From the NCBI GenBank assembly GCA_963752255.1, contig CAVVXT010000012.1, positions 128,001 to 192,000 on the forward strand: 64,000 nt of DNA, written 5' to 3'. The notes below the pieces were generated by a model. It saw only the letters and a program-made list of their open reading frames with translations. It did not search any database and was not told the origin of the DNA. Shown here one piece after another: positions 1 through 64,000 of this stretch (positions are counted from its first letter, which is position 1; every line of letters begins with the position of its first letter). A program made the position numbers and the translations under genes. This DNA is from Nitrososphaeria archaeon. GTDB taxonomy: Archaea > Thermoproteota > Nitrososphaeria > JACIWG01.

Positions 1-709
1 GAGGAGTGCGAAAAAATATAGCATAGACCAAAATTTGTGGGGAAGATCGATAGAAGGTGGCTCTCTTGAAGATCCAATGAGTGAACCAGAAGAAGATGTG
101 TACGAATGGATTACACCGGCATCTAAGGCACCAATTACACCAGCCTATGCGGAGGCTGAATTTGAAGGAGGAAATCCTGTATCATTAGATGGAAGAAAAA
201 GAAGCTTAAAGGACATAGTAGTCATGCTTAACAAGATTGCGGGAGAAAATGGTGTAGGCTTGATAGATCACATCGAAGATAGACTTGTCGGCATAAAAAG
301 CAGAGAAGTTTACGAATGCCCTGCGGCTGTAACACTTATAGAGGCTCATAAAGCTCTCGAAAAGATGGTTTTGACAAGACATGAACTAGCTTTTAAAGAA
401 ACGGTCGATTCCGAATGGTCAAGACTCGTCTATTTCGGTCTTTGGATGGATCCTCTGAGAGAGGATTTGGAGGCTTTTATTAAACAGGCACAGAAGAGAG
501 TTTGCGGCAGAGTCAAGATTAAATTTTATAAGGGAAGTTTATCTATTACGGGCCTTGAATCTCCTTATTCACTATATGATAAAGCTCTCTCAACATATGG
601 CATAGATTCAACGTTTGATCAAAAGGATTCAGCTGGATTCATTGAGATCTGGGGCCTGCAGTCAAGAATAGCTTCAGAGGTTCAAAGAAAAACGGGAGCC
701 AACAAATGA
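1..709 (+). CDS. argG: Argininosuccinate synthase (5'-truncated by window edge)
   Basis: YSIDQNLWGRSIEGG, HIEDRLVGIKSREVYECPAA and FIEIWGL motifs; overlaps the argH start (ATGA). Confidence 0.96.
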   Translation, partial: RSAKKYSIDQNLWGRSIEGGSLEDPMSEPEEDVYEWITPASKAPITPAYAEAEFEGGNPVSLDGRKRSLKDIVVMLNKIAGENGVGLIDHIEDRLVGIKSREVYECPAAVTLIEAHKALEKMVLTRHELAFKETVDSEWSRLVYFGLWMDPLREDLEAFIKQAQKRVCGRVKIKFYKGSLSITGLESPYSLYDKALSTYGIDSTFDQKDSAGFIEIWGLQSRIASEVQRKTGANK

Positions 710-2184
710 ACGATTTACTGAGAGGTAAACGGCTAAAGGAAATGAACGAGAAAGCTCTGAATTACACAGCTTCAATTGACTTTGATTCACCACTGCTCCC
801 CTCAGTTATAAAAATAAACAAGGCACATACGATAGCGCTTTATGATGCAGGTGTTCTAAGTGGGCCTGACGCTTTAAGACTACTCAAGGGGCTGAACATA
901 AAGGAGGAACTTCCAAAGAAATCGAGGCTTGAAGACGTACACATGTTTGTCGAGCAAAAGGTTAGGGAAAAAACTGGAGAAATAGGAGGCTATCTAAATT
1001 TAGGAAAAAGCAGGAACGACCAGGTGGCTACTGCCATAAAAATGGTGACAAGAGAATATATTATAGCTACTATGTCTTCTCTTCTAAACCTGTCTGAAAC
1101 CCTAGTGAACAAAGCTGAAAGGTCAACGGAAATGGTTATGCCTGTGTACACGCATCTTCAAGTAGCGCAACCAATAACATTCGCTCATTGGCTTCTAGCC
1201 TATGAAAGCATGATTTCGCGTGACATAAGTAGACTAAGTGAGAACTATAGAAGGGTAAACTCTTCGCCGATGGGTGCAGCAGCTTCAGCAGGCACAACCG
1301 TCAAAATCAACCGAAAGGAAGTAGCGGACTACCTCGGATTCGCATCCGTCGTAGGAAATTCGATCGATGCAGTAAGTTCAAGGGACACCCTCCTTGAATT
1401 CATCTTCATTACTTCGTCGATAGCTCTTACTTTGAGCAGGCTCAGCGAAGACATAAACTTTATGTCAAACAACGAGACCGGTATTCTGATTGTACCAGAC
1501 TCATATGCTTCGACAAGCAGTGCGATGCCTCAAAAGAAGAATTCAGTAGTGACAGAAATTGCGAGGGCTTGCCCTGGGATAATCTTGGGCAACTTGGCAA
1601 GCACAATATGTGTCTATAAAGCGTTGCCGTCATCATACAATCTTGATTTACAAGAAATGACGCCCAAAATGTCAGAAAGTTACTTACTTATCCAAACAAC
1701 AGTCGATGTTATGAAAGGCTTAATAGAAGGCCTCGAATTCAACGAAAAAAGAAGTGAAAACATTCTTATAAAAAATTTTTCTACCGCAATGGAAACAGCT
1801 GAATATATTACAATAAAAATGGGAATACCATTTAGGGAAGCACATCATATATTAGGGGCTTATGTGAGGGAATGTTTAGAAAAAGAGTTAGAGCCTCTTT
1901 CCGAAGAAGCCTACTCCGTATTTCTAAAAGAGCTAACTCCGTACAAAAAAAACGCAATCAATTTTACAGAGTACAAGTCACTTTTGGATCCTAAACAAAG
2001 CGTCATCAAAAAGACTATATATGGGGGACCTAGTCCTTCGAATACAATAAAAATGGTGTCAGAAAGGCGCTTGAATATTACCAAGTGTAGGGAAAATATA
2101 AGAAAAGAGGCCGAACGATTAATTAAAGCGTCTTCAAAATTAGACCAAAAAGTTTCAGAAATAATTGGAGGTGAGTTATCTTGA
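706..2184 (+). CDS. argH: Argininosuccinate lyase
   Basis: GKSRNDQVAT, YTHLQVAQP and the fumarase-superfamily signature SSAMPQKKN. Confidence 0.96.
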   Translation: MNDLLRGKRLKEMNEKALNYTASIDFDSPLLPSVIKINKAHTIALYDAGVLSGPDALRLLKGLNIKEELPKKSRLEDVHMFVEQKVREKTGEIGGYLNLGKSRNDQVATAIKMVTREYIIATMSSLLNLSETLVNKAERSTEMVMPVYTHLQVAQPITFAHWLLAYESMISRDISRLSENYRRVNSSPMGAAASAGTTVKINRKEVADYLGFASVVGNSIDAVSSRDTLLEFIFITSSIALTLSRLSEDINFMSNNETGILIVPDSYASTSSAMPQKKNSVVTEIARACPGIILGNLASTICVYKALPSSYNLDLQEMTPKMSESYLLIQTTVDVMKGLIEGLEFNEKRSENILIKNFSTAMETAEYITIKMGIPFREAHHILGAYVRECLEKELEPLSEEAYSVFLKELTPYKKNAINFTEYKSLLDPKQSVIKKTIYGGPSPSNTIKMVSERRLNITKCRENIRKEAERLIKASSKLDQKVSEIIGGELS

Positions 2185-2354
2185 AAACCGTGTGTGAAAC
2201 ATGTGGCGGAGAAATAGAAGTCCCCGACGACGCTATTAAAGGCGAAATAGTTAGTTGCCCAGACTGTGGCACAGAATTCGAGGTTATTGAAATCAAGAAC
2301 GGAGCCGCCTCGCTAAAGTCTGCTGAAGAAATAGGAGAAGATTGGGGAGAATAA
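2181..2354 (+). CDS. lysW: LysW/ArgW amino-group carrier protein, 57 aa (not in ORF track)
   Basis: TTG start after SD GGAGGTGA; MKTVCETCGGEIEVPDDAIKGEIVSCPDCGTEFEVIEIKNGAASLKSAEEIGEDWGE has two CxxC motifs and the diagnostic C-terminal EDWGE. Confidence 0.97.
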   Translation: MKTVCETCGGEIEVPDDAIKGEIVSCPDCGTEFEVIEIKNGAASLKSAEEIGEDWGE

Positions 2355-2362
2355 GGAACAAA

Positions 2363-3217
2363 ATGCTTCTATCTATACTGTATGACAGACTTCGATGGGA
2401 AGAAAAAGCCCTCGCTGAAGAAGCTCACAAGATGGGGCTTAACGTAGACTTGGTCGACGCGAAAACCTGCCCTCTAGAACTTGTCGGAAACGACATATCA
2501 AAGACTCCTTTTGGAGATGTGGTCTTGGAAAGGTGCATGAGCCACATGAGGGGACTCTATTGTGCTGCGATACTTGAAAAGGAGAAGGTCGTCATCAACA
2601 GCTTTGGTGTCCTTTCTATAACAAGTAATAAACTTCTAACAACATTAGCTTTAGATAAAGCTAAAATACCCACCCCAAGGACAGGGGCCGCTTTCTCACA
2701 GGAATCAGCACTTGAGCTAGCTGACAGAATGGGGTACCCTCTGGTAATAAAACCAGTTGTTGGAAGCTGGGGGAAGATGATCGCCTGCCTAAGGGATAAA
2801 CGCGAAGCGCAGGCCCTTTTTGAGACAAGGGAAATGCTTCATGAACCTCTTCAACAAATCTACTACCTACAGGAATATGTTCAAAGACCTCCAAGAGATA
2901 TCAGAGCAATAGTCATAGGCGATAATCTCTTAATATCAATATTCAGATATCAACCTGACGATGACTGGAGGACAAACGTCGCTCGCGGAGGTTATTCCGA
3001 ATTAGCTTCGCTTGATAAAGACCAGAAAGAGCTCATACTTAAGGCGGCCGAAGCTGTAGGAGGCGGCGTCCTCGGAGTTGATGCAATGGAAAGTGAGAGA
3101 GGACTTCTCATACATGAAATAAATGGAAGTGTTGAGTTCAAGGGTGCTTCAAGTGTTTCTACAGTTAATATACCAAAGGCGATAGCAGAGTACGCGTTGG
3201 AAAAGGCGAAAAAATAA
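2363..3217 (+). CDS. argX: LysW-glutamate ligase, ArgX-type ATP-grasp
   Basis: RimK/LysX family (KPVVGSWG, YLQEYV, RDIR); WRTNVA and EINGSVEFKG match the ArgX-type rather than the LysX-type signature; follows argGH-lysW. Confidence 0.8.
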   Translation: MLLSILYDRLRWEEKALAEEAHKMGLNVDLVDAKTCPLELVGNDISKTPFGDVVLERCMSHMRGLYCAAILEKEKVVINSFGVLSITSNKLLTTLALDKAKIPTPRTGAAFSQESALELADRMGYPLVIKPVVGSWGKMIACLRDKREAQALFETREMLHEPLQQIYYLQEYVQRPPRDIRAIVIGDNLLISIFRYQPDDDWRTNVARGGYSELASLDKDQKELILKAAEAVGGGVLGVDAMESERGLLIHEINGSVEFKGASSVSTVNIPKAIAEYALEKAKK

Positions 3218-4269
3218 TGGTGAAAGTGGGGATAATAGGAGCTTCCGGTTACGTTGGAGGAGAACTACTTAGACTATTACTGATACATAACGGGGTTGAA
3301 GTCACTCTAGCAACTTCGAGACAGCACGTGGGAGAATACATCTTCAAAGTTCATCCCAATCTGAAGGGAACAACAAACCTTCAGTTTTCAGCAGATGATC
3401 CGAGTACAGCGGCCTCAAAAGTAGACGTTGTTTTCTTATCTGCCCCACATGGTACCTCCTCTAAGATTGTACCAAAACTCATCCAAACAGGAACAAGGAT
3501 AATCGACATGAGCGCAGACTTTAGGCTCAAGGATCCCAAAGCCTACGACAAGTGGTACGGTTGGACTCATCCAGCCCCCGATCTTCTTAACAAATTTGTA
3601 TATGGATTACCTGAGCTTCATAGAGAAGAGCTGAAGGCTACAAAATACGTAGCCGTGCCAGGATGTATGGCTACATCATCAATTGTTAGCCTTGCTCCTT
3701 TGGCTAAGGCAGGATTAACCGAAAAAACGGTGATAGTGGATGCGAAGATAGGCTCTTCTGGCGCAGGGGGTAAACCATCTCTTTCGACACACTTTTCTGA
3801 ACGGTTCGGAGCCGTGAGAGCGTATAAGCCCGTTGCGCATCGTCACACTGCTGAAATAGAACAAGAGCTAAAATATGTATCAGGTAAAGAGACCGAAATT
3901 GGAATGACAGCACATGCTGTAAACATGGTGAGGGGAATACTTACGACCTCACATGTGATGAAGACGTCTAGACCTGACGCGGCTACTGTCTGGAAGGCTT
4001 ATAGAAACTTCTACAGGGACGAACCGTTTGTGAGGTTCATAATGGACAAGGGAGGTCTATACAAGTATCCGGACCCAAAGATAACCATTGGATCAAACTT
4101 TGCAGACGTAGGTTTTGAAATAGACCCCCATGTTGACCGAATTGTTGTATTTGGAGCTATTGACAACCTCATCAAAGGAGCAGCAGGAAACGCCGTGCAA
4201 TCAATGAATATAATGATGGGCTTCGGCGAGAAAGAAGGATTGAACCTACCATCACTACACCCGGTGTAA
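3217..4269 (+). CDS. lysY: LysW-aminoadipyl/glutamyl-phosphate reductase (LysY/ArgC)
   Basis: GASGYVGGEL, VPGCMAT catalytic Cys, DNLIKGAAGNAVQ. Confidence 0.95.
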   Translation: MVKVGIIGASGYVGGELLRLLLIHNGVEVTLATSRQHVGEYIFKVHPNLKGTTNLQFSADDPSTAASKVDVVFLSAPHGTSSKIVPKLIQTGTRIIDMSADFRLKDPKAYDKWYGWTHPAPDLLNKFVYGLPELHREELKATKYVAVPGCMATSSIVSLAPLAKAGLTEKTVIVDAKIGSSGAGGKPSLSTHFSERFGAVRAYKPVAHRHTAEIEQELKYVSGKETEIGMTAHAVNMVRGILTTSHVMKTSRPDAATVWKAYRNFYRDEPFVRFIMDKGGLYKYPDPKITIGSNFADVGFEIDPHVDRIVVFGAIDNLIKGAAGNAVQSMNIMMGFGEKEGLNLPSLHPV

Positions 4270-4274
4270 TTAAA

Positions 4275-5081
4275 ATGGTAACTGTCGTGAAAGTGGGAGG
4301 CAGCCTCCTCAAACTTGGACCTCCTGAAAATATCCTTTCAGATTTCTGCAAAGCGCTGCAGGAAGAAAAGCTAGTTTTAGTCCATGGAGGGGGATTTGAA
4401 GTCACCGAGATAGCTGAAAAGCTGGGAAAGAAGCAAGAGTTTGTTGTCTCTCCAGAGGGGATAAGAAGCAGATACACGGATAGAGAAACAGTGGATATAT
4501 ATACAATGGTTATGAAAGGAAAGATAAATTCTGAAATCGTGCTCGCTCTTGAAGGGAAAGGAGTGAAAACCGTTGGAATATCCGGATTCGATGGTGAACT
4601 ACTTGTAGCAGAAAGAAAGAAGAGACTCCTTACAGTAGATAGCAGAGGTAGAAGAGTGGCCTTAGAGGGAGGCTATACTGGAAAAATAATCGGTGTAAAC
4701 AGCAACATACTTGTGACGCTCTTAAAAGAAGACTTCGTCCCTGTCGTATCGCCGATAGCCTTAGGAACAGAAGGCGAACCCCTAAACGTGGATGGAGACA
4801 GAGCCGCAGCGTATATTGCGGGCGGATTAAAAGCCGAAAGGGTCGTCTTCTTGACAGATGTCAATGGCGTCCTTATCGACGGACAGCTTGTCAAGGAACT
4901 TACTTTAGCGGACGCAAGTGCCAGCATCAGAAAGGTGGGTCACGGTATGGATAAAAAGATCCTTGCGGCCGTTGAAGCCATAGAACAGGGAGTGAAAGAG
5001 AGCATAATATCTTCAGGCAGCTTAGATAATCCCATAATGAACAGTTTAAGGGGAGAAAATAGGACGGTGATAAGGAAATGA
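4275..5081 (+). CDS. lysZ: LysW-aminoadipate/glutamate kinase (LysZ/ArgB)
   Basis: VVKVGGS, VHGGG, SPEGIRSRYTD, LNVDGDRAA. Confidence 0.95.
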   Translation: MVTVVKVGGSLLKLGPPENILSDFCKALQEEKLVLVHGGGFEVTEIAEKLGKKQEFVVSPEGIRSRYTDRETVDIYTMVMKGKINSEIVLALEGKGVKTVGISGFDGELLVAERKKRLLTVDSRGRRVALEGGYTGKIIGVNSNILVTLLKEDFVPVVSPIALGTEGEPLNVDGDRAAAYIAGGLKAERVVFLTDVNGVLIDGQLVKELTLADASASIRKVGHGMDKKILAAVEAIEQGVKESIISSGSLDNPIMNSLRGENRTVIRK

Positions 5082-6284
5082 CGATGACATTCGATGAAAT
5101 TAGAACTTTAGAAGACGCACACATAGCACATACATACCAGAAGCTTCCAATTGCGATAGCAAGAGGAAAGGGCACTAGAATCTGGGACGTCAATGGGAAA
5201 GAGTACATAGACTATATGGGTGGCTATGGCGTTGCGATACTTGGGCAATCGTATCCTAAGGTTATAAATGCAATAAAGGAGCAGATCGACAGATTAATGA
5301 TTTTGCACAGCTCATTGTACAATGAGCAAAGGGCATTGTTTGTTAAAAAACTCGTTTCAGTGAGTCCAAGTGGACTTGATATGGTGTACCTGTCAAACAG
5401 TGGAGCCGAAGCCCTTGAAGCTGCACTGAAGATTGCTGTCAAATACTCTAAGAGAAAGAAGATACTAGCAATGAAGGGAGCCTATCATGGAAAAACTCTT
5501 GGCGCACTCTCACTTACCTACGGGGAAAAATATCGGACATCATTCGATGAATTTGTATACAAGGGGGTTGAGTTCGCCGAATTTGGTAATCTTGATGATG
5601 TTGAGAGGGGAAGAAATTTAGACGAATTCGCGGCAATATTTGTCGAGCCCGTTCAAGGTGAAGGAGGGATAAAAATACCTCCTGAGGGGTTCTTGAAAGG
5701 TTTGAGGGAGATAGCGGACAAGCATGGCTCTGCTCTTGGTGGTTGATGAAGTTCAAAGCGGACTTGGAAGAACCGGCAAAATGTGGGCGCACCAGCACTG
5801 GGGAATAAGACCTGACATAATGACCATAGGCAAAGGTATTGGGGGAGGTATCCCGATGGCTGCAACAATAGGTAAAACAGAATATTTGAGCACTCTAGAA
5901 GTTGGAGAGCACACAAGTACTATGGGAGGGAACCCAATAGCGTGCGCGGCGGGAAGGGCTGTACTTGAATCCCTATACGATGATGGTGTAGTCGACAAAT
6001 CTAGAATATCAGGTGAATACCTCCAAAAAGAACTCGGAGAGCAGGTTGGAAGTTCAAAGATTGTTAGAGAGCTGAGGGGAAAGGGGTTGATGATAGCTTT
6101 AGAGCTGAAGGTAAGGTTTCATGATATATTATTTAAAGCGGTTGAATCGGGTCTGATTACGTTGTATTCAGGCAAGACTATACTCAGGCTACTTCCTCCG
6201 CTAATTATAGATCAAGAGGACATCACCAAGGGAACGTCGATACTAAGGGAATCGTTAAATTGGTACGAAAAACAACATATTTAG
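5078..6284 (+). CDS. lysJ: LysW-semialdehyde transaminase (LysJ/ArgD), split by a +1 frameshift near 5730
   Basis: Class III aminotransferase motifs SNSGAEA, YHGKT and EPVQGEGG in the first ORF, DEVQSGLGRTG and GKGIGGG in the second; removing one base restores KHGSLLVVDEVQ. Confidence 0.92.
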
Positions 6285-6324
6285 AAGGAAAATGTTTTAA
6301 ATAAGCCGCTTTTAAGGCTATGAT

Positions 6325-6741
6325 ATGGAACTTGATAAGATAGATGCTGCGATTATCGAATCACTAGAAGAGAATTCAAGGACTTCTTACATAGAAATAG
6401 GGAAAAGGGTTGGCCTATCCGAAGCAGCTGTCAGAAGAAGGATAAAGAAACTCTTAGAGGATGGGATAATAAGAAAATTTACCATAGATGTGAAGGAAGA
6501 AGCTGCTCACGCGTTCACCCTGATAGCAGTCAATCCGTCGACTCCTACATTCGAAGTTTCGAAGTCCATAAAGGAGATTAAAGGAGTTAAACTGGTATAC
6601 GAAATAACAGGCCAATATGATATTATAGCCTTCGTAGGTGGACCTAATATTACAGAAGTCAACACATACGTTGAAGAAATACGAAAAACGAATGGTGTAC
6701 TTAGAACGAATACTGTAATTATTTTGAAGGAAGTTACCTAA
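6325..6741 (+). CDS. lysM: Lrp/AsnC-family regulator, LysM-type
   Basis: HTH SRTSYIEIGKRVGLSEAAVRRRIKKL plus RAM domain YEITGQYD, located inside the lys cluster. Confidence 0.85.
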   Translation: MELDKIDAAIIESLEENSRTSYIEIGKRVGLSEAAVRRRIKKLLEDGIIRKFTIDVKEEAAHAFTLIAVNPSTPTFEVSKSIKEIKGVKLVYEITGQYDIIAFVGGPNITEVNTYVEEIRKTNGVLRTNTVIILKEVT

Positions 6742-6777
6742 AACACTATAACAGATTATAACCTGAAGGTTTTAAAA

Positions 6778-7995
6778 ATGGAAACTGAAGAAGATATTGA
6801 AAAGATCAGGGAAGATAAAGAAAGGGTGGGTTTTGGCCCACAGATTAACGGAAAGAGCGCGTTGGAGGGAAGAAAAATTACTATTTTGGATAGCACGCTC
6901 AGGGAAGGCGAACAGTTTCCAGGATGCTCTTTCACGAACAGCGAGAGAATACAGATAGCATGGACTCTAGATTTCCTCGGAGTAGATGCGATAGAAATAA
7001 GTCCAGTAATATCAAGACAGCACATGGAAGCATGTAAGAAGATCGTTAAAGCAGGGCTTAAGGCAACCATCGTAGCACATGGAAGAGCCCTGAAGAAGGA
7101 TATAGATCAAGTGCTTGAATGTGATGCGGCATTCATGGCGATGTATCACTCTGTCTCCGACATACATCTGAAATACAAACTGCGAATCACAAGGGAGGAA
7201 GCGCTGTCGAGAACATTAGAAGCTGTTGATTACGCTAAGGCGCATGGGCTCAAAATTAGAGTTACCCTAGAGGATGCTAGTAGGGCGGACCCGAGCTATA
7301 TGGTAGCATTTGTGAAAGAACTGGAAAAAGCGCATGCCGACAGAATAAGTATACCGGATACGGTAGGAATTATGACACCAACGGGTATGTATAATTTGGT
7401 TAAAACCATCAAAAAAAGTGTTAACGTTCCACTTGACGTGCACTGTCACAATGATATGGGTCTGGCGCTGGCGAACTCTGTTGCAGGACTCGAAGCTGGA
7501 GCGGAGCAGATACATGTAACAGCAAATGGGCTGGGTGAAAGAGTTGGGATACCCGATCTTTCTCAGGCATCAACTGTCTTAAAGCTTCTTTACGGTGCAG
7601 AAATAAAAATAAGATTCAATATGCTTTTCGACCTAGCAAAACTAGTCGAGGAGTACACGAGCATACCTGTTCCCACTTCAGCGCCTTTAGTAGGGGCAAA
7701 CGCCTACAAACATAAAGCGGGGACACACATAGCCGCGGTATTAAGAAATCCCAAGACTTACGAACTGATTCCACCTAAAGTAGTAGGAAACAAAAGAAGG
7801 CTTGTCTTTGGCGGCCTCCTTGGAAAGAACGGGGCAGAATTTCTGCTTAAGATGTTCGGTATAGAAGCCCCTGGCGAAAGTGGAAAGCTTGTATCGGGAC
7901 TAAAGGATCTTGGAATAGACCTGTTCGAACTCGAACTTACTGAAGAAATGGAAGAGTTACTGAAGCGTGGAGAGGGAGCCCTAAATAGGGTTTAA
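6778..7995 (+). CDS. Homocitrate synthase (DRE-TIM / LeuA family)
   Basis: DSTLREGEQ, HCHNDMG, NGLGERVG, HKAGTH; no LeuA regulatory domain; lys cluster context. Confidence 0.85.
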   Translation: METEEDIEKIREDKERVGFGPQINGKSALEGRKITILDSTLREGEQFPGCSFTNSERIQIAWTLDFLGVDAIEISPVISRQHMEACKKIVKAGLKATIVAHGRALKKDIDQVLECDAAFMAMYHSVSDIHLKYKLRITREEALSRTLEAVDYAKAHGLKIRVTLEDASRADPSYMVAFVKELEKAHADRISIPDTVGIMTPTGMYNLVKTIKKSVNVPLDVHCHNDMGLALANSVAGLEAGAEQIHVTANGLGERVGIPDLSQASTVLKLLYGAEIKIRFNMLFDLAKLVEEYTSIPVPTSAPLVGANAYKHKAGTHIAAVLRNPKTYELIPPKVVGNKRRLVFGGLLGKNGAEFLLKMFGIEAPGESGKLVSGLKDLGIDLFELELTEEMEELLKRGEGALNRV

Positions 7996-7999
7996 GGAT

Positions 8000-8864
8000 G
8001 TGAAGGCATTGTCTAAGATTTCTTTACTTTACGATGTCATAAGATGGGAGGAGAAGGCGTTGTACGAGGCGGGAAAGAAGCTCAGCGAAGAAATAGACAT
8101 GATAGACATCAAGGAAGAGCTATTCGACATTTCGAAGCCGCTGGACAAAAAAATCGGCGACATCGTTCTCCAAAAGAAGCGTCAGCTACTACAGGAATCT
8201 ACATACGACGGCCTTCTTCGAATACAAGGGGAAAAGGGTCGTCAACTCTCTAAACACGGCCACAATAACTGGAAATAAGATGTTCACAACTTTAGTACTC
8301 CAGAGAAACAGGATACCAACTCCTAGGACAGTTGTGGCATTGACATCTGAAACAGCTATGAAAGCTTTCAGAGAAGAATTTGGAGGAAAAGCTGTGCTTA
8401 AACCTGTGAGCGGTAGCTGGGGAAGGCTTATCGCACTTTTAAATGACGAGCCGGCAGCCCAAGCAGTATTTGAAGATAGAGATTATATGTATCCAATGTA
8501 CCAGCTATACTATCTGCAGGAATATGTCAAAAGGCCCCCAAGAGACCTAAGAATATTTGTAGTAGGAGAAGAGGTTATAGCGGGAATATACAGATATCAA
8601 CCGGAAAGCGACTGGAGGACAAACACGGCTAGGGGAGGAAAGGCAGTCAAATGCGATATAACACCAGAAATTAGCGAATTAGCGATCAAGTCGGCCGAAG
8701 CCGTTGGGGGAGGAATATTCGGTGTCGACATGATGGAGTCACCGGACGGTCTAATAGTCCATGAAGTCAATAACACGACCGAATTCAAGAACACAGTTCC
8801 GGCGACAGGAATAGATATCCCCGGTTTAATTATAAAATACATGGTCAAAGAAGCTAGGAGATAG
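8000..8864 (+). CDS. lysX: LysW-alpha-aminoadipate ligase, split by a +1 frameshift in the A run near 8172
   Basis: Removing one A gives VLQRSVSYYRNLH...GNKMF, continuous with the 8280 ORF; WRTNTA and HEVNNTTEFKN match the LysX-type signature. Confidence 0.9.
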
Positions 8865-8870
8865 GAGTAA

Positions 8871-9962
8871 ATGGACTACGTGGACCTCCTCTACGAGCTT
8901 GTTTCAATCTATTCTCCAAGCGGATGTGAATCTACGCTAGCGGACCGCATACGCGTATGGTTGACATCGGACCTGTTAGCAGACAGCTCTTACATAGATG
9001 CAGCTGGAAATGTCATAGGAATATATGAAGGAACCGAGCCTTCGATACTTCTCTGCGGACACATAGACACAGTCGTAGGAGAACTGCCCACGCAGCGTAA
9101 TCAGCAGTTTATAGGTGGAAGAGGAGCAGTTGACGCTAAATCACCTATGGCAGCCTTTCTGTGTGCAGCTCATGAGTTAAAGAAGGTCTCTTTTCGGAAC
9201 AAAATCATCGTCGCGGGGGTCGTGGGAGAGGAGGACACCGGAAATGGCATTAAAGAGATCATCAGAGGAGGGTGTAGGCCATCATACGCGGTCTTCGGAG
9301 AACCGTGTTCGCTAACGAACATCGTTATAGGATACAAGGGAGGTTTACGTCTAAGCCTTAGTTTTGAGACTTCAAGTTATCACTCTAGTTCACCGTGGCT
9401 TGGTAAAAGCGCTGTTGATGCCGCGATAGAGCTATGGACATCAATAAAAAGGTACAATGACGAAGCACAGTACAAGGAAAAAAAATTTGGTACCATCAGC
9501 GCCTGCCTGACGAAGATATCAGGAGGAGAGTCCCACAACATGTCCCCATCGTCATGTAAAATGACGGTTGACATAAGATTTCCACCCTCTGTCGAAAGTG
9601 AGGAGGTTGTCGACAAAATAAAAGCGGAAGCCGAACACATATGTAAAGAGAAAATAGGTTTCAGAATGGAGGTCGAAGACTTTACACCAGCGTATACGGC
9701 ACCTGTCAACAGCCAATTGGTTAAAGCATTCAAAGCTTCGATAATGAAGGTGAAGGGTAAAAATGCTATGCTTGTCAGGAAAACTGGCTCAGGCGACATG
9801 AACATTTATGGCAAAGAAGTTGGTGTGCCATCAGTAACATACGGTCCAGGTAATTCGAAACTCTCACATACACCCTACGAGAGGGTGGACATCAGAGAAT
9901 ATTTGGACAGCATAGAAGTTCTAAAAGAAGCTATAATTAACGTGTGCGGAGAAAATAAATAA
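8871..9962 (+). CDS. lysK: LysW-lysine/ornithine hydrolase (LysK, M20 family)
   Basis: CGHIDTV, GRGAVDAK, GEE, GSGDMN, YGPGNSKLSHT. Confidence 0.92.
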   Translation: MDYVDLLYELVSIYSPSGCESTLADRIRVWLTSDLLADSSYIDAAGNVIGIYEGTEPSILLCGHIDTVVGELPTQRNQQFIGGRGAVDAKSPMAAFLCAAHELKKVSFRNKIIVAGVVGEEDTGNGIKEIIRGGCRPSYAVFGEPCSLTNIVIGYKGGLRLSLSFETSSYHSSSPWLGKSAVDAAIELWTSIKRYNDEAQYKEKKFGTISACLTKISGGESHNMSPSSCKMTVDIRFPPSVESEEVVDKIKAEAEHICKEKIGFRMEVEDFTPAYTAPVNSQLVKAFKASIMKVKGKNAMLVRKTGSGDMNIYGKEVGVPSVTYGPGNSKLSHTPYERVDIREYLDSIEVLKEAIINVCGENK

Positions 9963-10125
9963 CCCTATCTGAAGCGCATTGGAGCAACAATTGTTCTAAA
10001 AAGTTTATAACTCGTTTAGATTCTTAGACACCTGTATGGGTTCATCGCCTGACTGGAAAGAGCGTAAAGGTAATATATTCAATAAACATTTATTTCCTGT
10101 TAACAAGCAATTATTGTGATTTAAA

Positions 10126-11073
10126 TTGGATACAACGCTCGGTATAGATTTAGGCGGAACAAACGTTAGAGTCGCAATCGGCGTTAGGGACGGAAGAATT
10201 CTTGCAAAAGTTGTGAGGAAAACTGTGCGCGAGGGAGACGAGTACGCCATAAGCAGACAGATTATAGAAATGATCAAAGAACTACCCAAGCAACTATTAG
10301 ATAATCTTGTAAATGTGAACATCGGTACAGTGGGACCTCTTGACCAGAAACTTGGCTCAATTTCGCCACCGAATCTACCCTTCAAGCGATCCTACCTTGT
10401 AGAGCCAATAGCTAGAGAACTGAATCAACCTGTTAGAATGTACAACGACTGTGTAGTAGCTGTAATCGGTGAAAAATTCTTTGGCCAAGGCAGGGGAGTC
10501 GATAACGTGGTTTACATCACGATAAGTAGTGGCATAGGTTGTGGAGTTTTTGCCAACGGCCATCTTCTCCTAGGTAAGGAGGGAAACGCTCACGAAATCG
10601 GGCACTTTACAATAGATCCAGAAGGTAGACTTACTTGCGGGTGTGGGAAGAGAGGGCATTGGGAAGCCTACTGTTCCGGTAGTAATATCCCAAATTATGT
10701 GCGTTTAGTGGCGGGCACCTTCAAAGAAGATACGCTAAAGCAGAGTAGCCTCTATCAGAAATTAGACTCCTTGACAAGCAAAGACTTCTTTGACGCGGCA
10801 AAATCAGGTGACAGGTTCGCTTTATCCGTCTTAGAAAACGTGAGTAAATTCAACGCAATAGGATTCGCTAACGCAATAAACGCATACGACCCCGAGGTTA
10901 TTGTCGTAGGAGGGTCTGTGGCATTAAATAATAAGGAACTCTTATTTGAACCGATAGAAAAAAAAGTTGGCGATTACATGGTCAACCGGCTCCCCGAAAT
11001 AAAGTTCACATCCTTGGGAGATGACGTTGGACTTTATGGAGCGATTGCGGCAGGATTCTACCTAGAAAAATGA
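10126..11073 (+). CDS. ROK-family sugar kinase (glucokinase)
   Basis: GIDLGGT, ND, EIGH, CGCGKRGHWEAYCSG zinc motif. Confidence 0.9.
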   Translation: MDTTLGIDLGGTNVRVAIGVRDGRILAKVVRKTVREGDEYAISRQIIEMIKELPKQLLDNLVNVNIGTVGPLDQKLGSISPPNLPFKRSYLVEPIARELNQPVRMYNDCVVAVIGEKFFGQGRGVDNVVYITISSGIGCGVFANGHLLLGKEGNAHEIGHFTIDPEGRLTCGCGKRGHWEAYCSGSNIPNYVRLVAGTFKEDTLKQSSLYQKLDSLTSKDFFDAAKSGDRFALSVLENVSKFNAIGFANAINAYDPEVIVVGGSVALNNKELLFEPIEKKVGDYMVNRLPEIKFTSLGDDVGLYGAIAAGFYLEK

Positions 11074-11109
11074 TTCCACGCTAAAACAGCTGTGCAAGTG
11101 TTAAAACTT

Positions 11110-11589
11110 CTATGGTTCCCTATCTAGATGCAATGAAATCTTAGAGAACCATTCTGGGACTTTGATATCTTGAATCCTCCTGTAAGGAGTATAAGGTTTG
11201 ATGTCTATAACAGGGGTGCCATCATAAACATCTAAACCACTGACTTGAATGAATCGATCGTCAAATTCGAGTGTTTTGACGATGCTTACACCCACAGGAT
11301 TGGGTCTTTTCGGAGAATCGCTTGCAAAGACCCCGACCTCAGGAAGGATATCAGGTGGTAAACCCGCTTGTTGAAGATGACGGAATCTAATCTTGAGCGT
11401 ATGTCTGGCCTCAACGCTAACTCTATCAAGAAAGGTGATCAGAATCAGATGTGAAAACCCTTCAATGGAATTCAGCCCTTCCCGGAAATCTTGGAACACT
11501 TCTATCCTGCCCTCCACCGAACCTGATTTGGACAAATCTTCATCCTTAACGTCTGTGTGAACCACTCCAATAGGTGTTAATTCGAACAT
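11110..11589 (-). CDS. tsaA: tRNA m6t6A37 methyltransferase TsaA/TrmO family
   Basis: FELTPIGVVH, GVFASDSPKRPNPVG, DGTPVIDIKPY; ATG at 11589 preferred as start. Confidence 0.88.
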   Translation of the reverse strand: MFELTPIGVVHTDVKDEDLSKSGSVEGRIEVFQDFREGLNSIEGFSHLILITFLDRVSVEARHTLKIRFRHLQQAGLPPDILPEVGVFASDSPKRPNPVGVSIVKTLEFDDRFIQVSGLDVYDGTPVIDIKPYTPYRRIQDIKVPEWFSKISLHLDREP

Positions 11590-11750
11590 GTTGTTATAAC
11601 CTAGGCGTCGTTCTTTAAATCTTTTGGGTATCTGAAATAACGGGAACAAGATGACTTCAATCTGATGGAACTGTATTTTACAATCAAGCTATGTTGGAAG
11701 TTCAAGAAAAAATCGTTGCACGGAATAAATGATAGAAAGTAGGTTGGAAT

Positions 11751-12056
11751 CTACAGTCGACGATCTTTCCGCATTCTTTCAAATAGCGCGTCAACGTCTT
11801 TGCATCTTAATATCAGAACAGTTTTCCCTGATATGCCTAAGCTTGAGACAGTCTCCAAGTCTTCTAGTTTTTGCCTCTTTAACTCTAAAAAATAGAGGTC
11901 ATCATATGGCAAATTGAGGTGTTTTAGAACAGCTTCCTTTATTTTGCTAACTGTTGTAACGGAGTCGACATTCACTTTAATAATGTCTCGTGAAAAGACT
12001 GGCTTTTTTGAAGAATAGGAACTGGAATAGTCCACAGAAATTGTTAAGCTTGACAT
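11751..12056 (-). CDS. Ubiquitin-like (beta-grasp) protein without C-terminal GG
   Basis: By-eye alignment to ubiquitin: TTVSKIKEAV~DTIENVKAKI, LP~IP, QKLEDLETVSSLGI~KQLEDGRTLSDYNI, TVLIL~STLHL; starts 7 bp after the htpX stop. Confidence 0.65.
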   Translation of the reverse strand: MSSLTISVDYSSSYSSKKPVFSRDIIKVNVDSVTTVSKIKEAVLKHLNLPYDDLYFLELKRQKLEDLETVSSLGISGKTVLILRCKDVDALFERMRKDRRL

Positions 12057-12063
12057 GCATTAT

Positions 12064-12963
12064 CTAAAATGTGTAGCCTGTCTTTCTTGAAATTTCTTCC
12101 AACCTTTTTATCCTTTTTTCAGTTGAGGGGTGGGTACTGAAAAGTTCGAGCATTGAATTGCCCCTGAACGGGTTTGCGATCCATAAAGATGCAGTTGAAG
12201 GCGAAGTGTTTATAGTGGCACCGCGGTGTATCATCTGCTCTATCTTTGACAACGAACTTATCAGAGAAAGAGGTTTCTTGGTTAGAATCGCACTCGCCTC
12301 ATCAGCATAATACTCTCTGTTTCTGGATATTGCTAACTGAACAAATGATGCAGCTAAAGGTGCTACTATCACCGCCCCAAGAGCAGTCGCGCCACTCCCT
12401 TTTTTACCGCCACCTCCCGAAAGCATTAACATCATGATAACCATGCCGATGTACGAGATGGCTGTCGCAATAGATGCAGCGACTGTTGAAACCAGCATAT
12501 CTTTGTGAACAACGTGCCCTATTTCATGGCCTAGCACTGCCTCGACTTCGCTGTCATTCATAATATTTAACAGACCAGTTGTCGCGGCCACTACTGCATG
12601 GTCCTTACTTCTTCCGGTTGCAAAAGCATTGGGTTGCGGGCTATTAACTATAGCAATTTTAGGTTTTGGTATTTTAGCTTCATATGCTAACTTTGTAACT
12701 ATCGCGTGAAGTCTGGGAGCTTCATTTTCATCAACTATATGAGCGTGAGTAGATGCCAAAACCATCTTGTCGCTAGCAAAATACATGACAAAATTGATGC
12801 CGACCGCCATCAACAAAAACAACGCTGCTATTTCAATCCCTCCAATGATAAACCCTAACGCTACAAATATACCGCCTAGCAACGCAAATAACATTGTGAG
12901 CTTAAAATATGTACCTAAACTACTTCCATATGAGAGACTCATAGATATCAGTTTGTTAGGCAT
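12064..12963 (-). CDS. htpX: Membrane zinc metalloprotease HtpX (M48)
   Basis: PNAFATG, HEIGH, SRNREYYAD, FSTHP. Confidence 0.95.
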   Translation of the reverse strand: MPNKLISMSLSYGSSLGTYFKLTMLFALLGGIFVALGFIIGGIEIAALFLLMAVGINFVMYFASDKMVLASTHAHIVDENEAPRLHAIVTKLAYEAKIPKPKIAIVNSPQPNAFATGRSKDHAVVAATTGLLNIMNDSEVEAVLGHEIGHVVHKDMLVSTVAASIATAISYIGMVIMMLMLSGGGGKKGSGATALGAVIVAPLAASFVQLAISRNREYYADEASAILTKKPLSLISSLSKIEQMIHRGATINTSPSTASLWIANPFRGNSMLELFSTHPSTEKRIKRLEEISRKTGYTF

Positions 12964-13182
12964 CTTATAAACAAGATATAAACTTTGCTAAAAACGATAA
13001 AAAAAGGGTTTAGAAGTTATCAGTTTCAAATCTGGAAAGTTTCCATATACAACTTTACAGTTCTAAAATTTGGATTTAAACCATTAAAAAGTTTGTCGGT
13101 TCAGTTTCTTAAAAAATTAAGAACATAAGAGTTTATCAGACCCTCGCGCGTCAATTATTTATATTGTACACGATAATGGTCT

Positions 13183-13824
13183 TTGTTGGGATACAGGCTA
13201 ATATTCTTTGATCTCGACGGGACATTAATAACATGCAGAAGCAGCTGGCAGCTTATCCATCAAAGATTTGGCACCTTGGATCAAGCGAAAAAATCTCTTG
13301 AAGAGTATCGTAGCGGAAAGATCTCCTATCAAGAATTTATGGTTAAGGATACGTCCTCTTGGCTAAACAAAAGAGGGAGAATACACCTCAAAGAAATAGA
13401 GGAGATCTTATCAAAATATAGGTTTAAAAATGGAGTGAAAGATGTGATACTAAATCTTAGAGAAAAAGGCCTTAGTGTGATAATAATAACAGCTGGACTA
13501 AACCTACTCGCAGAAAAGGTTGGGGAAGAGCTTGGTGCGGATATCGTTCTATCGAATAGCCTTCGGGTAGACAGTCAAAACTTTCTAGTAGCTGGAGGCT
13601 TAGATATCGTTGATCCCCTCAAAAAAGACATGCTATTAAAAAAGGTCTCAGAAGAACGGAATGTCCCTTTAAGGGAAACTGTAGCTGTCGGAGATACCGT
13701 ATACGACCTGACTATGCTAAAAGCAGCGGGTTTAGGGTTATACTTTGGAAAAGTTGAAGATATAAAGCATTCCAATATTAAACCAATTCGAAACTTTTAC
13801 GAAATACTTGACTTTATTAAATGA
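13183..13824 (+). CDS. HAD-family phosphatase (phosphoserine phosphatase-like)
   Basis: FDLDGTL motif I; K...VGDTVYDLTML motif III/IV. Confidence 0.85.
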   Translation: MLGYRLIFFDLDGTLITCRSSWQLIHQRFGTLDQAKKSLEEYRSGKISYQEFMVKDTSSWLNKRGRIHLKEIEEILSKYRFKNGVKDVILNLREKGLSVIIITAGLNLLAEKVGEELGADIVLSNSLRVDSQNFLVAGGLDIVDPLKKDMLLKKVSEERNVPLRETVAVGDTVYDLTMLKAAGLGLYFGKVEDIKHSNIKPIRNFYEILDFIK

Positions 13825-14043
13825 AACGGGTCCATTCCCGTTTGTTCCCAGTCGCAAAACACTTAAATTTAGCGGAAAAGGCTAAAACAGAACTTAAGGC
13901 TTTCATTTTGCCTTCAAAAGATAGTAATAATGCTTTTGCATATCCCTTTATAATGGTTTTACAATAATTTTCAAGATATTATTTAATAATCGTCTAAGAA
14001 AGAAAACTATATAAAAGCACGACAAGTAATTCATTCGAAGATT

Positions 14044-14655
14044 ATGGAAAAAATACTTGTATACACTCTACCGAAGTTGCCATATGGCTACTCAGATTTA
14101 GCACCAAACATATCGGAGGAACAGTTGAGAATACACCACACAAAACACCATCAAGGATACGTCAATAACATAAATGCAGCTTTCGAAAAACTGGATAAGG
14201 CAATAAAAGAAGGCACCGACATCGACAGGAAAGCGTTCTGGAAAGATTTGTCCTTCAACTTGGGCGGACATGTTCTACATTCCCTATTCTGGCCAAATAT
14301 GGCGCCGGCGGGCAAAGGGGGTGGAAGTCCTGGTGGAAAACTTGCAGACAACATAAATGCTAGTTTTGGAAGCCTTGAAAGGTTCAAAAAAGAATTTAGT
14401 CAGACAGCGAATACTGCAGAAGGCTCTGGCTGGGCGGCGCTCACCTTTTCTCCAGAATCCAACAGACTTGCTATCATGCAGATAGAGAAACATAATGTTA
14501 ATGTTTTCCCAAATCACTCCATACTGATGGCTCTTGATGTATGGGAGCACGCATACTACCTAGACTACAAGAATGAAAGATCCAAGTTCGTGGAAGCATT
14601 TTGGAACATCATAAACTGGAATGAAGTAAACAAAAGACTGGAAAAATTGATTTAG
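14044..14655 (+). CDS. sod: Fe/Mn superoxide dismutase
   Basis: [28 protein letters not shown]. Confidence 0.97.
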
Positions 14656-14777
14656 AAAATTTTTCCACCCAATCCCTTTTTATTTTATTAATCAGTATTT
14701 TATTTTCAACTATTATTTCATCATTCCTTTTATATTTTGTTTCTATAGAATATTCTTTAATAAAAATCATATTTTCT

Positions 14778-16202
14778 TTAAATAGTTGCTATAAATCCAT
14801 GCGTTACGTCGGCAATTGATTGAATAAGTGGATGTCTGATTTTTGAGGGATCTTTAATTTTTTCTAACCTGTGAACTCTAAAGTAGATGGGTGGGTGAGC
14901 CTCCAAACTTAACCATTCCTGGATTCGGTACGACCGCATCCGTTCATAAAGAAGCCTCTTGAAACCTATCTTCTGGAGGGCTCCTGCTAGAACCTGTGGT
15001 TGCTGGATTACCATAGCCGAAATAAGGTCGGCTCTGGCTTCAAGACATTTTGCTATGGAAAAGAAGATGGCTGAGATAACCCAAAAGTATATGAAGAAAA
15101 GTAAGAGGGATGAGACAAAGGGTATAAACACAAAGAAGTAGATAAGGTACTGAATTGCATTTAGGCCATACAGTAAAAGTGGGTCTCGTCCTTTTAAATG
15201 TCCGAACTCGTGACCTAAGACGTTTATGATCTCAGCTTCTTCGAGCTGAACAAGAAGACCTGTCGTAATCATGACGAGTCCGCGACTTGGGCTAGGTCCT
15301 GACGCAGACGCGTTAGGGAGTAAAGTATTTGCAACAACGATTTTAGGCATCTTGTACCCGAATTTGTCCGCTGTAGTTTTGACCATCTGGTAGACGTTTA
15401 CTTTTTTAGAAACCAAATCCTCTGGCCTGCAATCTAGTCCGTATTTGGTAAAGATCTCGTGAACTGTTTGGCAGTCAATTTCTCCATCTTTTAAAACCGT
15501 CTTCTCGTATACTTCGCGCTTGAGTGCAATTAGTTGTTCTTTTGTAAATTTTTTCCTGATCATATCAGCTTCCTGTGAAGGCAAGTGATATTCAAGAAAA
15601 TGGATAGTCGGATTGCGCTCTGTTATTCGCCAATCTCCTACCCTGGCGACAATTTTGCTTGAGTAAAGGACAACGACCAATTGAATACCTAAAAAAGGAA
15701 TCAGGGCGTAACCACCTAAAAACGTGAAAACCACTATACCGACGCCGATAAACAGAATTAGAATGAGAATCTGTGTCTCAATAAGGAGCCGGTTAAGAGA
15801 CCTTTCTTTTCCAGTAAGGCGTTCTGGAACTATCTTTTCACCCTCCTCCCATGCAAAAAATAAAGTGCTCCTTCTAAGTTGTTCTTCAAAAAGGTCGATC
15901 GAGATTTCGATATCTTCTTTTGCTTCAATAATCTTTTCTTCCGTCACCGTGTCGTCAAAGGTCTTTATAATGATCTGAATAGGCTCACTAGCTATAACCT
16001 TCTCGTCAAACTTCTGCCTAGTGTCCGGCATTGTAAAGCTGAAGGAAAGGTAAGGATCACCATCAGTTATATCCTTTAAGACGTTTTCGAACATCTTTTC
16101 CTGGGGTAGAATGTATCTTTGATGTATGAAATCCAAAAGATTTATTCTGAGGTTGGGAGGTAATTTTGTTCCAACTGTGTAGGTAAAAGTTCTTTCGGCC
16201 AT
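14778..16202 (-). CDS. M48-family zinc protease with long N-terminal extension
   Basis: PNASASGP, HEFGH, EARAD and HPP in the C-terminal half; about 270 aa N-terminal part containing a two-helix TM hairpin. Confidence 0.85.
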   Translation of the reverse strand: MAERTFTYTVGTKLPPNLRINLLDFIHQRYILPQEKMFENVLKDITDGDPYLSFSFTMPDTRQKFDEKVIASEPIQIIIKTFDDTVTEEKIIEAKEDIEISIDLFEEQLRRSTLFFAWEEGEKIVPERLTGKERSLNRLLIETQILILILFIGVGIVVFTFLGGYALIPFLGIQLVVVLYSSKIVARVGDWRITERNPTIHFLEYHLPSQEADMIRKKFTKEQLIALKREVYEKTVLKDGEIDCQTVHEIFTKYGLDCRPEDLVSKKVNVYQMVKTTADKFGYKMPKIVVANTLLPNASASGPSPSRGLVMITTGLLVQLEEAEIINVLGHEFGHLKGRDPLLLYGLNAIQYLIYFFVFIPFVSSLLLFFIYFWVISAIFFSIAKCLEARADLISAMVIQQPQVLAGALQKIGFKRLLYERMRSYRIQEWLSLEAHPPIYFRVHRLEKIKDPSKIRHPLIQSIADVTHGFIATI

Positions 16203-16481
16203 CCTTACGTAATGCACAACTCTTTCTGTGTTTATAAATTTTGACTTTAGGGCCCATTAAATGGAGTCTTTGCAATTGTGATTATTGCTGATTATCAAGA
16301 TATTAAAAAGTCTTAAGAACAATAGCGCCTTAACAATTCATCATAAATTAGCTCTTTTTTTCATTTTGACTTTAATAAATTTCTTAATTCTAGATTTGAT
16401 TATTAAGTGTTCCGGATACGGGGCAATCCTTTTTTTATTCTAGAAAATCTTTTAGGTAGGAACAATAAACCGTCAAATAAT

Positions 16482-16557
16482 AGCCCGGTGGTGCAGCGGT
16501 CAAGCACAGCGGCCTCTGGAGCCGCAAACACCAGTTCGAATCTGGTCCGGGCTACCA
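16482..16557 (+). tRNA. tRNA-Gln(CTG), intronless, CCA encoded
   Basis: Acceptor stem AGCCCGG/CCGGGCT with archaeal A1-U72, anticodon arm GCGGC-CTCTGGA-GCCGC, T arm ACCAG-TTCGAAT-CTGGT, ends ACCA. Confidence 0.97.
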
Positions 16558-17217
16558 CATCACCCACCGATGTTTTAGCGATAGATGCACTCCCATGTGC
16601 AGTTGGCTTTTAAAAGCTTAGGGTAAGCATCACCCTAAATCGCTGATTCTGCTCTGCCGGATTTAGCGATAGAACACATCTCAGGAAAGGGAGGCGTTAA
16701 AAAAATCGAGATAACACAATCGCTGATCTACCTATCGATACCCCAAAAAAATGAGGTTATTTAAAAAAAATTGAACTAACTTCAAACTGTTGCATCTCGG
16801 ACTAAAGCTCATGTGTCAGGTTACCCACGAATATAACCTACCAGTACCAGTTAAGACACTTTTTGACCTGTCTGGTATGAGTTTAGCGAGACGTGGAAAG
16901 GTTCACTTTAGTGAAAAACACCTATTCTGCTAGTATGGCGACCATTGAGAACAGGATTAATGTTTTCCTTTTATCTATCACCTTTTCCATGTCACCTCTT
17001 GTGATTGTGGATATATTGCAATTTATTAAAGAGTTTTTCAGAATCCAACCAAAATGTACTCCTAATTTTACACAAATTATACCAAATTTAAGATGAGGCA
17101 GTTTGTAGGCATCTTGTTCACTGAGGATCCAATACCACACTGGGAACATTCAAACAAACAAAAAATGCAACTACTTAAAACGGAAAGTTAGATTTAAAAA
17201 AAGGAGATAATGGCTAG

Positions 17218-17625
17218 TTGTGAATATTAAATACTCTTATAAGGGAGAAGGTTCTTTCTAATACTTAAGTGATAAAATGATCTTTATCAGTTTAATGAAG
17301 AACAGGCAGAAGCTAACAAAGGAATGTTTAGCTGAAAGCTCGAAGAACATGGAAAAAGACAAGAAAGAAGGAATAAAGTATCTTGGAATATATTATACAC
17401 TAGGCAGATACGACAACGTCGTCATAATGGAAGCGCCTGATGAAAAAACAGCTATGAAAGCCTCCATCAGAAAAGGAGAACATCTTGCAAGTGAGACGCT
17501 CGTCGCAGTACCCGCAGAAGAAGCCAGAAAACTCGTCGAATAATTAAGACACACCTTCACAACATTTTTTTGATATATTATAACGCATATGATATTTTTT
17601 GAGTTAGTTTATTCATAGCCTTTGT
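17218..17625 (+). repeat. About 410-bp direct repeat, copy A (promoter + GYD gene + 3' flank)
   Basis: Matches 21880-22275; upstream 59 bp differ at one base; 3' flank ACACCTTCACAACATTTTTT...TTTTTTGAGTTAGTTTAT is shared. Confidence 0.95.
17277..17543 (+). CDS. GYD-domain protein (copy A)
   Basis: YYTLGRYD..VIMEAPDE..SETLVAVP family pattern. Confidence 0.9.
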   Translation: MIFISLMKNRQKLTKECLAESSKNMEKDKKEGIKYLGIYYTLGRYDNVVIMEAPDEKTAMKASIRKGEHLASETLVAVPAEEARKLVE

Positions 17626-17858
17626 TGGGTTTTTATTTGTAATTAATTATCTCTATTCTAATTTCACTACAGAACCACTCTCTAAGAGTTTGTGGAATTA
17701 TCTATATATTCGTCTCTCTATATGCCTTACGAGACCAATTTTGCAAAGTTCTTTTAGGAATATGATCTTTTAATCCAGATTTGATCAGATATTCTTTGGC
17801 TTCATTATTGAACACATTTCAAAACTATTTTTTCTTAGCTGCTGAGCTGCTGAATTAC

Positions 17859-19457
17859 TCAAAGGTCAGAGTCACCAGCAGACGAGTACCTTCTAAGAGC
17901 GTCCCTAACCACGCTTCTCATACTTGCAGATACGAATGGCTGGAACGGAGCAAGATATCTCACGCCCTTCGCCTTTGCAATCGCTTGGCCGTCATTTTCA
18001 CTCAGATATCCGGTAAGGAACGCTTCAGCGACAAGCTTCATCCCTTCCTCTTTAGCCGCGTCCTTTGCGGAATAGTAGAGAAACTCGGCGAGATCCCACG
18101 CCGTATCACCATTCTCCACGGCCTGCTCGAGGTCGAAAAGATAGATTTCATCTTTGCACACGATTGCGTTCTCTGCCTTCGTGTCCCCATATACCAAGCC
18201 AGCCTTGTGCAACTTGCCCAATATTTTGCCATACTTTACGATGTACTTCGTTCCGGTTCCTTTCCCATCCGTTACCTCCTCGACGAACTTAGAGAGTGAT
18301 ACCCCCTTGACATACGCGGTAACCAGAATCCTTTCGTGAAAGGCAATGCCGATTATATTATGAGTTCTTATTCCAAGTTTACGTACTCGCTTGACAGCCT
18401 CGTACTCTCTCTGGAGTCTTGAAAGTGGGCTCATGTCGAATTTCTTAGCAGTAAAAGCCCACAGGTTGAGCAATCCCCACTTTATGGACTTGAGATCAGG
18501 AAAGTGTTTGAGGATATAGTACATGTGCTTTCCATGACCCGAAATTTCGAGCAGCTCAGTGGAAGTGTAGATCTCTCCCTTTTTCTCCATTTTATGGCTA
18601 TAGGTTTTGCCGAAGCCGGACATCTGAGCAAGCTCTTCGGTTATCCTGTTTACATCATCAAAAAGAAGCCCTTCCTCAAGGCAAAGCAGCCTCTTCGGCC
18701 GGTTGAGTTCAACCAATGGTTCGACCGTTCCTCCCATCCTTCCCACTTTAGAGAGAGCTTCAGTCTTGACGATCTCGCTTCCCACTTCTCTAGTGAATCC
18801 ATGAATCGGGTACTGGGCAACGCCTGTACTCATGGGCGAAAACATTGAGACAATCTTGGAAAGTAAGCTCGCACTAGACATACTGCGGTTGACCCTGACC
18901 GATTCATTAGTACTTTCCAATATCCCTTGTGAAGCAAGAAATGCTGCCGCTTCTCGGAACCCACGAACCGTGAACTCCTTGTTCTCTTTCCTACGAGCAC
19001 ATGTATAAGTGTGATCGTAGCTGTAAATCACATGTGGGTAGACAAGAGCCCTTTTATGCAGCTTATCGAAAAGAAAGTATTCGTAAGGAATGATTAAGTT
19101 TGAAGAAAAGTCGCCGTAGTCTGAATGGATTTCGATCAGCTCTTCAGCTATGACCCTCTTTTTGTATTCGACTTCTACACTCCGCAAGAACTCTGGGTTA
19201 ACTATGGGTTCATAGATGTTCAAAAGCCTGCCTACGACGAACTCATCAAGAGAAGATTGCTTTGCATCTTCTCGCAGAGCGGTCTCCTCGACGATGATCG
19301 CTGATGACTGAATGGGCTCTTGGTTTTGTACGTACCTTATGCTTTCATCGAAGTCCTTCGCAACTATGATCATGTCATAACCAGAATCTTCTCTCGCATA
19401 GCCCGCAACCTTAGAGCCGTAAGCACAAATGGAAGATATCTTCTCTTTCCCGACCAA
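17859..19457 (-). CDS. Nucleotidyltransferase-like domain fused to a Bud32/RIO/Kdo-like kinase
   Basis: N-terminal CAYGSKVAGYAREDSGYDMIIV (pol-beta NTase motif); C-terminal YILKHF, REYE, YGDTKAEN, FDLEQA, WDLAEF; the true start is probably further upstream (~19543). Confidence 0.8.
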   Translation of the reverse strand: MVGKEKISSICAYGSKVAGYAREDSGYDMIIVAKDFDESIRYVQNQEPIQSSAIIVEETALREDAKQSSLDEFVVGRLLNIYEPIVNPEFLRSVEVEYKKRVIAEELIEIHSDYGDFSSNLIIPYEYFLFDKLHKRALVYPHVIYSYDHTYTCARRKENKEFTVRGFREAAAFLASQGILESTNESVRVNRSMSSASLLSKIVSMFSPMSTGVAQYPIHGFTREVGSEIVKTEALSKVGRMGGTVEPLVELNRPKRLLCLEEGLLFDDVNRITEELAQMSGFGKTYSHKMEKKGEIYTSTELLEISGHGKHMYYILKHFPDLKSIKWGLLNLWAFTAKKFDMSPLSRLQREYEAVKRVRKLGIRTHNIIGIAFHERILVTAYVKGVSLSKFVEEVTDGKGTGTKYIVKYGKILGKLHKAGLVYGDTKAENAIVCKDEIYLFDLEQAVENGDTAWDLAEFLYYSAKDAAKEEGMKLVAEAFLTGYLSENDGQAIAKAKGVRYLAPFQPFVSASMRSVVRDALRRYSSAGDSDL

Positions 19458-19948
19458 GGATTCGGCAAGGGTGCGCAGCTTAGATTTCTCCCTTGCAGTC
19501 AGCCTGCTCTTCAGGGTTCCATCTCCTCTTTTATCCCGAGCATGACCTAAGTCAGGACGGCCTATGATTTAAAAGTAGTTCGAGTGGGAAACAATTGGTC
19601 AAAATCATTGGTTGATAGAACGCCATCTTTCTGAAAAACTTTTCAAATCTAATAGGAATCGAATTTTTTTTCTTCTACGTTGTCTTCTTCGGTTTTTTAA
19701 TTGATGGCTATTTGGTTTTGAAGTGAGTTCCTAAATAGCTTAAGATTTTCTATTTGATCCCTCATGAAGATTTTCGCTTTGTTAGGATATGAGGAATTGC
19801 CGTGGTCGATCCAACCTCATGTGTCGATGTGGGCGCTGGCGAGCAGCAGGCTGGGCGCGCTCAACTTTATATTAGGTATTCTGCAAACGTAATATCCTTC
19901 ACTTCATTAACAAAAGGATTTATTAACCCCAAAGTGTATCCAATAATC

Positions 19949-20119
19949 ATGAGCAAAGAAGAAGTAAAGGGAAAAGGTAAACAAATCAAGGGAAAGATTC
20001 GTGAAGAAGTAGGCAAATTGACGGATAACAAAACGGAACAGCTTAAAGGTAAGATTGAGAAAGCTGAAGGGAAAGCCGAAGAGGAAATAGGGAAAGCAAA
20101 AAGAAAGGCAAAAGATTAA
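19949..20119 (+). CDS. CsbD-family stress protein, 56 aa
   Basis: MSKEEVKGKGKQIKGKIREEVGKLTDNKTEQLKGKIEKAEGKAEEEIGKAK matches the CsbD pattern; TATA-like TTTATTAA about 25 bp upstream. Confidence 0.88.
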   Translation: MSKEEVKGKGKQIKGKIREEVGKLTDNKTEQLKGKIEKAEGKAEEEIGKAKRKAKD

Positions 20120-20211
20120 GAGAATGATCTCCCTCTGATCTGAGTTACTTTTATTTTTTTTCTCGAGTTGCTTATAGCTAAAACTTTTTCATTTGGACTG
20201 CCCTATAGCTT

Positions 20212-20355
20212 TCAATGTTGCGCATATTCTAGACCTCTCTTCCTTCTTGCTTTTTTCTTCTGTCCTTTGCTTCTTTCACCAAACCCGCTTCCAACTGTGG
20301 ATTTCCTTTGCTTGTCTTTTCCCACCGTATATTCTGTCTTCTTCTTCGCTGGCAT
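20212..20355 (-). CDS. Small highly basic protein, 47 aa (not in ORF track)
   Basis: MPAKKKTEYTVGKDKQRKSTVGSGFGERSKGQKKKARRKRGLEYAQH; TTTAAA box about 25 bp before the ATG. Confidence 0.5.
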   Translation of the reverse strand: MPAKKKTEYTVGKDKQRKSTVGSGFGERSKGQKKKARRKRGLEYAQH

Positions 20356-20980
20356 TAACCATCGGGACAGTATTCAAAGTTTAAAGATTTAATCTTAATA
20401 TTAACAGAGTACCCCTCTTTATTCAAAATAGTTACAGACTAAGGAAAATATCTATTTATATATTTTATAACAATACTTTCAGATTTGCCTTTTCATTATT
20501 TTTCCTTTAATATTGTAGGACGATAGTCATAAAATGTAATCAAAATCAGATATAAAAAATAGTTAAGAGAATCATTTGGCAACTTTTAATATTAAATTAC
20601 AAAAAAGCATAACCACATAGGAACGGTTTTTAGAGTAAACTTTATAGACTATATATATCATGGAAGAAATCTCTATTTAACTGGTGGATAAGGTCTCCTT
20701 TATATAGGAGGACCACTAATTTATTCTTGATAGATATGTGTCTTAACAGATTTTACACCGTTAAAGGAGGCTATCTCACTAAGAGCATAAGCTATCAATG
20801 TCGACTTAGAAGCTTTAGAAACAGCTAACTAATCTTAATTGTGATCCTAGCTCTTCCTCTCTTTGTATCATTGTTTTCAAGTTTATTTATTGAATCGAAC
20901 TGGTTATCTCCCAAGTGTGGAATCCTTAAAAAAGATACTATAAAGATCACAGGGACTGTCGCTGACGATATGTTCTTCGC

Positions 20981-21130
20981 TTAACCCAATACAACTAATA
21001 CAATGCCGCAGACAGTTCTCAGTAATCTTCCTACTTGAAAGTACCAGGGATGTTTGTCGTACCACCAGTACCAGATGTTTGAGGCTCCCTCTATTGCTAC
21101 GAAGGCTCCTATTCCCTTTATCCAGATCAT
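20981..21130 (-). CDS. Small membrane protein, 49 aa (not in ORF track)
   Basis: MIWIKGIGAFVAIEGASNIWYWWYDKHPWYFQVGRLLRTVCGIVLVVLG has two hydrophobic segments; ATGA overlap with an upstream Cys-containing ORF. Confidence 0.55.
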   Translation of the reverse strand: MIWIKGIGAFVAIEGASNIWYWWYDKHPWYFQVGRLLRTVCGIVLVVLG

Positions 21131-21480
21131 ACATTATCCCTCTTACAGCCCTTCTTTGGACAAACATTCTTTACCCAATATGCAACCTTGGACTTCATAA
21201 ACAGATCACATCTCATTTCCTTTTTAGAGCCCACAGATAACCATTTCTGAAGCATAATGCCATCTGTAGCATTGCATACTGAACAATATTAGCTAGACAC
21301 TTAACCTTATCAAGAATTCTTATATTTTCTATGAAGTGGATCTTAACGAAGAAGGTTTATTTTCGAAGTGTTTGTACTTTCTTCTAAAAACACTAAAGAT
21401 AATTTACATGAAGGACACAAGAGACTGTTATCAAACTGATAGACTTTTTTCTTAGCATTTTTTTATCAAAAAAATAGGGG

Positions 21481-21573
21481 TTAGAGAATATAGTGTTTCC
21501 TTCGTTTTTTCTCTTCTATTTTGGGCGTTAAACCCATTTCTTCTTCAATTGCGTCTACGTCTTTCCATGGCAT
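21481..21573 (-). CDS. Micro-ORF, 30 aa
   Basis: MPWKDVDAIEEEMGLTPKIEEKKRRKHYIL followed immediately by a CCCCTATTTTTT terminator-like tract. Confidence 0.4.
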   Translation of the reverse strand: MPWKDVDAIEEEMGLTPKIEEKKRRKHYIL

Positions 21574-21655
21574 TTTAAATCGCTGTGTCCACACTGCAAA
21601 GAGGACTGCTATTTACATGTTTTTTTTACATTTATTGATAAATTAATAAAAAAAA

Positions 21656-21832
21656 TTGCACAATATAACTGATATAGAACAAGTAGCAGCTAACAGAGTT
21701 CTCCAAGAAGATTGGGCGAGTAAATCGAATTTTTATGAGGAAGATTTTGCGAATAAAATAGGTGCGACCTTGAGCAAACATCAATACTGGGATTGCACTT
21801 GGAATGGTTTACATATAGAATCTATTAGTTAA
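21656..21832 (+). pseudogene. Truncated ORF, possible PD-(D/E)XK nuclease remnant
   Basis: 58 codons ...FYEEDFANKIG...YWDCTWNGLHIE, ending where an ExK would be expected, about 50 bp before repeat copy B. Confidence 0.3.
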
Positions 21833-21879
21833 TCTCGAGCCTTCTTTGTTTCACGTAGTAGAAGAGGATTTTTAATATA

Positions 21880-22275
21880 TTGTGAATGTTAAATACTCTT
21901 ATAAGGGAGAAGGTTCTTTCTAATACTTAAGTGATAAAATGATCTTTATCAGTTTAATGAAGTTCAGGCAGAAGCCTACAAAGGAATTGATTGCTGAAAA
22001 CGCGAAGCTCTATGAAAAAGAAAGGAAAGAAGGAGTAAAGAGTCTTGGAACATATTATACATTAGGCAGATACGACGCAGTCGGCATAATTGAAGCGCCT
22101 GATGAAAAAACAGCTTTGAAACTCGCGATGAGAAGAGGATTCCTCACAAGTGAGACGCTCGTCGCAGTACCCGCAGAAGAAGCCAGAAAACTCGTCGAAT
22201 AACCAAACACACCTTCACAACATTTTTTGTATATACTATAACGCTATTTTTTGAGTTAGTTTATCCCTAGCCTTT
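21880..22275 (+). repeat. Direct repeat, copy B
   Basis: Matches 17218-17625 with an offset of 4662 bp at the start codons. Confidence 0.95.
21939..22202 (+). CDS. GYD-domain protein (copy B)
   Basis: YYTLGRYDAVGIIEAPDE; paralog of 17277-17543. Confidence 0.9.
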   Translation: MIFISLMKFRQKPTKELIAENAKLYEKERKEGVKSLGTYYTLGRYDAVGIIEAPDEKTALKLAMRRGFLTSETLVAVPAEEARKLVE

Positions 22276-22299
22276 TCTGTTATTTTCAAAAATAGGAGT

Positions 22300-22320
22300 A
22301 GGGGTTGTTGACCCCTTTAA
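22300..22320 (-). terminator. Hairpin between convergent GYD genes
   Basis: AGGGGT-TGTTG-ACCCCT inverted repeat just past the stop of the 22335-22628 gene. Confidence 0.4.
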
Positions 22321-22334
22321 TGTTTCTATGGTGG

Positions 22335-22628
22335 TTATGGAAGTTTTGCGATTAGTTTCGCGCCTTCCTCCGCTGAAAAGGCTTTGAGGGTTATTGTGCG
22401 GACATTGCCTCCCATTGCGACAGCTAGCGAATTTATAAATGCGTTCTCATCGTTGTCGCTTTCTACTAATATCACCATGTCATATAGACCAAACGTGTAC
22501 CAAAAGCCTAGCCATTTTCCGCCTGTCTTTTCGACAAGGGCTTTTTCCTTTGCTACCCGCTTAGAAGATTCCTTGACATTCTTTATCCCTTGGTCCGTCC
22601 AATTTACGAGTTGAATAAAGTATGGCAT
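22335..22628 (-). CDS. GYD-domain protein (canonical type)
   Basis: YFIQLVNWTDQGIKNVKES..R, WYTFGLYD, GNVRTITLKAF. Confidence 0.92.
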   Translation of the reverse strand: MPYFIQLVNWTDQGIKNVKESSKRVAKEKALVEKTGGKWLGFWYTFGLYDMVILVESDNDENAFINSLAVAMGGNVRTITLKAFSAEEGAKLIAKLP

Positions 22629-23067
22629 AGATTATTTTTGAAATATTCCTATATAAAGTTAACAGCCATCAACAGTCATCATCAACAATCAACATCCATC
22701 ATAAGCGTTCATCATCCGCCATCACTTGACCAATTGTCATAGTGGACAATAGGGTACCCTATGTCAACAAGGCAATAGTAGCGCTCAAAAGGGATAGGAG
22801 TATGACGGAGAGCACAGATATAATAAAGCAGCGTGAAAAGGACTTCGATTTAAGCCAGAGCAGGATTTGTGAGCTCATGTCTGATGAATATAAACGGGCA
22901 TACGGATATATTTGGGCACTAGCTTTTTTGTCAAGCCTTTTTACGCTTTATGACCCTTAATATTGTACTGGGGCATCATCCGATTTTTTTAGGCATTTTT
23001 TTGGAAACCTTATCTTATGGTATTCCTATAAGATTTAACGGAAACTTTTTGTCGCGAGCCGGATGTC

Positions 23068-23119
23068 TAACGTTATTATAAAATGTTTTTATATAACGTT
23101 TTTATATAATGTTATTATG
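23068..23119 (+). repeat. Four tandem 13-bp repeats (consensus TAAYGTTWTTATA)
   Basis: taacgttattata / aaatgtttttata / taacgtttttata / taatgttattatg; the last unit ends in the ATG of the HTH fragment. Confidence 0.8.
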
Positions 23120-23224
23120 CCAAGAAAAAAAGGGGACGACGACGAGCTGACAAGGAAGGCGCTCGAGCTTAGAGGTAAGGGCTTGAGCTATAGGGAAATG
23201 ATAGGGCTTTATAGTAGAAGCTAG
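23117..23224 (+). pseudogene. Truncated helix-turn-helix protein
   Basis: MPRKKGDDDELTRKALELRGKGLSYREM then an abrupt stop; ALELR..GLSYRE is a typical HTH start. Confidence 0.55.
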
Positions 23225-23495
23225 TATCTTTGTCAATAGAAAGTCGGTAGATCATAGAGTTATCATACAAGAGCTCGTTGGACACTAAGATGGTCATGGG
23301 AAAAGAATTTATTGTCGAAACAACTTAAGTTACACAAAGAGGCTCTTGAGGTTTTTAAGAAAAGATTATAAAAAAAATCTATTTCAAAGAATGCAATCCA
23401 ACAATGCCTTAGGATAAGTTCTATCTATTGCCTCAGTTAATAGAAGTAAAGGTTAGCTTCTATAACAGATTTAACTTAACTTAATGTTTTATACT

Positions 23496-23705
23496 CTATT
23501 CTTTTGCGAGGATTACTTCCGTTGATTTTATTATTACCTTTACTTTATCTCCCTTCTTTATCTTAAGGTCTTCAACTGCCTCTTTGGTAATAACAGACGT
23601 AACTGTAGCGGGAGCTTCAACCTTCACCTTTACCTTTGCGGTAATTATACCTATTTCAATGTCTTCTACTTTTCCCTCAAACTGGTTTCTTGCGCTTAAT
23701 TTCAT
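23496..23705 (-). CDS. Mop/TOBE molybdate-binding protein
   Basis: MKLSARNQFEGKV, SVITKEAVEDL, IIKSTEV. Confidence 0.93.
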   Translation of the reverse strand: MKLSARNQFEGKVEDIEIGIITAKVKVKVEAPATVTSVITKEAVEDLKIKKGDKVKVIIKSTEVILAKE

Positions 23706-23919
23706 TTATATCGCCAATTATTTATTGAAGTTAAGGCATATAAAAGCGTTTGCAAATAAAAAAAATTTTTAAGATTGTTTGGGTGAAACAATAGTTATTA
23801 TGAAGATCTTATTCTTTAACCCCTCTTCAGGCCTTTTCTGTCATTTATCGCGCTTATGCATTTTGTAAAAGAAGACACGAATTATCAATTTTTAAATAGA
23901 ACTTCCTACAATGTTATAG

Positions 23920-24264
23920 ATGATTTGTTTGGATTTAGCGAAACAAAAGTGCGTTCCATGTGAAGGTGGGACACCACCAATGTCGAGAGCTGAAGCAGAG
24001 AAATATATTCCAGAGATTCCAGGTTGGACATTGTATGAGGATCACATAGAGAAAGAATATAAATTCAGCAGCTATCTAGATGGCCTAGAGTTTGCATATA
24101 GGCTCGGCAAAACTGCCGAAGAACAGGATCATCACCCTGATATCCTGATTAGGTGGAAACGTGTTAAGGTCACTTTGACGACGCACGCTATCAAGGGTTT
24201 GAGTGCCAATGATTTTATTATGGCCGCGAAAGCTGAAAAAATCTTTAGTGGGAAAGGAGCTTAA
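23920..24264 (+). CDS. Pterin-4-alpha-carbinolamine dehydratase
   Basis: CVPCEGG, AEEQDHHPD, TTHAIKGLSANDFIMAAK. Confidence 0.93.
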   Translation: MICLDLAKQKCVPCEGGTPPMSRAEAEKYIPEIPGWTLYEDHIEKEYKFSSYLDGLEFAYRLGKTAEEQDHHPDILIRWKRVKVTLTTHAIKGLSANDFIMAAKAEKIFSGKGA

Positions 24265-24348
24265 TCAACCCTTTCCATCGCCAGTGCTTCAAACCTCACT
24301 AGGTATACAACTTTCTAGAACCCTTTAGTATATGAAAAAAAGGATGAG

Positions 24349-24921
24349 TCACCAGTTCTCTGCGAGCACTTCGTAGAATGCCTGTGGATGTTTGCATGCG
24401 GGGCATACCTTCGGAGCTTCCGTACCTACGTGGGTGTACCCACAATTTCTGCAGTGCCAGATTACCGGTTTTTCCCTTTTAAAGAATGAGCCTGATTGCA
24501 CGATTTTCAATAGTGCTCTATATCGCCTTTCATGAAACTGCTCCACTTCAGCGACTTCCGTAAACGATTTTGCTATATTCAAAAAGCCTTCTTCTTGCGC
24601 AATCTTGGAAAACGAAGGATACAAGGTGCCCCACTCCATCTTTTCACCTTCAGCCGCTGCCTGTAGGTTATCGGCAACCCTACCTAAAACTCCTGCAGGA
24701 AAAGATGCCGTAATTTCTACCGCACCGCCCTGTAGATAGCTGAAGAATATTTTGGCGTGCTCCTTTTCGTTGTCCGCGGTTTCCAAGAAGATCGCGGAAA
24801 CCTGTTCAAGACCTTCGCTGCGAGCAGCGCTCGCAAAGTAGGTGTAACGGTTTCTTGCTTGAGACTCTCCAGCGAATGCTCCTAGGAGATTCTTTTCTGT
24901 TCTGCTCCCTTTTAATTCCAT
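24349..24921 (-). CDS. rbr: Rubrerythrin
   Basis: AFAGESQARNRY, EKEHA, EQFHE, C-terminal CRNCG...CPACKHP. Confidence 0.96.
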   Translation of the reverse strand: MELKGSRTEKNLLGAFAGESQARNRYTYFASAARSEGLEQVSAIFLETADNEKEHAKIFFSYLQGGAVEITASFPAGVLGRVADNLQAAAEGEKMEWGTLYPSFSKIAQEEGFLNIAKSFTEVAEVEQFHERRYRALLKIVQSGSFFKREKPVIWHCRNCGYTHVGTEAPKVCPACKHPQAFYEVLAENW

Positions 24922-24997
24922 ATTCTTTTCCTCTGATCGAAGCCTATCCTATTTTAATTATATTAATTTTTTGTAATTAAGGCGCTTATACGGTTTA

Positions 24998-25573
24998 TCA
25001 TGGATTCCCGTTCATCATCATCTTTAGCGCTTCTTCTCTTTTCGCCTGTGAAGTTTCAAAAATTCCTCTGGCTGTGCTTGAGACCGTTTCAACATTGGGC
25101 ATGGTAACACCCCTCATTTCAAGACAAAGGTGTCTAGCCTTTACTAACACGAAAACACCTTTTGCATTCAACTTTGCAAGGAGATAGTCTGCTATCTGCT
25201 CGGAGAAAGTTTCCTGCACCTGCAACCTCAGCGAAAAGAACTTGACCACCCTAGGAATCTTTGATAGCCCCACAATCTTTTCCCCTGGTATGTACGCTAT
25301 CGAGACATCACCAAAGATAGGTAACATGTGATGGGCGCAAACGGAGTAGAAAGGTATTTTTTTTACTGCGATTATATCATTGTATCCGGTGTTACTGAAT
25401 AAAGTCATCTTCGGCTCATTCCTTTCATCCATACCCGAAAAAAGTTCCAAGTACATCTTAGCAACTCGTCTCGGTGTATTTCTGTAGGTCTCAGACCCCT
25501 TTTCTACGCCGATTTCATCCAATATGGTTCTAACAGCCTGCTCTAACCTGTGTTCGCTCGAGCTGGGTTTCAT
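24998..25573 (-). CDS. folE: GTP cyclohydrolase IA
   Basis: TPRRVAK, SVCAHHMLP, GLSKIPR, RLQVQE, HLCLEMRGV. Confidence 0.95.
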   Translation of the reverse strand: MKPSSSEHRLEQAVRTILDEIGVEKGSETYRNTPRRVAKMYLELFSGMDERNEPKMTLFSNTGYNDIIAVKKIPFYSVCAHHMLPIFGDVSIAYIPGEKIVGLSKIPRVVKFFSLRLQVQETFSEQIADYLLAKLNAKGVFVLVKARHLCLEMRGVTMPNVETVSSTARGIFETSQAKREEALKMMMNGNP

Positions 25574-25930
25574 TTACTCCCAGTACTCCGCGTAATTCTT
25601 CGGGGATTCCCAGACCCTGACCTTCTCCAAGTTGTTTACATCAGCCTTCTTCAGTTCTCTGAATATCGTCTTTGCAATGTTCTCAGAAGTTGTGTCGTTT
25701 CCCATGATGTCATTTAGGTGCTTATGGTCGTATTTATCAACTATGATTCTGAGAGCTTGTTTTAAATCAATAAAATCGGCGCCTACAAGTATTCCGTTAT
25801 CATCAAGCTGATTTCCTATAATAAAAACCTCAACCTTATATGAATGACCATGCAGGTTCCTACACTTACCTGGATGCCCTGGAATTATATGTGAAGCATC
25901 AAAGCTATCCTCGATCCTTACTCTGAACAT
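25574..25930 (-). CDS. queD: 6-carboxytetrahydropterin synthase
   Basis: FDASH, CRNLHGHSY (CxxxHGH), DHKHLN, SENIA, VWES. Confidence 0.93.
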   Translation of the reverse strand: MFRVRIEDSFDASHIIPGHPGKCRNLHGHSYKVEVFIIGNQLDDNGILVGADFIDLKQALRIIVDKYDHKHLNDIMGNDTTSENIAKTIFRELKKADVNNLEKVRVWESPKNYAEYWE

Positions 25931-26086
25931 AAATATGTTAACACATCAGTGATATTTATATTTACAAATGCAAGTGGATTTTAATAAACCGACTAGGAAC
26001 TCCTTAAAGAATTGATCAACGTCGTATAAAATAATAAAAAATAATCACTTAAACGACATCATGTACCTTTTTTGATTCTTAAAAAA

Positions 26087-26504
26087 TTACATATACTTGC
26101 TTATTTTCTTTGTGACACGATCTAATTCTTCGTGACTTAATCCTTGAATTCTTTGAGTCTGATGGAACATCTGCTCTCCAGGTTCTAGGAATTATGTGTA
26201 CGTGTAGATGTGGTACGCGCTGGCCTGCGGCAATTCCGTTTCTTTGGGTTATCACAATTCCTTCTGCGTTAATTCCTTTCTTTACAGCAATCGCAACCCT
26301 TTTGACTATTTTGAACAAAATTGCAATCTCATCGTCGGAAATGTTAAAAATAGTTTCTATGTGCTTTTTAGGAATAACGAGTGTATGCCCTTCACTTATG
26401 GGGTTTATGTCCAAGAAAGCTATCGCATGTTCATCCTCATAAATCAAATTGGTTGACTCTTCTTTCTTCACCAATTTACAAAATGTGCAGGTATCATTTG
26501 ACAT
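26087..26504 (-). CDS. HIT-family hydrolase, frameshifted after IIPR
   Basis: CTFC, GHTLVIPKKH, GQRVPHLHVHIIPR; the alternative frame gives a typical tail SHEELDRVTKKISKYM* ending at 26087. Confidence 0.88.
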
Positions 26505-26668
26505 AATTTCACCTTATTATCTATGCTATGTGACTGTATTTGACTTTTTTTCTTTTCTTTCATAAGCAATAGACTCAGAAATCAATGTGAATACAATGAG
26601 TTAAGCTTTTAAGAAAATAAATAAAAATTATATATCACTTTTAAACAGTAATATGCCGGTAATTTATG

Positions 26669-26975
26669 TCAAAGGATTTGGTCTGTGGTATGGAAGTTGA
26701 CGAGAAGACATCTAAATTGAAGTCTGAATATAAGGGTAAAACATATTATTTCTGTGCATCGATGTGCAAGCAGAAATTTGATAAAAACCCAGAAAAGTAT
26801 GTTAGATAAGATCTTCAAGTATGTTATGAAATTTAAATCCCCGTGAAATAACCAGATGTATACGGCTCCTACGAGAAAGATGGTGATAACAGAAATGGCT
26901 ATGTAGTCTCTAATTGCCATCTTTATTTCTTTCAGTTCTGTCGGTTTAATAGCGGCTTCGTAGCCTCTAAGGATA
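26669..26975 (-). pseudogene. Membrane-protein fragment, possibly the 3' end of an ECF transporter T subunit
   Basis: In-frame upstream extension LRGYEAAIKPTELKEIKMAIRDY followed by a TM segment resembles the EcfT C-terminus; no start for a full gene. Confidence 0.3.
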
Positions 26976-27104
26976 TCGACATTATAAACTTTAACACATC
27001 TATATTAAAATATTAACATAAACAAGGCAAATTCTATAGAAAAATGTATAAAGAAAGGTGATTTGGATGCAATTCTTATATATCTTATATAACAGTAGTT
27101 TACT

Positions 27105-27791
27105 ATGGAAATAGTCGACAAGATTCCCATTGAACTAGACACGGGAGAAATAATTAAAACTCAAAAGTTGGGTAAGGTGAGGGAGGCCGAAGTCAATGCT
27201 CTCGTCGAAAAAGCAGCCACACTTATTGAACCTAGAGCCGTCTATTCTTTAAAAGAAGTTACAAGGGTAGGAGATGATGAAGTTCAGCTAGAAGGGGGAC
27301 ACACCTTCAAAAGCCAAGTACTTGCAGATAATTTAAAGCAAGGGCAGACTGTTGCCGTCTATGCTGTGACGATCGGGCCGAAACTTGAAAAAAATGCTTC
27401 TGAAGTAGCTAAAAGCAGCATTCTCCAATCGTTCGTTTTTGAAAAGATCGCGGACTTTGCTGTATCGGAAGCTCGGGACTATGTGAAAGGATTGATTGAG
27501 AGCGAGCTCGGTGGGAAGGTATCGAGCTTTGGACCGGGAACGGGTACGGGAATCCTTTTCGACATAAAGCAACAAAAGGTTCTCTTTATGATACTTGATC
27601 CAATGAAGAGCATAGGTGTACAGCTTTCTCCTAGCTATTTAATGATACCGAGGAAGTCGGTTTCAGGGGTTTTTGCGTTAACAGAAGAGGAATATGTCGC
27701 GTGCCAGTACTGCCCTAAAAAGTGCGATGGTAGGAGGACGGCGTTTATCGGGCAGTATCGAAGCGTCAATTGTGAACATAATCTGCCCTAG
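27105..27791 (+). CDS. Stand-alone B12-dependent methionine synthase activation-domain-like protein
   Basis: AVTIGPKLE, FGPG, QQKVLF, IGVQLSPSYLMIPRKSVSG, C-terminal CxxC...C...RR. Confidence 0.8.
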   Translation: MEIVDKIPIELDTGEIIKTQKLGKVREAEVNALVEKAATLIEPRAVYSLKEVTRVGDDEVQLEGGHTFKSQVLADNLKQGQTVAVYAVTIGPKLEKNASEVAKSSILQSFVFEKIADFAVSEARDYVKGLIESELGGKVSSFGPGTGTGILFDIKQQKVLFMILDPMKSIGVQLSPSYLMIPRKSVSGVFALTEEEYVACQYCPKKCDGRRTAFIGQYRSVNCEHNLP

Positions 27792-28825
27792 AAGTATTTT
27801 TTGAGCCTTTGAGCCATGTCTTCAGGAGTATCGTATGATTCGCCTTCCATCATTATCGTTTGAAGCCCCCAAAGGTCGCTGACAAAAGGTTGTTTGTATC
27901 CAGCGCGTCCCACAATTCTTAAACCCAGACGGAAGTAATTATCCGAATCTTCACCTAGAGGTCCTGAGTATAACAGCATGTTAAAACTTGATAGCCCTTC
28001 GTCCTGATAGAAGCTAAGAACGTTTGACACACCTTTTGCGAACGTTTCAAAGTCTTCTTTGTTCAGGTCCAGAAGACTTGAATGCTTCCTGCTTACAGAC
28101 CAAACCTCATATGTATTTGAAGGGGCGAAAGGAGTGAACCAAGCAGTTTCACCAACACCCCCAATATAACGTTCGCTTTTTTCTTCTTCTTTGATCAAAT
28201 CTAACCAAAAATTATTTTTGTAACGCGAATAGTATTCTTGACTTTTTCCCAATAGTTCCCGTAGTAAATTAAACGATAGGTCACTCACGAGAATCTGTAT
28301 GTGGGGGTGAATAACCGTAGAACCTGATAATGGCAGATAATTTTCGATGAAACAGGCGTAGAATGTTCTATTGTATGTGCGGGAAAGCCTTTTGATATAC
28401 TCCTGTCCGGCTTTGAAAGCGTTGCTCATCTTTTCTGGTGCAAGCTCTTTAGGTTGGAGGTAGTGTTCCTTACTTAGGACAACTATCGCGTTGTTTTCCA
28501 TATGGGCAAACAGGCCCGGAAAAAGTACTGCATCGCCGACCTGTATCTTCCCCTCTTCAATGATTTCAGGTTGGAATTTCGGTGTTGACAATTCAAGTTT
28601 TTCTGGGCAGAAAGGGCAGCTCGCCCTTGTTTTTTCAACAACTTCAGCGATTTCACGTAAATCTGATTCGAAAAGCTTTTTGACATATTGAAACCTACCT
28701 CTGGTTATTACGGTGCTGCGGCCGGTGAGTGGGTCATATCTATGTTCTACGACCTGCTCTTCAGATTCAAAGTTCTTCAGTGGTGAACGAAATTTTGCAT
28801 ATCTAATTTCATTTCTAAACTCCAA
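27788..28825 (-). CDS. Galactose-1-phosphate uridylyltransferase-like (GalT/HIT)
   Basis: RYDPLTG, CPFCP, NY..SGSTVIHPHIQ, PEDMA. Confidence 0.85.
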   Translation of the reverse strand: MEFRNEIRYAKFRSPLKNFESEEQVVEHRYDPLTGRSTVITRGRFQYVKKLFESDLREIAEVVEKTRASCPFCPEKLELSTPKFQPEIIEEGKIQVGDAVLFPGLFAHMENNAIVVLSKEHYLQPKELAPEKMSNAFKAGQEYIKRLSRTYNRTFYACFIENYLPLSGSTVIHPHIQILVSDLSFNLLRELLGKSQEYYSRYKNNFWLDLIKEEEKSERYIGGVGETAWFTPFAPSNTYEVWSVSRKHSSLLDLNKEDFETFAKGVSNVLSFYQDEGLSSFNMLLYSGPLGEDSDNYFRLGLRIVGRAGYKQPFVSDLWGLQTIMMEGESYDTPEDMAQRLKKYF

Positions 28826-29040
28826 GCATATCAGATAAAAGTATTGTACCTTATCTCGTATAAAAGTGTAGCTTCAGATGAGAGAGAGATAACTGTTCAG
28901 CTTTTAGATTTTCAGCTCACATTTTTTAACTGTTGATATCACTTCCCCAAGCCTTCAGGACTGAGCTCTTGCAGCTGTCCCCGCAGACGTAATTTTTTCA
29001 GCCTTAGAAATACTAAAATTGCAATAGAGTAGGGTCTAAG

Positions 29041-30251
29041 CTACTTTTGATATTTTTCTATCGCTTCCAGAGCTGGAAGCTTTTTGCCCATCAGCACTTC
29101 CAGGAGGGCGCCACCGCCGGAACTCACGTAAGAAATCTTGTTGTAGAGACCTAACCTACTTAGTGCCGCTATCGTGTGACCTCCACCTGCAACGGTAAAA
29201 GCGTTTGAGGCAATTGCTGATTCGAATACCGCTTTTGTTCCTTTAATGAATTCGTCGTTTTCGTAAACACCCATAGGTCCGTGCATCAAAACAGCCTTAG
29301 CACCACGTAATACGTTCTGATAAATTGCAATCGTCTTCTCTCCAATATCAGATATTTCGTATTTGTTTGGAAGGTTGATCATTTGTATCTCCACTCTTCT
29401 TCCGTTAGCATTGACGGCAAAGTCGATTGGCACAGATATTTTGTCACCGTATTTATCGAGGATACTTTTGGCTCTTGGAACCATTTCTAATAGACCTTTA
29501 TCGGAAAGGGTCTTCTTGTTCGACGGCCCTATGTCAAGACCTTTGGCAGCTAGAAAGAGCTGTGATACAAGGCCACCTGTTATTATGTGGTCAGCACGAT
29601 CATTCGATAGCACGTAATCGATTATTTCAACCCCTTCTTTGACCTTAGAACCTCCCAGTATGTAGACGATAGGTCTGTTGTCTACAGAGCGTATTCTTTC
29701 CAGAGCTTTAATTTCCTTTTCCATAACTCTGCCCAAAACAGTGGGCATCACAACTGTGAAACCGACAATTGAGGCATGTGACCTGTGTGCGGCTGCAAAA
29801 GCGTCTATAACGAACACGTCAGCTAGCGGAGCTGAGTTCGAACCAGTGAAGACTTTGACTGTTCTTCTATGGTCTTTTTTTCGGTTTCTTCAGATAGGCT
29901 GCGCACATTTTCAAGAACCAAAATCTCACCCGGCTTGAGAGCTTTTACCGCGTTAACCGCCTTCTCTCCTACGACTTCATTAACGTATGTAACCTTCTCT
30001 TTCAATATCTCTGACAGACGCTGAGCGTGTTGCTTCAACGTCGTGTAGTCCGGATCTCCGAGTCTACCTTGATGTGCAAGTACAACAACTTTAGCCCCTT
30101 TGTCAGTAAGTTCTTTGATCGTTATCGAATGAAGTCTAATCCGTTCATCGTCCAAGAGCTTCTTAGTAGAAGGGTCTACGGTTGAATTGAAATCAACTCT
30201 TACGATAGCGGTCTTATTCTTGAAATCGAAATCGTCCATCGTCTTATACAT
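29041..30251 (-). CDS. pgk: Phosphoglycerate kinase, frameshifted near 29835
   Basis: VRVDFN, AHQGR and LENVR in one frame; DAFAAAHR, LGGSK, GGGHT and SSGGGA in the other; one missing base restores LVRTLAPLADVFV. Confidence 0.93.
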
Positions 30252-30296
30252 GTCAGTCAGTCCCGAAAATCTATGATCCTATTTATTCAAAAGAAA

Positions 30297-31322
<1,026 letters not shown>

Positions 31323-31401
31323 CTATCGAATGCAGGTAAAATATTACCCATATAAAAGAATTAACTATTCCTAACAAGTGAGGTAAACAATATAAATTTA
31401 T

Positions 31402-32088
31402 ATGATTCCAGTGGAAAGATTATGCGTGCTCTTTAAGGTAAAATCATTGGAGGAATTGGCGAAGCTGGTCGTAGCTTCAAAGTCAACTGACGTCATGCAG
31501 TTCTTTGGGGGAATATTCGTTTCGGGAACAAATAATGTGAAATACTATTTCACCTTCGGTGACCCTGAGGAGGTAAGCGAATTTATGAACGTCTATTTTA
31601 CAGAAGGAGAAGAAATGGGGGGAAAGTTCTTGAAGTTTCCCGTTGCAGGTGGTGATGGCAAGATCGCTCCCGCACAGGGGATAGAAGGTTCAGACATCTT
31701 CATTCCCTTTATATATGTTGACGATAAGGTGGACTATAGGGATTTCCCCAAAGCTTCACCGCTACTTGTGAAAACCAAGAGCTTTGAAGACCTTCTAAGA
31801 TCGGCTCTTGGTTGGCCAACAGTCAGAGGTACCTTCCTGCTATATACTTGGAAACATAATGGTAGTAATGTCTACACTCTAAAGCTCACACAAAGAATTT
31901 TTGATAAATGCAGAAGAATATATTTTACCTATCTCACTGACAAAGAAGTTACAGGGAATTTCATAAAATATAGGGTTACAAACATCGAAGAATGGAAGGC
32001 GTGCAACGACATTGTCGAGCCAAAGTGGGTCTATTTCCCGATTATTAGAATGGAAGAAGGTTTTAATGAGCTCTCCAAAATTCTTTAG
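31402..32088 (+). CDS. Hypothetical protein with internal tandem duplication
   Basis: Halves share KVKSLEEL...GKFLKF...FIPFIYV and VKTKSFEDL...GNFIKY...YFPIIRM. Confidence 0.7.
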   Translation: MIPVERLCVLFKVKSLEELAKLVVASKSTDVMQFFGGIFVSGTNNVKYYFTFGDPEEVSEFMNVYFTEGEEMGGKFLKFPVAGGDGKIAPAQGIEGSDIFIPFIYVDDKVDYRDFPKASPLLVKTKSFEDLLRSALGWPTVRGTFLLYTWKHNGSNVYTLKLTQRIFDKCRRIYFTYLTDKEVTGNFIKYRVTNIEEWKACNDIVEPKWVYFPIIRMEEGFNELSKIL

Positions 32089-32233
32089 CATTCACCCTAA
32101 AGTTTTCTTCACCCAACTTCAACGAGAAATTCCTTATTATTTATAGCGTCAGCGGTATAATAATATATTTAATCAGTTGAAGGACAGACAAAAAAAAGAA
32201 AGAAGAAAGTTGTCTTTTCTCTTTCTTCGAGAT

Positions 32234-34600
32234 CTATTCTTTCATTGAGAGCCTTTTTAGTTCAGAAAGGCTTGACAGTATCAGTTTTTGTTCAACACTT
32301 GCTACAAGCTTCTTTGTTGTTACAACTGTGTCTGGGTTGACCGATACACTATCTATTCCATTCTCAACAAGGAATTTTGTTATCTCAGGGTACACCGATG
32401 GAGCTTGTCCACATATGCTTACTGTAACGTTGTTTTCGTGTGCAACCTTAATCAGGTGGGCGATTGACCTTAGCACTGCCGGATCTCTTTCATCAAAATA
32501 TCCCAGATTGCCGAGTATGCCGCTGTCTCTATCCGCACCAAGGATCAGTTGTGTAAGGTCGTTTGATCCAATGCTGAAACCATCGCAGAGTTTACTAAAT
32601 TCGTCTGCTAGCAACACTATTGAAGGTACTTCTGCCATGAACCAGAGTTTGAAATCTTTACTTCTTTCAAGGCCTTCTTCACTCATTATTTTTACCGCCT
32701 TCTCCACTTCCCATGTCGTTCTAACGAAGGGTAGCATGAGCCAAACGTTCTTGAGACCCATTTCATCTCTTACTTTCTTCATAGCTTTGCATTCTAGTCT
32801 AAAGCCCGGTTCGTACTCTGGACTAATGTACCTTGAGACACCTCTCCATCCAATCATCGGGTTGTTTTCTTTAGGCTCATATTTCTCGCCACCTTTTAGA
32901 GCCGCATATTCGTTTGTTTTGAAGTCGCTCATTCTTACAACAATTGGTCTCGGATACACCGCGCTCTGCCACCTTAGCTATGCCCTCCGCGAGTTTGTCA
33001 ACAAAAACCTGTGACCTTCCCTGCTCAATAAGTGCCAGCGGGTGTTCACCCACCCAATCTGCGACGATGAACTCAATTCTCATAAGTCCTATTCCATCGA
33101 ATGGTAGATCCTTGTATTCGTCTGCTTTTCCAGGGTCTCCAAGGTTCATGTACACCTTTGTTCCAGTAATCGGTACAGCATTTGCTATTACCGCTGTAGC
33201 TGCTACAGCTTCACCTTTCACTTCAGGCTTTTCCTCCTCTATTATTCCTTCATAGATTATTCCTAGAGCTCCGTCCATTGAAACTTCCTGTCCCGTTTTC
33301 AGTACCTCAGTTGCTCCCTTAGTGCCTACGACGCAGGGCACACCTAGTTCCCTTGAGACTATTGCAGCGTGAGCGGTCATACCTCCACCGTTTGTTATGA
33401 TCCCCGCCGCTTTTCTCATAGCAGGAACCCAGTCGGGAGCGGTCATTTCAGTAACTAGAATCTCACCTTCCTTGAAGTTTGCGATGTCCTTTACGTCCAT
33501 TATAATATTGACCTTTCCTGAAGATCTACCTGGTGAAGCACCTACGTCCCCTTATCAAGACTTTCGCTGTCGATGCTTTGACTTTGGCGACCTCTGCTGT
33601 AGTCACCTTCGAAGACCATACAGTCTCAGGCCTAGCTTGAACAATATAGAGTTTGTTTGTGTCCGTGTCAAGAGCCCATTCAATATCCATGGGTCTGCCA
33701 TAGTGTTTTTCTATAAGGTCAGCATCTTTACCTAATTCGATTACTTGTTCGTCAGACAGGCAGGATAGGTTCTGTAGATTCTTTGGAACTTCGACCTCTT
33801 TGCTGAATCCATCTATACCTTTTCCTTTTATTGTCATCAGGTTCTTCTGAGAGATATTCTTCTCAAGTATTTTGAAGCTACCTTTCTCCACCACCCATCT
33901 GTCTGGGTCAACATGACCTTGAACAACAGACTCCCCTACACCCCACGCACCTTCGATTGTAATCGCGTTCCTGTCTCCTGTCACCGGATTTAGCGTAAAC
34001 ATCACGCCTGCGGTCTTGCTGTTGATCATCTTTTGTACACCGACTGAAAGCTTTACTTTAAAGTGATCGAACCCTTTTTCAACCCTATACGAGATTGCTC
34101 TCGGCGTAAAAAGTGAACTGATGCATTTCTTTACGCTTTCTACGAGAGCGTCTCTTCCTTGTACAAACAGGTAGGTGTCTTGTTGTCCCGCAAACGACGC
34201 CGTCGGAAGGTCTTCGGCTGTAGCGCTGCTCCTAACCGCTACCTCCGGATTGTTGATTCCTATCTTCTTTCCCAACGCCCTATAGTGTTCCATAAGTCCG
34301 TCTTCTAGAACCTTTGGAAATTCGCACGATTCGATCACAGCACGAATCTTCTTCGATGTTTCAGTGAGCTTTTCTAGGTCATTGGTATCCAGTCCTGACA
34401 GCAGTTCTACAATCTTTGGTGCAAGATTAGAAGCTTCGATAAAATAATCGTATCCCGCTGAAGTCAGAGCAAATCCTGGTGGAACTGGTATTCCAGCGTT
34501 TACCATTTCACCCAAGCTTGAATTCTTTCCTCCAACAAGCGGTACGTCTTCCCTCCTAAGTTCCTCAAAGTCTAAATAAAATTTTTCTTTTCTTGGACAT
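32234..34600 (-). CDS. ppsA: Phosphoenolpyruvate synthase, three frameshifts (~34575, ~33545, ~32964)
   Basis: [31 protein letters not shown], phospho-His [21 protein letters not shown]. Confidence 0.93.
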
Positions 34601-34719
34601 CCTATATCATTGGTTTTGGCTCAAAATAACTGATATATAAACATCTTATTTTGCCAGTCCGATCTTTGAAGAAGATCGCTTCTACTGTAGGACGTTCATC
34701 GAATCACGTCGTGAACGAT

Positions 34720-36240
34720 CTAGAGCTCCATTTCACTAAAAATTTTTATAGTGGAATACAAGAAGAAGACCGTTACTATGATAGCGTAGACGATGGAAAA
34801 AAGCGTCAGAATCGAGATATAGAGCTCTGATAGAGTAAGTATTTGGACGATAAATGAAGGAATAAGAATTGGTAGCGAAATCAGCACGAAAAAAAGCATT
34901 CCCATCATGTATACGTATGGTGTGAATAGCTTCCTTTTTACCGTCCAGATACCGTAGAAGGTGCCTAAGGCAGAGTTGGATAAAGAGAGAAGAACAGAGG
35001 ATAGTATCAAACCTATGCTTAGGTAACCTGTCCATAACGAGCCTATTAGGTAGGCGATCGCCAACATGGGAAGATAAAGTAGCAGTTGCCAAAGGAAGAC
35101 GCCAAAAACATAGGATTTTACCTTACAAGAAAAGGTCTTCAGGATCCAGAAATAGTCACTGAATTCGGTTATCCACAGCTGTGCAAGAATAATCGGGAAA
35201 AAGATTGGTATGAAAAGTATTACGAAAGAATTCATTTGAATGCTCTGGAATTCAGGTGCCTTTGAAGTTATAAAAAGGTAAGGAAGGTTTAAAAAAATGA
35301 ATGTCAATAGAAGGCCGTACAGATCTCCGAAACGTAATGTTCTTACAAGTGATTCCTTAACGTGGAATAAAACTGTACTTTTTGGAGCCTGTTCAAGGGA
35401 CACTGGTATTGAAAAACGATTCATCTGATTCAGGAGATTCTGCTGTTGTTGCACCTGATATCTGAAGCTCGTGTCAAACGCGGCTCTTAATGGAATAACC
35501 TGTGCGTAAGGAATAAAGTTCAGCGAAGATGCTTTTTGCCATAGAAAAAGGGAGAAAATAATCCAAAAGCATACTGAAATCACAGGGGCAACGGCCAAGA
35601 TTCCTACAGGGTTGGCTAACAATTCTTGAGCAGAACCTACTGGAGAAATCAGATTAGCTACGTATGGTACACTGTGATATATCAGTAGAAAAGGTATCGG
35701 AGCGCAGAATGCAATCAGGACAGCCGTAACCAAAACTCTAACCAGGCTGCGATTGTAGAAGATTATTAAAACCTTAAAACTATTTTCTAATACAACTGAA
35801 ATGCCTAGAATAATAAAGATTAACATAAAGAAGAGAATGTAAAAAACCTTCAACAATAAAATGATAACAATAAATGAGATAAAAAAAGGGAGACAGAGTA
35901 TGAAGAGAATAAGGGTGAGATCATACAAGGTCTTTGCCACGAAGAACTGCCGCGCATTTATGGGCGCAGAAAAAATGAAATCTCTCTCATAGTCGATAAC
36001 ACTTATCTGGCTTATCAAAGAATAGAAAAGGAAAAGAACAGGAAGAAGATAGAGAACAGGATACTGCAAGACAATTTGAACTAGTATGTCCTTAGATGAG
36101 CCGTTTCCACTCAAAATTAGGGGGATGATCCCTAACCCGGACAACGAATATAATAGAAGTAGTAGGAGGGTGGCTTTAGACCTCCTAAATGAACCAAATG
36201 ACGCAACAAGTCTCATTAAATAAATTTCTTTTATAGCCAA
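34720..36240 (-). CDS. ABC exporter permease (multi-TM)
   Basis: Two hydrophobic halves separated by a polar linker; directly downstream of the ABC ATPase. Confidence 0.75.
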   Translation of the reverse strand: MAIKEIYLMRLVASFGSFRRSKATLLLLLLYSLSGLGIIPLILSGNGSSKDILVQIVLQYPVLYLLPVLFLFYSLISQISVIDYERDFIFSAPINARQFFVAKTLYDLTLILFILCLPFFISFIVIILLLKVFYILFFMLIFIILGISVVLENSFKVLIIFYNRSLVRVLVTAVLIAFCAPIPFLLIYHSVPYVANLISPVGSAQELLANPVGILAVAPVISVCFWIIFSLFLWQKASSLNFIPYAQVIPLRAAFDTSFRYQVQQQQNLLNQMNRFSIPVSLEQAPKSTVLFHVKESLVRTLRFGDLYGLLLTFIFLNLPYLFITSKAPEFQSIQMNSFVILFIPIFFPIILAQLWITEFSDYFWILKTFSCKVKSYVFGVFLWQLLLYLPMLAIAYLIGSLWTGYLSIGLILSSVLLSLSNSALGTFYGIWTVKRKLFTPYVYMMGMLFFVLISLPILIPSFIVQILTLSELYISILTLFSIVYAIIVTVFFLYSTIKIFSEMEL

Positions 36241-36246
36241 AATTGT

Positions 36247-37086
36247 CTACATCCTTCTTAGACGACTTAAGAAACTCTTCTTCTGTTTCGACGGTGATTC
36301 AGTATTTTCCTGAACCATAGATTCCTTCGTCAAAGAAAGGAAAAGCTGTTCAAGAGTAGTATCTTTACCCGCGTGTGCAAGATCTCTGAGCTCTTGCAGG
36401 TTCCCTGTTGCAACATTCTTTCCCCTACTTATTATTGCGACCCTATCGCAGAATCTTTCTGCAAGGTCTAATAGATGTGTAGATAAGAGAACAGAGCAAC
36501 CTGATTCTACAAGTTCTTTTATCATCGACTTTAGTTCAAATTGACCCTCAGGATCAATGCCTATAAAGGGCTCATCCAAAAACAGAATCTTAGGATCTTC
36601 CAAAAGAGTTGAGGAAAAGACGAGTTTCTGTTTCATACCCTTCGAAAGGGAAGTGATAAGGCTTTTCTTCTTTTCAAAAAGATTAAATTTACCAAATAGC
36701 TCGTCAATCCTTTTCCTTAAGACATCTTCAGGAATGTTTCTTATTCGACCAACGTAATACAGAAATTCATAAGAATTCAGGTACTCAGGAATAGTCGCGG
36801 ACTCTGGGACATAGCCTAAATAACTCTTATATTTAGAAACTTCTTTGTCTATGTCATATCCTACAACATTTACAGCACCCTGATCTTTCTTCACTAAACC
36901 CAGGATTATCTTGATGGTTGTGGTCTTCCCTGACCCATTGGGGCCGATAAGTCCTAGGACTTCACCCTTATTCATGTACAAAGATAAACCGTTTAATGCC
37001 GGCACACCATCATATGCTTTCCACAGGTTGTAAACGTAGAGTGTCGCAAATGTAGGGTCGTATTTTTCGAATACGTTATTTAACAT
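36247..37086 (-). CDS. ABC-2-type transporter ATPase
   Basis: GPNGSGKTT, LSKGMKQK, FLDEP, STH. Confidence 0.94.
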   Translation of the reverse strand: MLNNVFEKYDPTFATLYVYNLWKAYDGVPALNGLSLYMNKGEVLGLIGPNGSGKTTTIKIILGLVKKDQGAVNVVGYDIDKEVSKYKSYLGYVPESATIPEYLNSYEFLYYVGRIRNIPEDVLRKRIDELFGKFNLFEKKKSLITSLSKGMKQKLVFSSTLLEDPKILFLDEPFIGIDPEGQFELKSMIKELVESGCSVLLSTHLLDLAERFCDRVAIISRGKNVATGNLQELRDLAHAGKDTTLEQLFLSLTKESMVQENTESPSKQKKSFLSRLRRM

Positions 37087-37196
37087 GACGCCACCTGCTA
37101 CGACTCGAAATATATAAAATCTTGTGGCTTGGGAATAATACCATATTCTAGGAATTTTGTACATCTGAGCTAAGAAATTTCTTAATGTTTTTCGAA

Positions 37197-37478
37197 CTAC
37201 TCCTTTACTTCCACGGATAGTTTAGGGTCAATTTCTTTGAGCATACCCAAGATTTCCTCGATTGCAGGAATAGAACCTTTTAGGTTCCAGCTTATTTGTT
37301 TTATTGAAGCCTTATTGAATTCAGGTTCGATGGATATTATTGAGACAAACTTTTCTTTGATAACGTAATATTCATAACTGTGCATTCTAACCTGATAACC
37401 GCTGTCAACCAATTTTTTTCTGAGAAGAACACGTTTCTCCAGAAATTTAAAAGGGGAGGACATCAAAAGTATTTTCAT
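37197..37478 (-). CDS. Hypothetical protein
   Basis: 93-aa ORF with globular composition; no recognised motif. Confidence 0.55.
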   Translation of the reverse strand: MKILLMSSPFKFLEKRVLLRKKLVDSGYQVRMHSYEYYVIKEKFVSIISIEPEFNKASIKQISWNLKGSIPAIEEILGMLKEIDPKLSVEVKE

Positions 37479-37818
37479 TTGGATTAATATTTAAGCATTA
37501 CACAAAAATATTTCAGTTTATAATATTTATTGCAATTATAATCGAATTCTTTAAAAAATATCAAGTTAATGTTTTCAAGAAAAACAGGAATGCGATCATG
37601 AAAGCTAAAGGACTTTAAGTATAATGATCTTGGATTATTCTTGTTAAAAATTGACTCATAAATTTCCAAAACAGAACATTTCACAAGTATTAGGAAATTG
37701 AATATGTCAATCTAAAGAAATAACATATATTATCTATTTATAATATTGTACTGGATTAAAACGGAACATTGATGCTAGAGAATTATAGCAAATCAATGGA
37801 ACAAAGAGTGGGACAAAA

Positions 37819-38742
37819 ATGAACGAGATATCTTTAGATCTGAACCTCTATGATCCCTTCAACGCCGATTATTGTTTCACAAGCGGGCAGATTTTTGGAT
37901 GGAAAAAGATAAATGGATACTGGTATGGTGTAACAAAATGTAAGCTTCTTAAAATTTATCAAAAAGAAAGTACCCTCTTAATTCACTCAGAAGATGATAT
38001 AAAAGAGAAGGAGATTGTTGATTTTCTTGGATTGGAGGACAATAAAAACGATATTGATAGAAAAATCGCTCTAAACCAATTTATGTCCGGCGCGATATCA
38101 AGATTTTCAGCAGTTAGGATCCTTAAACAAGACCCAGCCGAAACGATAATAAGCTATATCTGTGCACAAAATAAAAACATACCTGCAATAGAGAAGATGA
38201 TATATGAGCTTTCTAGAATGTTTGGTTCCAAGAAGGAAATGGACTCAATATCCTTCTATACACTTCCTGATTTTGTTAAAATTTCAAATTTGTGTTTGAA
38301 AGATCTTTTGACAGTGGGGCTAGGATATAGAGCCAAATACCTCTTGGAGACGGGGAGAAGAATTCAGGGAGATAATACTCTCGTCGATGAAATAGCTAAC
38401 ATGGAATATCATGAAGCTTGGAAGAAGATGGCTTTTGGAGAAATGAAGCTTTCTGGGGTTGGTCCAAAGGTCGCCGACTGCATACTGCTTTATGGCTTTG
38501 GCAAAATGGAAGCGTTTCCGATAGACATCTGGATATCAAGAACATACGCAACAGCAATGGAGGGCTTAATAGACGATGAGGATCTTGACTTCTTCCGAAA
38601 CATGATCTACACGAAAAAGAATCCAGGTAAAAGACTTTATTTGGAACTCGGTGACTTAGCTAGAAAAGTTTTCGGTAAATATGCGGGTTACGCACAGCTG
38701 TATATGTATATGTATAGACGGAACTATTTTAGATATCTTTAA
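37819..38742 (+). CDS. 8-oxoguanine DNA glycosylase, Ogg1-type
   Basis: SGQIFGW, ILKQDP, LGYRAKY, HhH GVGPKVADC with catalytic Lys, AFPID, AGYAQ. Confidence 0.9.
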   Translation: MNEISLDLNLYDPFNADYCFTSGQIFGWKKINGYWYGVTKCKLLKIYQKESTLLIHSEDDIKEKEIVDFLGLEDNKNDIDRKIALNQFMSGAISRFSAVRILKQDPAETIISYICAQNKNIPAIEKMIYELSRMFGSKKEMDSISFYTLPDFVKISNLCLKDLLTVGLGYRAKYLLETGRRIQGDNTLVDEIANMEYHEAWKKMAFGEMKLSGVGPKVADCILLYGFGKMEAFPIDIWISRTYATAMEGLIDDEDLDFFRNMIYTKKNPGKRLYLELGDLARKVFGKYAGYAQLYMYMYRRNYFRYL

Positions 38743-39313
38743 CTGAAATAAAATTGAGAGCTGATCTTGAAGCGAGCCTGGCAATTCTAATCGGATCAGG
38801 GATAGCACCTTGCAGAGTGAACTTGTCAACAACATACTTTGCATCTTCAACGCTTATTCCTGAACACCTAAGGAAAACATGCTTACCGGTATGTAGTGTA
38901 ACAAGCGTTCTATCCCCAAGTCTCCTATACAGTTCTATCTTTTCAGGTTCGTCAGGAAAATGATGTCTCAAATGTTCCTCTAAACCTTCAGAGGGCCTGT
39001 AAGTAATTGAGATAATAGGAATCCCTATGGAAGCGAACAGGTTGTCGATGTCGACTATATTGAATAGGCTAACGACGCTTCCTCCAATCATAATAACGTT
39101 CACATCTTTTCTTTCTAACTGCTTAAACATTTCAACTATCGATTCAGTGACATCGTCTCCACCTAAAGTTGCTTTTCCAAATACGAATCCGTCAATAACG
39201 AGATCGGATCTCATGACAACACCCGACAAAACGGAAAAAGCAAGCAAGCCCTTTCTAAAGCTCTCTGCAACACCGAAACAACGAATCGCCTTTTTCTGGT
39301 AATGTGTACGCAT
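38729..39313 (-). CDS. DUF99-family (endonuclease V-like) protein
   Basis: GVAESF, GVVMRSD..IDG, GDDVT, FNIVD, IPDPIRIA. Confidence 0.85.
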   Translation of the reverse strand: MRTHYQKKAIRCFGVAESFRKGLLAFSVLSGVVMRSDLVIDGFVFGKATLGGDDVTESIVEMFKQLERKDVNVIMIGGSVVSLFNIVDIDNLFASIGIPIISITYRPSEGLEEHLRHHFPDEPEKIELYRRLGDRTLVTLHTGKHVFLRCSGISVEDAKYVVDKFTLQGAIPDPIRIARLASRSALNFISVKDI

Positions 39314-39469
39314 TGACATAATAAAAAATGCATGCAATATAAAATGGTTTGCTCCCCTGTTATAATTCCCTTAGATAAGAAAAATAAATAGTCTAAGAAC
39401 TCCCACATTACTTTTTCTCATTGAAGAAATTCCTATATAGACGCACTATCTCCCCCGTAGTCGAGAGAT

Positions 39470-39613
39470 ATGCAAGGGTACTGTGTTAAATGCAAGACAA
39501 AAAGGGAAATAAAGAACCCCACGCAAGTCACTCTTAAGAATGGCAAACCAGCGGTCAAGGGCACCTGCCCTGAATGCGAAACTACAATGTTCGTAGTGGG
39601 AAAGAAGCTCTAA
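39470..39613 (+). CDS. Small zinc-ribbon protein, DUF5679-like, 47 aa (not in ORF track)
   Basis: MQGYCVKCKTKREIKNPTQVTLKNGKPAVKGTCPECETTMFVVGKKL; TATATA box upstream and a pyrimidine/T-tract terminator downstream. Confidence 0.88.
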   Translation: MQGYCVKCKTKREIKNPTQVTLKNGKPAVKGTCPECETTMFVVGKKL

Positions 39614-39724
39614 AAACCCTTCCCCCTTTCTTTTTGTAAATCCATAGAAACATTTTACGCTACTTTTTGATAATAAGCAGACAACAGTTTATAAAGGTGG
39701 GAAATGCTGTGGAAAATGTATTAG

Positions 39725-40786
39725 GTGTTGATGTTGTCCAAGATTAGAGTTGCTTTAATAGGAATCGGAAATTGTGCATCGTCCTTTGTTCAAGGTCTTA
39801 GCTATTATGCGAAATGTAAAAAACAAGAAGAATGTAAAGGATTGAAGAACTTTTGTTTAGGAGGATTCTATCCCTCAGACATTCAGATCGTAGCAGCTTT
39901 CGATGTGGATAAGACTAAAATCGGTAAAAGTTTAGAAAAGGCGATTTTTTCTGGCCCTAACAATACGCCAAAACTTTCTGATGTACCTGACATGAATGTT
40001 AGAGTCGAGAAGGGCCCTGTTTTAGATGGTATCGGAGAGAGTCTTAAAGCAATCATTCAGATAGACGATAAACCTGTATCTGATGTAATCAATGTATTAA
40101 GACAAAGTAAATCGGAAATATTAGTTAATCTGCTTCCAAGTGGGGCAGTTAAAGCAACTAAATGGTATGCCGAGCAGGCCGTTAAAGCGGGGTGTGCATT
40201 CGTTAACGCTACACCAGTTTTTATAGCAGGCGATAAGAAATGGGTCGAACTTTTTAGTAATGCAGGATTACCTTTGGTAGGTGATGATTTGATAGACCAG
40301 TTTGGATCTACCGCACTTCACAAGACCCTCCTGAGTCTGCTTACAAAAAATGGTGTGAGAATAACACAGACCTATCAACTTGATGTAGGTGGTGGCACCG
40401 AATCACTTGACACAATGGAAAGGACAAAGAAGATTAAAAGGATTATTAAGACCAGAGCTATTGAAGCATCATTACCCTACAAGGCTGAAGTGGTCGCGGG
40501 GTCAACCGATTATGTTGAATTCCTTCAAAATAAGAGGGACAGCTATTTCTGGCTGAGGGGAACATACTTCTGCGATACACCACTTCAGATTGATTTAAAG
40601 CTTTCAACAGTTGACGGACCAAACGCCGGTTCAGTGCTATTCGATGTTGTAAGAGCGACAAAGATTGCGATTGCAAAGAACGTCAAAGGAACTGTGCTGC
40701 CGATATCCGCCTACGCTTTCAAGAACCCTCCAAAGCAGGTTCCTCTCGAAAAAGCAGAGGAAATGTTCCTCAAGTTCGTTGATTAA
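39725..40786 (+). CDS. myo-inositol-1-phosphate synthase
   Basis: GIGNCASSFVQG, VAAFDVD, FVNATPVFIA, GDD, YQLDVGG, DGPNAG. Confidence 0.9.
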   Translation: MLMLSKIRVALIGIGNCASSFVQGLSYYAKCKKQEECKGLKNFCLGGFYPSDIQIVAAFDVDKTKIGKSLEKAIFSGPNNTPKLSDVPDMNVRVEKGPVLDGIGESLKAIIQIDDKPVSDVINVLRQSKSEILVNLLPSGAVKATKWYAEQAVKAGCAFVNATPVFIAGDKKWVELFSNAGLPLVGDDLIDQFGSTALHKTLLSLLTKNGVRITQTYQLDVGGGTESLDTMERTKKIKRIIKTRAIEASLPYKAEVVAGSTDYVEFLQNKRDSYFWLRGTYFCDTPLQIDLKLSTVDGPNAGSVLFDVVRATKIAIAKNVKGTVLPISAYAFKNPPKQVPLEKAEEMFLKFVD

Positions 40787-40819
40787 ATAACGAATGAAAA
40801 AATTAAGATATATGAAAGC

Positions 40820-41260
40820 TTAATTCAAATTTTTTCTCATCAAATAAGCATCTCCTCCATCAGGATAATATTGTGGAATAGTTTCAACTAAAATGAAATT
40901 ATTCTTTTTATAAAAGTTTATTGCCGCAAAATTAGATACATTCACCTGCAGTTCCAAATATTGCACTTTCTTTCTAAGATCTTCTACGGCGTAATCAACC
41001 AGCGTCTGGCCTATTCCCATTCTTCTATAATCGGGTAAAACAGCTATTGACACGATCGAACCCTTACCGCCAGAAATTGAATATACAATATATCCCGTAA
41101 TACGGCCGCCATCATCAACAACAATAAAGCCCTCAGGATAATTCTTAAGTAGAAAATAGAACATATAATGTGAGAAAGGTTTGGAAAAAGAAGCCATCTC
41201 TACCTTCTCAACTTCATCTAAATCACTTAAAGAGCATCTTCTAAGAAGCAGATGTATCAT
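40820..41260 (-). CDS. RimI/Ard1-like N-acetyltransferase
   Basis: SIAVLPDYRRMGIG, N..AINFY, YYPDGGDAYLM. Confidence 0.92.
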   Translation of the reverse strand: MIHLLLRRCSLSDLDEVEKVEMASFSKPFSHYMFYFLLKNYPEGFIVVDDGGRITGYIVYSISGGKGSIVSIAVLPDYRRMGIGQTLVDYAVEDLRKKVQYLELQVNVSNFAAINFYKKNNFILVETIPQYYPDGGDAYLMRKNLN

Positions 41261-41436
41261 ATTATGAACTTAATTTCCCCTTTTAAATCAATCGGTGAAA
41301 GATCTTATGAAATAAAACTAATCAGAAAAATGTCACTAAAAGGTCCATTTACTCAAAAAGGAGAAATAATTGCACTAGACTTTAGTTTGGAAGCGGGTAA
41401 AACTAATTAAACCCCCTTTCTGATTAAAATGATAAA

Positions 41437-42133
41437 ATGCCCCAAAAGATCATATATTATCCGCATCCAAGAATGTATCTCACTATTCTTGTGGTTTTAT
41501 TATTTATAATAGCTATATTGTTTTTCTTCGGATTCATAGGAATCGCCTTCAACAAAATCGGTCTCAGTACGGGTGTTGTAATAATCATACTTATAGGAAC
41601 CCTTTTGGGAAGTTCTAGTCAACATACCATTATTCAAGATGCGATCAACTATCCCCATTGTTAGAACACAAGAAGTCAATTTCTATGGGCTAACATTTAA
41701 AATCCCCACAATCAATGAGGGAATAAACTACACGACTATCTCAATAAATCTTGGAGGTGCAATAATACCGATCATCGTCAGCACATATCTCTTGATAAAG
41801 AACCCTGACTCATTATTATACGGAGTAGTTAGTATAACTATAGTTACTTTTATAACCCATTTGGTCGCAAAACCTAGACCAGGAATAGGAATAGTGTCGC
41901 CCGCATTTATACCGCCGGTCGTCGCCGCCCTATCAGCTTTACTTCTCCCTATACCCTCGCTTCATCGACCGATCGTTGCTTACGTAGGAGGAGTGATGGG
42001 TACTCTTATCGGTGCCGACCTAACTAATCTACATAAAATAGGTGTACTAGGGGCACCGGTGGCAAGTATAGGGGGAGCGGGAACTTTTGACGGCATATTC
42101 TTAAGTGGAATTCTTGCAGCTATACTTGCTTAA
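41437..42133 (+). CDS. DUF1614 membrane protein, frameshifted near 41613
   Basis: GS.VNIP restored by removing one T; INLGGAIIP, GTLIGADL, SIGGAGTFDGIFL. Confidence 0.85.
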
Positions 42134-42144
42134 ATTAATTATAT

Positions 42145-42513
42145 CTATTTAGACAAGTCGAAAAGCTTCTGTTTTAGCTTCGCGGCCTCTAACACATCTA
42201 TTGCATCACCACCTTCCCTATATTGCTCTAATGCTTTCTCACAGTAGGGCAGGCCCTGTTTAGCTTTTAATTTCATGTCTGTTTGCTGAGCTAGGATATT
42301 TTTTACGACCTCCAGATACCAGTCTCCACTCATCTTGAAGTCTTCAAGGTTCTTGTAGCATTCAGCAAGCCACTTGCAGTATTCAACCCTTTCCAGAAGA
42401 GTTTTACTTTTGTCATTAACCCCTTTTTCCAAGATCGAAATAGCGCTTCTATATTCTCCGCGATGTATTAGGCTAATAATGTCAGGTAGGCTCAAAGAAG
42501 TACCACACAGCAT
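42145..42513 (-). CDS. Small all-helical TPR-like protein
   Basis: GEYRSAISILEK, LAECYKNLEDF and EKALEQY show helical-repeat patterns. Confidence 0.6.
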   Translation of the reverse strand: MLCGTSLSLPDIISLIHRGEYRSAISILEKGVNDKSKTLLERVEYCKWLAECYKNLEDFKMSGDWYLEVVKNILAQQTDMKLKAKQGLPYCEKALEQYREGGDAIDVLEAAKLKQKLFDLSK

Positions 42514-42580
42514 TACATCATCGATATAAATAAAAACTTTTATTAAATAATAAAGGAGTCCGCTCTAAATTATAAAGATT

Positions 42581-43549
42581 TTAGATTGCAAGATCTTTTG
42601 CAATTTTTAGCATGGTAATATCCTTCTCAGAAAGAACTCTCTTACCACCAGTTAACGTGCGCGTGCATATTTTTCCGTTGTCTGTTCCAACCATGACATT
42701 CTTATTATTATCTAACAGACTTTCGACCGCTTTGCTGCCGAATAGGGTTGCTAGAACCCTTGAACGCACTGTAGGGGAGCCTCCCCGCTGAATGTAACCT
42801 ATAGAAGAGAATCTAACTTCGGCGTCGATAGCACTCTTAAGCTCTTCGGCAAGAAGATAGCCGTTTGCAGCTCCTTCTGCCATAACAATAATCGTTGAAA
42901 TCTTCCCCATGTTCTTCATCTTGTTGTATTCCTTTGCTAGATCATTAAGCTTAAACGGCATTTCTGGGATGAGTATAAACTCGGCCCCTGCAGCAAATCC
43001 AACGGTAACTGCTATAAATCCGCTTCCCCTTCCCATCACTTCAACTACGAAAAGCCTTTCTAGAGATATTGCTGTGTCCCTAATTTTATCGATCGCCTCA
43101 AGAGCCGTGTTGACTGCCGTGTCAAACCCTATAGTTTCCTCCGTCCCCAGTATGTCGTTATCTATCGACGCAGGAATACCCACTATGGAAACATCCGATT
43201 TCCTAGAAATTTGCTCTGCTGCCCTAAATGTCCCATCCCCACCTATAGCTATAAGATGGTCCAGTCCAATTTCATTCAAGTTCTTTGCCGCGAGCTCGAT
43301 TCCTTCACTTGACTTTATTTCCTCACATCTTGCTGTCTTAAGAATCGTCCCGCCAAGATTTATTATCCCCCCAACACTCCTCGATGTTAAGTGTTCAAAG
43401 TCGTTCTCCAAAAGTCCCCTATAACCTCTTTTTATGCCTATTACCTTTACATCATTTGCAAGTAGGGACCTAACACAGCATCTTATAGCCGCGTTCATAC
43501 CGGGAGCGTCTCCTCCTGGTGTAATTATACCGACTGTAGTTTTTGTCAT
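42581..43549 (-). CDS. pfkA: ATP-dependent 6-phosphofructokinase (PfkA family)
   Basis: GGDAPGMNA, GGTILKTAR, GGDGT, SIDND, GFDTA, EVMGR, QRGG. Confidence 0.95.
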   Translation of the reverse strand: MTKTTVGIITPGGDAPGMNAAIRCCVRSLLANDVKVIGIKRGYRGLLENDFEHLTSRSVGGIINLGGTILKTARCEEIKSSEGIELAAKNLNEIGLDHLIAIGGDGTFRAAEQISRKSDVSIVGIPASIDNDILGTEETIGFDTAVNTALEAIDKIRDTAISLERLFVVEVMGRGSGFIAVTVGFAAGAEFILIPEMPFKLNDLAKEYNKMKNMGKISTIIVMAEGAANGYLLAEELKSAIDAEVRFSSIGYIQRGGSPTVRSRVLATLFGSKAVESLLDNNKNVMVGTDNGKICTRTLTGGKRVLSEKDITMLKIAKDLAI

Positions 43550-43696
43550 GCTATAACACTGCTCGAGAAGAACTGTTATTAAGCTTATTCTAAGTAGAAC
43601 TTGGAGCTTAGAGGAATGTTATCATTAGCTGTAATCAAAATAGCTTTCCTATAACGACATATAAGTTTAAGAACTTGCAGCAGTAGACGAATACTT

Positions 43697-44776
43697 ATGC
43701 CTTCAAAAGAGGAGTTGTTATCCGGTAGAAGAGTAAGAGGATCGAAACCTATCGGTGTCGAGAGTATTGTAAGTCTGATAGAAGGCTTTGATAGGTCAGG
43801 AGCATATAATGCAGGAAGATTAGCTGAATCATGTAGACTATATGAACGGATGATAAAGAACAAGTCGACGATAGCACTGACTCTAGCTGGCGCTTTCACA
43901 CCAACTGGACTTGGAGGATACATAAACTTAGCAATAGAAAAAGGTCTTGTGGATGTGATAATATCAACCGGCTCAAATTTGTACCATGATATCCACCTTG
44001 CTCTAGATCTACCTATCTATCAGGGTACATCTAATGTCGACGATCAAATTCTTCTGAAAGAAGGAATAGTCAGAATATATGACCTCTTCCTTCCGAATGA
44101 GACATTATTCGAGTCGGACAAGTTTGTACAGGATGCTGTAAAAGAATATGGCTTTAAGGCTAAAGGACCTATATCTACCTCAGAGCTACATTACATCCTC
44201 GGTAAGAAATTGCTTGAAACTGCGCCCAGAACCGGTGAGTCAATCCTTGCTACTGCTGCAAAATATAATGTGCCAGTGTATACGTCTTCCCCGGGAGATT
44301 CCAGCATTGGAATGAACACGGCTAAACTGAAGTTGGAAGATAAGGGCGTTACTATAGACCCAGATATTGATGTTCTAGAAACATCCGCAATAATCTACAA
44401 CAGCAACAAGAACGGAGTTATAGTTCTAGGCGGAGGGTCTCCTAAGAATTTCTACTTCCAGACACAACCAATGTTGGAACAGATACTTAATATTGGAAAA
44501 GGAGGACATGATTACGTAATTCAATTATCTGTGGACGTCCCACAATATGGAGGACTTTCGGGTGCAACTTTACAGGAGGCAGTATCATGGGGAAAAATCA
44601 AACCAAGGGAAGTAGTTAACAAGGTTACTGTCTATGCGGATATTACGATCGCTGCGCCTTTATTGTTCTCCTATGTTCTGGCAAAGAACTACAAGGAGGA
44701 GCCAAAGAGAATTTATCTCCACAGGGAAAGCTGGTTGCAAAAGCTAAAGAATGACTTCCAAGAGCGGACCAAATGA
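43697..44776 (+). CDS. Deoxyhypusine synthase-family enzyme
   Basis: STGSNLYHD, SPGDSSIG, GGGSPKNF, GGLSGAT..EAVSWGKI with catalytic Lys. Confidence 0.9.
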   Translation: MPSKEELLSGRRVRGSKPIGVESIVSLIEGFDRSGAYNAGRLAESCRLYERMIKNKSTIALTLAGAFTPTGLGGYINLAIEKGLVDVIISTGSNLYHDIHLALDLPIYQGTSNVDDQILLKEGIVRIYDLFLPNETLFESDKFVQDAVKEYGFKAKGPISTSELHYILGKKLLETAPRTGESILATAAKYNVPVYTSSPGDSSIGMNTAKLKLEDKGVTIDPDIDVLETSAIIYNSNKNGVIVLGGGSPKNFYFQTQPMLEQILNIGKGGHDYVIQLSVDVPQYGGLSGATLQEAVSWGKIKPREVVNKVTVYADITIAAPLLFSYVLAKNYKEEPKRIYLHRESWLQKLKNDFQERTK

Positions 44777-45105
44777 GAAGTTTAAAAAAGTAATTTAACA
44801 CTTCCAGCATTGAACCATTTCATAGAGGAAGCTGAAAATTATTAACAGGGCTGTCTATAAGACGATCATTCTCATCGGATTGGTCAGCATTTTTCTTTCA
44901 GTTTATCATTTTGCCTTAAACTAATCATGTAAAGAATAGAACTTTTAACCTTGGGAGTAAAAGAACCTATGATTCTGAACCCAATAATGAAACCATGCAT
45001 AAAAAGGGATTATATAGCATTTCCTTTAATCAAACCCGCTCTTAAACTATAAAATTACATCTATAGTTATGGATCTTTCTTTAATTGAAAACTTGTAGAA
45101 AAAAA

Positions 45106-45669
45106 TTACACTTTAGGTCTATCAAAGTATATGTTCTTTCCAGACACTGAAAGAGGAATGCCCATAATTACATCCGCGTCTAAAAGATTCAGTTTCTTCG
45201 CCGCGAGACCGACTGTATACATGATTCTATTGTCAATCCCCCATTCGGCCGCCAACTTGACAACTGAGCCTAAAGCTATGCCAAGGTCCAACAGCGGAAA
45301 TATGCAATTAGGTCCAGAGAAATCAGCTTTAGCTTTTTTTTCCACCTCGCTGAAGTCGTTGCAAGTAGCATAGCCACATCCGCTACAATTTAGATCCCTT
45401 GCGTTTGAACCCTTGACTCCAATTAGAATCACAGAAACACTTTTGCGCACGTTGTCTGCATCTCTTTTAAACCAAGAAATACTTCTCTCATCAGATAACG
45501 AAACCAGTTTCTCTGCTATCTGCTCTTTTTCTTCTTCTGTTAACAGGCAAATTGAGACGTTGTCTCTACCTCTGGCCTTTGGTGCAGTCCTAGCGGCTAA
45601 AGCAATCTGTTCAGCTGCATCCCTGACAGCCTTATTCTTGAACTCCTCAAAATCTATTGGCATACCCAT
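45106..45669 (-). CDS. DUF2148 ferredoxin-domain protein
   Basis: AARTAPKARG, NCSGCGYATC, DLGIALGS, DNRIMY, KNIYFDR. Confidence 0.88.
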   Translation of the reverse strand: MGMPIDFEEFKNKAVRDAAEQIALAARTAPKARGRDNVSICLLTEEEKEQIAEKLVSLSDERSISWFKRDADNVRKSVSVILIGVKGSNARDLNCSGCGYATCNDFSEVEKKAKADFSGPNCIFPLLDLGIALGSVVKLAAEWGIDNRIMYTVGLAAKKLNLLDADVIMGIPLSVSGKNIYFDRPKV

Positions 45670-45791
45670 CTTATACTATTTTACACCTTTTTTAGTTTTT
45701 TGCCTAAAAGACTTTTTACAGAAGATATTTTGGCGGAAACAACTACAAATATATTCAAAAGATGTATGAATCAATTTTGATTATAACTAAT

Positions 45792-47345
45792 TTATTGAGG
45801 CTCTATCGTGGCTGGTGGTTTACTTGAGATACAGTAACTTGTCGAGGAGACGTTATTGACCTCGTTTGTGATCCGAGCACTCATCCTGTCTAGAACCTTT
45901 GAAGGCAACTTAACCCAATCGGCTGTCATACCATCCTTTGAAGTCACAACCTTTACTGTTACAATATATCCATATAGCCTTGAATCACCAAGCACAGCGA
46001 CCGCTCTATCATCACCTACGTAAGCAAAAGCTTGCCATATCCTACTATATATCCCAGAAACTTTCAGCTCTTCTTCGACTATGGCACTTGCTTCCCTGCA
46101 TATCCTAAGCTTTTCTTTGGTGACTTCACCGATAACTCTTACAGAAAGACCAGGGCCAGGGAAAGGATGGCGTTTGACAATAGTGTCCGGCAGTCCTAGA
46201 ACAGTTGCCGCTTTCCTAACTTCGTCTTTGTACAAGAAACGCAAAGGCTCAATGAGATAGTAGGACATCTCTAGGGGGAGACCGCCAACATTGTGATGGG
46301 TCTTGATTTTAGAGGCAGGTCCTCCTGTTTTAGCGCTTTCGATGACGTCAGGGTACAGTGTTCCTTGAGCAAGATACTTGAATGGGCCCTCCTTCGTCGA
46401 CACTTCGTTAAAAACTTCTATGAACGTTGCACCGACAATTTTTCTCTTTTCTTCCGGATCCGTTACACCTTTCAATCGATTTAGAAAAGTTTCAGAAGCG
46501 TCAACGTATACAGGATTCAATCCAAGCTGCTTGAGAGAACTAATAACTGCTTCAGATTCATCCTTTCTAAGTAGACCGTTATTCACGAAGACGCATACAA
46601 GGTTATTTTCAGCGATCTTCTTAACAAGTATAGCTGTGACGGTTGAATCTAAACCTCCACTAACGGCACATATTACTTTGCTACCATCATATTTAGACGC
46701 TATTTTGTCTAGCGTCTGCTTTATAAAAGAAGAGGGTTTCCAATTAGGTCTGCAACAACAGATCCTGAAAAGAAAATTCTTCAATATTTTCTTACCTTCA
46801 ACGGTGTGAACTACCTCCGGATGAAACTGCACTCCAAAGATTTTTTCAGTTCGATCAGAAAAAGCTGCATACCTAGCGTTTTTTGTTTTGGCTAATTCAA
46901 TAAACTCTGTAGGTAGGATGGTAACTTGATCACCGTGGCTCATCCAAACAGTTGTTCGTTGCTTAACGCCATATAGTAATTGGTCGGCTCTGATCACATC
47001 AATAAATGTTCGACCATATTCTTTGAGCACCCCTTTCGATATAATACCGCCAAATTGTGATGCAATAAGTTGATGTCCGTAACAGATTCCAAGAATCGGC
47101 AAGCCAAATGAATAAATAGTCTTGTCTATCTTAGGTGAATTCTCTTCATATATACTTGATGGACCTCCTGAGAATATAATTCCTTTCAAATTGGGAATAT
47201 TCTTTAGTGCCCCGGGGGCTTTATCATAGTTTATTACTTCACTATAGACTTTCAGCTCTCTTACTCTTCTACCAATTAAGTGAGCATATTGACCACCAAA
47301 ATCTATCACAGCAATAGAATCGGAAATATTATCCGTCTTAGCCAT
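45792..47345 (-). CDS. guaA: GMP synthase (fused GATase + ATP-PPase)
   Basis: DFGGQY, GICYG, QFHPEV, SGGLDS, IKTHHNVGG, PFPGPGL, KPPATIE. Confidence 0.97.
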   Translation of the reverse strand: MAKTDNISDSIAVIDFGGQYAHLIGRRVRELKVYSEVINYDKAPGALKNIPNLKGIIFSGGPSSIYEENSPKIDKTIYSFGLPILGICYGHQLIASQFGGIISKGVLKEYGRTFIDVIRADQLLYGVKQRTTVWMSHGDQVTILPTEFIELAKTKNARYAAFSDRTEKIFGVQFHPEVVHTVEGKKILKNFLFRICCCRPNWKPSSFIKQTLDKIASKYDGSKVICAVSGGLDSTVTAILVKKIAENNLVCVFVNNGLLRKDESEAVISSLKQLGLNPVYVDASETFLNRLKGVTDPEEKRKIVGATFIEVFNEVSTKEGPFKYLAQGTLYPDVIESAKTGGPASKIKTHHNVGGLPLEMSYYLIEPLRFLYKDEVRKAATVLGLPDTIVKRHPFPGPGLSVRVIGEVTKEKLRICREASAIVEEELKVSGIYSRIWQAFAYVGDDRAVAVLGDSRLYGYIVTVKVVTSKDGMTADWVKLPSKVLDRMSARITNEVNNVSSTSYCISSKPPATIEPQ

Positions 47346-47484
47346 GTGCCCTATGTCGTAAAAGTTGTATATTAAAATTTGTCATCAAAGCAGATTTTTT
47401 AAACACAAGAACATCCTTTGGAGGAAATCTTAACCTACTGGAATAATCCAAAATAAACATAAATATCAACATTAGAAGTTAAGG

Positions 47485-48525
47485 ATGGAAAAAATAATGA
47501 AGGCTGCAGTATTTTATGCACCGTCAGATATAAGAATAGAGGATAAGCCTATACCTTCTGTAACTGGAAAAGAGATCTTAGTAAGAATAAAGGCGGCGGC
47601 GATCTGTGGAACAGACCTCAGAATATATAAAGGTACAAAGAAGATTAAAACCCCTAGAATAATTGGACACGAATTCGCTGGTGACATAGAGAAGGTGGGA
47701 GATGGAACAGAATTTAGAAAAGGAGATAGGGTTACAGTATATCCGGTAATATCGTGTGGTAAATGTTACGCTTGCATGATGGGTAGGCCTAACATATGCA
47801 TCCAGCGACCCACAATAGGCTACGATTACGATGGCGGCTTTGCAGAATACGTCAAGATCCCCTCAAATGCTATAGATACGAATTCGGTTACAAAGCTGCC
47901 AGATTCGATTTCATATGAAGAGGCAGCAATAACTGAGCCGTTAGCAGCCTGTTTGAATGGTGTTTTAAGATTAGACGTAAAACAGGGTGAACATGTATGG
48001 GTCGTGGGTGCAGGTCCAATAGGGTTAATGCACGTTCAACTTGTGAGACTGACTGGCGCAAGTAAGGTAATAGTTAGTGAAGTGAATGAGTTTAGAGCGA
48101 ATAAGGCAGCGAAACTTGGGGCTGATGTTGTAATAAACCCTGTAAAAGAAGACGTATTCCAAAGAATAATGAAGGAGACAGGGGGAATAGGAGCAGACAA
48201 GATCATAATTGCAGCGGGAGTACCGAAATTGATCGAAGACTCTCTTAAGGCTGCAAGAAAGGGCGCCAGAATCGTTATCTTTGCGGGGTCACCTGAGGGC
48301 TCGTTTATAACACTTGACCCCAACATTATCCATTATAAAGAAATCGAGCTTACAGGGTCGTCAGCGTCAACACCTTATCTACACAAAAAGGCTATTGAGC
48401 TCGTCAGCAGCGGCAGAATAGATCTGAAATCTCTTATAACACATAGACTTAGGCTAGAGGAAATAGTGAAGGGTCTTGAGATGAAAGAAATGGTAGAAGG
48501 GTTGAAGACGTTAATAATGCCGTGA
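47485..48525 (+). CDS. Zn-dependent polyol dehydrogenase (MDR family)
   Basis: ICGTD, GHE, structural Zn CxxCxxC...C, GAGPIG. Confidence 0.92.
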   Translation: MEKIMKAAVFYAPSDIRIEDKPIPSVTGKEILVRIKAAAICGTDLRIYKGTKKIKTPRIIGHEFAGDIEKVGDGTEFRKGDRVTVYPVISCGKCYACMMGRPNICIQRPTIGYDYDGGFAEYVKIPSNAIDTNSVTKLPDSISYEEAAITEPLAACLNGVLRLDVKQGEHVWVVGAGPIGLMHVQLVRLTGASKVIVSEVNEFRANKAAKLGADVVINPVKEDVFQRIMKETGGIGADKIIIAAGVPKLIEDSLKAARKGARIVIFAGSPEGSFITLDPNIIHYKEIELTGSSASTPYLHKKAIELVSSGRIDLKSLITHRLRLEEIVKGLEMKEMVEGLKTLIMP

Positions 48526-48564
48526 CAAAATACTTATCTACATCCGTTTTAATTCTACAATATT

Positions 48565-49170
48565 ATGAAAACTAAATTAGACGAGCTGAAGGAGGAGTGT
48601 ATTCAGATATCGCAGGAAGCTTACAGAAGGGGTCTGATATCTGCCACAGGTGGAAACATTAGCGCTAGACTTCCAGGAGAAGAGACAGTTATAATCAAAA
48701 GGACAGGTGCCTCTTTTAGAAACCTCAACCTGAATGACATTATTACAATTGACTTGAACGGAAATGTTGTTGAAGGACAAGGTAAGCCATCGAAAGAAAT
48801 CAATCTTCATCTTGGAATTTACAAGGTTAGAAGCGAAGTCAACGCAATCTTCCACTTACACTCGATAGCGGCAACAGCATTTGCTACAGCAGGTAAAGAG
48901 GTCCCTTTAGTAACTACTCAAGCGTATAAAATACTTGGGAAGTGTCCATTAGTTGGGTATGGGCCACCCGGTTCATTAGAGCTCGCCGAGAAGAATAAGG
49001 AAGTCTTTAAAGATAAGAGTGTAAAAGTTGCGGTACTTCAGAGCCATGGCACCACAGCTGTAGGCCGTGACCTAGAAGAAGCTTACAATTATGCGGACTT
49101 ACTTGAGGCAACAGCCCAGATTGCTCTATTCTGTAGCCTGATAGGAAAGCCTATGCCGATTCCCTACTGA
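48565..49170 (+). CDS. Class II aldolase / ribulose-5-phosphate 4-epimerase family
   Basis: GGNISAR, KPSKE..LH, HLHS, SHG. Confidence 0.92.
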   Translation: MKTKLDELKEECIQISQEAYRRGLISATGGNISARLPGEETVIIKRTGASFRNLNLNDIITIDLNGNVVEGQGKPSKEINLHLGIYKVRSEVNAIFHLHSIAATAFATAGKEVPLVTTQAYKILGKCPLVGYGPPGSLELAEKNKEVFKDKSVKVAVLQSHGTTAVGRDLEEAYNYADLLEATAQIALFCSLIGKPMPIPY

Positions 49171-49177
49171 TTACGTT

Positions 49178-50696
49178 ATGTCCTACCTGATAGGAATAGA
49201 CGTAGGGACAAGTAGTACCAAGAGTGAGATCTTTAGCCTTGACGGAAAGTCTATTTCAACAGGGCAAGAAGGAGTATTCTCTACTTTATCCCGCCATAGG
49301 CCTTGTTGAAGAAGATCCGGAAATAGGCTGGTGGAACGCGCTTAGGTCAACTGTAAAAGAAGCCCTGAAGACTTCTCGAATATCCCCAAAAGATGTAGTC
49401 GGAGTCTGCGTCAGTGGGACAAACGCTTGTGTGCCCGTAGGAAAAGATGGTGAAGCTCTTATGAACGCGATTATGCAGCTTGACAACAGAAGTTCTTTAT
49501 GCGCAAATAAAATGAAGAATGTTATAGGAGAGGACAGGGTGTTCAAGATAACGGGAAATAGGATTGCACCAGGCACCTTTATGGCACCCACAATACTTTG
49601 GATCAAAGAGAATTTACCCGCACTTTTCAATAAAGTGCACAAGTTTCTGGTTCCAACAGGATTCGCAACGATGAAACTTACAGGCAATTACACAATAGAC
49701 TGGTCAAGATGCTCTACAACCCTTTTATACGATATTAGAAAAGGCAAGAAGTGGTCAGAAGAGATCTGTAATTTATTGGATATACCGATAGATAAATTGC
49801 CTGAACCTCACATATCAACTGATGTCATCGGCGAAGTCTCAGCTAAAGCATCAGAAGAGACAGGACTCGCGGCAGGTACTCCGGTAGTAGCGGGCTGCAT
49901 GGACACTGTAGGCGCTGCCATTGGGTCAGCAGTGTTAGACTCAGGTGATACATTTTACACCCTCGGCACATTGGGGAGACTCTGCTGCTGCCTTAGTAAA
50001 CCCCAATTCGATATGAGATATATCAACGTTTGCCACGCTATTGAGGATAGATGGCTTGCTATGGGATTGATGCATGGAGGAGGTTTAGCATTAAGATGGT
50101 TCAGGGACGAGTTCGGATCATTTGAGGTCACGAAAGCGCAGAAGACAGGAAGATCGCCTTATGAGATTTTTGACGAGGAAGCCGCGAAAGTGTCAGCGGG
50201 TTCAAGGAACATAATATTCTTACCATATATGTCGGGTGAAAGAAGTCCTATCTGGGATCCTAAAGCAAGGGGAGTTTTCTTTGGTTTTACTGCTCAGCAT
50301 AAAAGAAGCGATTTTATTAGAGCGATTGAAGAAGGAGTAGCATATAGCCTCCGCCATAACCTGGAAACATTTGAAGACATTGGTTTCAAAGTAGACAAAA
50401 TGAGGATGGGCGGGGGAGGTGCGAAAAGCATGCTGTGGAGGCAGATCATTTCCGATGTAACTGGTAAAAAAATAGAGATAACTCAAAATTTGGCCACTGA
50501 AAACATTGGAGATGCTCTGATAGCAGGATTAGGTGTGAAAGTGTTTCGGAACATCGATGATGTCAGAAGGACAGTTAAGGTTGGAGATGAAATAGAGCCG
50601 AATATGGAAAATTACAAGCTGTATACAAAGATGTTTGGCATCTACAAAAATCTCTATGAGCATTTAAAAGAGGATTTTGAGGATCTTGTCTTATAA
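49178..50696 (+). CDS. FGGY carbohydrate kinase (xylulokinase-like), frameshifted near 49263
   Basis: True start MSYLIGIDVGTSSTK at 49178; LPYMSGERSP, RAIEEG, GGGAKS. Confidence 0.9.
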
Positions 50697-50766
50697 GAGA
50701 CTCGAACCCCCTCGGCTTCTCTGCGATAGGTTGTAATCTATTTTTCTTCTCTTACGAAAAGACAGT

Positions 50767-51918
50767 TTATTGTTTAAGCTTCTCTAAGTACTTTAGAGCT
50801 TCGTCGACCGCCCCTTTCTTGTTTGTCAAACCGAGACTATTTCCTGCAACCTCCAATGCGGCTGTAAATGAAATAGCGTCATTTGCTGAGATAATTCCAA
50901 AATGGCCTATCCTCAACATCGAATCCCTATGTTCGTAGAGACCTTTAGCCAACTGGATATTGAACTGTTCTTTTAACCTCGCGTGCAGGTCTCCAGCTCT
51001 ATTATTGGGCACATAGAAAGCAGTTACCGTGTCAGCCCTGTGACCTTCTTCTGCAACTATCCTGAAACCTAATGCCTCAATGCCCGCTCTTATCGCGTTA
51101 GCAACCATCTTGTGTCTTAGCCACCTCTTTTCTAAGCCTTCTCCCTTTAATTCTATCAAAGCTTCCCTTAAAGCTACAATAAGATTAACAGCCGGTGTCG
51201 CAAGATATAAAACAGGATTCTCCATTATCTTCTTCCACTTAAGTAAATCCATGTAATATGATTGAATAGGCACTTTCCTATTCACCATCACTTCAAGCGC
51301 TTTCTTCGATACTACAGACAACGACAACCCTGGAGGGGCAGCTATCGCCTTCTGCGAGCCTGTTAAAGCTACGTCAACACCCCAGTCATCGAAATAAAGT
51401 TCAACCCCACCAACGCCGCTCACCGAATCGACAACGCTCAAAACTCCATGGCGCTTAGCTATAGCCACAACATCTTTAACAGAATTTATTACACCGACGG
51501 CTGTATCGACGTGGGTGACAAAGAGAGCTTTATATCTGCTATGTGACAACTTCTCATCTATCTCTTCCAAACTCGGCACTCTTCCAAGCTCAGGTTTAAC
51601 GACATCGACTTTAGCCTGATGGATACCAGCTATAGTTCCAAAACGCTCTCCAAAATGACCGGTGTCTATAACGAGCACTCTATCTCCCGGTTCAAGGAGA
51701 CTTACTACAATTGACTCCATCATAAGGGTCGCTGAACCCGTCAGTATGTAAGGGAAACCATCTTTAGTTTGAAACAAATACTTGGTGAGCTCAAGTGCCT
51801 CCGAATACATTTTAACGAATTCAGGATCTACATGGTTTCTCTGCGGTTGACTCAGAGCGCTTAAAACTTTTGACGGGAGCATCGTTGGACCCGGAATAAG
51901 TAATAATTCTTCGCCCAT
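50767..51918 (-). CDS. Class V aminotransferase (alanine-glyoxylate / serine-pyruvate type)
   Basis: LLIPGP, VDSVSG, TGSQKA..PPGL, RIGH. Confidence 0.93.
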   Translation of the reverse strand: MGEELLLIPGPTMLPSKVLSALSQPQRNHVDPEFVKMYSEALELTKYLFQTKDGFPYILTGSATLMMESIVVSLLEPGDRVLVIDTGHFGERFGTIAGIHQAKVDVVKPELGRVPSLEEIDEKLSHSRYKALFVTHVDTAVGVINSVKDVVAIAKRHGVLSVVDSVSGVGGVELYFDDWGVDVALTGSQKAIAAPPGLSLSVVSKKALEVMVNRKVPIQSYYMDLLKWKKIMENPVLYLATPAVNLIVALREALIELKGEGLEKRWLRHKMVANAIRAGIEALGFRIVAEEGHRADTVTAFYVPNNRAGDLHARLKEQFNIQLAKGLYEHRDSMLRIGHFGIISANDAISFTAALEVAGNSLGLTNKKGAVDEALKYLEKLKQ

Positions 51919-52135
51919 AATTTCCCCATCAGAATGGTCTATATAATTATTTAAGTCAACAATTATAATTAAGACCCTCTCCTCGAATCGTCTTAGATTT
52001 TCTTGACTCTATTAATATCGCTGACACGTTCGCCTTTAAACCGCTGTAAGAAAAGCAAACGTCCAGTTAATATTGCCTACTTATTGCAGGACATAAAGTG
52101 AAGTATTGCGATAGGGAAAAAAATAGGTACGCCTC

Positions 52136-54301
52136 CTATTTGGTTTCAGGCGCTTCACTCTTACTGCGTAGGACCACTACAGCTAATATCACTATAAGCA
52201 TAGACGAGATTATAACAGTCAAAATTACGTTCTGTCTAATTTGGATGATGATGGGCACAAAGAGTAAGCTTATCAGATTCATTACTTTAATCATTGGATT
52301 AAGTGCTGGTCCTGCCGTGTCCTTAAGGGGGTCACCTACGGTGTCTCCTATAATTGATGCTTTGTGTTCTTCCGAGCCTTTTCCTCCGTAGAATCCGTCC
52401 TCAATCTTCTTCTTCGCATTATCCCACGCTGCTCCCGTATTAGCCATAAACACTGCAAGAAGTTGTCCGACAAGGATAACTCCAGCTAAGAATGCTCCGA
52501 GAGCTAAATCTCCCAGCACCAGTCCTGCAAGGATTGGAGCTAGAATTCCAAGAAGAGCGAGACCAATTAGCTCCCTTTGTGCCGCTGACGTGACTATTGA
52601 CACGACCTTAGCATAATCAGGTAAAACCGTTCCTTCCATGACTCCGGGTATCTTGAACTGTTTTCTGACTTCTTCAATTATCTTTGAAGCGGTCCTTCCA
52701 ACAGCTCTTATACAAATTGAACTGAAGAGAAATGGTAAAGAACCGCCCACCAACAAGCCTACTAACACTATTGGACTAGTTATGTCGATTGTTATAAACT
52801 CACCAAGACCTACTGCTTCAGCGTATGATGCAAAAAGTGCTATCGCTGCAATTACTGCAGAAGCTATAGCGATAACCTTTGTAACAGCCTTTGTAGTATT
52901 GCCAGCTTGATCAAGGGCCGCTAGAGCGCTATTCGTCTTTTCATCCGCTCCGGCCATCTCAGCTAAACCCCCTGCATTGTCAACAATCGGACCGAACGTG
53001 TCCATTGAGATAGTGTTTCCTGTAAGCGTTAGCATTCCAATACCAGTTAACGCGACACCGTACATCACGAAGATCGCCCCAGCCCCAGTCCAGAATATCA
53101 CCGAAGCTACAACAGTGGCCGCTATGACCAGTAACACCCAGACGGTACTTTCAAATCCTAACGCCAGCCCGTTTAGCAGCAGCGGTGCCGCTCCTGTTTG
53201 AGCTGATCTGGCTATTTGATCCACAGGTTTTCTATCTGGGCTTGTGAAGTAGTTGGTTAACTTGTTAAAGCTTATGGCAAGCAGTATTCCGACTGCAGTC
53301 GAAAGAAAGACCCTCAAATCACCAACATAAAATTGCGCCAATATCAAAAAGCTTGCGCCCGATATGACTGATGATACATCATATGACAAGTCCATCGCTT
53401 TAAAGGCGTTCCCTTTTGTCAGACTGTCAGGCCATAGAGTAACCAGATAGGTTCCTACTATGGTACTAATAACACCTATTGCTCTTACCAGTAATGGAAA
53501 GATAATCCACTTAAATTCAAACGGTTTTATCGCGAGGCCAAGAAGCATCGTCGACACCATTGTTACTTCGTATGATTCAAAAATGTCAGCGGCCATTCCT
53601 GCACAGTCACCCACATTATCTCCAACTAGGTCGGCTACTACAGCAGCGTTTCTTGGATCGTCCTCAGGTATGCCTTTTTCGACCTTTCCTACCAAGTCTG
53701 CTCCAACGTCAGCAGCTTTTGTGTATATTCCTCCGCCTACTCTCATAAAGAGCGCTAAAAGTGTTCCGCCGAAGCCGAAACCTAATAGGACTTCCGGAGC
53801 GTTTTTAAGATAGATCAAGAATATAAAAGTCCCTCCAAGTAGCCCCAGCCCGTCAGTCAACATACCCGTGACTGTGCCTGATCGATATGCGACCTTCAAC
53901 GAATCTTTAAAGCTCTTCCCCGCGGCAACAGCTGTTCTTATATTTCCTTGCACAGCTATGTTCATGCCCAAGAATCCTACCATCGCTGAAAAGAAGGCGC
54001 CCATCAAGAAAGCAGCTGCTCTGCCAAGAGATATTGAAAAAGGCCAACCCGCTAGAGCCGCGGACAGATACAAAAAAATCGCTAAAACACCTATTAGTAA
54101 GATTATTGACTTAAATTGCCTTCGCAGGTAAGCGTTAGCCCCCTGTTTTACACCATTCCAGACTTCAAGAATTTTGCCAGAGCCTTTAGACTGCTTTAAA
54201 ACCTGCCTTGAGAGGAGGAACGCATACAATAATGCGCCGAGGGCAACGATTATTATTGTGTAAAGTGCTGTCTGTTCAAACGGTGAAGGTACTTGAGACA
54301 T
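52136..54301 (-). CDS. hppA: Membrane proton-pumping pyrophosphatase, K+-independent signature
   Basis: GGGIYTKAADVGADLVGKVE, EDDPRN, GDNVGD, GNTTKA, GDTVGDPLKDTAGP. Confidence 0.96.
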   Translation of the reverse strand: MSQVPSPFEQTALYTIIIVALGALLYAFLLSRQVLKQSKGSGKILEVWNGVKQGANAYLRRQFKSIILLIGVLAIFLYLSAALAGWPFSISLGRAAAFLMGAFFSAMVGFLGMNIAVQGNIRTAVAAGKSFKDSLKVAYRSGTVTGMLTDGLGLLGGTFIFLIYLKNAPEVLLGFGFGGTLLALFMRVGGGIYTKAADVGADLVGKVEKGIPEDDPRNAAVVADLVGDNVGDCAGMAADIFESYEVTMVSTMLLGLAIKPFEFKWIIFPLLVRAIGVISTIVGTYLVTLWPDSLTKGNAFKAMDLSYDVSSVISGASFLILAQFYVGDLRVFLSTAVGILLAISFNKLTNYFTSPDRKPVDQIARSAQTGAAPLLLNGLALGFESTVWVLLVIAATVVASVIFWTGAGAIFVMYGVALTGIGMLTLTGNTISMDTFGPIVDNAGGLAEMAGADEKTNSALAALDQAGNTTKAVTKVIAIASAVIAAIALFASYAEAVGLGEFITIDITSPIVLVGLLVGGSLPFLFSSICIRAVGRTASKIIEEVRKQFKIPGVMEGTVLPDYAKVVSIVTSAAQRELIGLALLGILAPILAGLVLGDLALGAFLAGVILVGQLLAVFMANTGAAWDNAKKKIEDGFYGGKGSEEHKASIIGDTVGDPLKDTAGPALNPMIKVMNLISLLFVPIIIQIRQNVILTVIISSMLIVILAVVVLRSKSEAPETK

Positions 54302-54412
54302 ACGATCCCAGACAGAGCTGAGAAAAAAGGGATATTTATACATATAATACTTGTATAGTAGAAAAAAATCCTCTATAATATTACAATTCTAACCAATTTC
54401 TCCTAGGCGGTT

Positions 54413-55372
54413 CTATAAATCTATATTCGCCCTTTTCTTTAAAAATATACGAACATCATCCATATTGGGCAGACCACCTCTTGTTCCATGAGTCGCAACC
54501 TTAATGGCAGCAGCCGAGCTTCCCAACATGATCGCCTTGTCCAATGCGATTCCTTTAACTATCCCGCATATAAAACCTGCTACGAATACATCGCCAGCAC
54601 CTGAAGTGTCCACGGCTTCAGCTTGAAAAACTGGGATAACAGATTTTTTGCCGTGATCAAATAAATGGTATTGTCGTTCTTTTCTTATTACAATAATTGA
54701 GGGACCTAACGCAAGAATATTTTCTATTGTTCCAGTTATATCTTTACCACCAGCTATCAGATAGGCTTCTTTTGAAGTTGAGAGAAAGACGTCTGTATAA
54801 CCTAAAACTCTTCTTTGGACTTCTCGGAATTCTTCCATCGTATTCCAGAGAGATTCTCTTGTGTTCGGATCATAAGAAACTTTAACCCCATTTCTTCTAG
54901 CGGTCTCCAAGATTCTAATCACAGTCTCACGAGTCTTATTCTTTCTTAACATAGCCTCTGAGAAATGGAGCATTTTTGTACGTGATAAATATTCTTCTTT
55001 AATGTCATCTGGCGATAGCATTGTTTCCGGATCTGAAAATCCCGGAAATCTATAAAAGATGTAATGACGCTCTCCTTTTTCGTCAACATTGTAGAAAGCT
55101 ATTCCCGTAGCAAGCTTTTCAACTTTTTTAACGCATGAGACATCAACCCCTTCTTTTCTGAAATCCTTGAGAATAAAGGTTCCAAATTCGTCGTCGCCGA
55201 CGCACCCTAAGAAACCGGTTTTCAAACCGAGCCTTGAAGCAGCGACTAATATATTTGAAACAGATCCTCCAGCATACGGAATGAAAGATTTAACTCCGCT
55301 TAATGGGACACCAGTGTTTGAAGGAGCGAAGTCTATGATTGCAGACCCGAGACCTACAAGATCTAAGCTCAT
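54413..55372 (-). CDS. PfkB-family carbohydrate kinase
   Basis: AGGSVSN, VGDDEFG, SYDPN.R, DTSGAGDVF. Confidence 0.93.
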   Translation of the reverse strand: MSLDLVGLGSAIIDFAPSNTGVPLSGVKSFIPYAGGSVSNILVAASRLGLKTGFLGCVGDDEFGTFILKDFRKEGVDVSCVKKVEKLATGIAFYNVDEKGERHYIFYRFPGFSDPETMLSPDDIKEEYLSRTKMLHFSEAMLRKNKTRETVIRILETARRNGVKVSYDPNTRESLWNTMEEFREVQRRVLGYTDVFLSTSKEAYLIAGGKDITGTIENILALGPSIIVIRKERQYHLFDHGKKSVIPVFQAEAVDTSGAGDVFVAGFICGIVKGIALDKAIMLGSSAAAIKVATHGTRGGLPNMDDVRIFLKKRANIDL

Positions 55373-55519
55373 GCTTTAAAGTTTATACAGATACTGCTTA
55401 ATAAACAAAAAATTTGCCAATTATACAAATAAAGGTTTATTTTAGAAAACTCTTCAGCGGCTCCGTAGATAATATAGCAAAAAAATTATTGATATTGAAA
55501 AACTTTTTCTAAACAAACG

Positions 55520-58093
55520 TTGACACCTTATTGCCAATTGCCTTTAATCAAGTGCCCCATATGCAGGGATGATCTTAGCGTAGATAGCGGTAGCGATGAT
55601 AATACCATATTGTTCTGTCCAAAATGCTGCTATTTTTTTAAGAGCAAGGAAAAAAGAATCGAGAAAGCTTACCTCAAGCTTCTTGTAGAATATGATAAGA
55701 AAGGTTCCCAAATAAAGGAAATATTTAAGCCAACAGAAGACGAAGCAATCGTCAGAAATATAGAAGGCATCAGAAATGAAGTAGAGAAATTTGGGATAAA
55801 ATTCGATGATTTGAAACCTACAATACGGAACCTGTTGGAAGATAAAAAAGGATATGTTGTGAATTACAGGTTCTTCCCCGAGCAAACACCCGAGGATGGA
55901 CCGAAAGTAACCGACATTATTCAAGGGAGGTACAGTCATTGGTTAGAGGTGAATATTTTTAAAAGGTTCTTTAAATTCCAAGCCGAAGCCATTGGAGAAA
56001 TTTTGGATGGAAGAAACGTCGTTCTCGTTGCCCCAACGGGAAGCGGTAAGACGGAAGCATTTGCGATACCTGCTCTCATTAAGACTAGGGAACGTGCAGA
56101 TAAAATTGGTTCAATGAATACAGATAAACAAAAAACTTTTGCTTTGCTAATCTATCCTACCAAGGCTTTAGCGCACGATCAGAAGCCTAGAATAGAGAAA
56201 CTGGCGGAAGGACTGGGGTTGATCGTAGGGGTTTTTGATGGCGATACAAAAAAAGAAGAAAGAGAAAGACTCTACGATCATCCTCCCGATATCTTGATAA
56301 CCAATTTTGACATAATACATATTCATCTATTACTAAACACCAGATTTTCCGGGCTCTTTAAGACAGCAAAAATGATCGTTGTAGATGAAGTTCATAATTA
56401 TATCGGAAGCTTCGGATCCCATATTCATTATATAGTAAGAAGACTTGAGAGATTCACAGGACCCCTTCAGATAATAGCATCATCCGCAACTGTTTATAAC
56501 CCAAAGGAATTTTGCGAAACACTTTTTCACAGAAGATTTAGTGTCGTCGAAGAAGTTGAGGGTAAACATGGGCAGACGCATTTCCTAATAATTTATCCGT
56601 CCATCGTATCTGGAATAGTTTTAAGAGTTAATGCTCTAAAACTGATGACGCGTGACAAGTTTAAGGTTTTATCCTTCTCCAACGGCCACCTGGATGCTGA
56701 ACTACTCCTGCGATATGCCAGGAAAGAAGGAGTCAACGTTGAGATACATAGAGCGGGTCTAACAAAAGAGTTCAGGGAAAGTGTTGAAAAAAGATTCAAA
56801 GAGGGGAATACAAACGCAATTATTTCAACGCCCACCCTTGAGCTTGGGATAGATATAGGTCACGTCGATGCGATTATTTCAGATTTAGTCAATGTTACCA
56901 AGCTGACACAGAGGGCAGGAAGAGCTGGTAGAAGAGGACAGGAAAGTATAATCCTGTTGGTTCTCAGGGAAGACGATCCGATCAGCTCATACTATAGAAA
57001 TCATCCTGACGAATATTTTGCCGACATTTCTGCATGTTATGTTGATCCACTGAATCCTCTTGTGAAAGAAAAACAAATTCTATCGGCGATATGTGATGGA
57101 GCACTAGGATCCGACGAAGAATTATACGAGGTCGATATCGTCAACAAGCTGGAGTCAGATGGTAAGGTTTTAACTAGCAGAGGGCACACCTATCCAACTA
57201 AAGAAGGGAAAAAGGAAGCCTTAGGTGCCAACATTAGGGGAGCTGGGGGGTCAATAGAAATCTTTTGCAACGGTCAGAACATAGGCTTCAGAGAAACAGC
57301 TGTTGGAATTACTGAGCTGCATCCTAACGCTATATATCTACACGGTGGCGAAAACTATCTGAGCAAAGAACTCAAACATGTGGGGGAAAAATGGTTCGCA
57401 AATCTGGAGAAACTGCCAAGAGGCTACCCCTATTACACGAAGTCTCTTGGAACTGTTATGCCCACTGTCACAAATATTAATGAAACAAGACAGGTTTATG
57501 GGTTAAAGGTTTCATTCTGCGACCTTAAGATTAACAAGATAGTATATGGCTACATCCAGAACAAAATAGGTGAAAAAGGAAAACGAGAACAGATACTTTT
57601 AGAGATGCCGATAGAATACGAATATGAGACCAAAGGTTTTGTGTTTAAAGCACCGGTACCTTTGAATTTTAGAAAAAAGTCGAAAGAAGAACCTTCAGTC
57701 GATGAAGACTTTTTAGCAAGTAGCTATCACGCAACAGAACACGTGATAATAGAAGGATCTAACATGATAACTGGAGGTGGAGCGAACGACATGGGCGGAG
57801 TTTCAATGGGAGCTACGGGTATGATCTTCGTTTACGATGGATCAGAAGGAGGAAATGGAGCCTCAAAGCTCCTGTACGATAGATTAGAGGACGCTTTTAG
57901 AAGAGGAAAGAAGATTCTGGAAGAATGTACGTGCACAAATGAAAGTGGATGTCCTAAGTGCACATATTCATACCAATGCGGCAACAACAATAAAATGTTA
58001 CATAAACTCGGCGCTCTAGAAGTGTTTGAAAGAACATTGTCTAAAGAGACTAGTGAACTGGACTTCAATCTACATGACAAAACTATTGTTTAG
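55520..58093 (+). CDS. DEAH helicase with C-terminal DUF1998 (Hrq1/SftH-like) and N-terminal zinc ribbon
   Basis: PTGSGKT, DEVH, SAT, TLELGIDIG, QRAGRAGR, YDG..GGNG, CTC...GCPKC...C. Confidence 0.92.
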   Translation: MTPYCQLPLIKCPICRDDLSVDSGSDDNTILFCPKCCYFFKSKEKRIEKAYLKLLVEYDKKGSQIKEIFKPTEDEAIVRNIEGIRNEVEKFGIKFDDLKPTIRNLLEDKKGYVVNYRFFPEQTPEDGPKVTDIIQGRYSHWLEVNIFKRFFKFQAEAIGEILDGRNVVLVAPTGSGKTEAFAIPALIKTRERADKIGSMNTDKQKTFALLIYPTKALAHDQKPRIEKLAEGLGLIVGVFDGDTKKEERERLYDHPPDILITNFDIIHIHLLLNTRFSGLFKTAKMIVVDEVHNYIGSFGSHIHYIVRRLERFTGPLQIIASSATVYNPKEFCETLFHRRFSVVEEVEGKHGQTHFLIIYPSIVSGIVLRVNALKLMTRDKFKVLSFSNGHLDAELLLRYARKEGVNVEIHRAGLTKEFRESVEKRFKEGNTNAIISTPTLELGIDIGHVDAIISDLVNVTKLTQRAGRAGRRGQESIILLVLREDDPISSYYRNHPDEYFADISACYVDPLNPLVKEKQILSAICDGALGSDEELYEVDIVNKLESDGKVLTSRGHTYPTKEGKKEALGANIRGAGGSIEIFCNGQNIGFRETAVGITELHPNAIYLHGGENYLSKELKHVGEKWFANLEKLPRGYPYYTKSLGTVMPTVTNINETRQVYGLKVSFCDLKINKIVYGYIQNKIGEKGKREQILLEMPIEYEYETKGFVFKAPVPLNFRKKSKEEPSVDEDFLASSYHATEHVIIEGSNMITGGGANDMGGVSMGATGMIFVYDGSEGGNGASKLLYDRLEDAFRRGKKILEECTCTNESGCPKCTYSYQCGNNNKMLHKLGALEVFERTLSKETSELDFNLHDKTIV

Positions 58094-58212
58094 AAAAAAA
58101 TTCGCTACACTTAAGACGGAAGTCTACGTCATTTCCACATAGCTCGCGTACGGATTACAAGATATGATTTTAAAATCAGAGAATATTTAAGAACAAAGAA
58201 TGTATTATTTCG

Positions 58213-58917
58213 TTGGCGAGGCAAAAAGGGTTGAGCAGAACCATAGAACACTTGAAGAACAATTTCACCTTGATATCAAGCCTTAATACGAACAGCGCAG
58301 CACTTGCGATTGCCTCAGAGGAAGCGGGAGTAGATGCTATTGAAGTTCATTTAAACATTGAGGACGCCGCTTCAACCGTTAGATTTGGCGGAATAGATCT
58401 CGAAGAGACGGCAATCAGGGAGATAATCGGTTCAGTAAAGATACCTGTCGGAGTCTGGATAGGGGAAATGCCTATGGTAAATAAAGATGAATGGGAAAAA
58501 ATTGTCGGTACGGGATTAGATTATGTCAAGATGTTAGCTCATCACATGCCCTCGTATGTCCATAATGATGAGAGGCTTAGGAAAATCGTTTCAGTCGGTA
58601 GCGGCTATGTTACAGAATTAATTGAGATACTATCCCATGATAACAAAGTAAGTGTCATTGAAGCCTCGATCATGACACCGCAAGTATTCAGATTACCCTT
58701 GACCCTTTACGACCTATCTAACTATACACTCATTAGAAAGTTATCTTCAAAACCTGTAATCGTACCCTCACAGAAATATATTGAGCCAGCAGACCTGAAG
58801 ATACTCAAAAAGATCGGAATCGAAGGAATTGTCGTAAACAGCATAGTTACAGGCACCACGCCATTAAGTTATAGGGAACTGATACCTGAATATAGGAACG
58901 CTGTAAACGAACTTTAA
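58213..58917 (+). CDS. Conserved hypothetical, probable TIM-barrel protein
   Basis: SEEAGVDAIEVHLN, IPVGV, KPVIVPSQK, GIEGIVV alternating beta/alpha pattern. Confidence 0.6.
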   Translation: MARQKGLSRTIEHLKNNFTLISSLNTNSAALAIASEEAGVDAIEVHLNIEDAASTVRFGGIDLEETAIREIIGSVKIPVGVWIGEMPMVNKDEWEKIVGTGLDYVKMLAHHMPSYVHNDERLRKIVSVGSGYVTELIEILSHDNKVSVIEASIMTPQVFRLPLTLYDLSNYTLIRKLSSKPVIVPSQKYIEPADLKILKKIGIEGIVVNSIVTGTTPLSYRELIPEYRNAVNEL

Positions 58918-58995
58918 AAAAATGAACGACAAAAGCAGTATCAGGGGGTTTAAGAAACTATAAAAAAGGCAGAGTAGTAGATATTAAGATAATTT

Positions 58996-60307
58996 ATGAC
59001 AAGGAAAGCTATCATTCTTGGTGCAGCGGGAAGAGATTTTCACAACTTCAACTTTTACTTCAGAAATAACAAGCAATACAGAGTGATAGCTTTTACGGCG
59101 ACACAAATACCTTACATTTCTAACCGAAGGTATCCTCCAAGTGTATCAGGAAAGAGATATCCAAGAGGCATACCCATATACGATGAAGAAAAAATGGCCG
59201 ACCTTATCGAAAGGAAGCAGATATGCGATGTATTTTTTTCTTACAGTGACGTTTCCCACGAACATGTAATGCACATCGCATCAGAAGCTTTGGCAAAAGG
59301 AGCATCATTCCATCTTCTTGGACCAAAGGACACGATGTTAAAATCAAAGAAAAAGGTGATTTCTGTAGTAGCAACTAGAACAGGTTCAGGTAAAAGCACT
59401 ATTTCTAGATATATTGCATCCGTTATAAAATCGGTCAGAAAAAAACCTGTTGTAGTGAGGCACCCTATGCCATACGGCGACTTGGAGGCGATAGTACAAA
59501 GGTTTGAGAGGTTTGAAGACTTCGAAAAATATAATGTCACAATTGAAGAAAGGGAAGAATACGAACAGCATATGGACGAGGGAACAATAGTTTTTGCTGG
59601 CATAGACTACTATAGGATTTTAAAAGTTGCAGAAAAGGAGGGAGATGTCATTATTTGGGACGGCGGCAACAACGATATGCCCTTCTATTATCCTACTTTG
59701 AATATATGCGTGGCAGATCCTCTAAGGGTGGATGATGCACTTACAAGTTACCCCGGGGAAGTCAACTTAAGGTCAGCCGACGTAATAGCAATAAATAAAG
59801 TAAATGCTTCACCAAAGGCAAAAGTAGAAAGACTTGAAGAAATATGTAGAAGAGAAAATCCCACAGCCATGATCGTTAAAACTTCTTCAGAAGTCAGACT
59901 TGATAGACCTGAACTAGTTGAAGGGAAGAAGGTTCTAGTAATCGAAGACGGACCCACTGTAAGCTCATGGCGGCCTACCCGAAGCCGCAGGCGCCTTCAT
60001 TTCAAGAAAATATGGAGCTACTCTTGTAAACCCCAAAAAAAGCGCTGTCGGCACAATCAAGCAAGCTTACCTTAATTTTAGTCATATTGGAACCGTTCTA
60101 CCGGCTTTAGGATATAGTAGGCAACAGTTGAAGGATCTCGAAGAAACTATATCAAGAATCGAATGTGATGCCGTAGTGTTGGGAACACCGTCAACCCTCT
60201 CCCGCGTAGTTAAGATAATTCAGCCCGTAGCAAGAGTCCACTTTGAAGCAAAAGAAGTTGACGGCAACAAACTGAGAGAAAAGTTAATTAATATTTTAAA
60301 AAACTAA
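58996..60307 (+). CDS. P-loop NTPase, cyclic 2,3-diphosphoglycerate synthetase-like family, frameshifted near 59965
   Basis: GAAGRDFHNFN, RTGSGKST, RHPMPYG, EEREEYE, WDGGNND, EDGPT; the second frame continues HGGLPE...VLPALGY to TAA at 60307. Confidence 0.85.
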
Positions 60308-60315
60308 AAGAAGAG

Positions 60316-60590
60316 ATGGAAAAAATCTTCTCAGCGAAAAGACCAGTACAAGAAAAGGAAGGATGTATCATATAAGAGTAGCCCCAAAGGAAATTGGAAG
60401 ATATATTCTTCTTACAGGAGATCCTGACAGAGTAAAGATCATAGTCGAATATCTTGATAACTCTCAAATTATTAGCGAACATAGGGAGTTCACTGTTCAT
60501 AATGGCTACGTTGAAGGTGAACTCTTACAAAGAAGAATCTTCGAAGGTTCAGTGGAGTCTATAGGGCGTTTAATTAGGGAAAATCTTTAA
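60316..60590 (+). pseudogene. N-terminal fragment of uridine/nucleoside phosphorylase
   Basis: MYHI...YILLTGDPDRV...HREF..G, then homology stops after about 70 codons and apgM begins on the other strand. Confidence 0.75.
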
Positions 60591-61861
60591 CGATCATTTT
60601 TTGCCAGCAAAGATTTAGCTAAGCTCAGCAGAGTGCTGCCTTCTATAGTGCCGTAACTTCCTCTCGAGCAGTCTCTCTCCGTAAACCTACAAATCTTTTC
60701 ATACTTGGGATCCGATGATGCTAAGATAAAAGGAACCGGATCGTCGCTGTGACCTTTTAGGACACAGGGTGTAGCATGATCCGAAGAAACTATTAGCAAG
60801 GTTTCTCCAAGATTAAGTTTATTCTTCAACACTCCGAAAAAATTCTGGTCTATGGCTTCAATAACTTTCTTCTTTGCCGCGTAGTCACCGTCGTGACCAG
60901 GCTCATCAGGTCCCTTGAGATGAACGTAAACTAGACCGTATTCGTTTAATAGCTCCAGAGACTTTTCAGCCTTGACACCGAAATCGGATGGTGAACCAAT
61001 TGAGAGGACATCTGCTTTCAATGTCTTAGCTATTCCTATTTCAACGGGCATGTCAGCGACAATCACAGATTTAAGCCCATAGTATTCCTCAAGCGATCTA
61101 AACCGTGGAAAAGAGCTTCCAGCATCTCTCAGCAATATCATATTAGCTGCAAGTTTTCCTTCCATACGCCGTTTTTCGTTAAGTTCATTACCATTTAGCA
61201 CATTGAAGACCCTGTCGGTAAATTCGTTGACGAGGTCAGCTGAAACCTTCGCTTCTTTGATATTTTTCAGAGGCTCGCACTTAGCCACTCTAAGATCCTT
61301 GGTTGATGGAACCACTACGCCCATACCATGAACTTTTGCATAAGCTGGATCAGTGTTGGAGATCTCATCTGAAAGCTTAATATCGTCTGCTTTAAATAAA
61401 ACGACACATCTATGACCTATTGTTGACCTAACAATTACGTGCTTTTTGGGATCAGAAAGTTTAACTTCATTATTTATGATTTTAGACAGAGCATGAGATT
61501 CTTCTGATGAAAGAGAACGTGCGACTCTCCTATCAATTATTCTAAAATCATCTCCTATCGTAGCAAAGTTTCCCCTTAACGCAAGATCTCCGTCTTTAAA
61601 ATCAAGACCACATCCAAGTGCTTCAACCACCCCCCTGCCAACGTAGCCTTCATTAACCTTGTAGCCAAGCATGCTATAAACTGCAATATCCGATTCAGGT
61701 GCGATTCCCTTGCCTACTGTATATACCAAGCCACCAACGGACTTTCTTGCAAAGAAGTCTAGGTTCGGTGTTGAAGCGGATTCCAACGTTGTAGTATAAT
61801 TAAGTTGGGGAATAGGCCTATCACCTACGCCGTCCAATATCACAAATAGAATATTTTTCAT
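60587..61861 (-). CDS. apgM: 2,3-BPG-independent phosphoglycerate mutase (archaeal type)
   Basis: LDGVGDRP, PESDIA, GRGVVEA, HLKGPDEPGHDG, SDHATP, HSDDPVP. Confidence 0.95.
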   Translation of the reverse strand: MKNILFVILDGVGDRPIPQLNYTTTLESASTPNLDFFARKSVGGLVYTVGKGIAPESDIAVYSMLGYKVNEGYVGRGVVEALGCGLDFKDGDLALRGNFATIGDDFRIIDRRVARSLSSEESHALSKIINNEVKLSDPKKHVIVRSTIGHRCVVLFKADDIKLSDEISNTDPAYAKVHGMGVVVPSTKDLRVAKCEPLKNIKEAKVSADLVNEFTDRVFNVLNGNELNEKRRMEGKLAANMILLRDAGSSFPRFRSLEEYYGLKSVIVADMPVEIGIAKTLKADVLSIGSPSDFGVKAEKSLELLNEYGLVYVHLKGPDEPGHDGDYAAKKKVIEAIDQNFFGVLKNKLNLGETLLIVSSDHATPCVLKGHSDDPVPFILASSDPKYEKICRFTERDCSRGSYGTIEGSTLLSLAKSLLAKNDR

Positions 61862-61981
61862 GCGACTGTCGTCCCCGCCTATCGACAGCTTCCAAAATAA
61901 ATCTTTTAAGCTTTAATACTCACAAATAATGTGCTATGCTAAAACTTATCTTATAAAAACTGTTTTTGTTTAGGAAGTCCC

Positions 61982-63325
61982 TTATTTTTGGTATGTTCCG
62001 TAGGTTGATGGCGTATATCTTGGTTGCGCAGAAGGCTTTTGTTGGACGGTCTGAGGCTGCGGTGCAGCTGTTGTTGGAGGTTTAGGCTTCTTTATGCGGT
62101 AGTACAGTGTCCCAATCTTCCCTTCAAAATCGCTTAAAATACTGTCGAAGGCCGCGAAAGCTTCTGCCGGTGAACTGAACGGGCTAAAGTAAGGATATGC
62201 AGCTTCAGGAGTAACCGTTTTTGTCGACATATAGTGGAAATGATCACTCTGCTGAAGGAAGCGCCAGAGCTTAGTGACGCCGGCATCATTGATCTCTTTG
62301 ACGATTGGTTCAAGACGATATAACCGGTCAAAGGTGATTCTTTGCATCGAGTTGTCGATCCAAGCAGTACAGTCTTTTTCTACATCAGCCCATGAAATTG
62401 TAGCAGTTTCTGGAACATTTATCGCACCAGACGAGGGATTTGAAGCAACGACCTCACTGGGTGTGGACCAGTTGAGGTTGCCTGCCTTGGCAACTTCTTT
62501 AGGAATGTTCTTAAGAAGATCGAATATGCCTGTTTCAGCCGAATGACGTTCCCCGAAGGTTTGGATGTCAACAGAAATTAGTATTACATCTCCGCCGGTC
62601 CTAGACAGCCACTCGACATATTTGTCCGCAGTAAGCGGGTATTCTCCCCAATTCTTTAGAGAAAAACGGAACCCAATATCGTCTGAAAGAATGCAGTGTC
62701 TAAGAAGCAGCTTTATATTTTCTGCACCGACAGTAGAATATACGTAGGTTGGAGAACGCCCTTCTAGAAGCTTGGGAACGCCTTCTGTTAGAATACCTTG
62801 GAAGCCGAGGGACTCCGCTGCCTTTGATATACCGTTGTTGTAGATGAGTTCTGTGTTCTCGAAGACTTTGACCTCGTAGCCAAAAACTTGCTTAATAAGT
62901 TCCTTGTGCTCCTTCACTTGGGTTGCAAATTCGTTTAAACCTAAACTTGAAAGGGAAGATAGTGAATGATAATATGTACCGCCCAACAGCTCGACACTGC
63001 CTGAAGCAATAAAACTTTTTAATTTCTCAACAAGTTGAGGCTCATAGAGAGCTGCCTGATGGAGAAACATGCCGCTCATACCCAAGGACAGCTTGAAAGG
63101 TTTGTCAGATGAAGAGTTCCCTTTAATTATTTCAGAAAGAATATCAAACGTGGGATTATAGCATTTCTTAGAAACTCTCCCAAAAATTTCTCTGTTAAGC
63201 TTGTCGTCAAAATATCGATCTATTAAAGACTCTCCCGCAGCAATTCTCTTCACTCTTTCGTAAGGGAACATGCGGTTCAGTCTTCTTGGCTGATGAATTT
63301 CTAACACTAGCACTATGTCTGTCAT
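61982..63325 (-). CDS. GH57 alpha-amylase-family protein
   Basis: EIHQP, KCYNP, TYYHSL, NTELIY nucleophile, SDDIGFRF, DIQTFGE, SDHFHYM. Confidence 0.92.
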   Translation of the reverse strand: MTDIVLVLEIHQPRRLNRMFPYERVKRIAAGESLIDRYFDDKLNREIFGRVSKKCYNPTFDILSEIIKGNSSSDKPFKLSLGMSGMFLHQAALYEPQLVEKLKSFIASGSVELLGGTYYHSLSSLSSLGLNEFATQVKEHKELIKQVFGYEVKVFENTELIYNNGISKAAESLGFQGILTEGVPKLLEGRSPTYVYSTVGAENIKLLLRHCILSDDIGFRFSLKNWGEYPLTADKYVEWLSRTGGDVILISVDIQTFGERHSAETGIFDLLKNIPKEVAKAGNLNWSTPSEVVASNPSSGAINVPETATISWADVEKDCTAWIDNSMQRITFDRLYRLEPIVKEINDAGVTKLWRFLQQSDHFHYMSTKTVTPEAAYPYFSPFSSPAEAFAAFDSILSDFEGKIGTLYYRIKKPKPPTTAAPQPQTVQQKPSAQPRYTPSTYGTYQK

Positions 63326-63486
63326 TTCAACATTAATCCTAAAGTTCTACTAATAAAGTTTATGGACAGTCGAACCGATAATTTCGTGTTCATTGAACAT
63401 TTAAGTCACAATTAAGGATGTGACTTCAAATAAACATCTACTACAAATTCTTATTAAAAGGATTTAATAACCTTAGAGGGATAAGT

Positions 63487-64000
63487 TTGAAACTTGCAAT
63501 GTTTTGCTGGGAATTTCCACCTCGAATTGTTGGGGGACTTGGCTCTTATATTTCAGAAATAACACCTAAGATTATTTCAAAAGGACACGATATTACAGTC
63601 TTTACGTTTAATGACGGTAAACTCAAAACCCACGACGTGTTTAAAGGTATTGAAGTTCACCGACCGGAGGTTGTTGATATGACAGACGTATTTCCCTCAG
63701 TTGTGAGCGAAGATATTGCGAGATGGGGTAGTGGAACGGAATTTTTTTCGGAAGTTATGACGAGCAACATTTTAAGTTCAGCAAAACTGATCAACCAGCT
63801 TGTCAAATTTGATAACAGGGAATTTAATTTGATAGTCGCTCATGACTGGCTTTCTTTTATGGGTGGAATAATTTCAAAGAGAGAACTCAAACTGCCACTT
63901 GTAACCCACTTTCATTCCACGGAAAAGGGTAGAAGTGTCGGCGATGGATCAAAAACTATCGTAGAACTTGAAACCATCGGCGGAAAAATCGCCGACAAGG
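63487..64000 (+). CDS. GT4 glycosyltransferase (glycogen synthase-like), runs off the window end
   Basis: TTG start; MKLAMFCWEFPPRIVGGLG...AHDWL...HFHSTEKGR; divergent from GH57. Confidence 0.9.
   Translation, partial: MKLAMFCWEFPPRIVGGLGSYISEITPKIISKGHDITVFTFNDGKLKTHDVFKGIEVHRPEVVDMTDVFPSVVSEDIARWGSGTEFFSEVMTSNILSSAKLINQLVKFDNREFNLIVAHDWLSFMGGIISKRELKLPLVTHFHSTEKGRSVGDGSKTIVELETIGGKIADK

What the first reader, a model, noticed from the sequence alone, without database searches (positions are those of the whole stretch)
17218..22275. Recently duplicated GYD genes that differ almost only at amino-acid-changing codons (hypervariable pocket?)
Seen (hand codon alignment of 17277-17543 vs 21939-22202): 23 codons change the amino acid and there is one codon indel, while only 2 of the 64 same-amino-acid codons carry a synonymous change. 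Eleven of the 23 changes are 2-3-base swaps (AAC/TTC, TGT/TTG, ATG/TAT, AAC/GCA, CAT/TTC). The 59-bp promoter differs at one base and the last 17 sense codons are identical. The changed residues follow structural periodicity: i/i+3-4 in the helices (17,18,21,22,24,25,28,29; 60,62-64) and i/i+2 in the strands (33,35; 47,49,51). Known: GYD proteins are small ferredoxin-like alpha+beta domains of largely unknown function. Inference: one face, plausibly a ligand-binding cavity, is being diversified on a frozen scaffold by intense positive selection or a targeted mechanism such as gene conversion or cassette shuffling. That would make a variable ligand-recognition repertoire in an archaeon.
Basis: partly seen in the sequence, partly recalled or inferred. 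Interest (0 to 1): 0.85.

Follow-up and report, generated by a model that had tools for sequence, protein, structure and literature searches.

The report
Fast-evolving GYD gene cassettes in an archaeon
A peat-soil archaeon carries four near-identical copies of a tiny gene of unknown function in which about ten codons, probably lining an internal pocket of the protein, change far faster than silent sites, as if each copy were being retuned to bind something different.

Summary
The two GYD genes differ at 23 amino-acid-changing codons, 11 of them by 2-3 bases. They have one codon indel and only 2 silent changes in 64 shared codons. The 59-bp upstream stretch differs at 1 base and the last 17 codons are identical.

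The pair alone is not statistically decisive (P=0.08; gene-wide dN/dS 1.5, p=0.52). The wider set is:
- The genome holds four copies and a sister species three.
- Site models on 10 close sequences give 14% of codons at omega about 6 (2dlnL 64-66).
- The signal survives segment-specific trees.
- It also survives a tree-free test on sites chosen from distant relatives (dN/dS 2.4-2.8, p=2e-5).
- Two other clades of the family give no signal with the same code.

A predicted homodimer uses the conserved sheet face. The variable residues therefore face the helices, which suggests an intra-subunit pocket.

No reverse transcriptase was found and 59 adenine columns are invariant, so this is not a DGR.

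New here: each gene sits in a roughly 0.4-kb promoter-to-terminator unit beside tyrosine-recombinase relics. Contigs from four metagenome runs lack unit A. The function remains unknown.

The parts
17218..17276 (+). Conserved upstream stretch of unit A. I read it as an archaeal promoter (TTAAATA/TTATAA boxes) followed by a GTGAT ribosome-binding site 4 nt before the ATG.
   Evidence: It differs at 1 of 59 bases from 21880-21938, and similarity ends at 17217. It is conserved in all 7 full copies and in 5 metagenome relatives. The promoter and ribosome-binding-site reading is inference from the sequence.
17277..17543 (+). GYD gene A (88 aa)
   Evidence: Pfam GYD at 44.2 bits (cut-off 31.4). AF2 model has pLDDT 93.9 with a beta-alpha-beta-beta-alpha-beta-alpha fold. 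Positively selected codons: 7, 17, 22, 25, 47, 49, 62, 69, 70.
17544..17634 (+). Conserved 3' stretch of unit A with oligo-T runs. Its last ~50 nt also occur without a GYD gene, next to recombinase gene ends.
   Evidence: Direct repeats D3-D5 match 22207-22286. Stand-alone copies lie at G000 C19:316468-316515 and in G001 C2 and C26.
17229..17704 (.). 476-bp segment holding the whole of gene A. Contigs of related strains lack it (presence/absence polymorphism). It is bounded by an imperfect direct repeat: TTGTGAATATT at 17218-17228 and TTGTGGAATTA at 17690-17700.
   Evidence: Joint 17228->17705 appears in one contig in each of 4 of 4 runs laid, from 2 studies. Boundary sequences were read.
17650..17704 (-). 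Possible relic of a tyrosine-recombinase box II (reads IIPQTLREWFCSEIRIE). This is a weak call.
   Evidence: 35 nt are 86% identical to C3:168112-168146, which lies inside another integrase-like ORF.
21824..21854 (+). Relic of the recombinase 3' flank just upstream of unit B
   Evidence: 31 nt are 93.5% identical to C5:17370-17400, directly beside the end of the C5 recombinase pseudogene (C5:17386-18096). The same type of upstream junction occurs in L096, L101, L103 and L104.
21880..21938 (+). Conserved upstream stretch (promoter) of unit B
21939..22202 (+). GYD gene B (87 aa)
   Evidence: Pfam GYD at 46.7 bits. Its first 24 codons are identical at all 28 variable nucleotide sites to copy E of the sister species, whereas 26 of 63 differ downstream.
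22203..22286 (+). Conserved 3' stretch of unit B
   Evidence: D3-D5
22335..22628 (-). Third, canonical GYD gene (97 aa), convergent with B. It is only distantly related (31% identity in alignment A2) and is not part of the repeated unit.
   Evidence: Pfam GYD at 78.3 bits.

Best explanation
These are members of a young, clade-specific family of GYD-domain genes. There are four in this genome, three in the sister species, and more in peat and sediment metagenomes.

Each gene lies in a self-contained unit of about 0.4 kb made of its own promoter, an 87-88-codon gene and an oligo-T terminator.

The protein is a small ferredoxin-like alpha+beta domain that probably forms a homodimer through the conserved face of its sheet. 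About ten residues have been replaced again and again, several times faster than silent sites change. They lie on the helix-facing side of strands 1-4 and on the buried faces of helices 1 and 2, gathered toward one end of the sandwich. The dimer face, the basic K-x-R-x-K-x-TKE loop, the EAPDEK loop and the C-terminal helix stay frozen.

The most likely reading is recurrent positive selection that retunes an internal binding pocket for a small ligand. In that reading each copy has a different specificity but the same output surface.

New combinations also arise by exchange of segments between copies. Copy number changes by gain and loss of whole units in DNA that carries relics of tyrosine-recombinase genes.

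Shown: the rate excess, its site pattern, its restriction to this clade, the multi-copy unit, the indel polymorphism and the recombinase relics.

Inferred: the pocket geometry, the existence of a ligand, the constant partner, and any role of the recombinase in moving the unit.
For: Copies and unit:
- Four full copies in G000 and three in G001, plus a 5'-truncated copy and a 3' fragment.
- Promoter and 3' stretch are conserved in 5 metagenome relatives.

Selection:
- 34 of 88 codon columns vary in amino acid among the 7 copies, and 8 vary only silently.
- dN plateaus at 0.15-0.23 whether dS is 0.1 or 1.0.
- M1a/M2a, M7/M8 and M8a/M8 give 2dlnL of 65.7, 63.6 and 63.8, with p2=0.14 and omega2=6.0.
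- Segment-specific trees give 2dlnL of 36.1 for codons 1-30 (sites 7, 17, 22, 25) and 21.4 for codons 31-60 (sites 38, 47, 49).
- Tree-free test: 18 sites chosen from 86 distant relatives, scored in 5 independent closest pairs, give dN/dS of 2.4-2.8 with Fisher p=2.4e-5. The remaining sites give 0.36.
- Negative controls with the same code: clade 2 (32 sequences) has omega 0.22 and clade 3 (18 sequences) has omega 0.12. Both have 2dlnL of about 0.
- Among 29 close proteins, entropy at sites 7, 17, 25 and 69 equals or exceeds that among 86 distant ones.

Geometry:
- The AF2 model has pLDDT 93.9.
- The homodimer model scores 0.61 against a best control of 0.00. The mark was reached by 20 of 30 proteins solved as pairs and 1 of 23 solved as single chains. 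Runs agree in at least 97% of contacts, and partner pLDDT is at least 90.
- The interface is 2, 4, 6, 13-15, 18, 37-45, 47-48, 50, 73, 75-80, 83-84, 87-88.
- Variable residues are depleted there: 5 of 34 against 25 of 54, p=0.003.

Turnover:
- The 476-bp unit A is missing in one contig in each of 4 of 4 runs.
- A's upstream flank is orthologous to a G001 locus without the gene.
- A full 374-aa tyrosine recombinase lies convergent to copy F. Its C-terminal fragments lie beside C, D, E, L096 and L104.
Against: - The A-B pair alone is not significant (P=0.084; Fisher p=0.52). Gene-wide omega among copies is only 0.5-1.5.
- Codons 61-88 give no significant signal with their own tree (2dlnL 2.95, p=0.23).
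- The codon models are my own implementation, not PAML or HyPhy.
- Recombination and multi-nucleotide changes (11 of 23 differences; kappa 0.9) are known to inflate such tests.
- I had no coordinates, so no cavity, burial or clustering was measured. The pocket is inferred from strand alternation, helix periodicity and a predicted dimer.
- Many variable residues are hydrophobic, so core repacking without any ligand remains possible. Summed side-chain volume varies less than in column shuffles (9227 against 16130), though not significantly (P=0.17).
- No ligand, partner, expression data or function is known.
- Nothing shows that the recombinase moves the unit.
Confidence: 0.6

Rival explanations
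1. Core repacking. After duplication the copies drifted, and a destabilising change in the hydrophobic core triggered compensating changes at touching residues. This would give bursts of amino-acid change with no ligand and no new specificity.
For: - Most variable residues are hydrophobic or small (M/I/W/C/A/F at 7; M/Y/L/I/F/G at 25; V/G/A/N/S at 49).
- Summed volume of 18 candidate pocket residues varies less than in column shuffles (9227 against 16130).
- Mutual-information pairs link variable sites across helix 1, helix 2 and strands 1-3.
Against: - The volume test is not significant (P=0.17).
- Polar residues recur at the same sites (N9, S21, S22/K22/Q22, N24, N47, H69). That is unusual for a pure core.
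- The same sites are hit repeatedly in 10 sequences, with up to 12 residue types among 29 close proteins.
- Two sister clades with the same fold show no excess.
Confidence: 0.15
2. Artefact of rate estimation. The sites are merely unconstrained, and omega>1 arises from multi-nucleotide mutations, recombination between diverged copies, or silent-site homogenisation by gene conversion.
For: - 11 of 23 A-B differences are multi-base. Transversions outnumber transitions 25 to 14, and kappa is 0.9.
- Mosaic pairs exist.
- The pair alone is not significant.
Against: - The tree-free test on a-priori sites still gives dN/dS of 2.4-2.8 (p=2.4e-5).
- Segment-specific trees keep the signal in two of three segments.
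- Silent divergence of the syntenic pair C-E looks similar to the 5.4% nucleotide divergence of their shared flank. Silent sites therefore do not look suppressed. I judged this by eye from 7 silent differences and did not calculate it.
- Conversion tracts would copy the variable codons too, because they are interleaved at 1-3 codon spacing.
- Clades 2 and 3 behave normally, with kappa 2.2-2.7.
Confidence: 0.1
3. Paralog insulation. The copies form dimers, and the variable residues are interface residues selected so that each copy pairs only with itself.
For: - A homodimer is predicted (score 0.61; best control 0.00; 20 of 30 solved pairs and 1 of 23 single chains reach the mark).
- Sites 38 and 47 are both selected and in the interface.
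Against: - The predicted interface is built from conserved residues. Only 5 of 34 variable residues, and 2 of 10 selected residues, lie in it.
- A higher oligomer with other interfaces was not tested.
Confidence: 0.08
4. Targeted mutagenesis by a diversity-generating retroelement or a similar template-driven system.
For: Hypervariable codons on a frozen scaffold, with several AAC codons among the variable ones.
Against: - No RVT_1 match in the genome, which is 94.7% complete. The control rang in 3 of 14 known genomes.
- 59 adenine columns are invariant between the variable codons. Variable columns are spread evenly over codon positions (27, 29 and 26) and use all four bases.
- No extra template-like copy was found: only the four coding copies plus one 48-nt 3' fragment.
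Confidence: 0.02

Closest known systems
Pfam GYD domain family (PF08734), with overlap to DUF3303 (PF11746)
   Same: Both window proteins pass the GYD gathering score. They have the G-R-Y-D hairpin motif and a ferredoxin-like beta-alpha-beta-beta-alpha-beta fold. The 88-aa subfamily has 1494 relatives with E<=0.001 among 2669 candidates. By the source names, these are mostly from archaea of peat and sediments.
   Different: No function is described for the family. Searches for 'GYD domain', PF08734, 'GYD family', COG4274 and DUF3303 found no functional study. The rate excess is confined to this clade: two other clades show none.
Variable proteins of diversity-generating retroelements
   Same: A small set of hypervariable residues sits on a rigid scaffold, plausibly in a binding site.
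   Different: There is no reverse transcriptase, no template repeat and no adenine-specific pattern. The diversity lies between paralogs and species, not within one locus.
Dimeric alpha+beta barrel proteins (5-chloromuconolactone isomerase ClcF, SCO4226, TftG, olivetolic acid cyclase) and stand-alone RAM domains (TTHA0845, Lrp/AsnC C-terminal domains)
   Same: These are the best structural neighbours: 3zo7/4fpi at E about 1e-4 and TM 0.61-0.65; 4oi6, 2djw and 2efq at E about 1e-3. They are small oligomeric ferredoxin-like domains. By my recollection, they hold small molecules between the sheet and the helices or between subunits.
   Different: Sequence identity is 14-22%. The only sequence-level PDB hit is 2djw at E=0.91. 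Catalytic or ligand residues were not compared. The fold is very common, so the resemblance says little about function.
Integron gene cassettes and other recombinase-associated mini-cassettes
   Same: A single small gene lies in a short unit that is present or absent between strains. The unit is bounded by a short imperfect direct repeat and sits beside tyrosine-recombinase genes or their relics.
   Different: The unit carries its own promoter. No attC-like hairpin site and no array at an attI site were seen. The recombinase scores far below the integron-integrase cut-offs (33 bits against 265). No recombination was demonstrated.

Membership tests
Pfam GYD (PF08734) | Whole-protein score above the curated gathering score (31.4 bits) | tested here: met
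   A scores 44.2 bits and B scores 46.7 bits. The third gene scores 78.3 bits.
Pfam GYD (PF08734) | Small alpha+beta ferredoxin-like domain with the G-x-Y-D hairpin | tested here: met
   The AF2 model has pLDDT 93.9, with elements E2-9, H15-30, E34-40, E47-52, H56-65, E70-77 and H80-87. G43, R44, Y45 and D46 are invariant in the 7 copies.
Diversity-generating retroelement target | A reverse transcriptase gene in the genome | tested here: not met
   0 matches to PF00078 in G000 (94.7% complete). The control rang in 3 of 14 genomes.
Diversity-generating retroelement target | Variable positions correspond to adenines of a template repeat, so adenines within the variable region are not invariant | tested here: not met
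   59 invariant A columns lie in codons 5-72 across 10 sequences. No template-like extra copy was found.
Integron cassette | Integron-type integrase (IntI) | tested here: not met
   The recombinase beside copy F scores 33 bits against TIGR02249 (cut-off 265) and 16 bits against NF011946 (cut-off 435).
Integron cassette | attC recombination site at the cassette end, and promoterless cassettes in an array | tested here: inconclusive
   Only an imperfect 11-nt direct repeat bounds the 476-bp indel. The units have their own conserved upstream stretch, and the copies are dispersed. No fold test of an attC-like hairpin was run.
Muconolactone isomerase-like / dimeric alpha+beta barrel enzymes | Fold match plus conserved catalytic residues | tested here: inconclusive
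   Fold match only: TM 0.61-0.65 and 14-18% identity. Catalytic residues were not compared.
Lrp/AsnC RAM domain | Sequence-level membership | tested here: not met
   A profile of 116 sequences hits 2djw only at E=0.91. Pfam lists no AsnC_trans_reg match.
Known anti-phage defence or phage protein families | Match to PADLOC or PHROG models | tested here: not met
   0 PADLOC families for the three GYD proteins at E<=0.1. PHROGs gives only E=0.026 and 0.062 for B. No relative was found in viral contigs.

The most novel reading that the evidence does not exclude
The units are promoter-bearing gene cassettes mobilised in trans by a tyrosine recombinase. Together they form a non-DGR hypervariable repertoire of small ligand receptors (or ligand sponges) in an archaeon. 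A frozen dimer and output surface would carry a pocket that is continually re-specified under conflict-type selection and reshuffled between copies. This would be a cassette-based recognition system of a kind not described in archaea.
Probability: 0.15. Interest if true: 0.85.

Novelty: new variant of a known kind. Interest (0 to 1): 0.62.

Why it matters
GYD is a widespread domain with no known function. Here a natural experiment marks which residues matter. The frozen dimer face and loops point to a constant partner or anchor. About ten fast-changing residues point to a specificity pocket.

That gives a direct handle: express the four paralogs and look for different bound ligands.

It is also a rare, statistically clean case of strong diversifying selection among archaeal paralogs that does not use a retroelement. 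It comes with evidence that the genes are gained and lost as small units next to recombinase relics. If the selection is conflict-driven, it would point to a new class of small recognition or counter-defence proteins in uncultured soil archaea.

Tried and rejected
DGR: rejected.

Dimer-interface insulation: disfavoured.

Assembly chimera: unlikely. The sister species has three copies. Five metagenome contigs carry the same unit. Contigs of 3 runs cover B and its flanks with 1-2 mismatches (records 6, 15, 22, 23). However, no single listed contig spans a whole unit with both flanks.

Conserved gene neighbours across the wider family: none. Clustering of 2260 ORFs from the fetched loci gave only the GYD gene itself and its antisense ORFs as widespread clusters.

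Non-coding RNA in the unit: none. Rfam at E<=1 gives only the tRNA and two sub-threshold C/D-box hits outside the units.

PHI test for recombination: not significant (p=0.13).

Pocket-volume compensation: not significant.

Mutual information: Neff of about 75 and confounded by phylogeny, so only suggestive.

Structure searches: the viral library gave 0 hits at E<=0.001. A PDB sequence search with the canonical GYD gave only a spurious E=0.16 hit. The protein atlas only repeated the GYD/DUF3303 label.

Expression: no RNA holder was listed among 21 runs.

Within-population variants at A's codons 5 and 22 were seen in contigs of X3 and X4. At 90% likeness they may be mis-laid paralogs, so I do not use them.

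Joints 17592->22248 and 20355->20751 (one contig each, run X1 only; the first with a 28-nt side, the second with a 90-nt side): treated as repeat artefacts.

Supplementary files of papers were not consulted, and no paper bore on the claim.

Coordinates of the models are not given by the tools. Cavity size, burial and clustering therefore could not be computed.

Full report
OBSERVATION.

The two ORFs at 17277-17543 and 21939-22202 encode 88- and 87-aa proteins. Both pass the Pfam GYD gathering score (44.2 and 46.7 bits; cut-off 31.4).

- 23 amino-acid-changing codons, 11 of them with two or three base changes.
- One codon indel at codon 68.
- 2 silent changes (codons 42 and 70) among the 64 sense codons that keep the residue.

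The 59 bases upstream differ at one position and similarity ends abruptly at 17217/21879. The last 17 sense codons and the stop are identical. About 85 nt downstream are also shared.

Taken alone, this pair is suggestive but not significant:
- Two or fewer silent-only codons among 25 changed codons has P=0.084.
- The Nei-Gojobori estimate is dN/dS=1.50, with Fisher p=0.52.
- Part of the reason is that multi-base codon changes are partly counted as silent steps.

MORE COPIES.

BLAST of the unit against the whole assembly finds four full copies:
- A and B lie in the window.
- C lies on contig C6 (32051-32314, minus strand).
- D lies on contig C3 (68307-68570, minus strand).
- A 48-nt piece of the 3' stretch lies on C19.

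Among 41 genomes searched with the DNA, own genome included, 4 have a match at E<=0.001:
- G000 itself.
- G001, of the same genus, which has full copies. It has three (E, F, G), a copy cut after about 28 codons (L010) and a 3' fragment (L011).
- G003 and G010, with weak partial matches.

Proteins E, F and G are identical to three loci of a record titled 'Nitrososphaeria archaeon isolate SPRUCE 295'.

Metagenome contigs L096, L099, L101, L103 and L104 carry the same promoter and 3' stretch.

The 88-aa subfamily as a whole is large: 1494 proteins with E<=0.001 among 2669 candidates. By record titles, it occurs in Methanomassiliicoccales, Methanomicrobiales, Bathyarchaeia, Thermoplasmata and others from peat and sediment.

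SELECTION.

In the seven full copies, 34 of 88 codon columns vary in amino acid, often with 4-6 states. Eight columns vary only silently and the rest are identical.

dN between copies is 0.085-0.21 at dS of 0.10-0.26. It stays at 0.15-0.23 against L102-L104, where dS is 0.5-1.0. The variable sites are therefore already saturated among the closest copies, while the scaffold does not change.

I wrote a Goldman-Yang codon likelihood (F3x4, branch lengths optimised) and ran it on the 10 closest sequences:

| Model | Result |
|---|---|
| M0 | omega 0.70, kappa 0.88 |
| M1a | lnL -1284.97 |
| M2a | lnL -1252.11, p2=0.144, omega2=6.0 |
| M7 | lnL -1283.94 |
| M8 | lnL -1252.12 |
| M8a | lnL -1284.03 |

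The likelihood-ratio statistics are 65.7, 63.6 and 63.8 (p about 1e-14). Sites with posterior above 0.95 are 7, 17, 22, 25, 47, 49, 62, 69 and 70. Sites 38 and 72 follow at 0.93 and 0.86.

Three checks:
- (i) The same code on two other clades of the family gives omega 0.22 with kappa 2.65 (32 sequences) and omega 0.12 with kappa 2.17 (18 sequences). Both have 2dlnL of about 0 for M2a. The signal is therefore neither a property of my code nor of the family.
- (ii) With a separate tree for each third of the gene, the statistic is 36.1 for codons 1-30 (sites 7, 17, 22, 25) and 21.4 for codons 31-60 (sites 38, 47, 49). It is only 2.95 (p=0.23) for codons 61-88.
- (iii) A tree-free, non-circular test. 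I took the 18 sites with entropy of at least 2.0 bits among 86 distant relatives and scored them in five independent closest pairs. This gives pN=0.308 against pS of about 0.147, dN/dS of 2.4-2.8 and Fisher p=2.4e-5. The remaining 70 sites give 0.36.

Among 29 close proteins, the entropy at sites 7, 17, 25 and 69 equals or exceeds that among the 86 distant ones. Sites such as 20, 23, 26, 80 and 84, which vary in the family, are invariant in the close set.

I conclude that a defined subset of codons changes several-fold faster than silent sites in this clade only.

MECHANISM OF DIVERSIFICATION.

A retroelement is excluded as far as the data go:
- No RVT_1 match in the assembly, which is 94.7% complete.
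- 59 invariant adenine columns lie between the variable codons.
- Variable columns are spread evenly over the three codon positions and all four bases.
- No template-like copy exists.

Exchange between copies is indicated:
- B and E are identical at all 28 variable nucleotide sites of codons 1-24 but differ at 26 of 63 downstream.
- C and G show the reverse pattern: 19 of 24, then 17 of 67.
- That makes 2 of 45 pairs at p<=0.001 and 7 of 45 at p<0.05 in a MaxChi permutation test.
- The three segment trees differ in topology.
- The PHI test is not significant (p=0.13). I call recombination likely, not proven.

C and E share a 1177-bp upstream flank at 94.6% identity. They count 7 silent differences in the conserved codons. 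By eye, the silent rate of the scaffold therefore looks ordinary for the divergence of the two species, so silent-site suppression is not needed. I did not calculate this.

STRUCTURE.

AlphaFold2 with a 116-sequence alignment gives a confident model (pLDDT 93.9). Its elements are b1 2-9, a1 15-30, b2 34-40, b3 47-52, a2 56-65, b4 70-77 and a3 80-87.

The nearest solved folds are:
- 5-chloromuconolactone isomerase (E about 1e-4, TM 0.61-0.65).
- SCO4226, the stand-alone RAM protein TTHA0845 and Lrp/AsnC domains (E about 1e-3).

At the sequence level only 2djw appears, at E=0.91.

A two-copy complex prediction scored 0.61, with a best control of 0.00:
- The mark was reached by 20 of 30 proteins solved as pairs and 1 of 23 solved as single chains.
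- The runs agree in at least 97% of contacts and the partner pLDDT is at least 90.
- My own alignment was used, so these counts hold only roughly.
- Similar dimeric barrels are solved, so part of the pass may reflect likeness.

The interface is 2, 4, 6, 13-15, 18, 37-45, 47-48, 50, 73, 75-80, 83-84 and 87-88. This is the conserved even-numbered face of the sheet, the G-R-Y-D hairpin and the C-terminal helix. Only 5 of 34 variable residues lie in it, against 25 of 54 invariant ones (p=0.003).

By strand alternation, the variable residues 5, 7, 9, 49, 51, 70 and 72 point to the other face, toward the helices.

In helix 1 the invariant residues are charged (K15, E16, E20, K23, E26, K30), plus A19. 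The variable ones (17, 18, 21, 22, 24, 25, 28, 29) form the opposite face, which is largely hydrophobic.

From the ferredoxin-like topology (my reasoning, not a measurement), five elements meet at one end of the sandwich, next to the invariant basic loop K8-x-R10-x-K12-x-T14-K15:
- the C-terminal half of b1;
- the start of b3 and of b4;
- the end of b2;
- the first half of a1;
- the end of a2.

This is where I place the pocket. Mutual-information pairs such as 7-47, 9-47, 17-69, 21/22/25/28-66 and 22-38 fit this placement, but they are weak (Neff about 75).

GENOMIC SETTING.

Downstream of C, D, E, F, L096 and L104, the similarity continues into the end of a convergent ORF. Beside F it is a complete 374-aa tyrosine recombinase:
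- Pfam Phage_integrase, 1.4e-16.
- PHROG integrase, 2e-24.
- Below the NCBIfam XerA cut-off.

Beside C, D and E only its last 70, 45 and about 39 residues remain. Further fragments lie on C5, C10 and C3.

The last ~50 nt of the 'unit' are really the recombinase's 3' flank, because they also occur beside recombinase ends without any GYD gene.

A 31-nt relic of that flank lies just upstream of B, at 21824-21854.

The right end of A's segment reads like box II of another recombinase. This is a weak call: 35 nt at 86% identity.

In one contig in each of 4 of 4 metagenome runs (two studies), position 17228 is joined directly to 17705. A 476-bp segment that contains the whole of gene A is therefore absent from related strains. 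Their flanks are about 97-98% identical to the window. The segment is bounded by TTGTGAATATT and TTGTGGAATTA.

A's upstream flank is orthologous to a G001 locus that has only the 3' element.

Window 16200-23400 as a whole maps in pieces to at least seven G001 contigs and holds several multi-copy repeats.

The genes thus sit in fast-rearranging, recombinase-scarred DNA and are gained and lost as small units. Whether a recombinase moves them is not shown.

No relative was found in viral contigs. No match was found to defence or phage families.

INTERPRETATION.

The best-supported reading (about 0.6) is recurrent positive selection on an internal binding pocket of a dimeric GYD protein, with segment exchange between copies and cassette-like turnover.

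Rivals:
- Core repacking without a ligand (0.15).
- A rate-estimation artefact from multi-base changes and recombination (0.10).
- Dimer-interface insulation (0.08).
- Template-driven mutagenesis (0.02).

What the ligand is, and what drives the selection, I cannot tell. The driver could be environmental chemistry in peat, or conflict with mobile elements.

My guess, marked as such, is a small molecule with a constant anionic handle held by the basic loop and a variable moiety in the pocket.

NOVELTY.

Four full-text searches found no functional study of the family and no report of this pattern:
- 'GYD domain'.
- PF08734, 'GYD family', 'GYD domain-containing' and COG4274.
- DUF3303.
- 'diversifying selection' with archaea, paralogs, hypervariable and binding pocket.

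I saw listings and abstract starts only, and read no paper.

Gene families under diversifying selection are a known kind. A retroelement-free, cassette-borne, pocket-focused case in an archaeal domain of unknown function is a new variant of that kind.

The scan had noted the same stretch before in another reading of this genome (e1-6362880), but not on other DNA.

Noticed in passing
window 17859-19457 (-): A 532-aa ORF lies between units A and B. It has a weak N-terminal nucleotidyltransferase (Polbeta) match and a C-terminal RIO/Bud32-like kinase domain. It also has weak matches to PD-T4-6 defence kinases (E=6e-7). Its ortholog in G001 (94% identity) lies on another contig with no GYD unit beside it.
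   Followed up: partly
window 20664-20863: A repeat of about 180 bp with 7 copies in G000 (76-86% identity) and many in G001. Metagenome contigs break at its ends (loose ends at 20667 and 20718). It has no Rfam match. It may be a MITE or an unknown small RNA.
   Followed up: partly
window 16200-23400: This 7-kb stretch is a patchwork relative to the sister species. Successive pieces match G001 contigs C3, C26, C21, C20, C22, C8, C2 and C5, several of them in multiple copies. This marks a rearrangement hot spot.
   Followed up: partly
window 16482-16557 (+): tRNA-Gln (CTG) lies about 660 nt upstream of unit A (17218), or about 720 nt upstream of gene A's start codon. It is a typical integration target, but no att-like repeat of the tRNA end was looked for.
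   Followed up: no
window 22661-22719 (-): Sub-threshold C/D-box sRNA matches (sR41 at 21.7 bits and sR5 at 21.4 bits, both below gathering) lie just beyond the third GYD gene. The region 22655-23200 is itself multi-copy, with 7 hits in G000.
   Followed up: no
L010 (G001:C16) and L011 (G001:C30): A GYD unit is cut after about 28 codons (promoter intact). A separate fragment holds only the last 6 codons plus the 3' stretch. These are debris of the same unit in the sister species.
   Followed up: partly
G000 C5:17386-18096: The largest recombinase remnant in this genome (residues 135-371; 79% identical to the intact G001 protein) is split over two frames. I did not see an intact copy of this recombinase in G000.
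   Followed up: partly
G000 C3:67183-67446 (-): An 87-aa ORF near copy D has a G-A-Y-D motif and looks like a stand-alone RAM (Lrp/AsnC ligand-binding) domain. This was read by eye only.
   Followed up: no
window 17393-17560 (-) and 22055-22210 (-): Antisense ORFs of 55 and 51 aa overlap the conserved 3' half of the GYD genes. They recur in relatives only because they overlap the conserved gene. There is no evidence that they are genes.
   Followed up: partly
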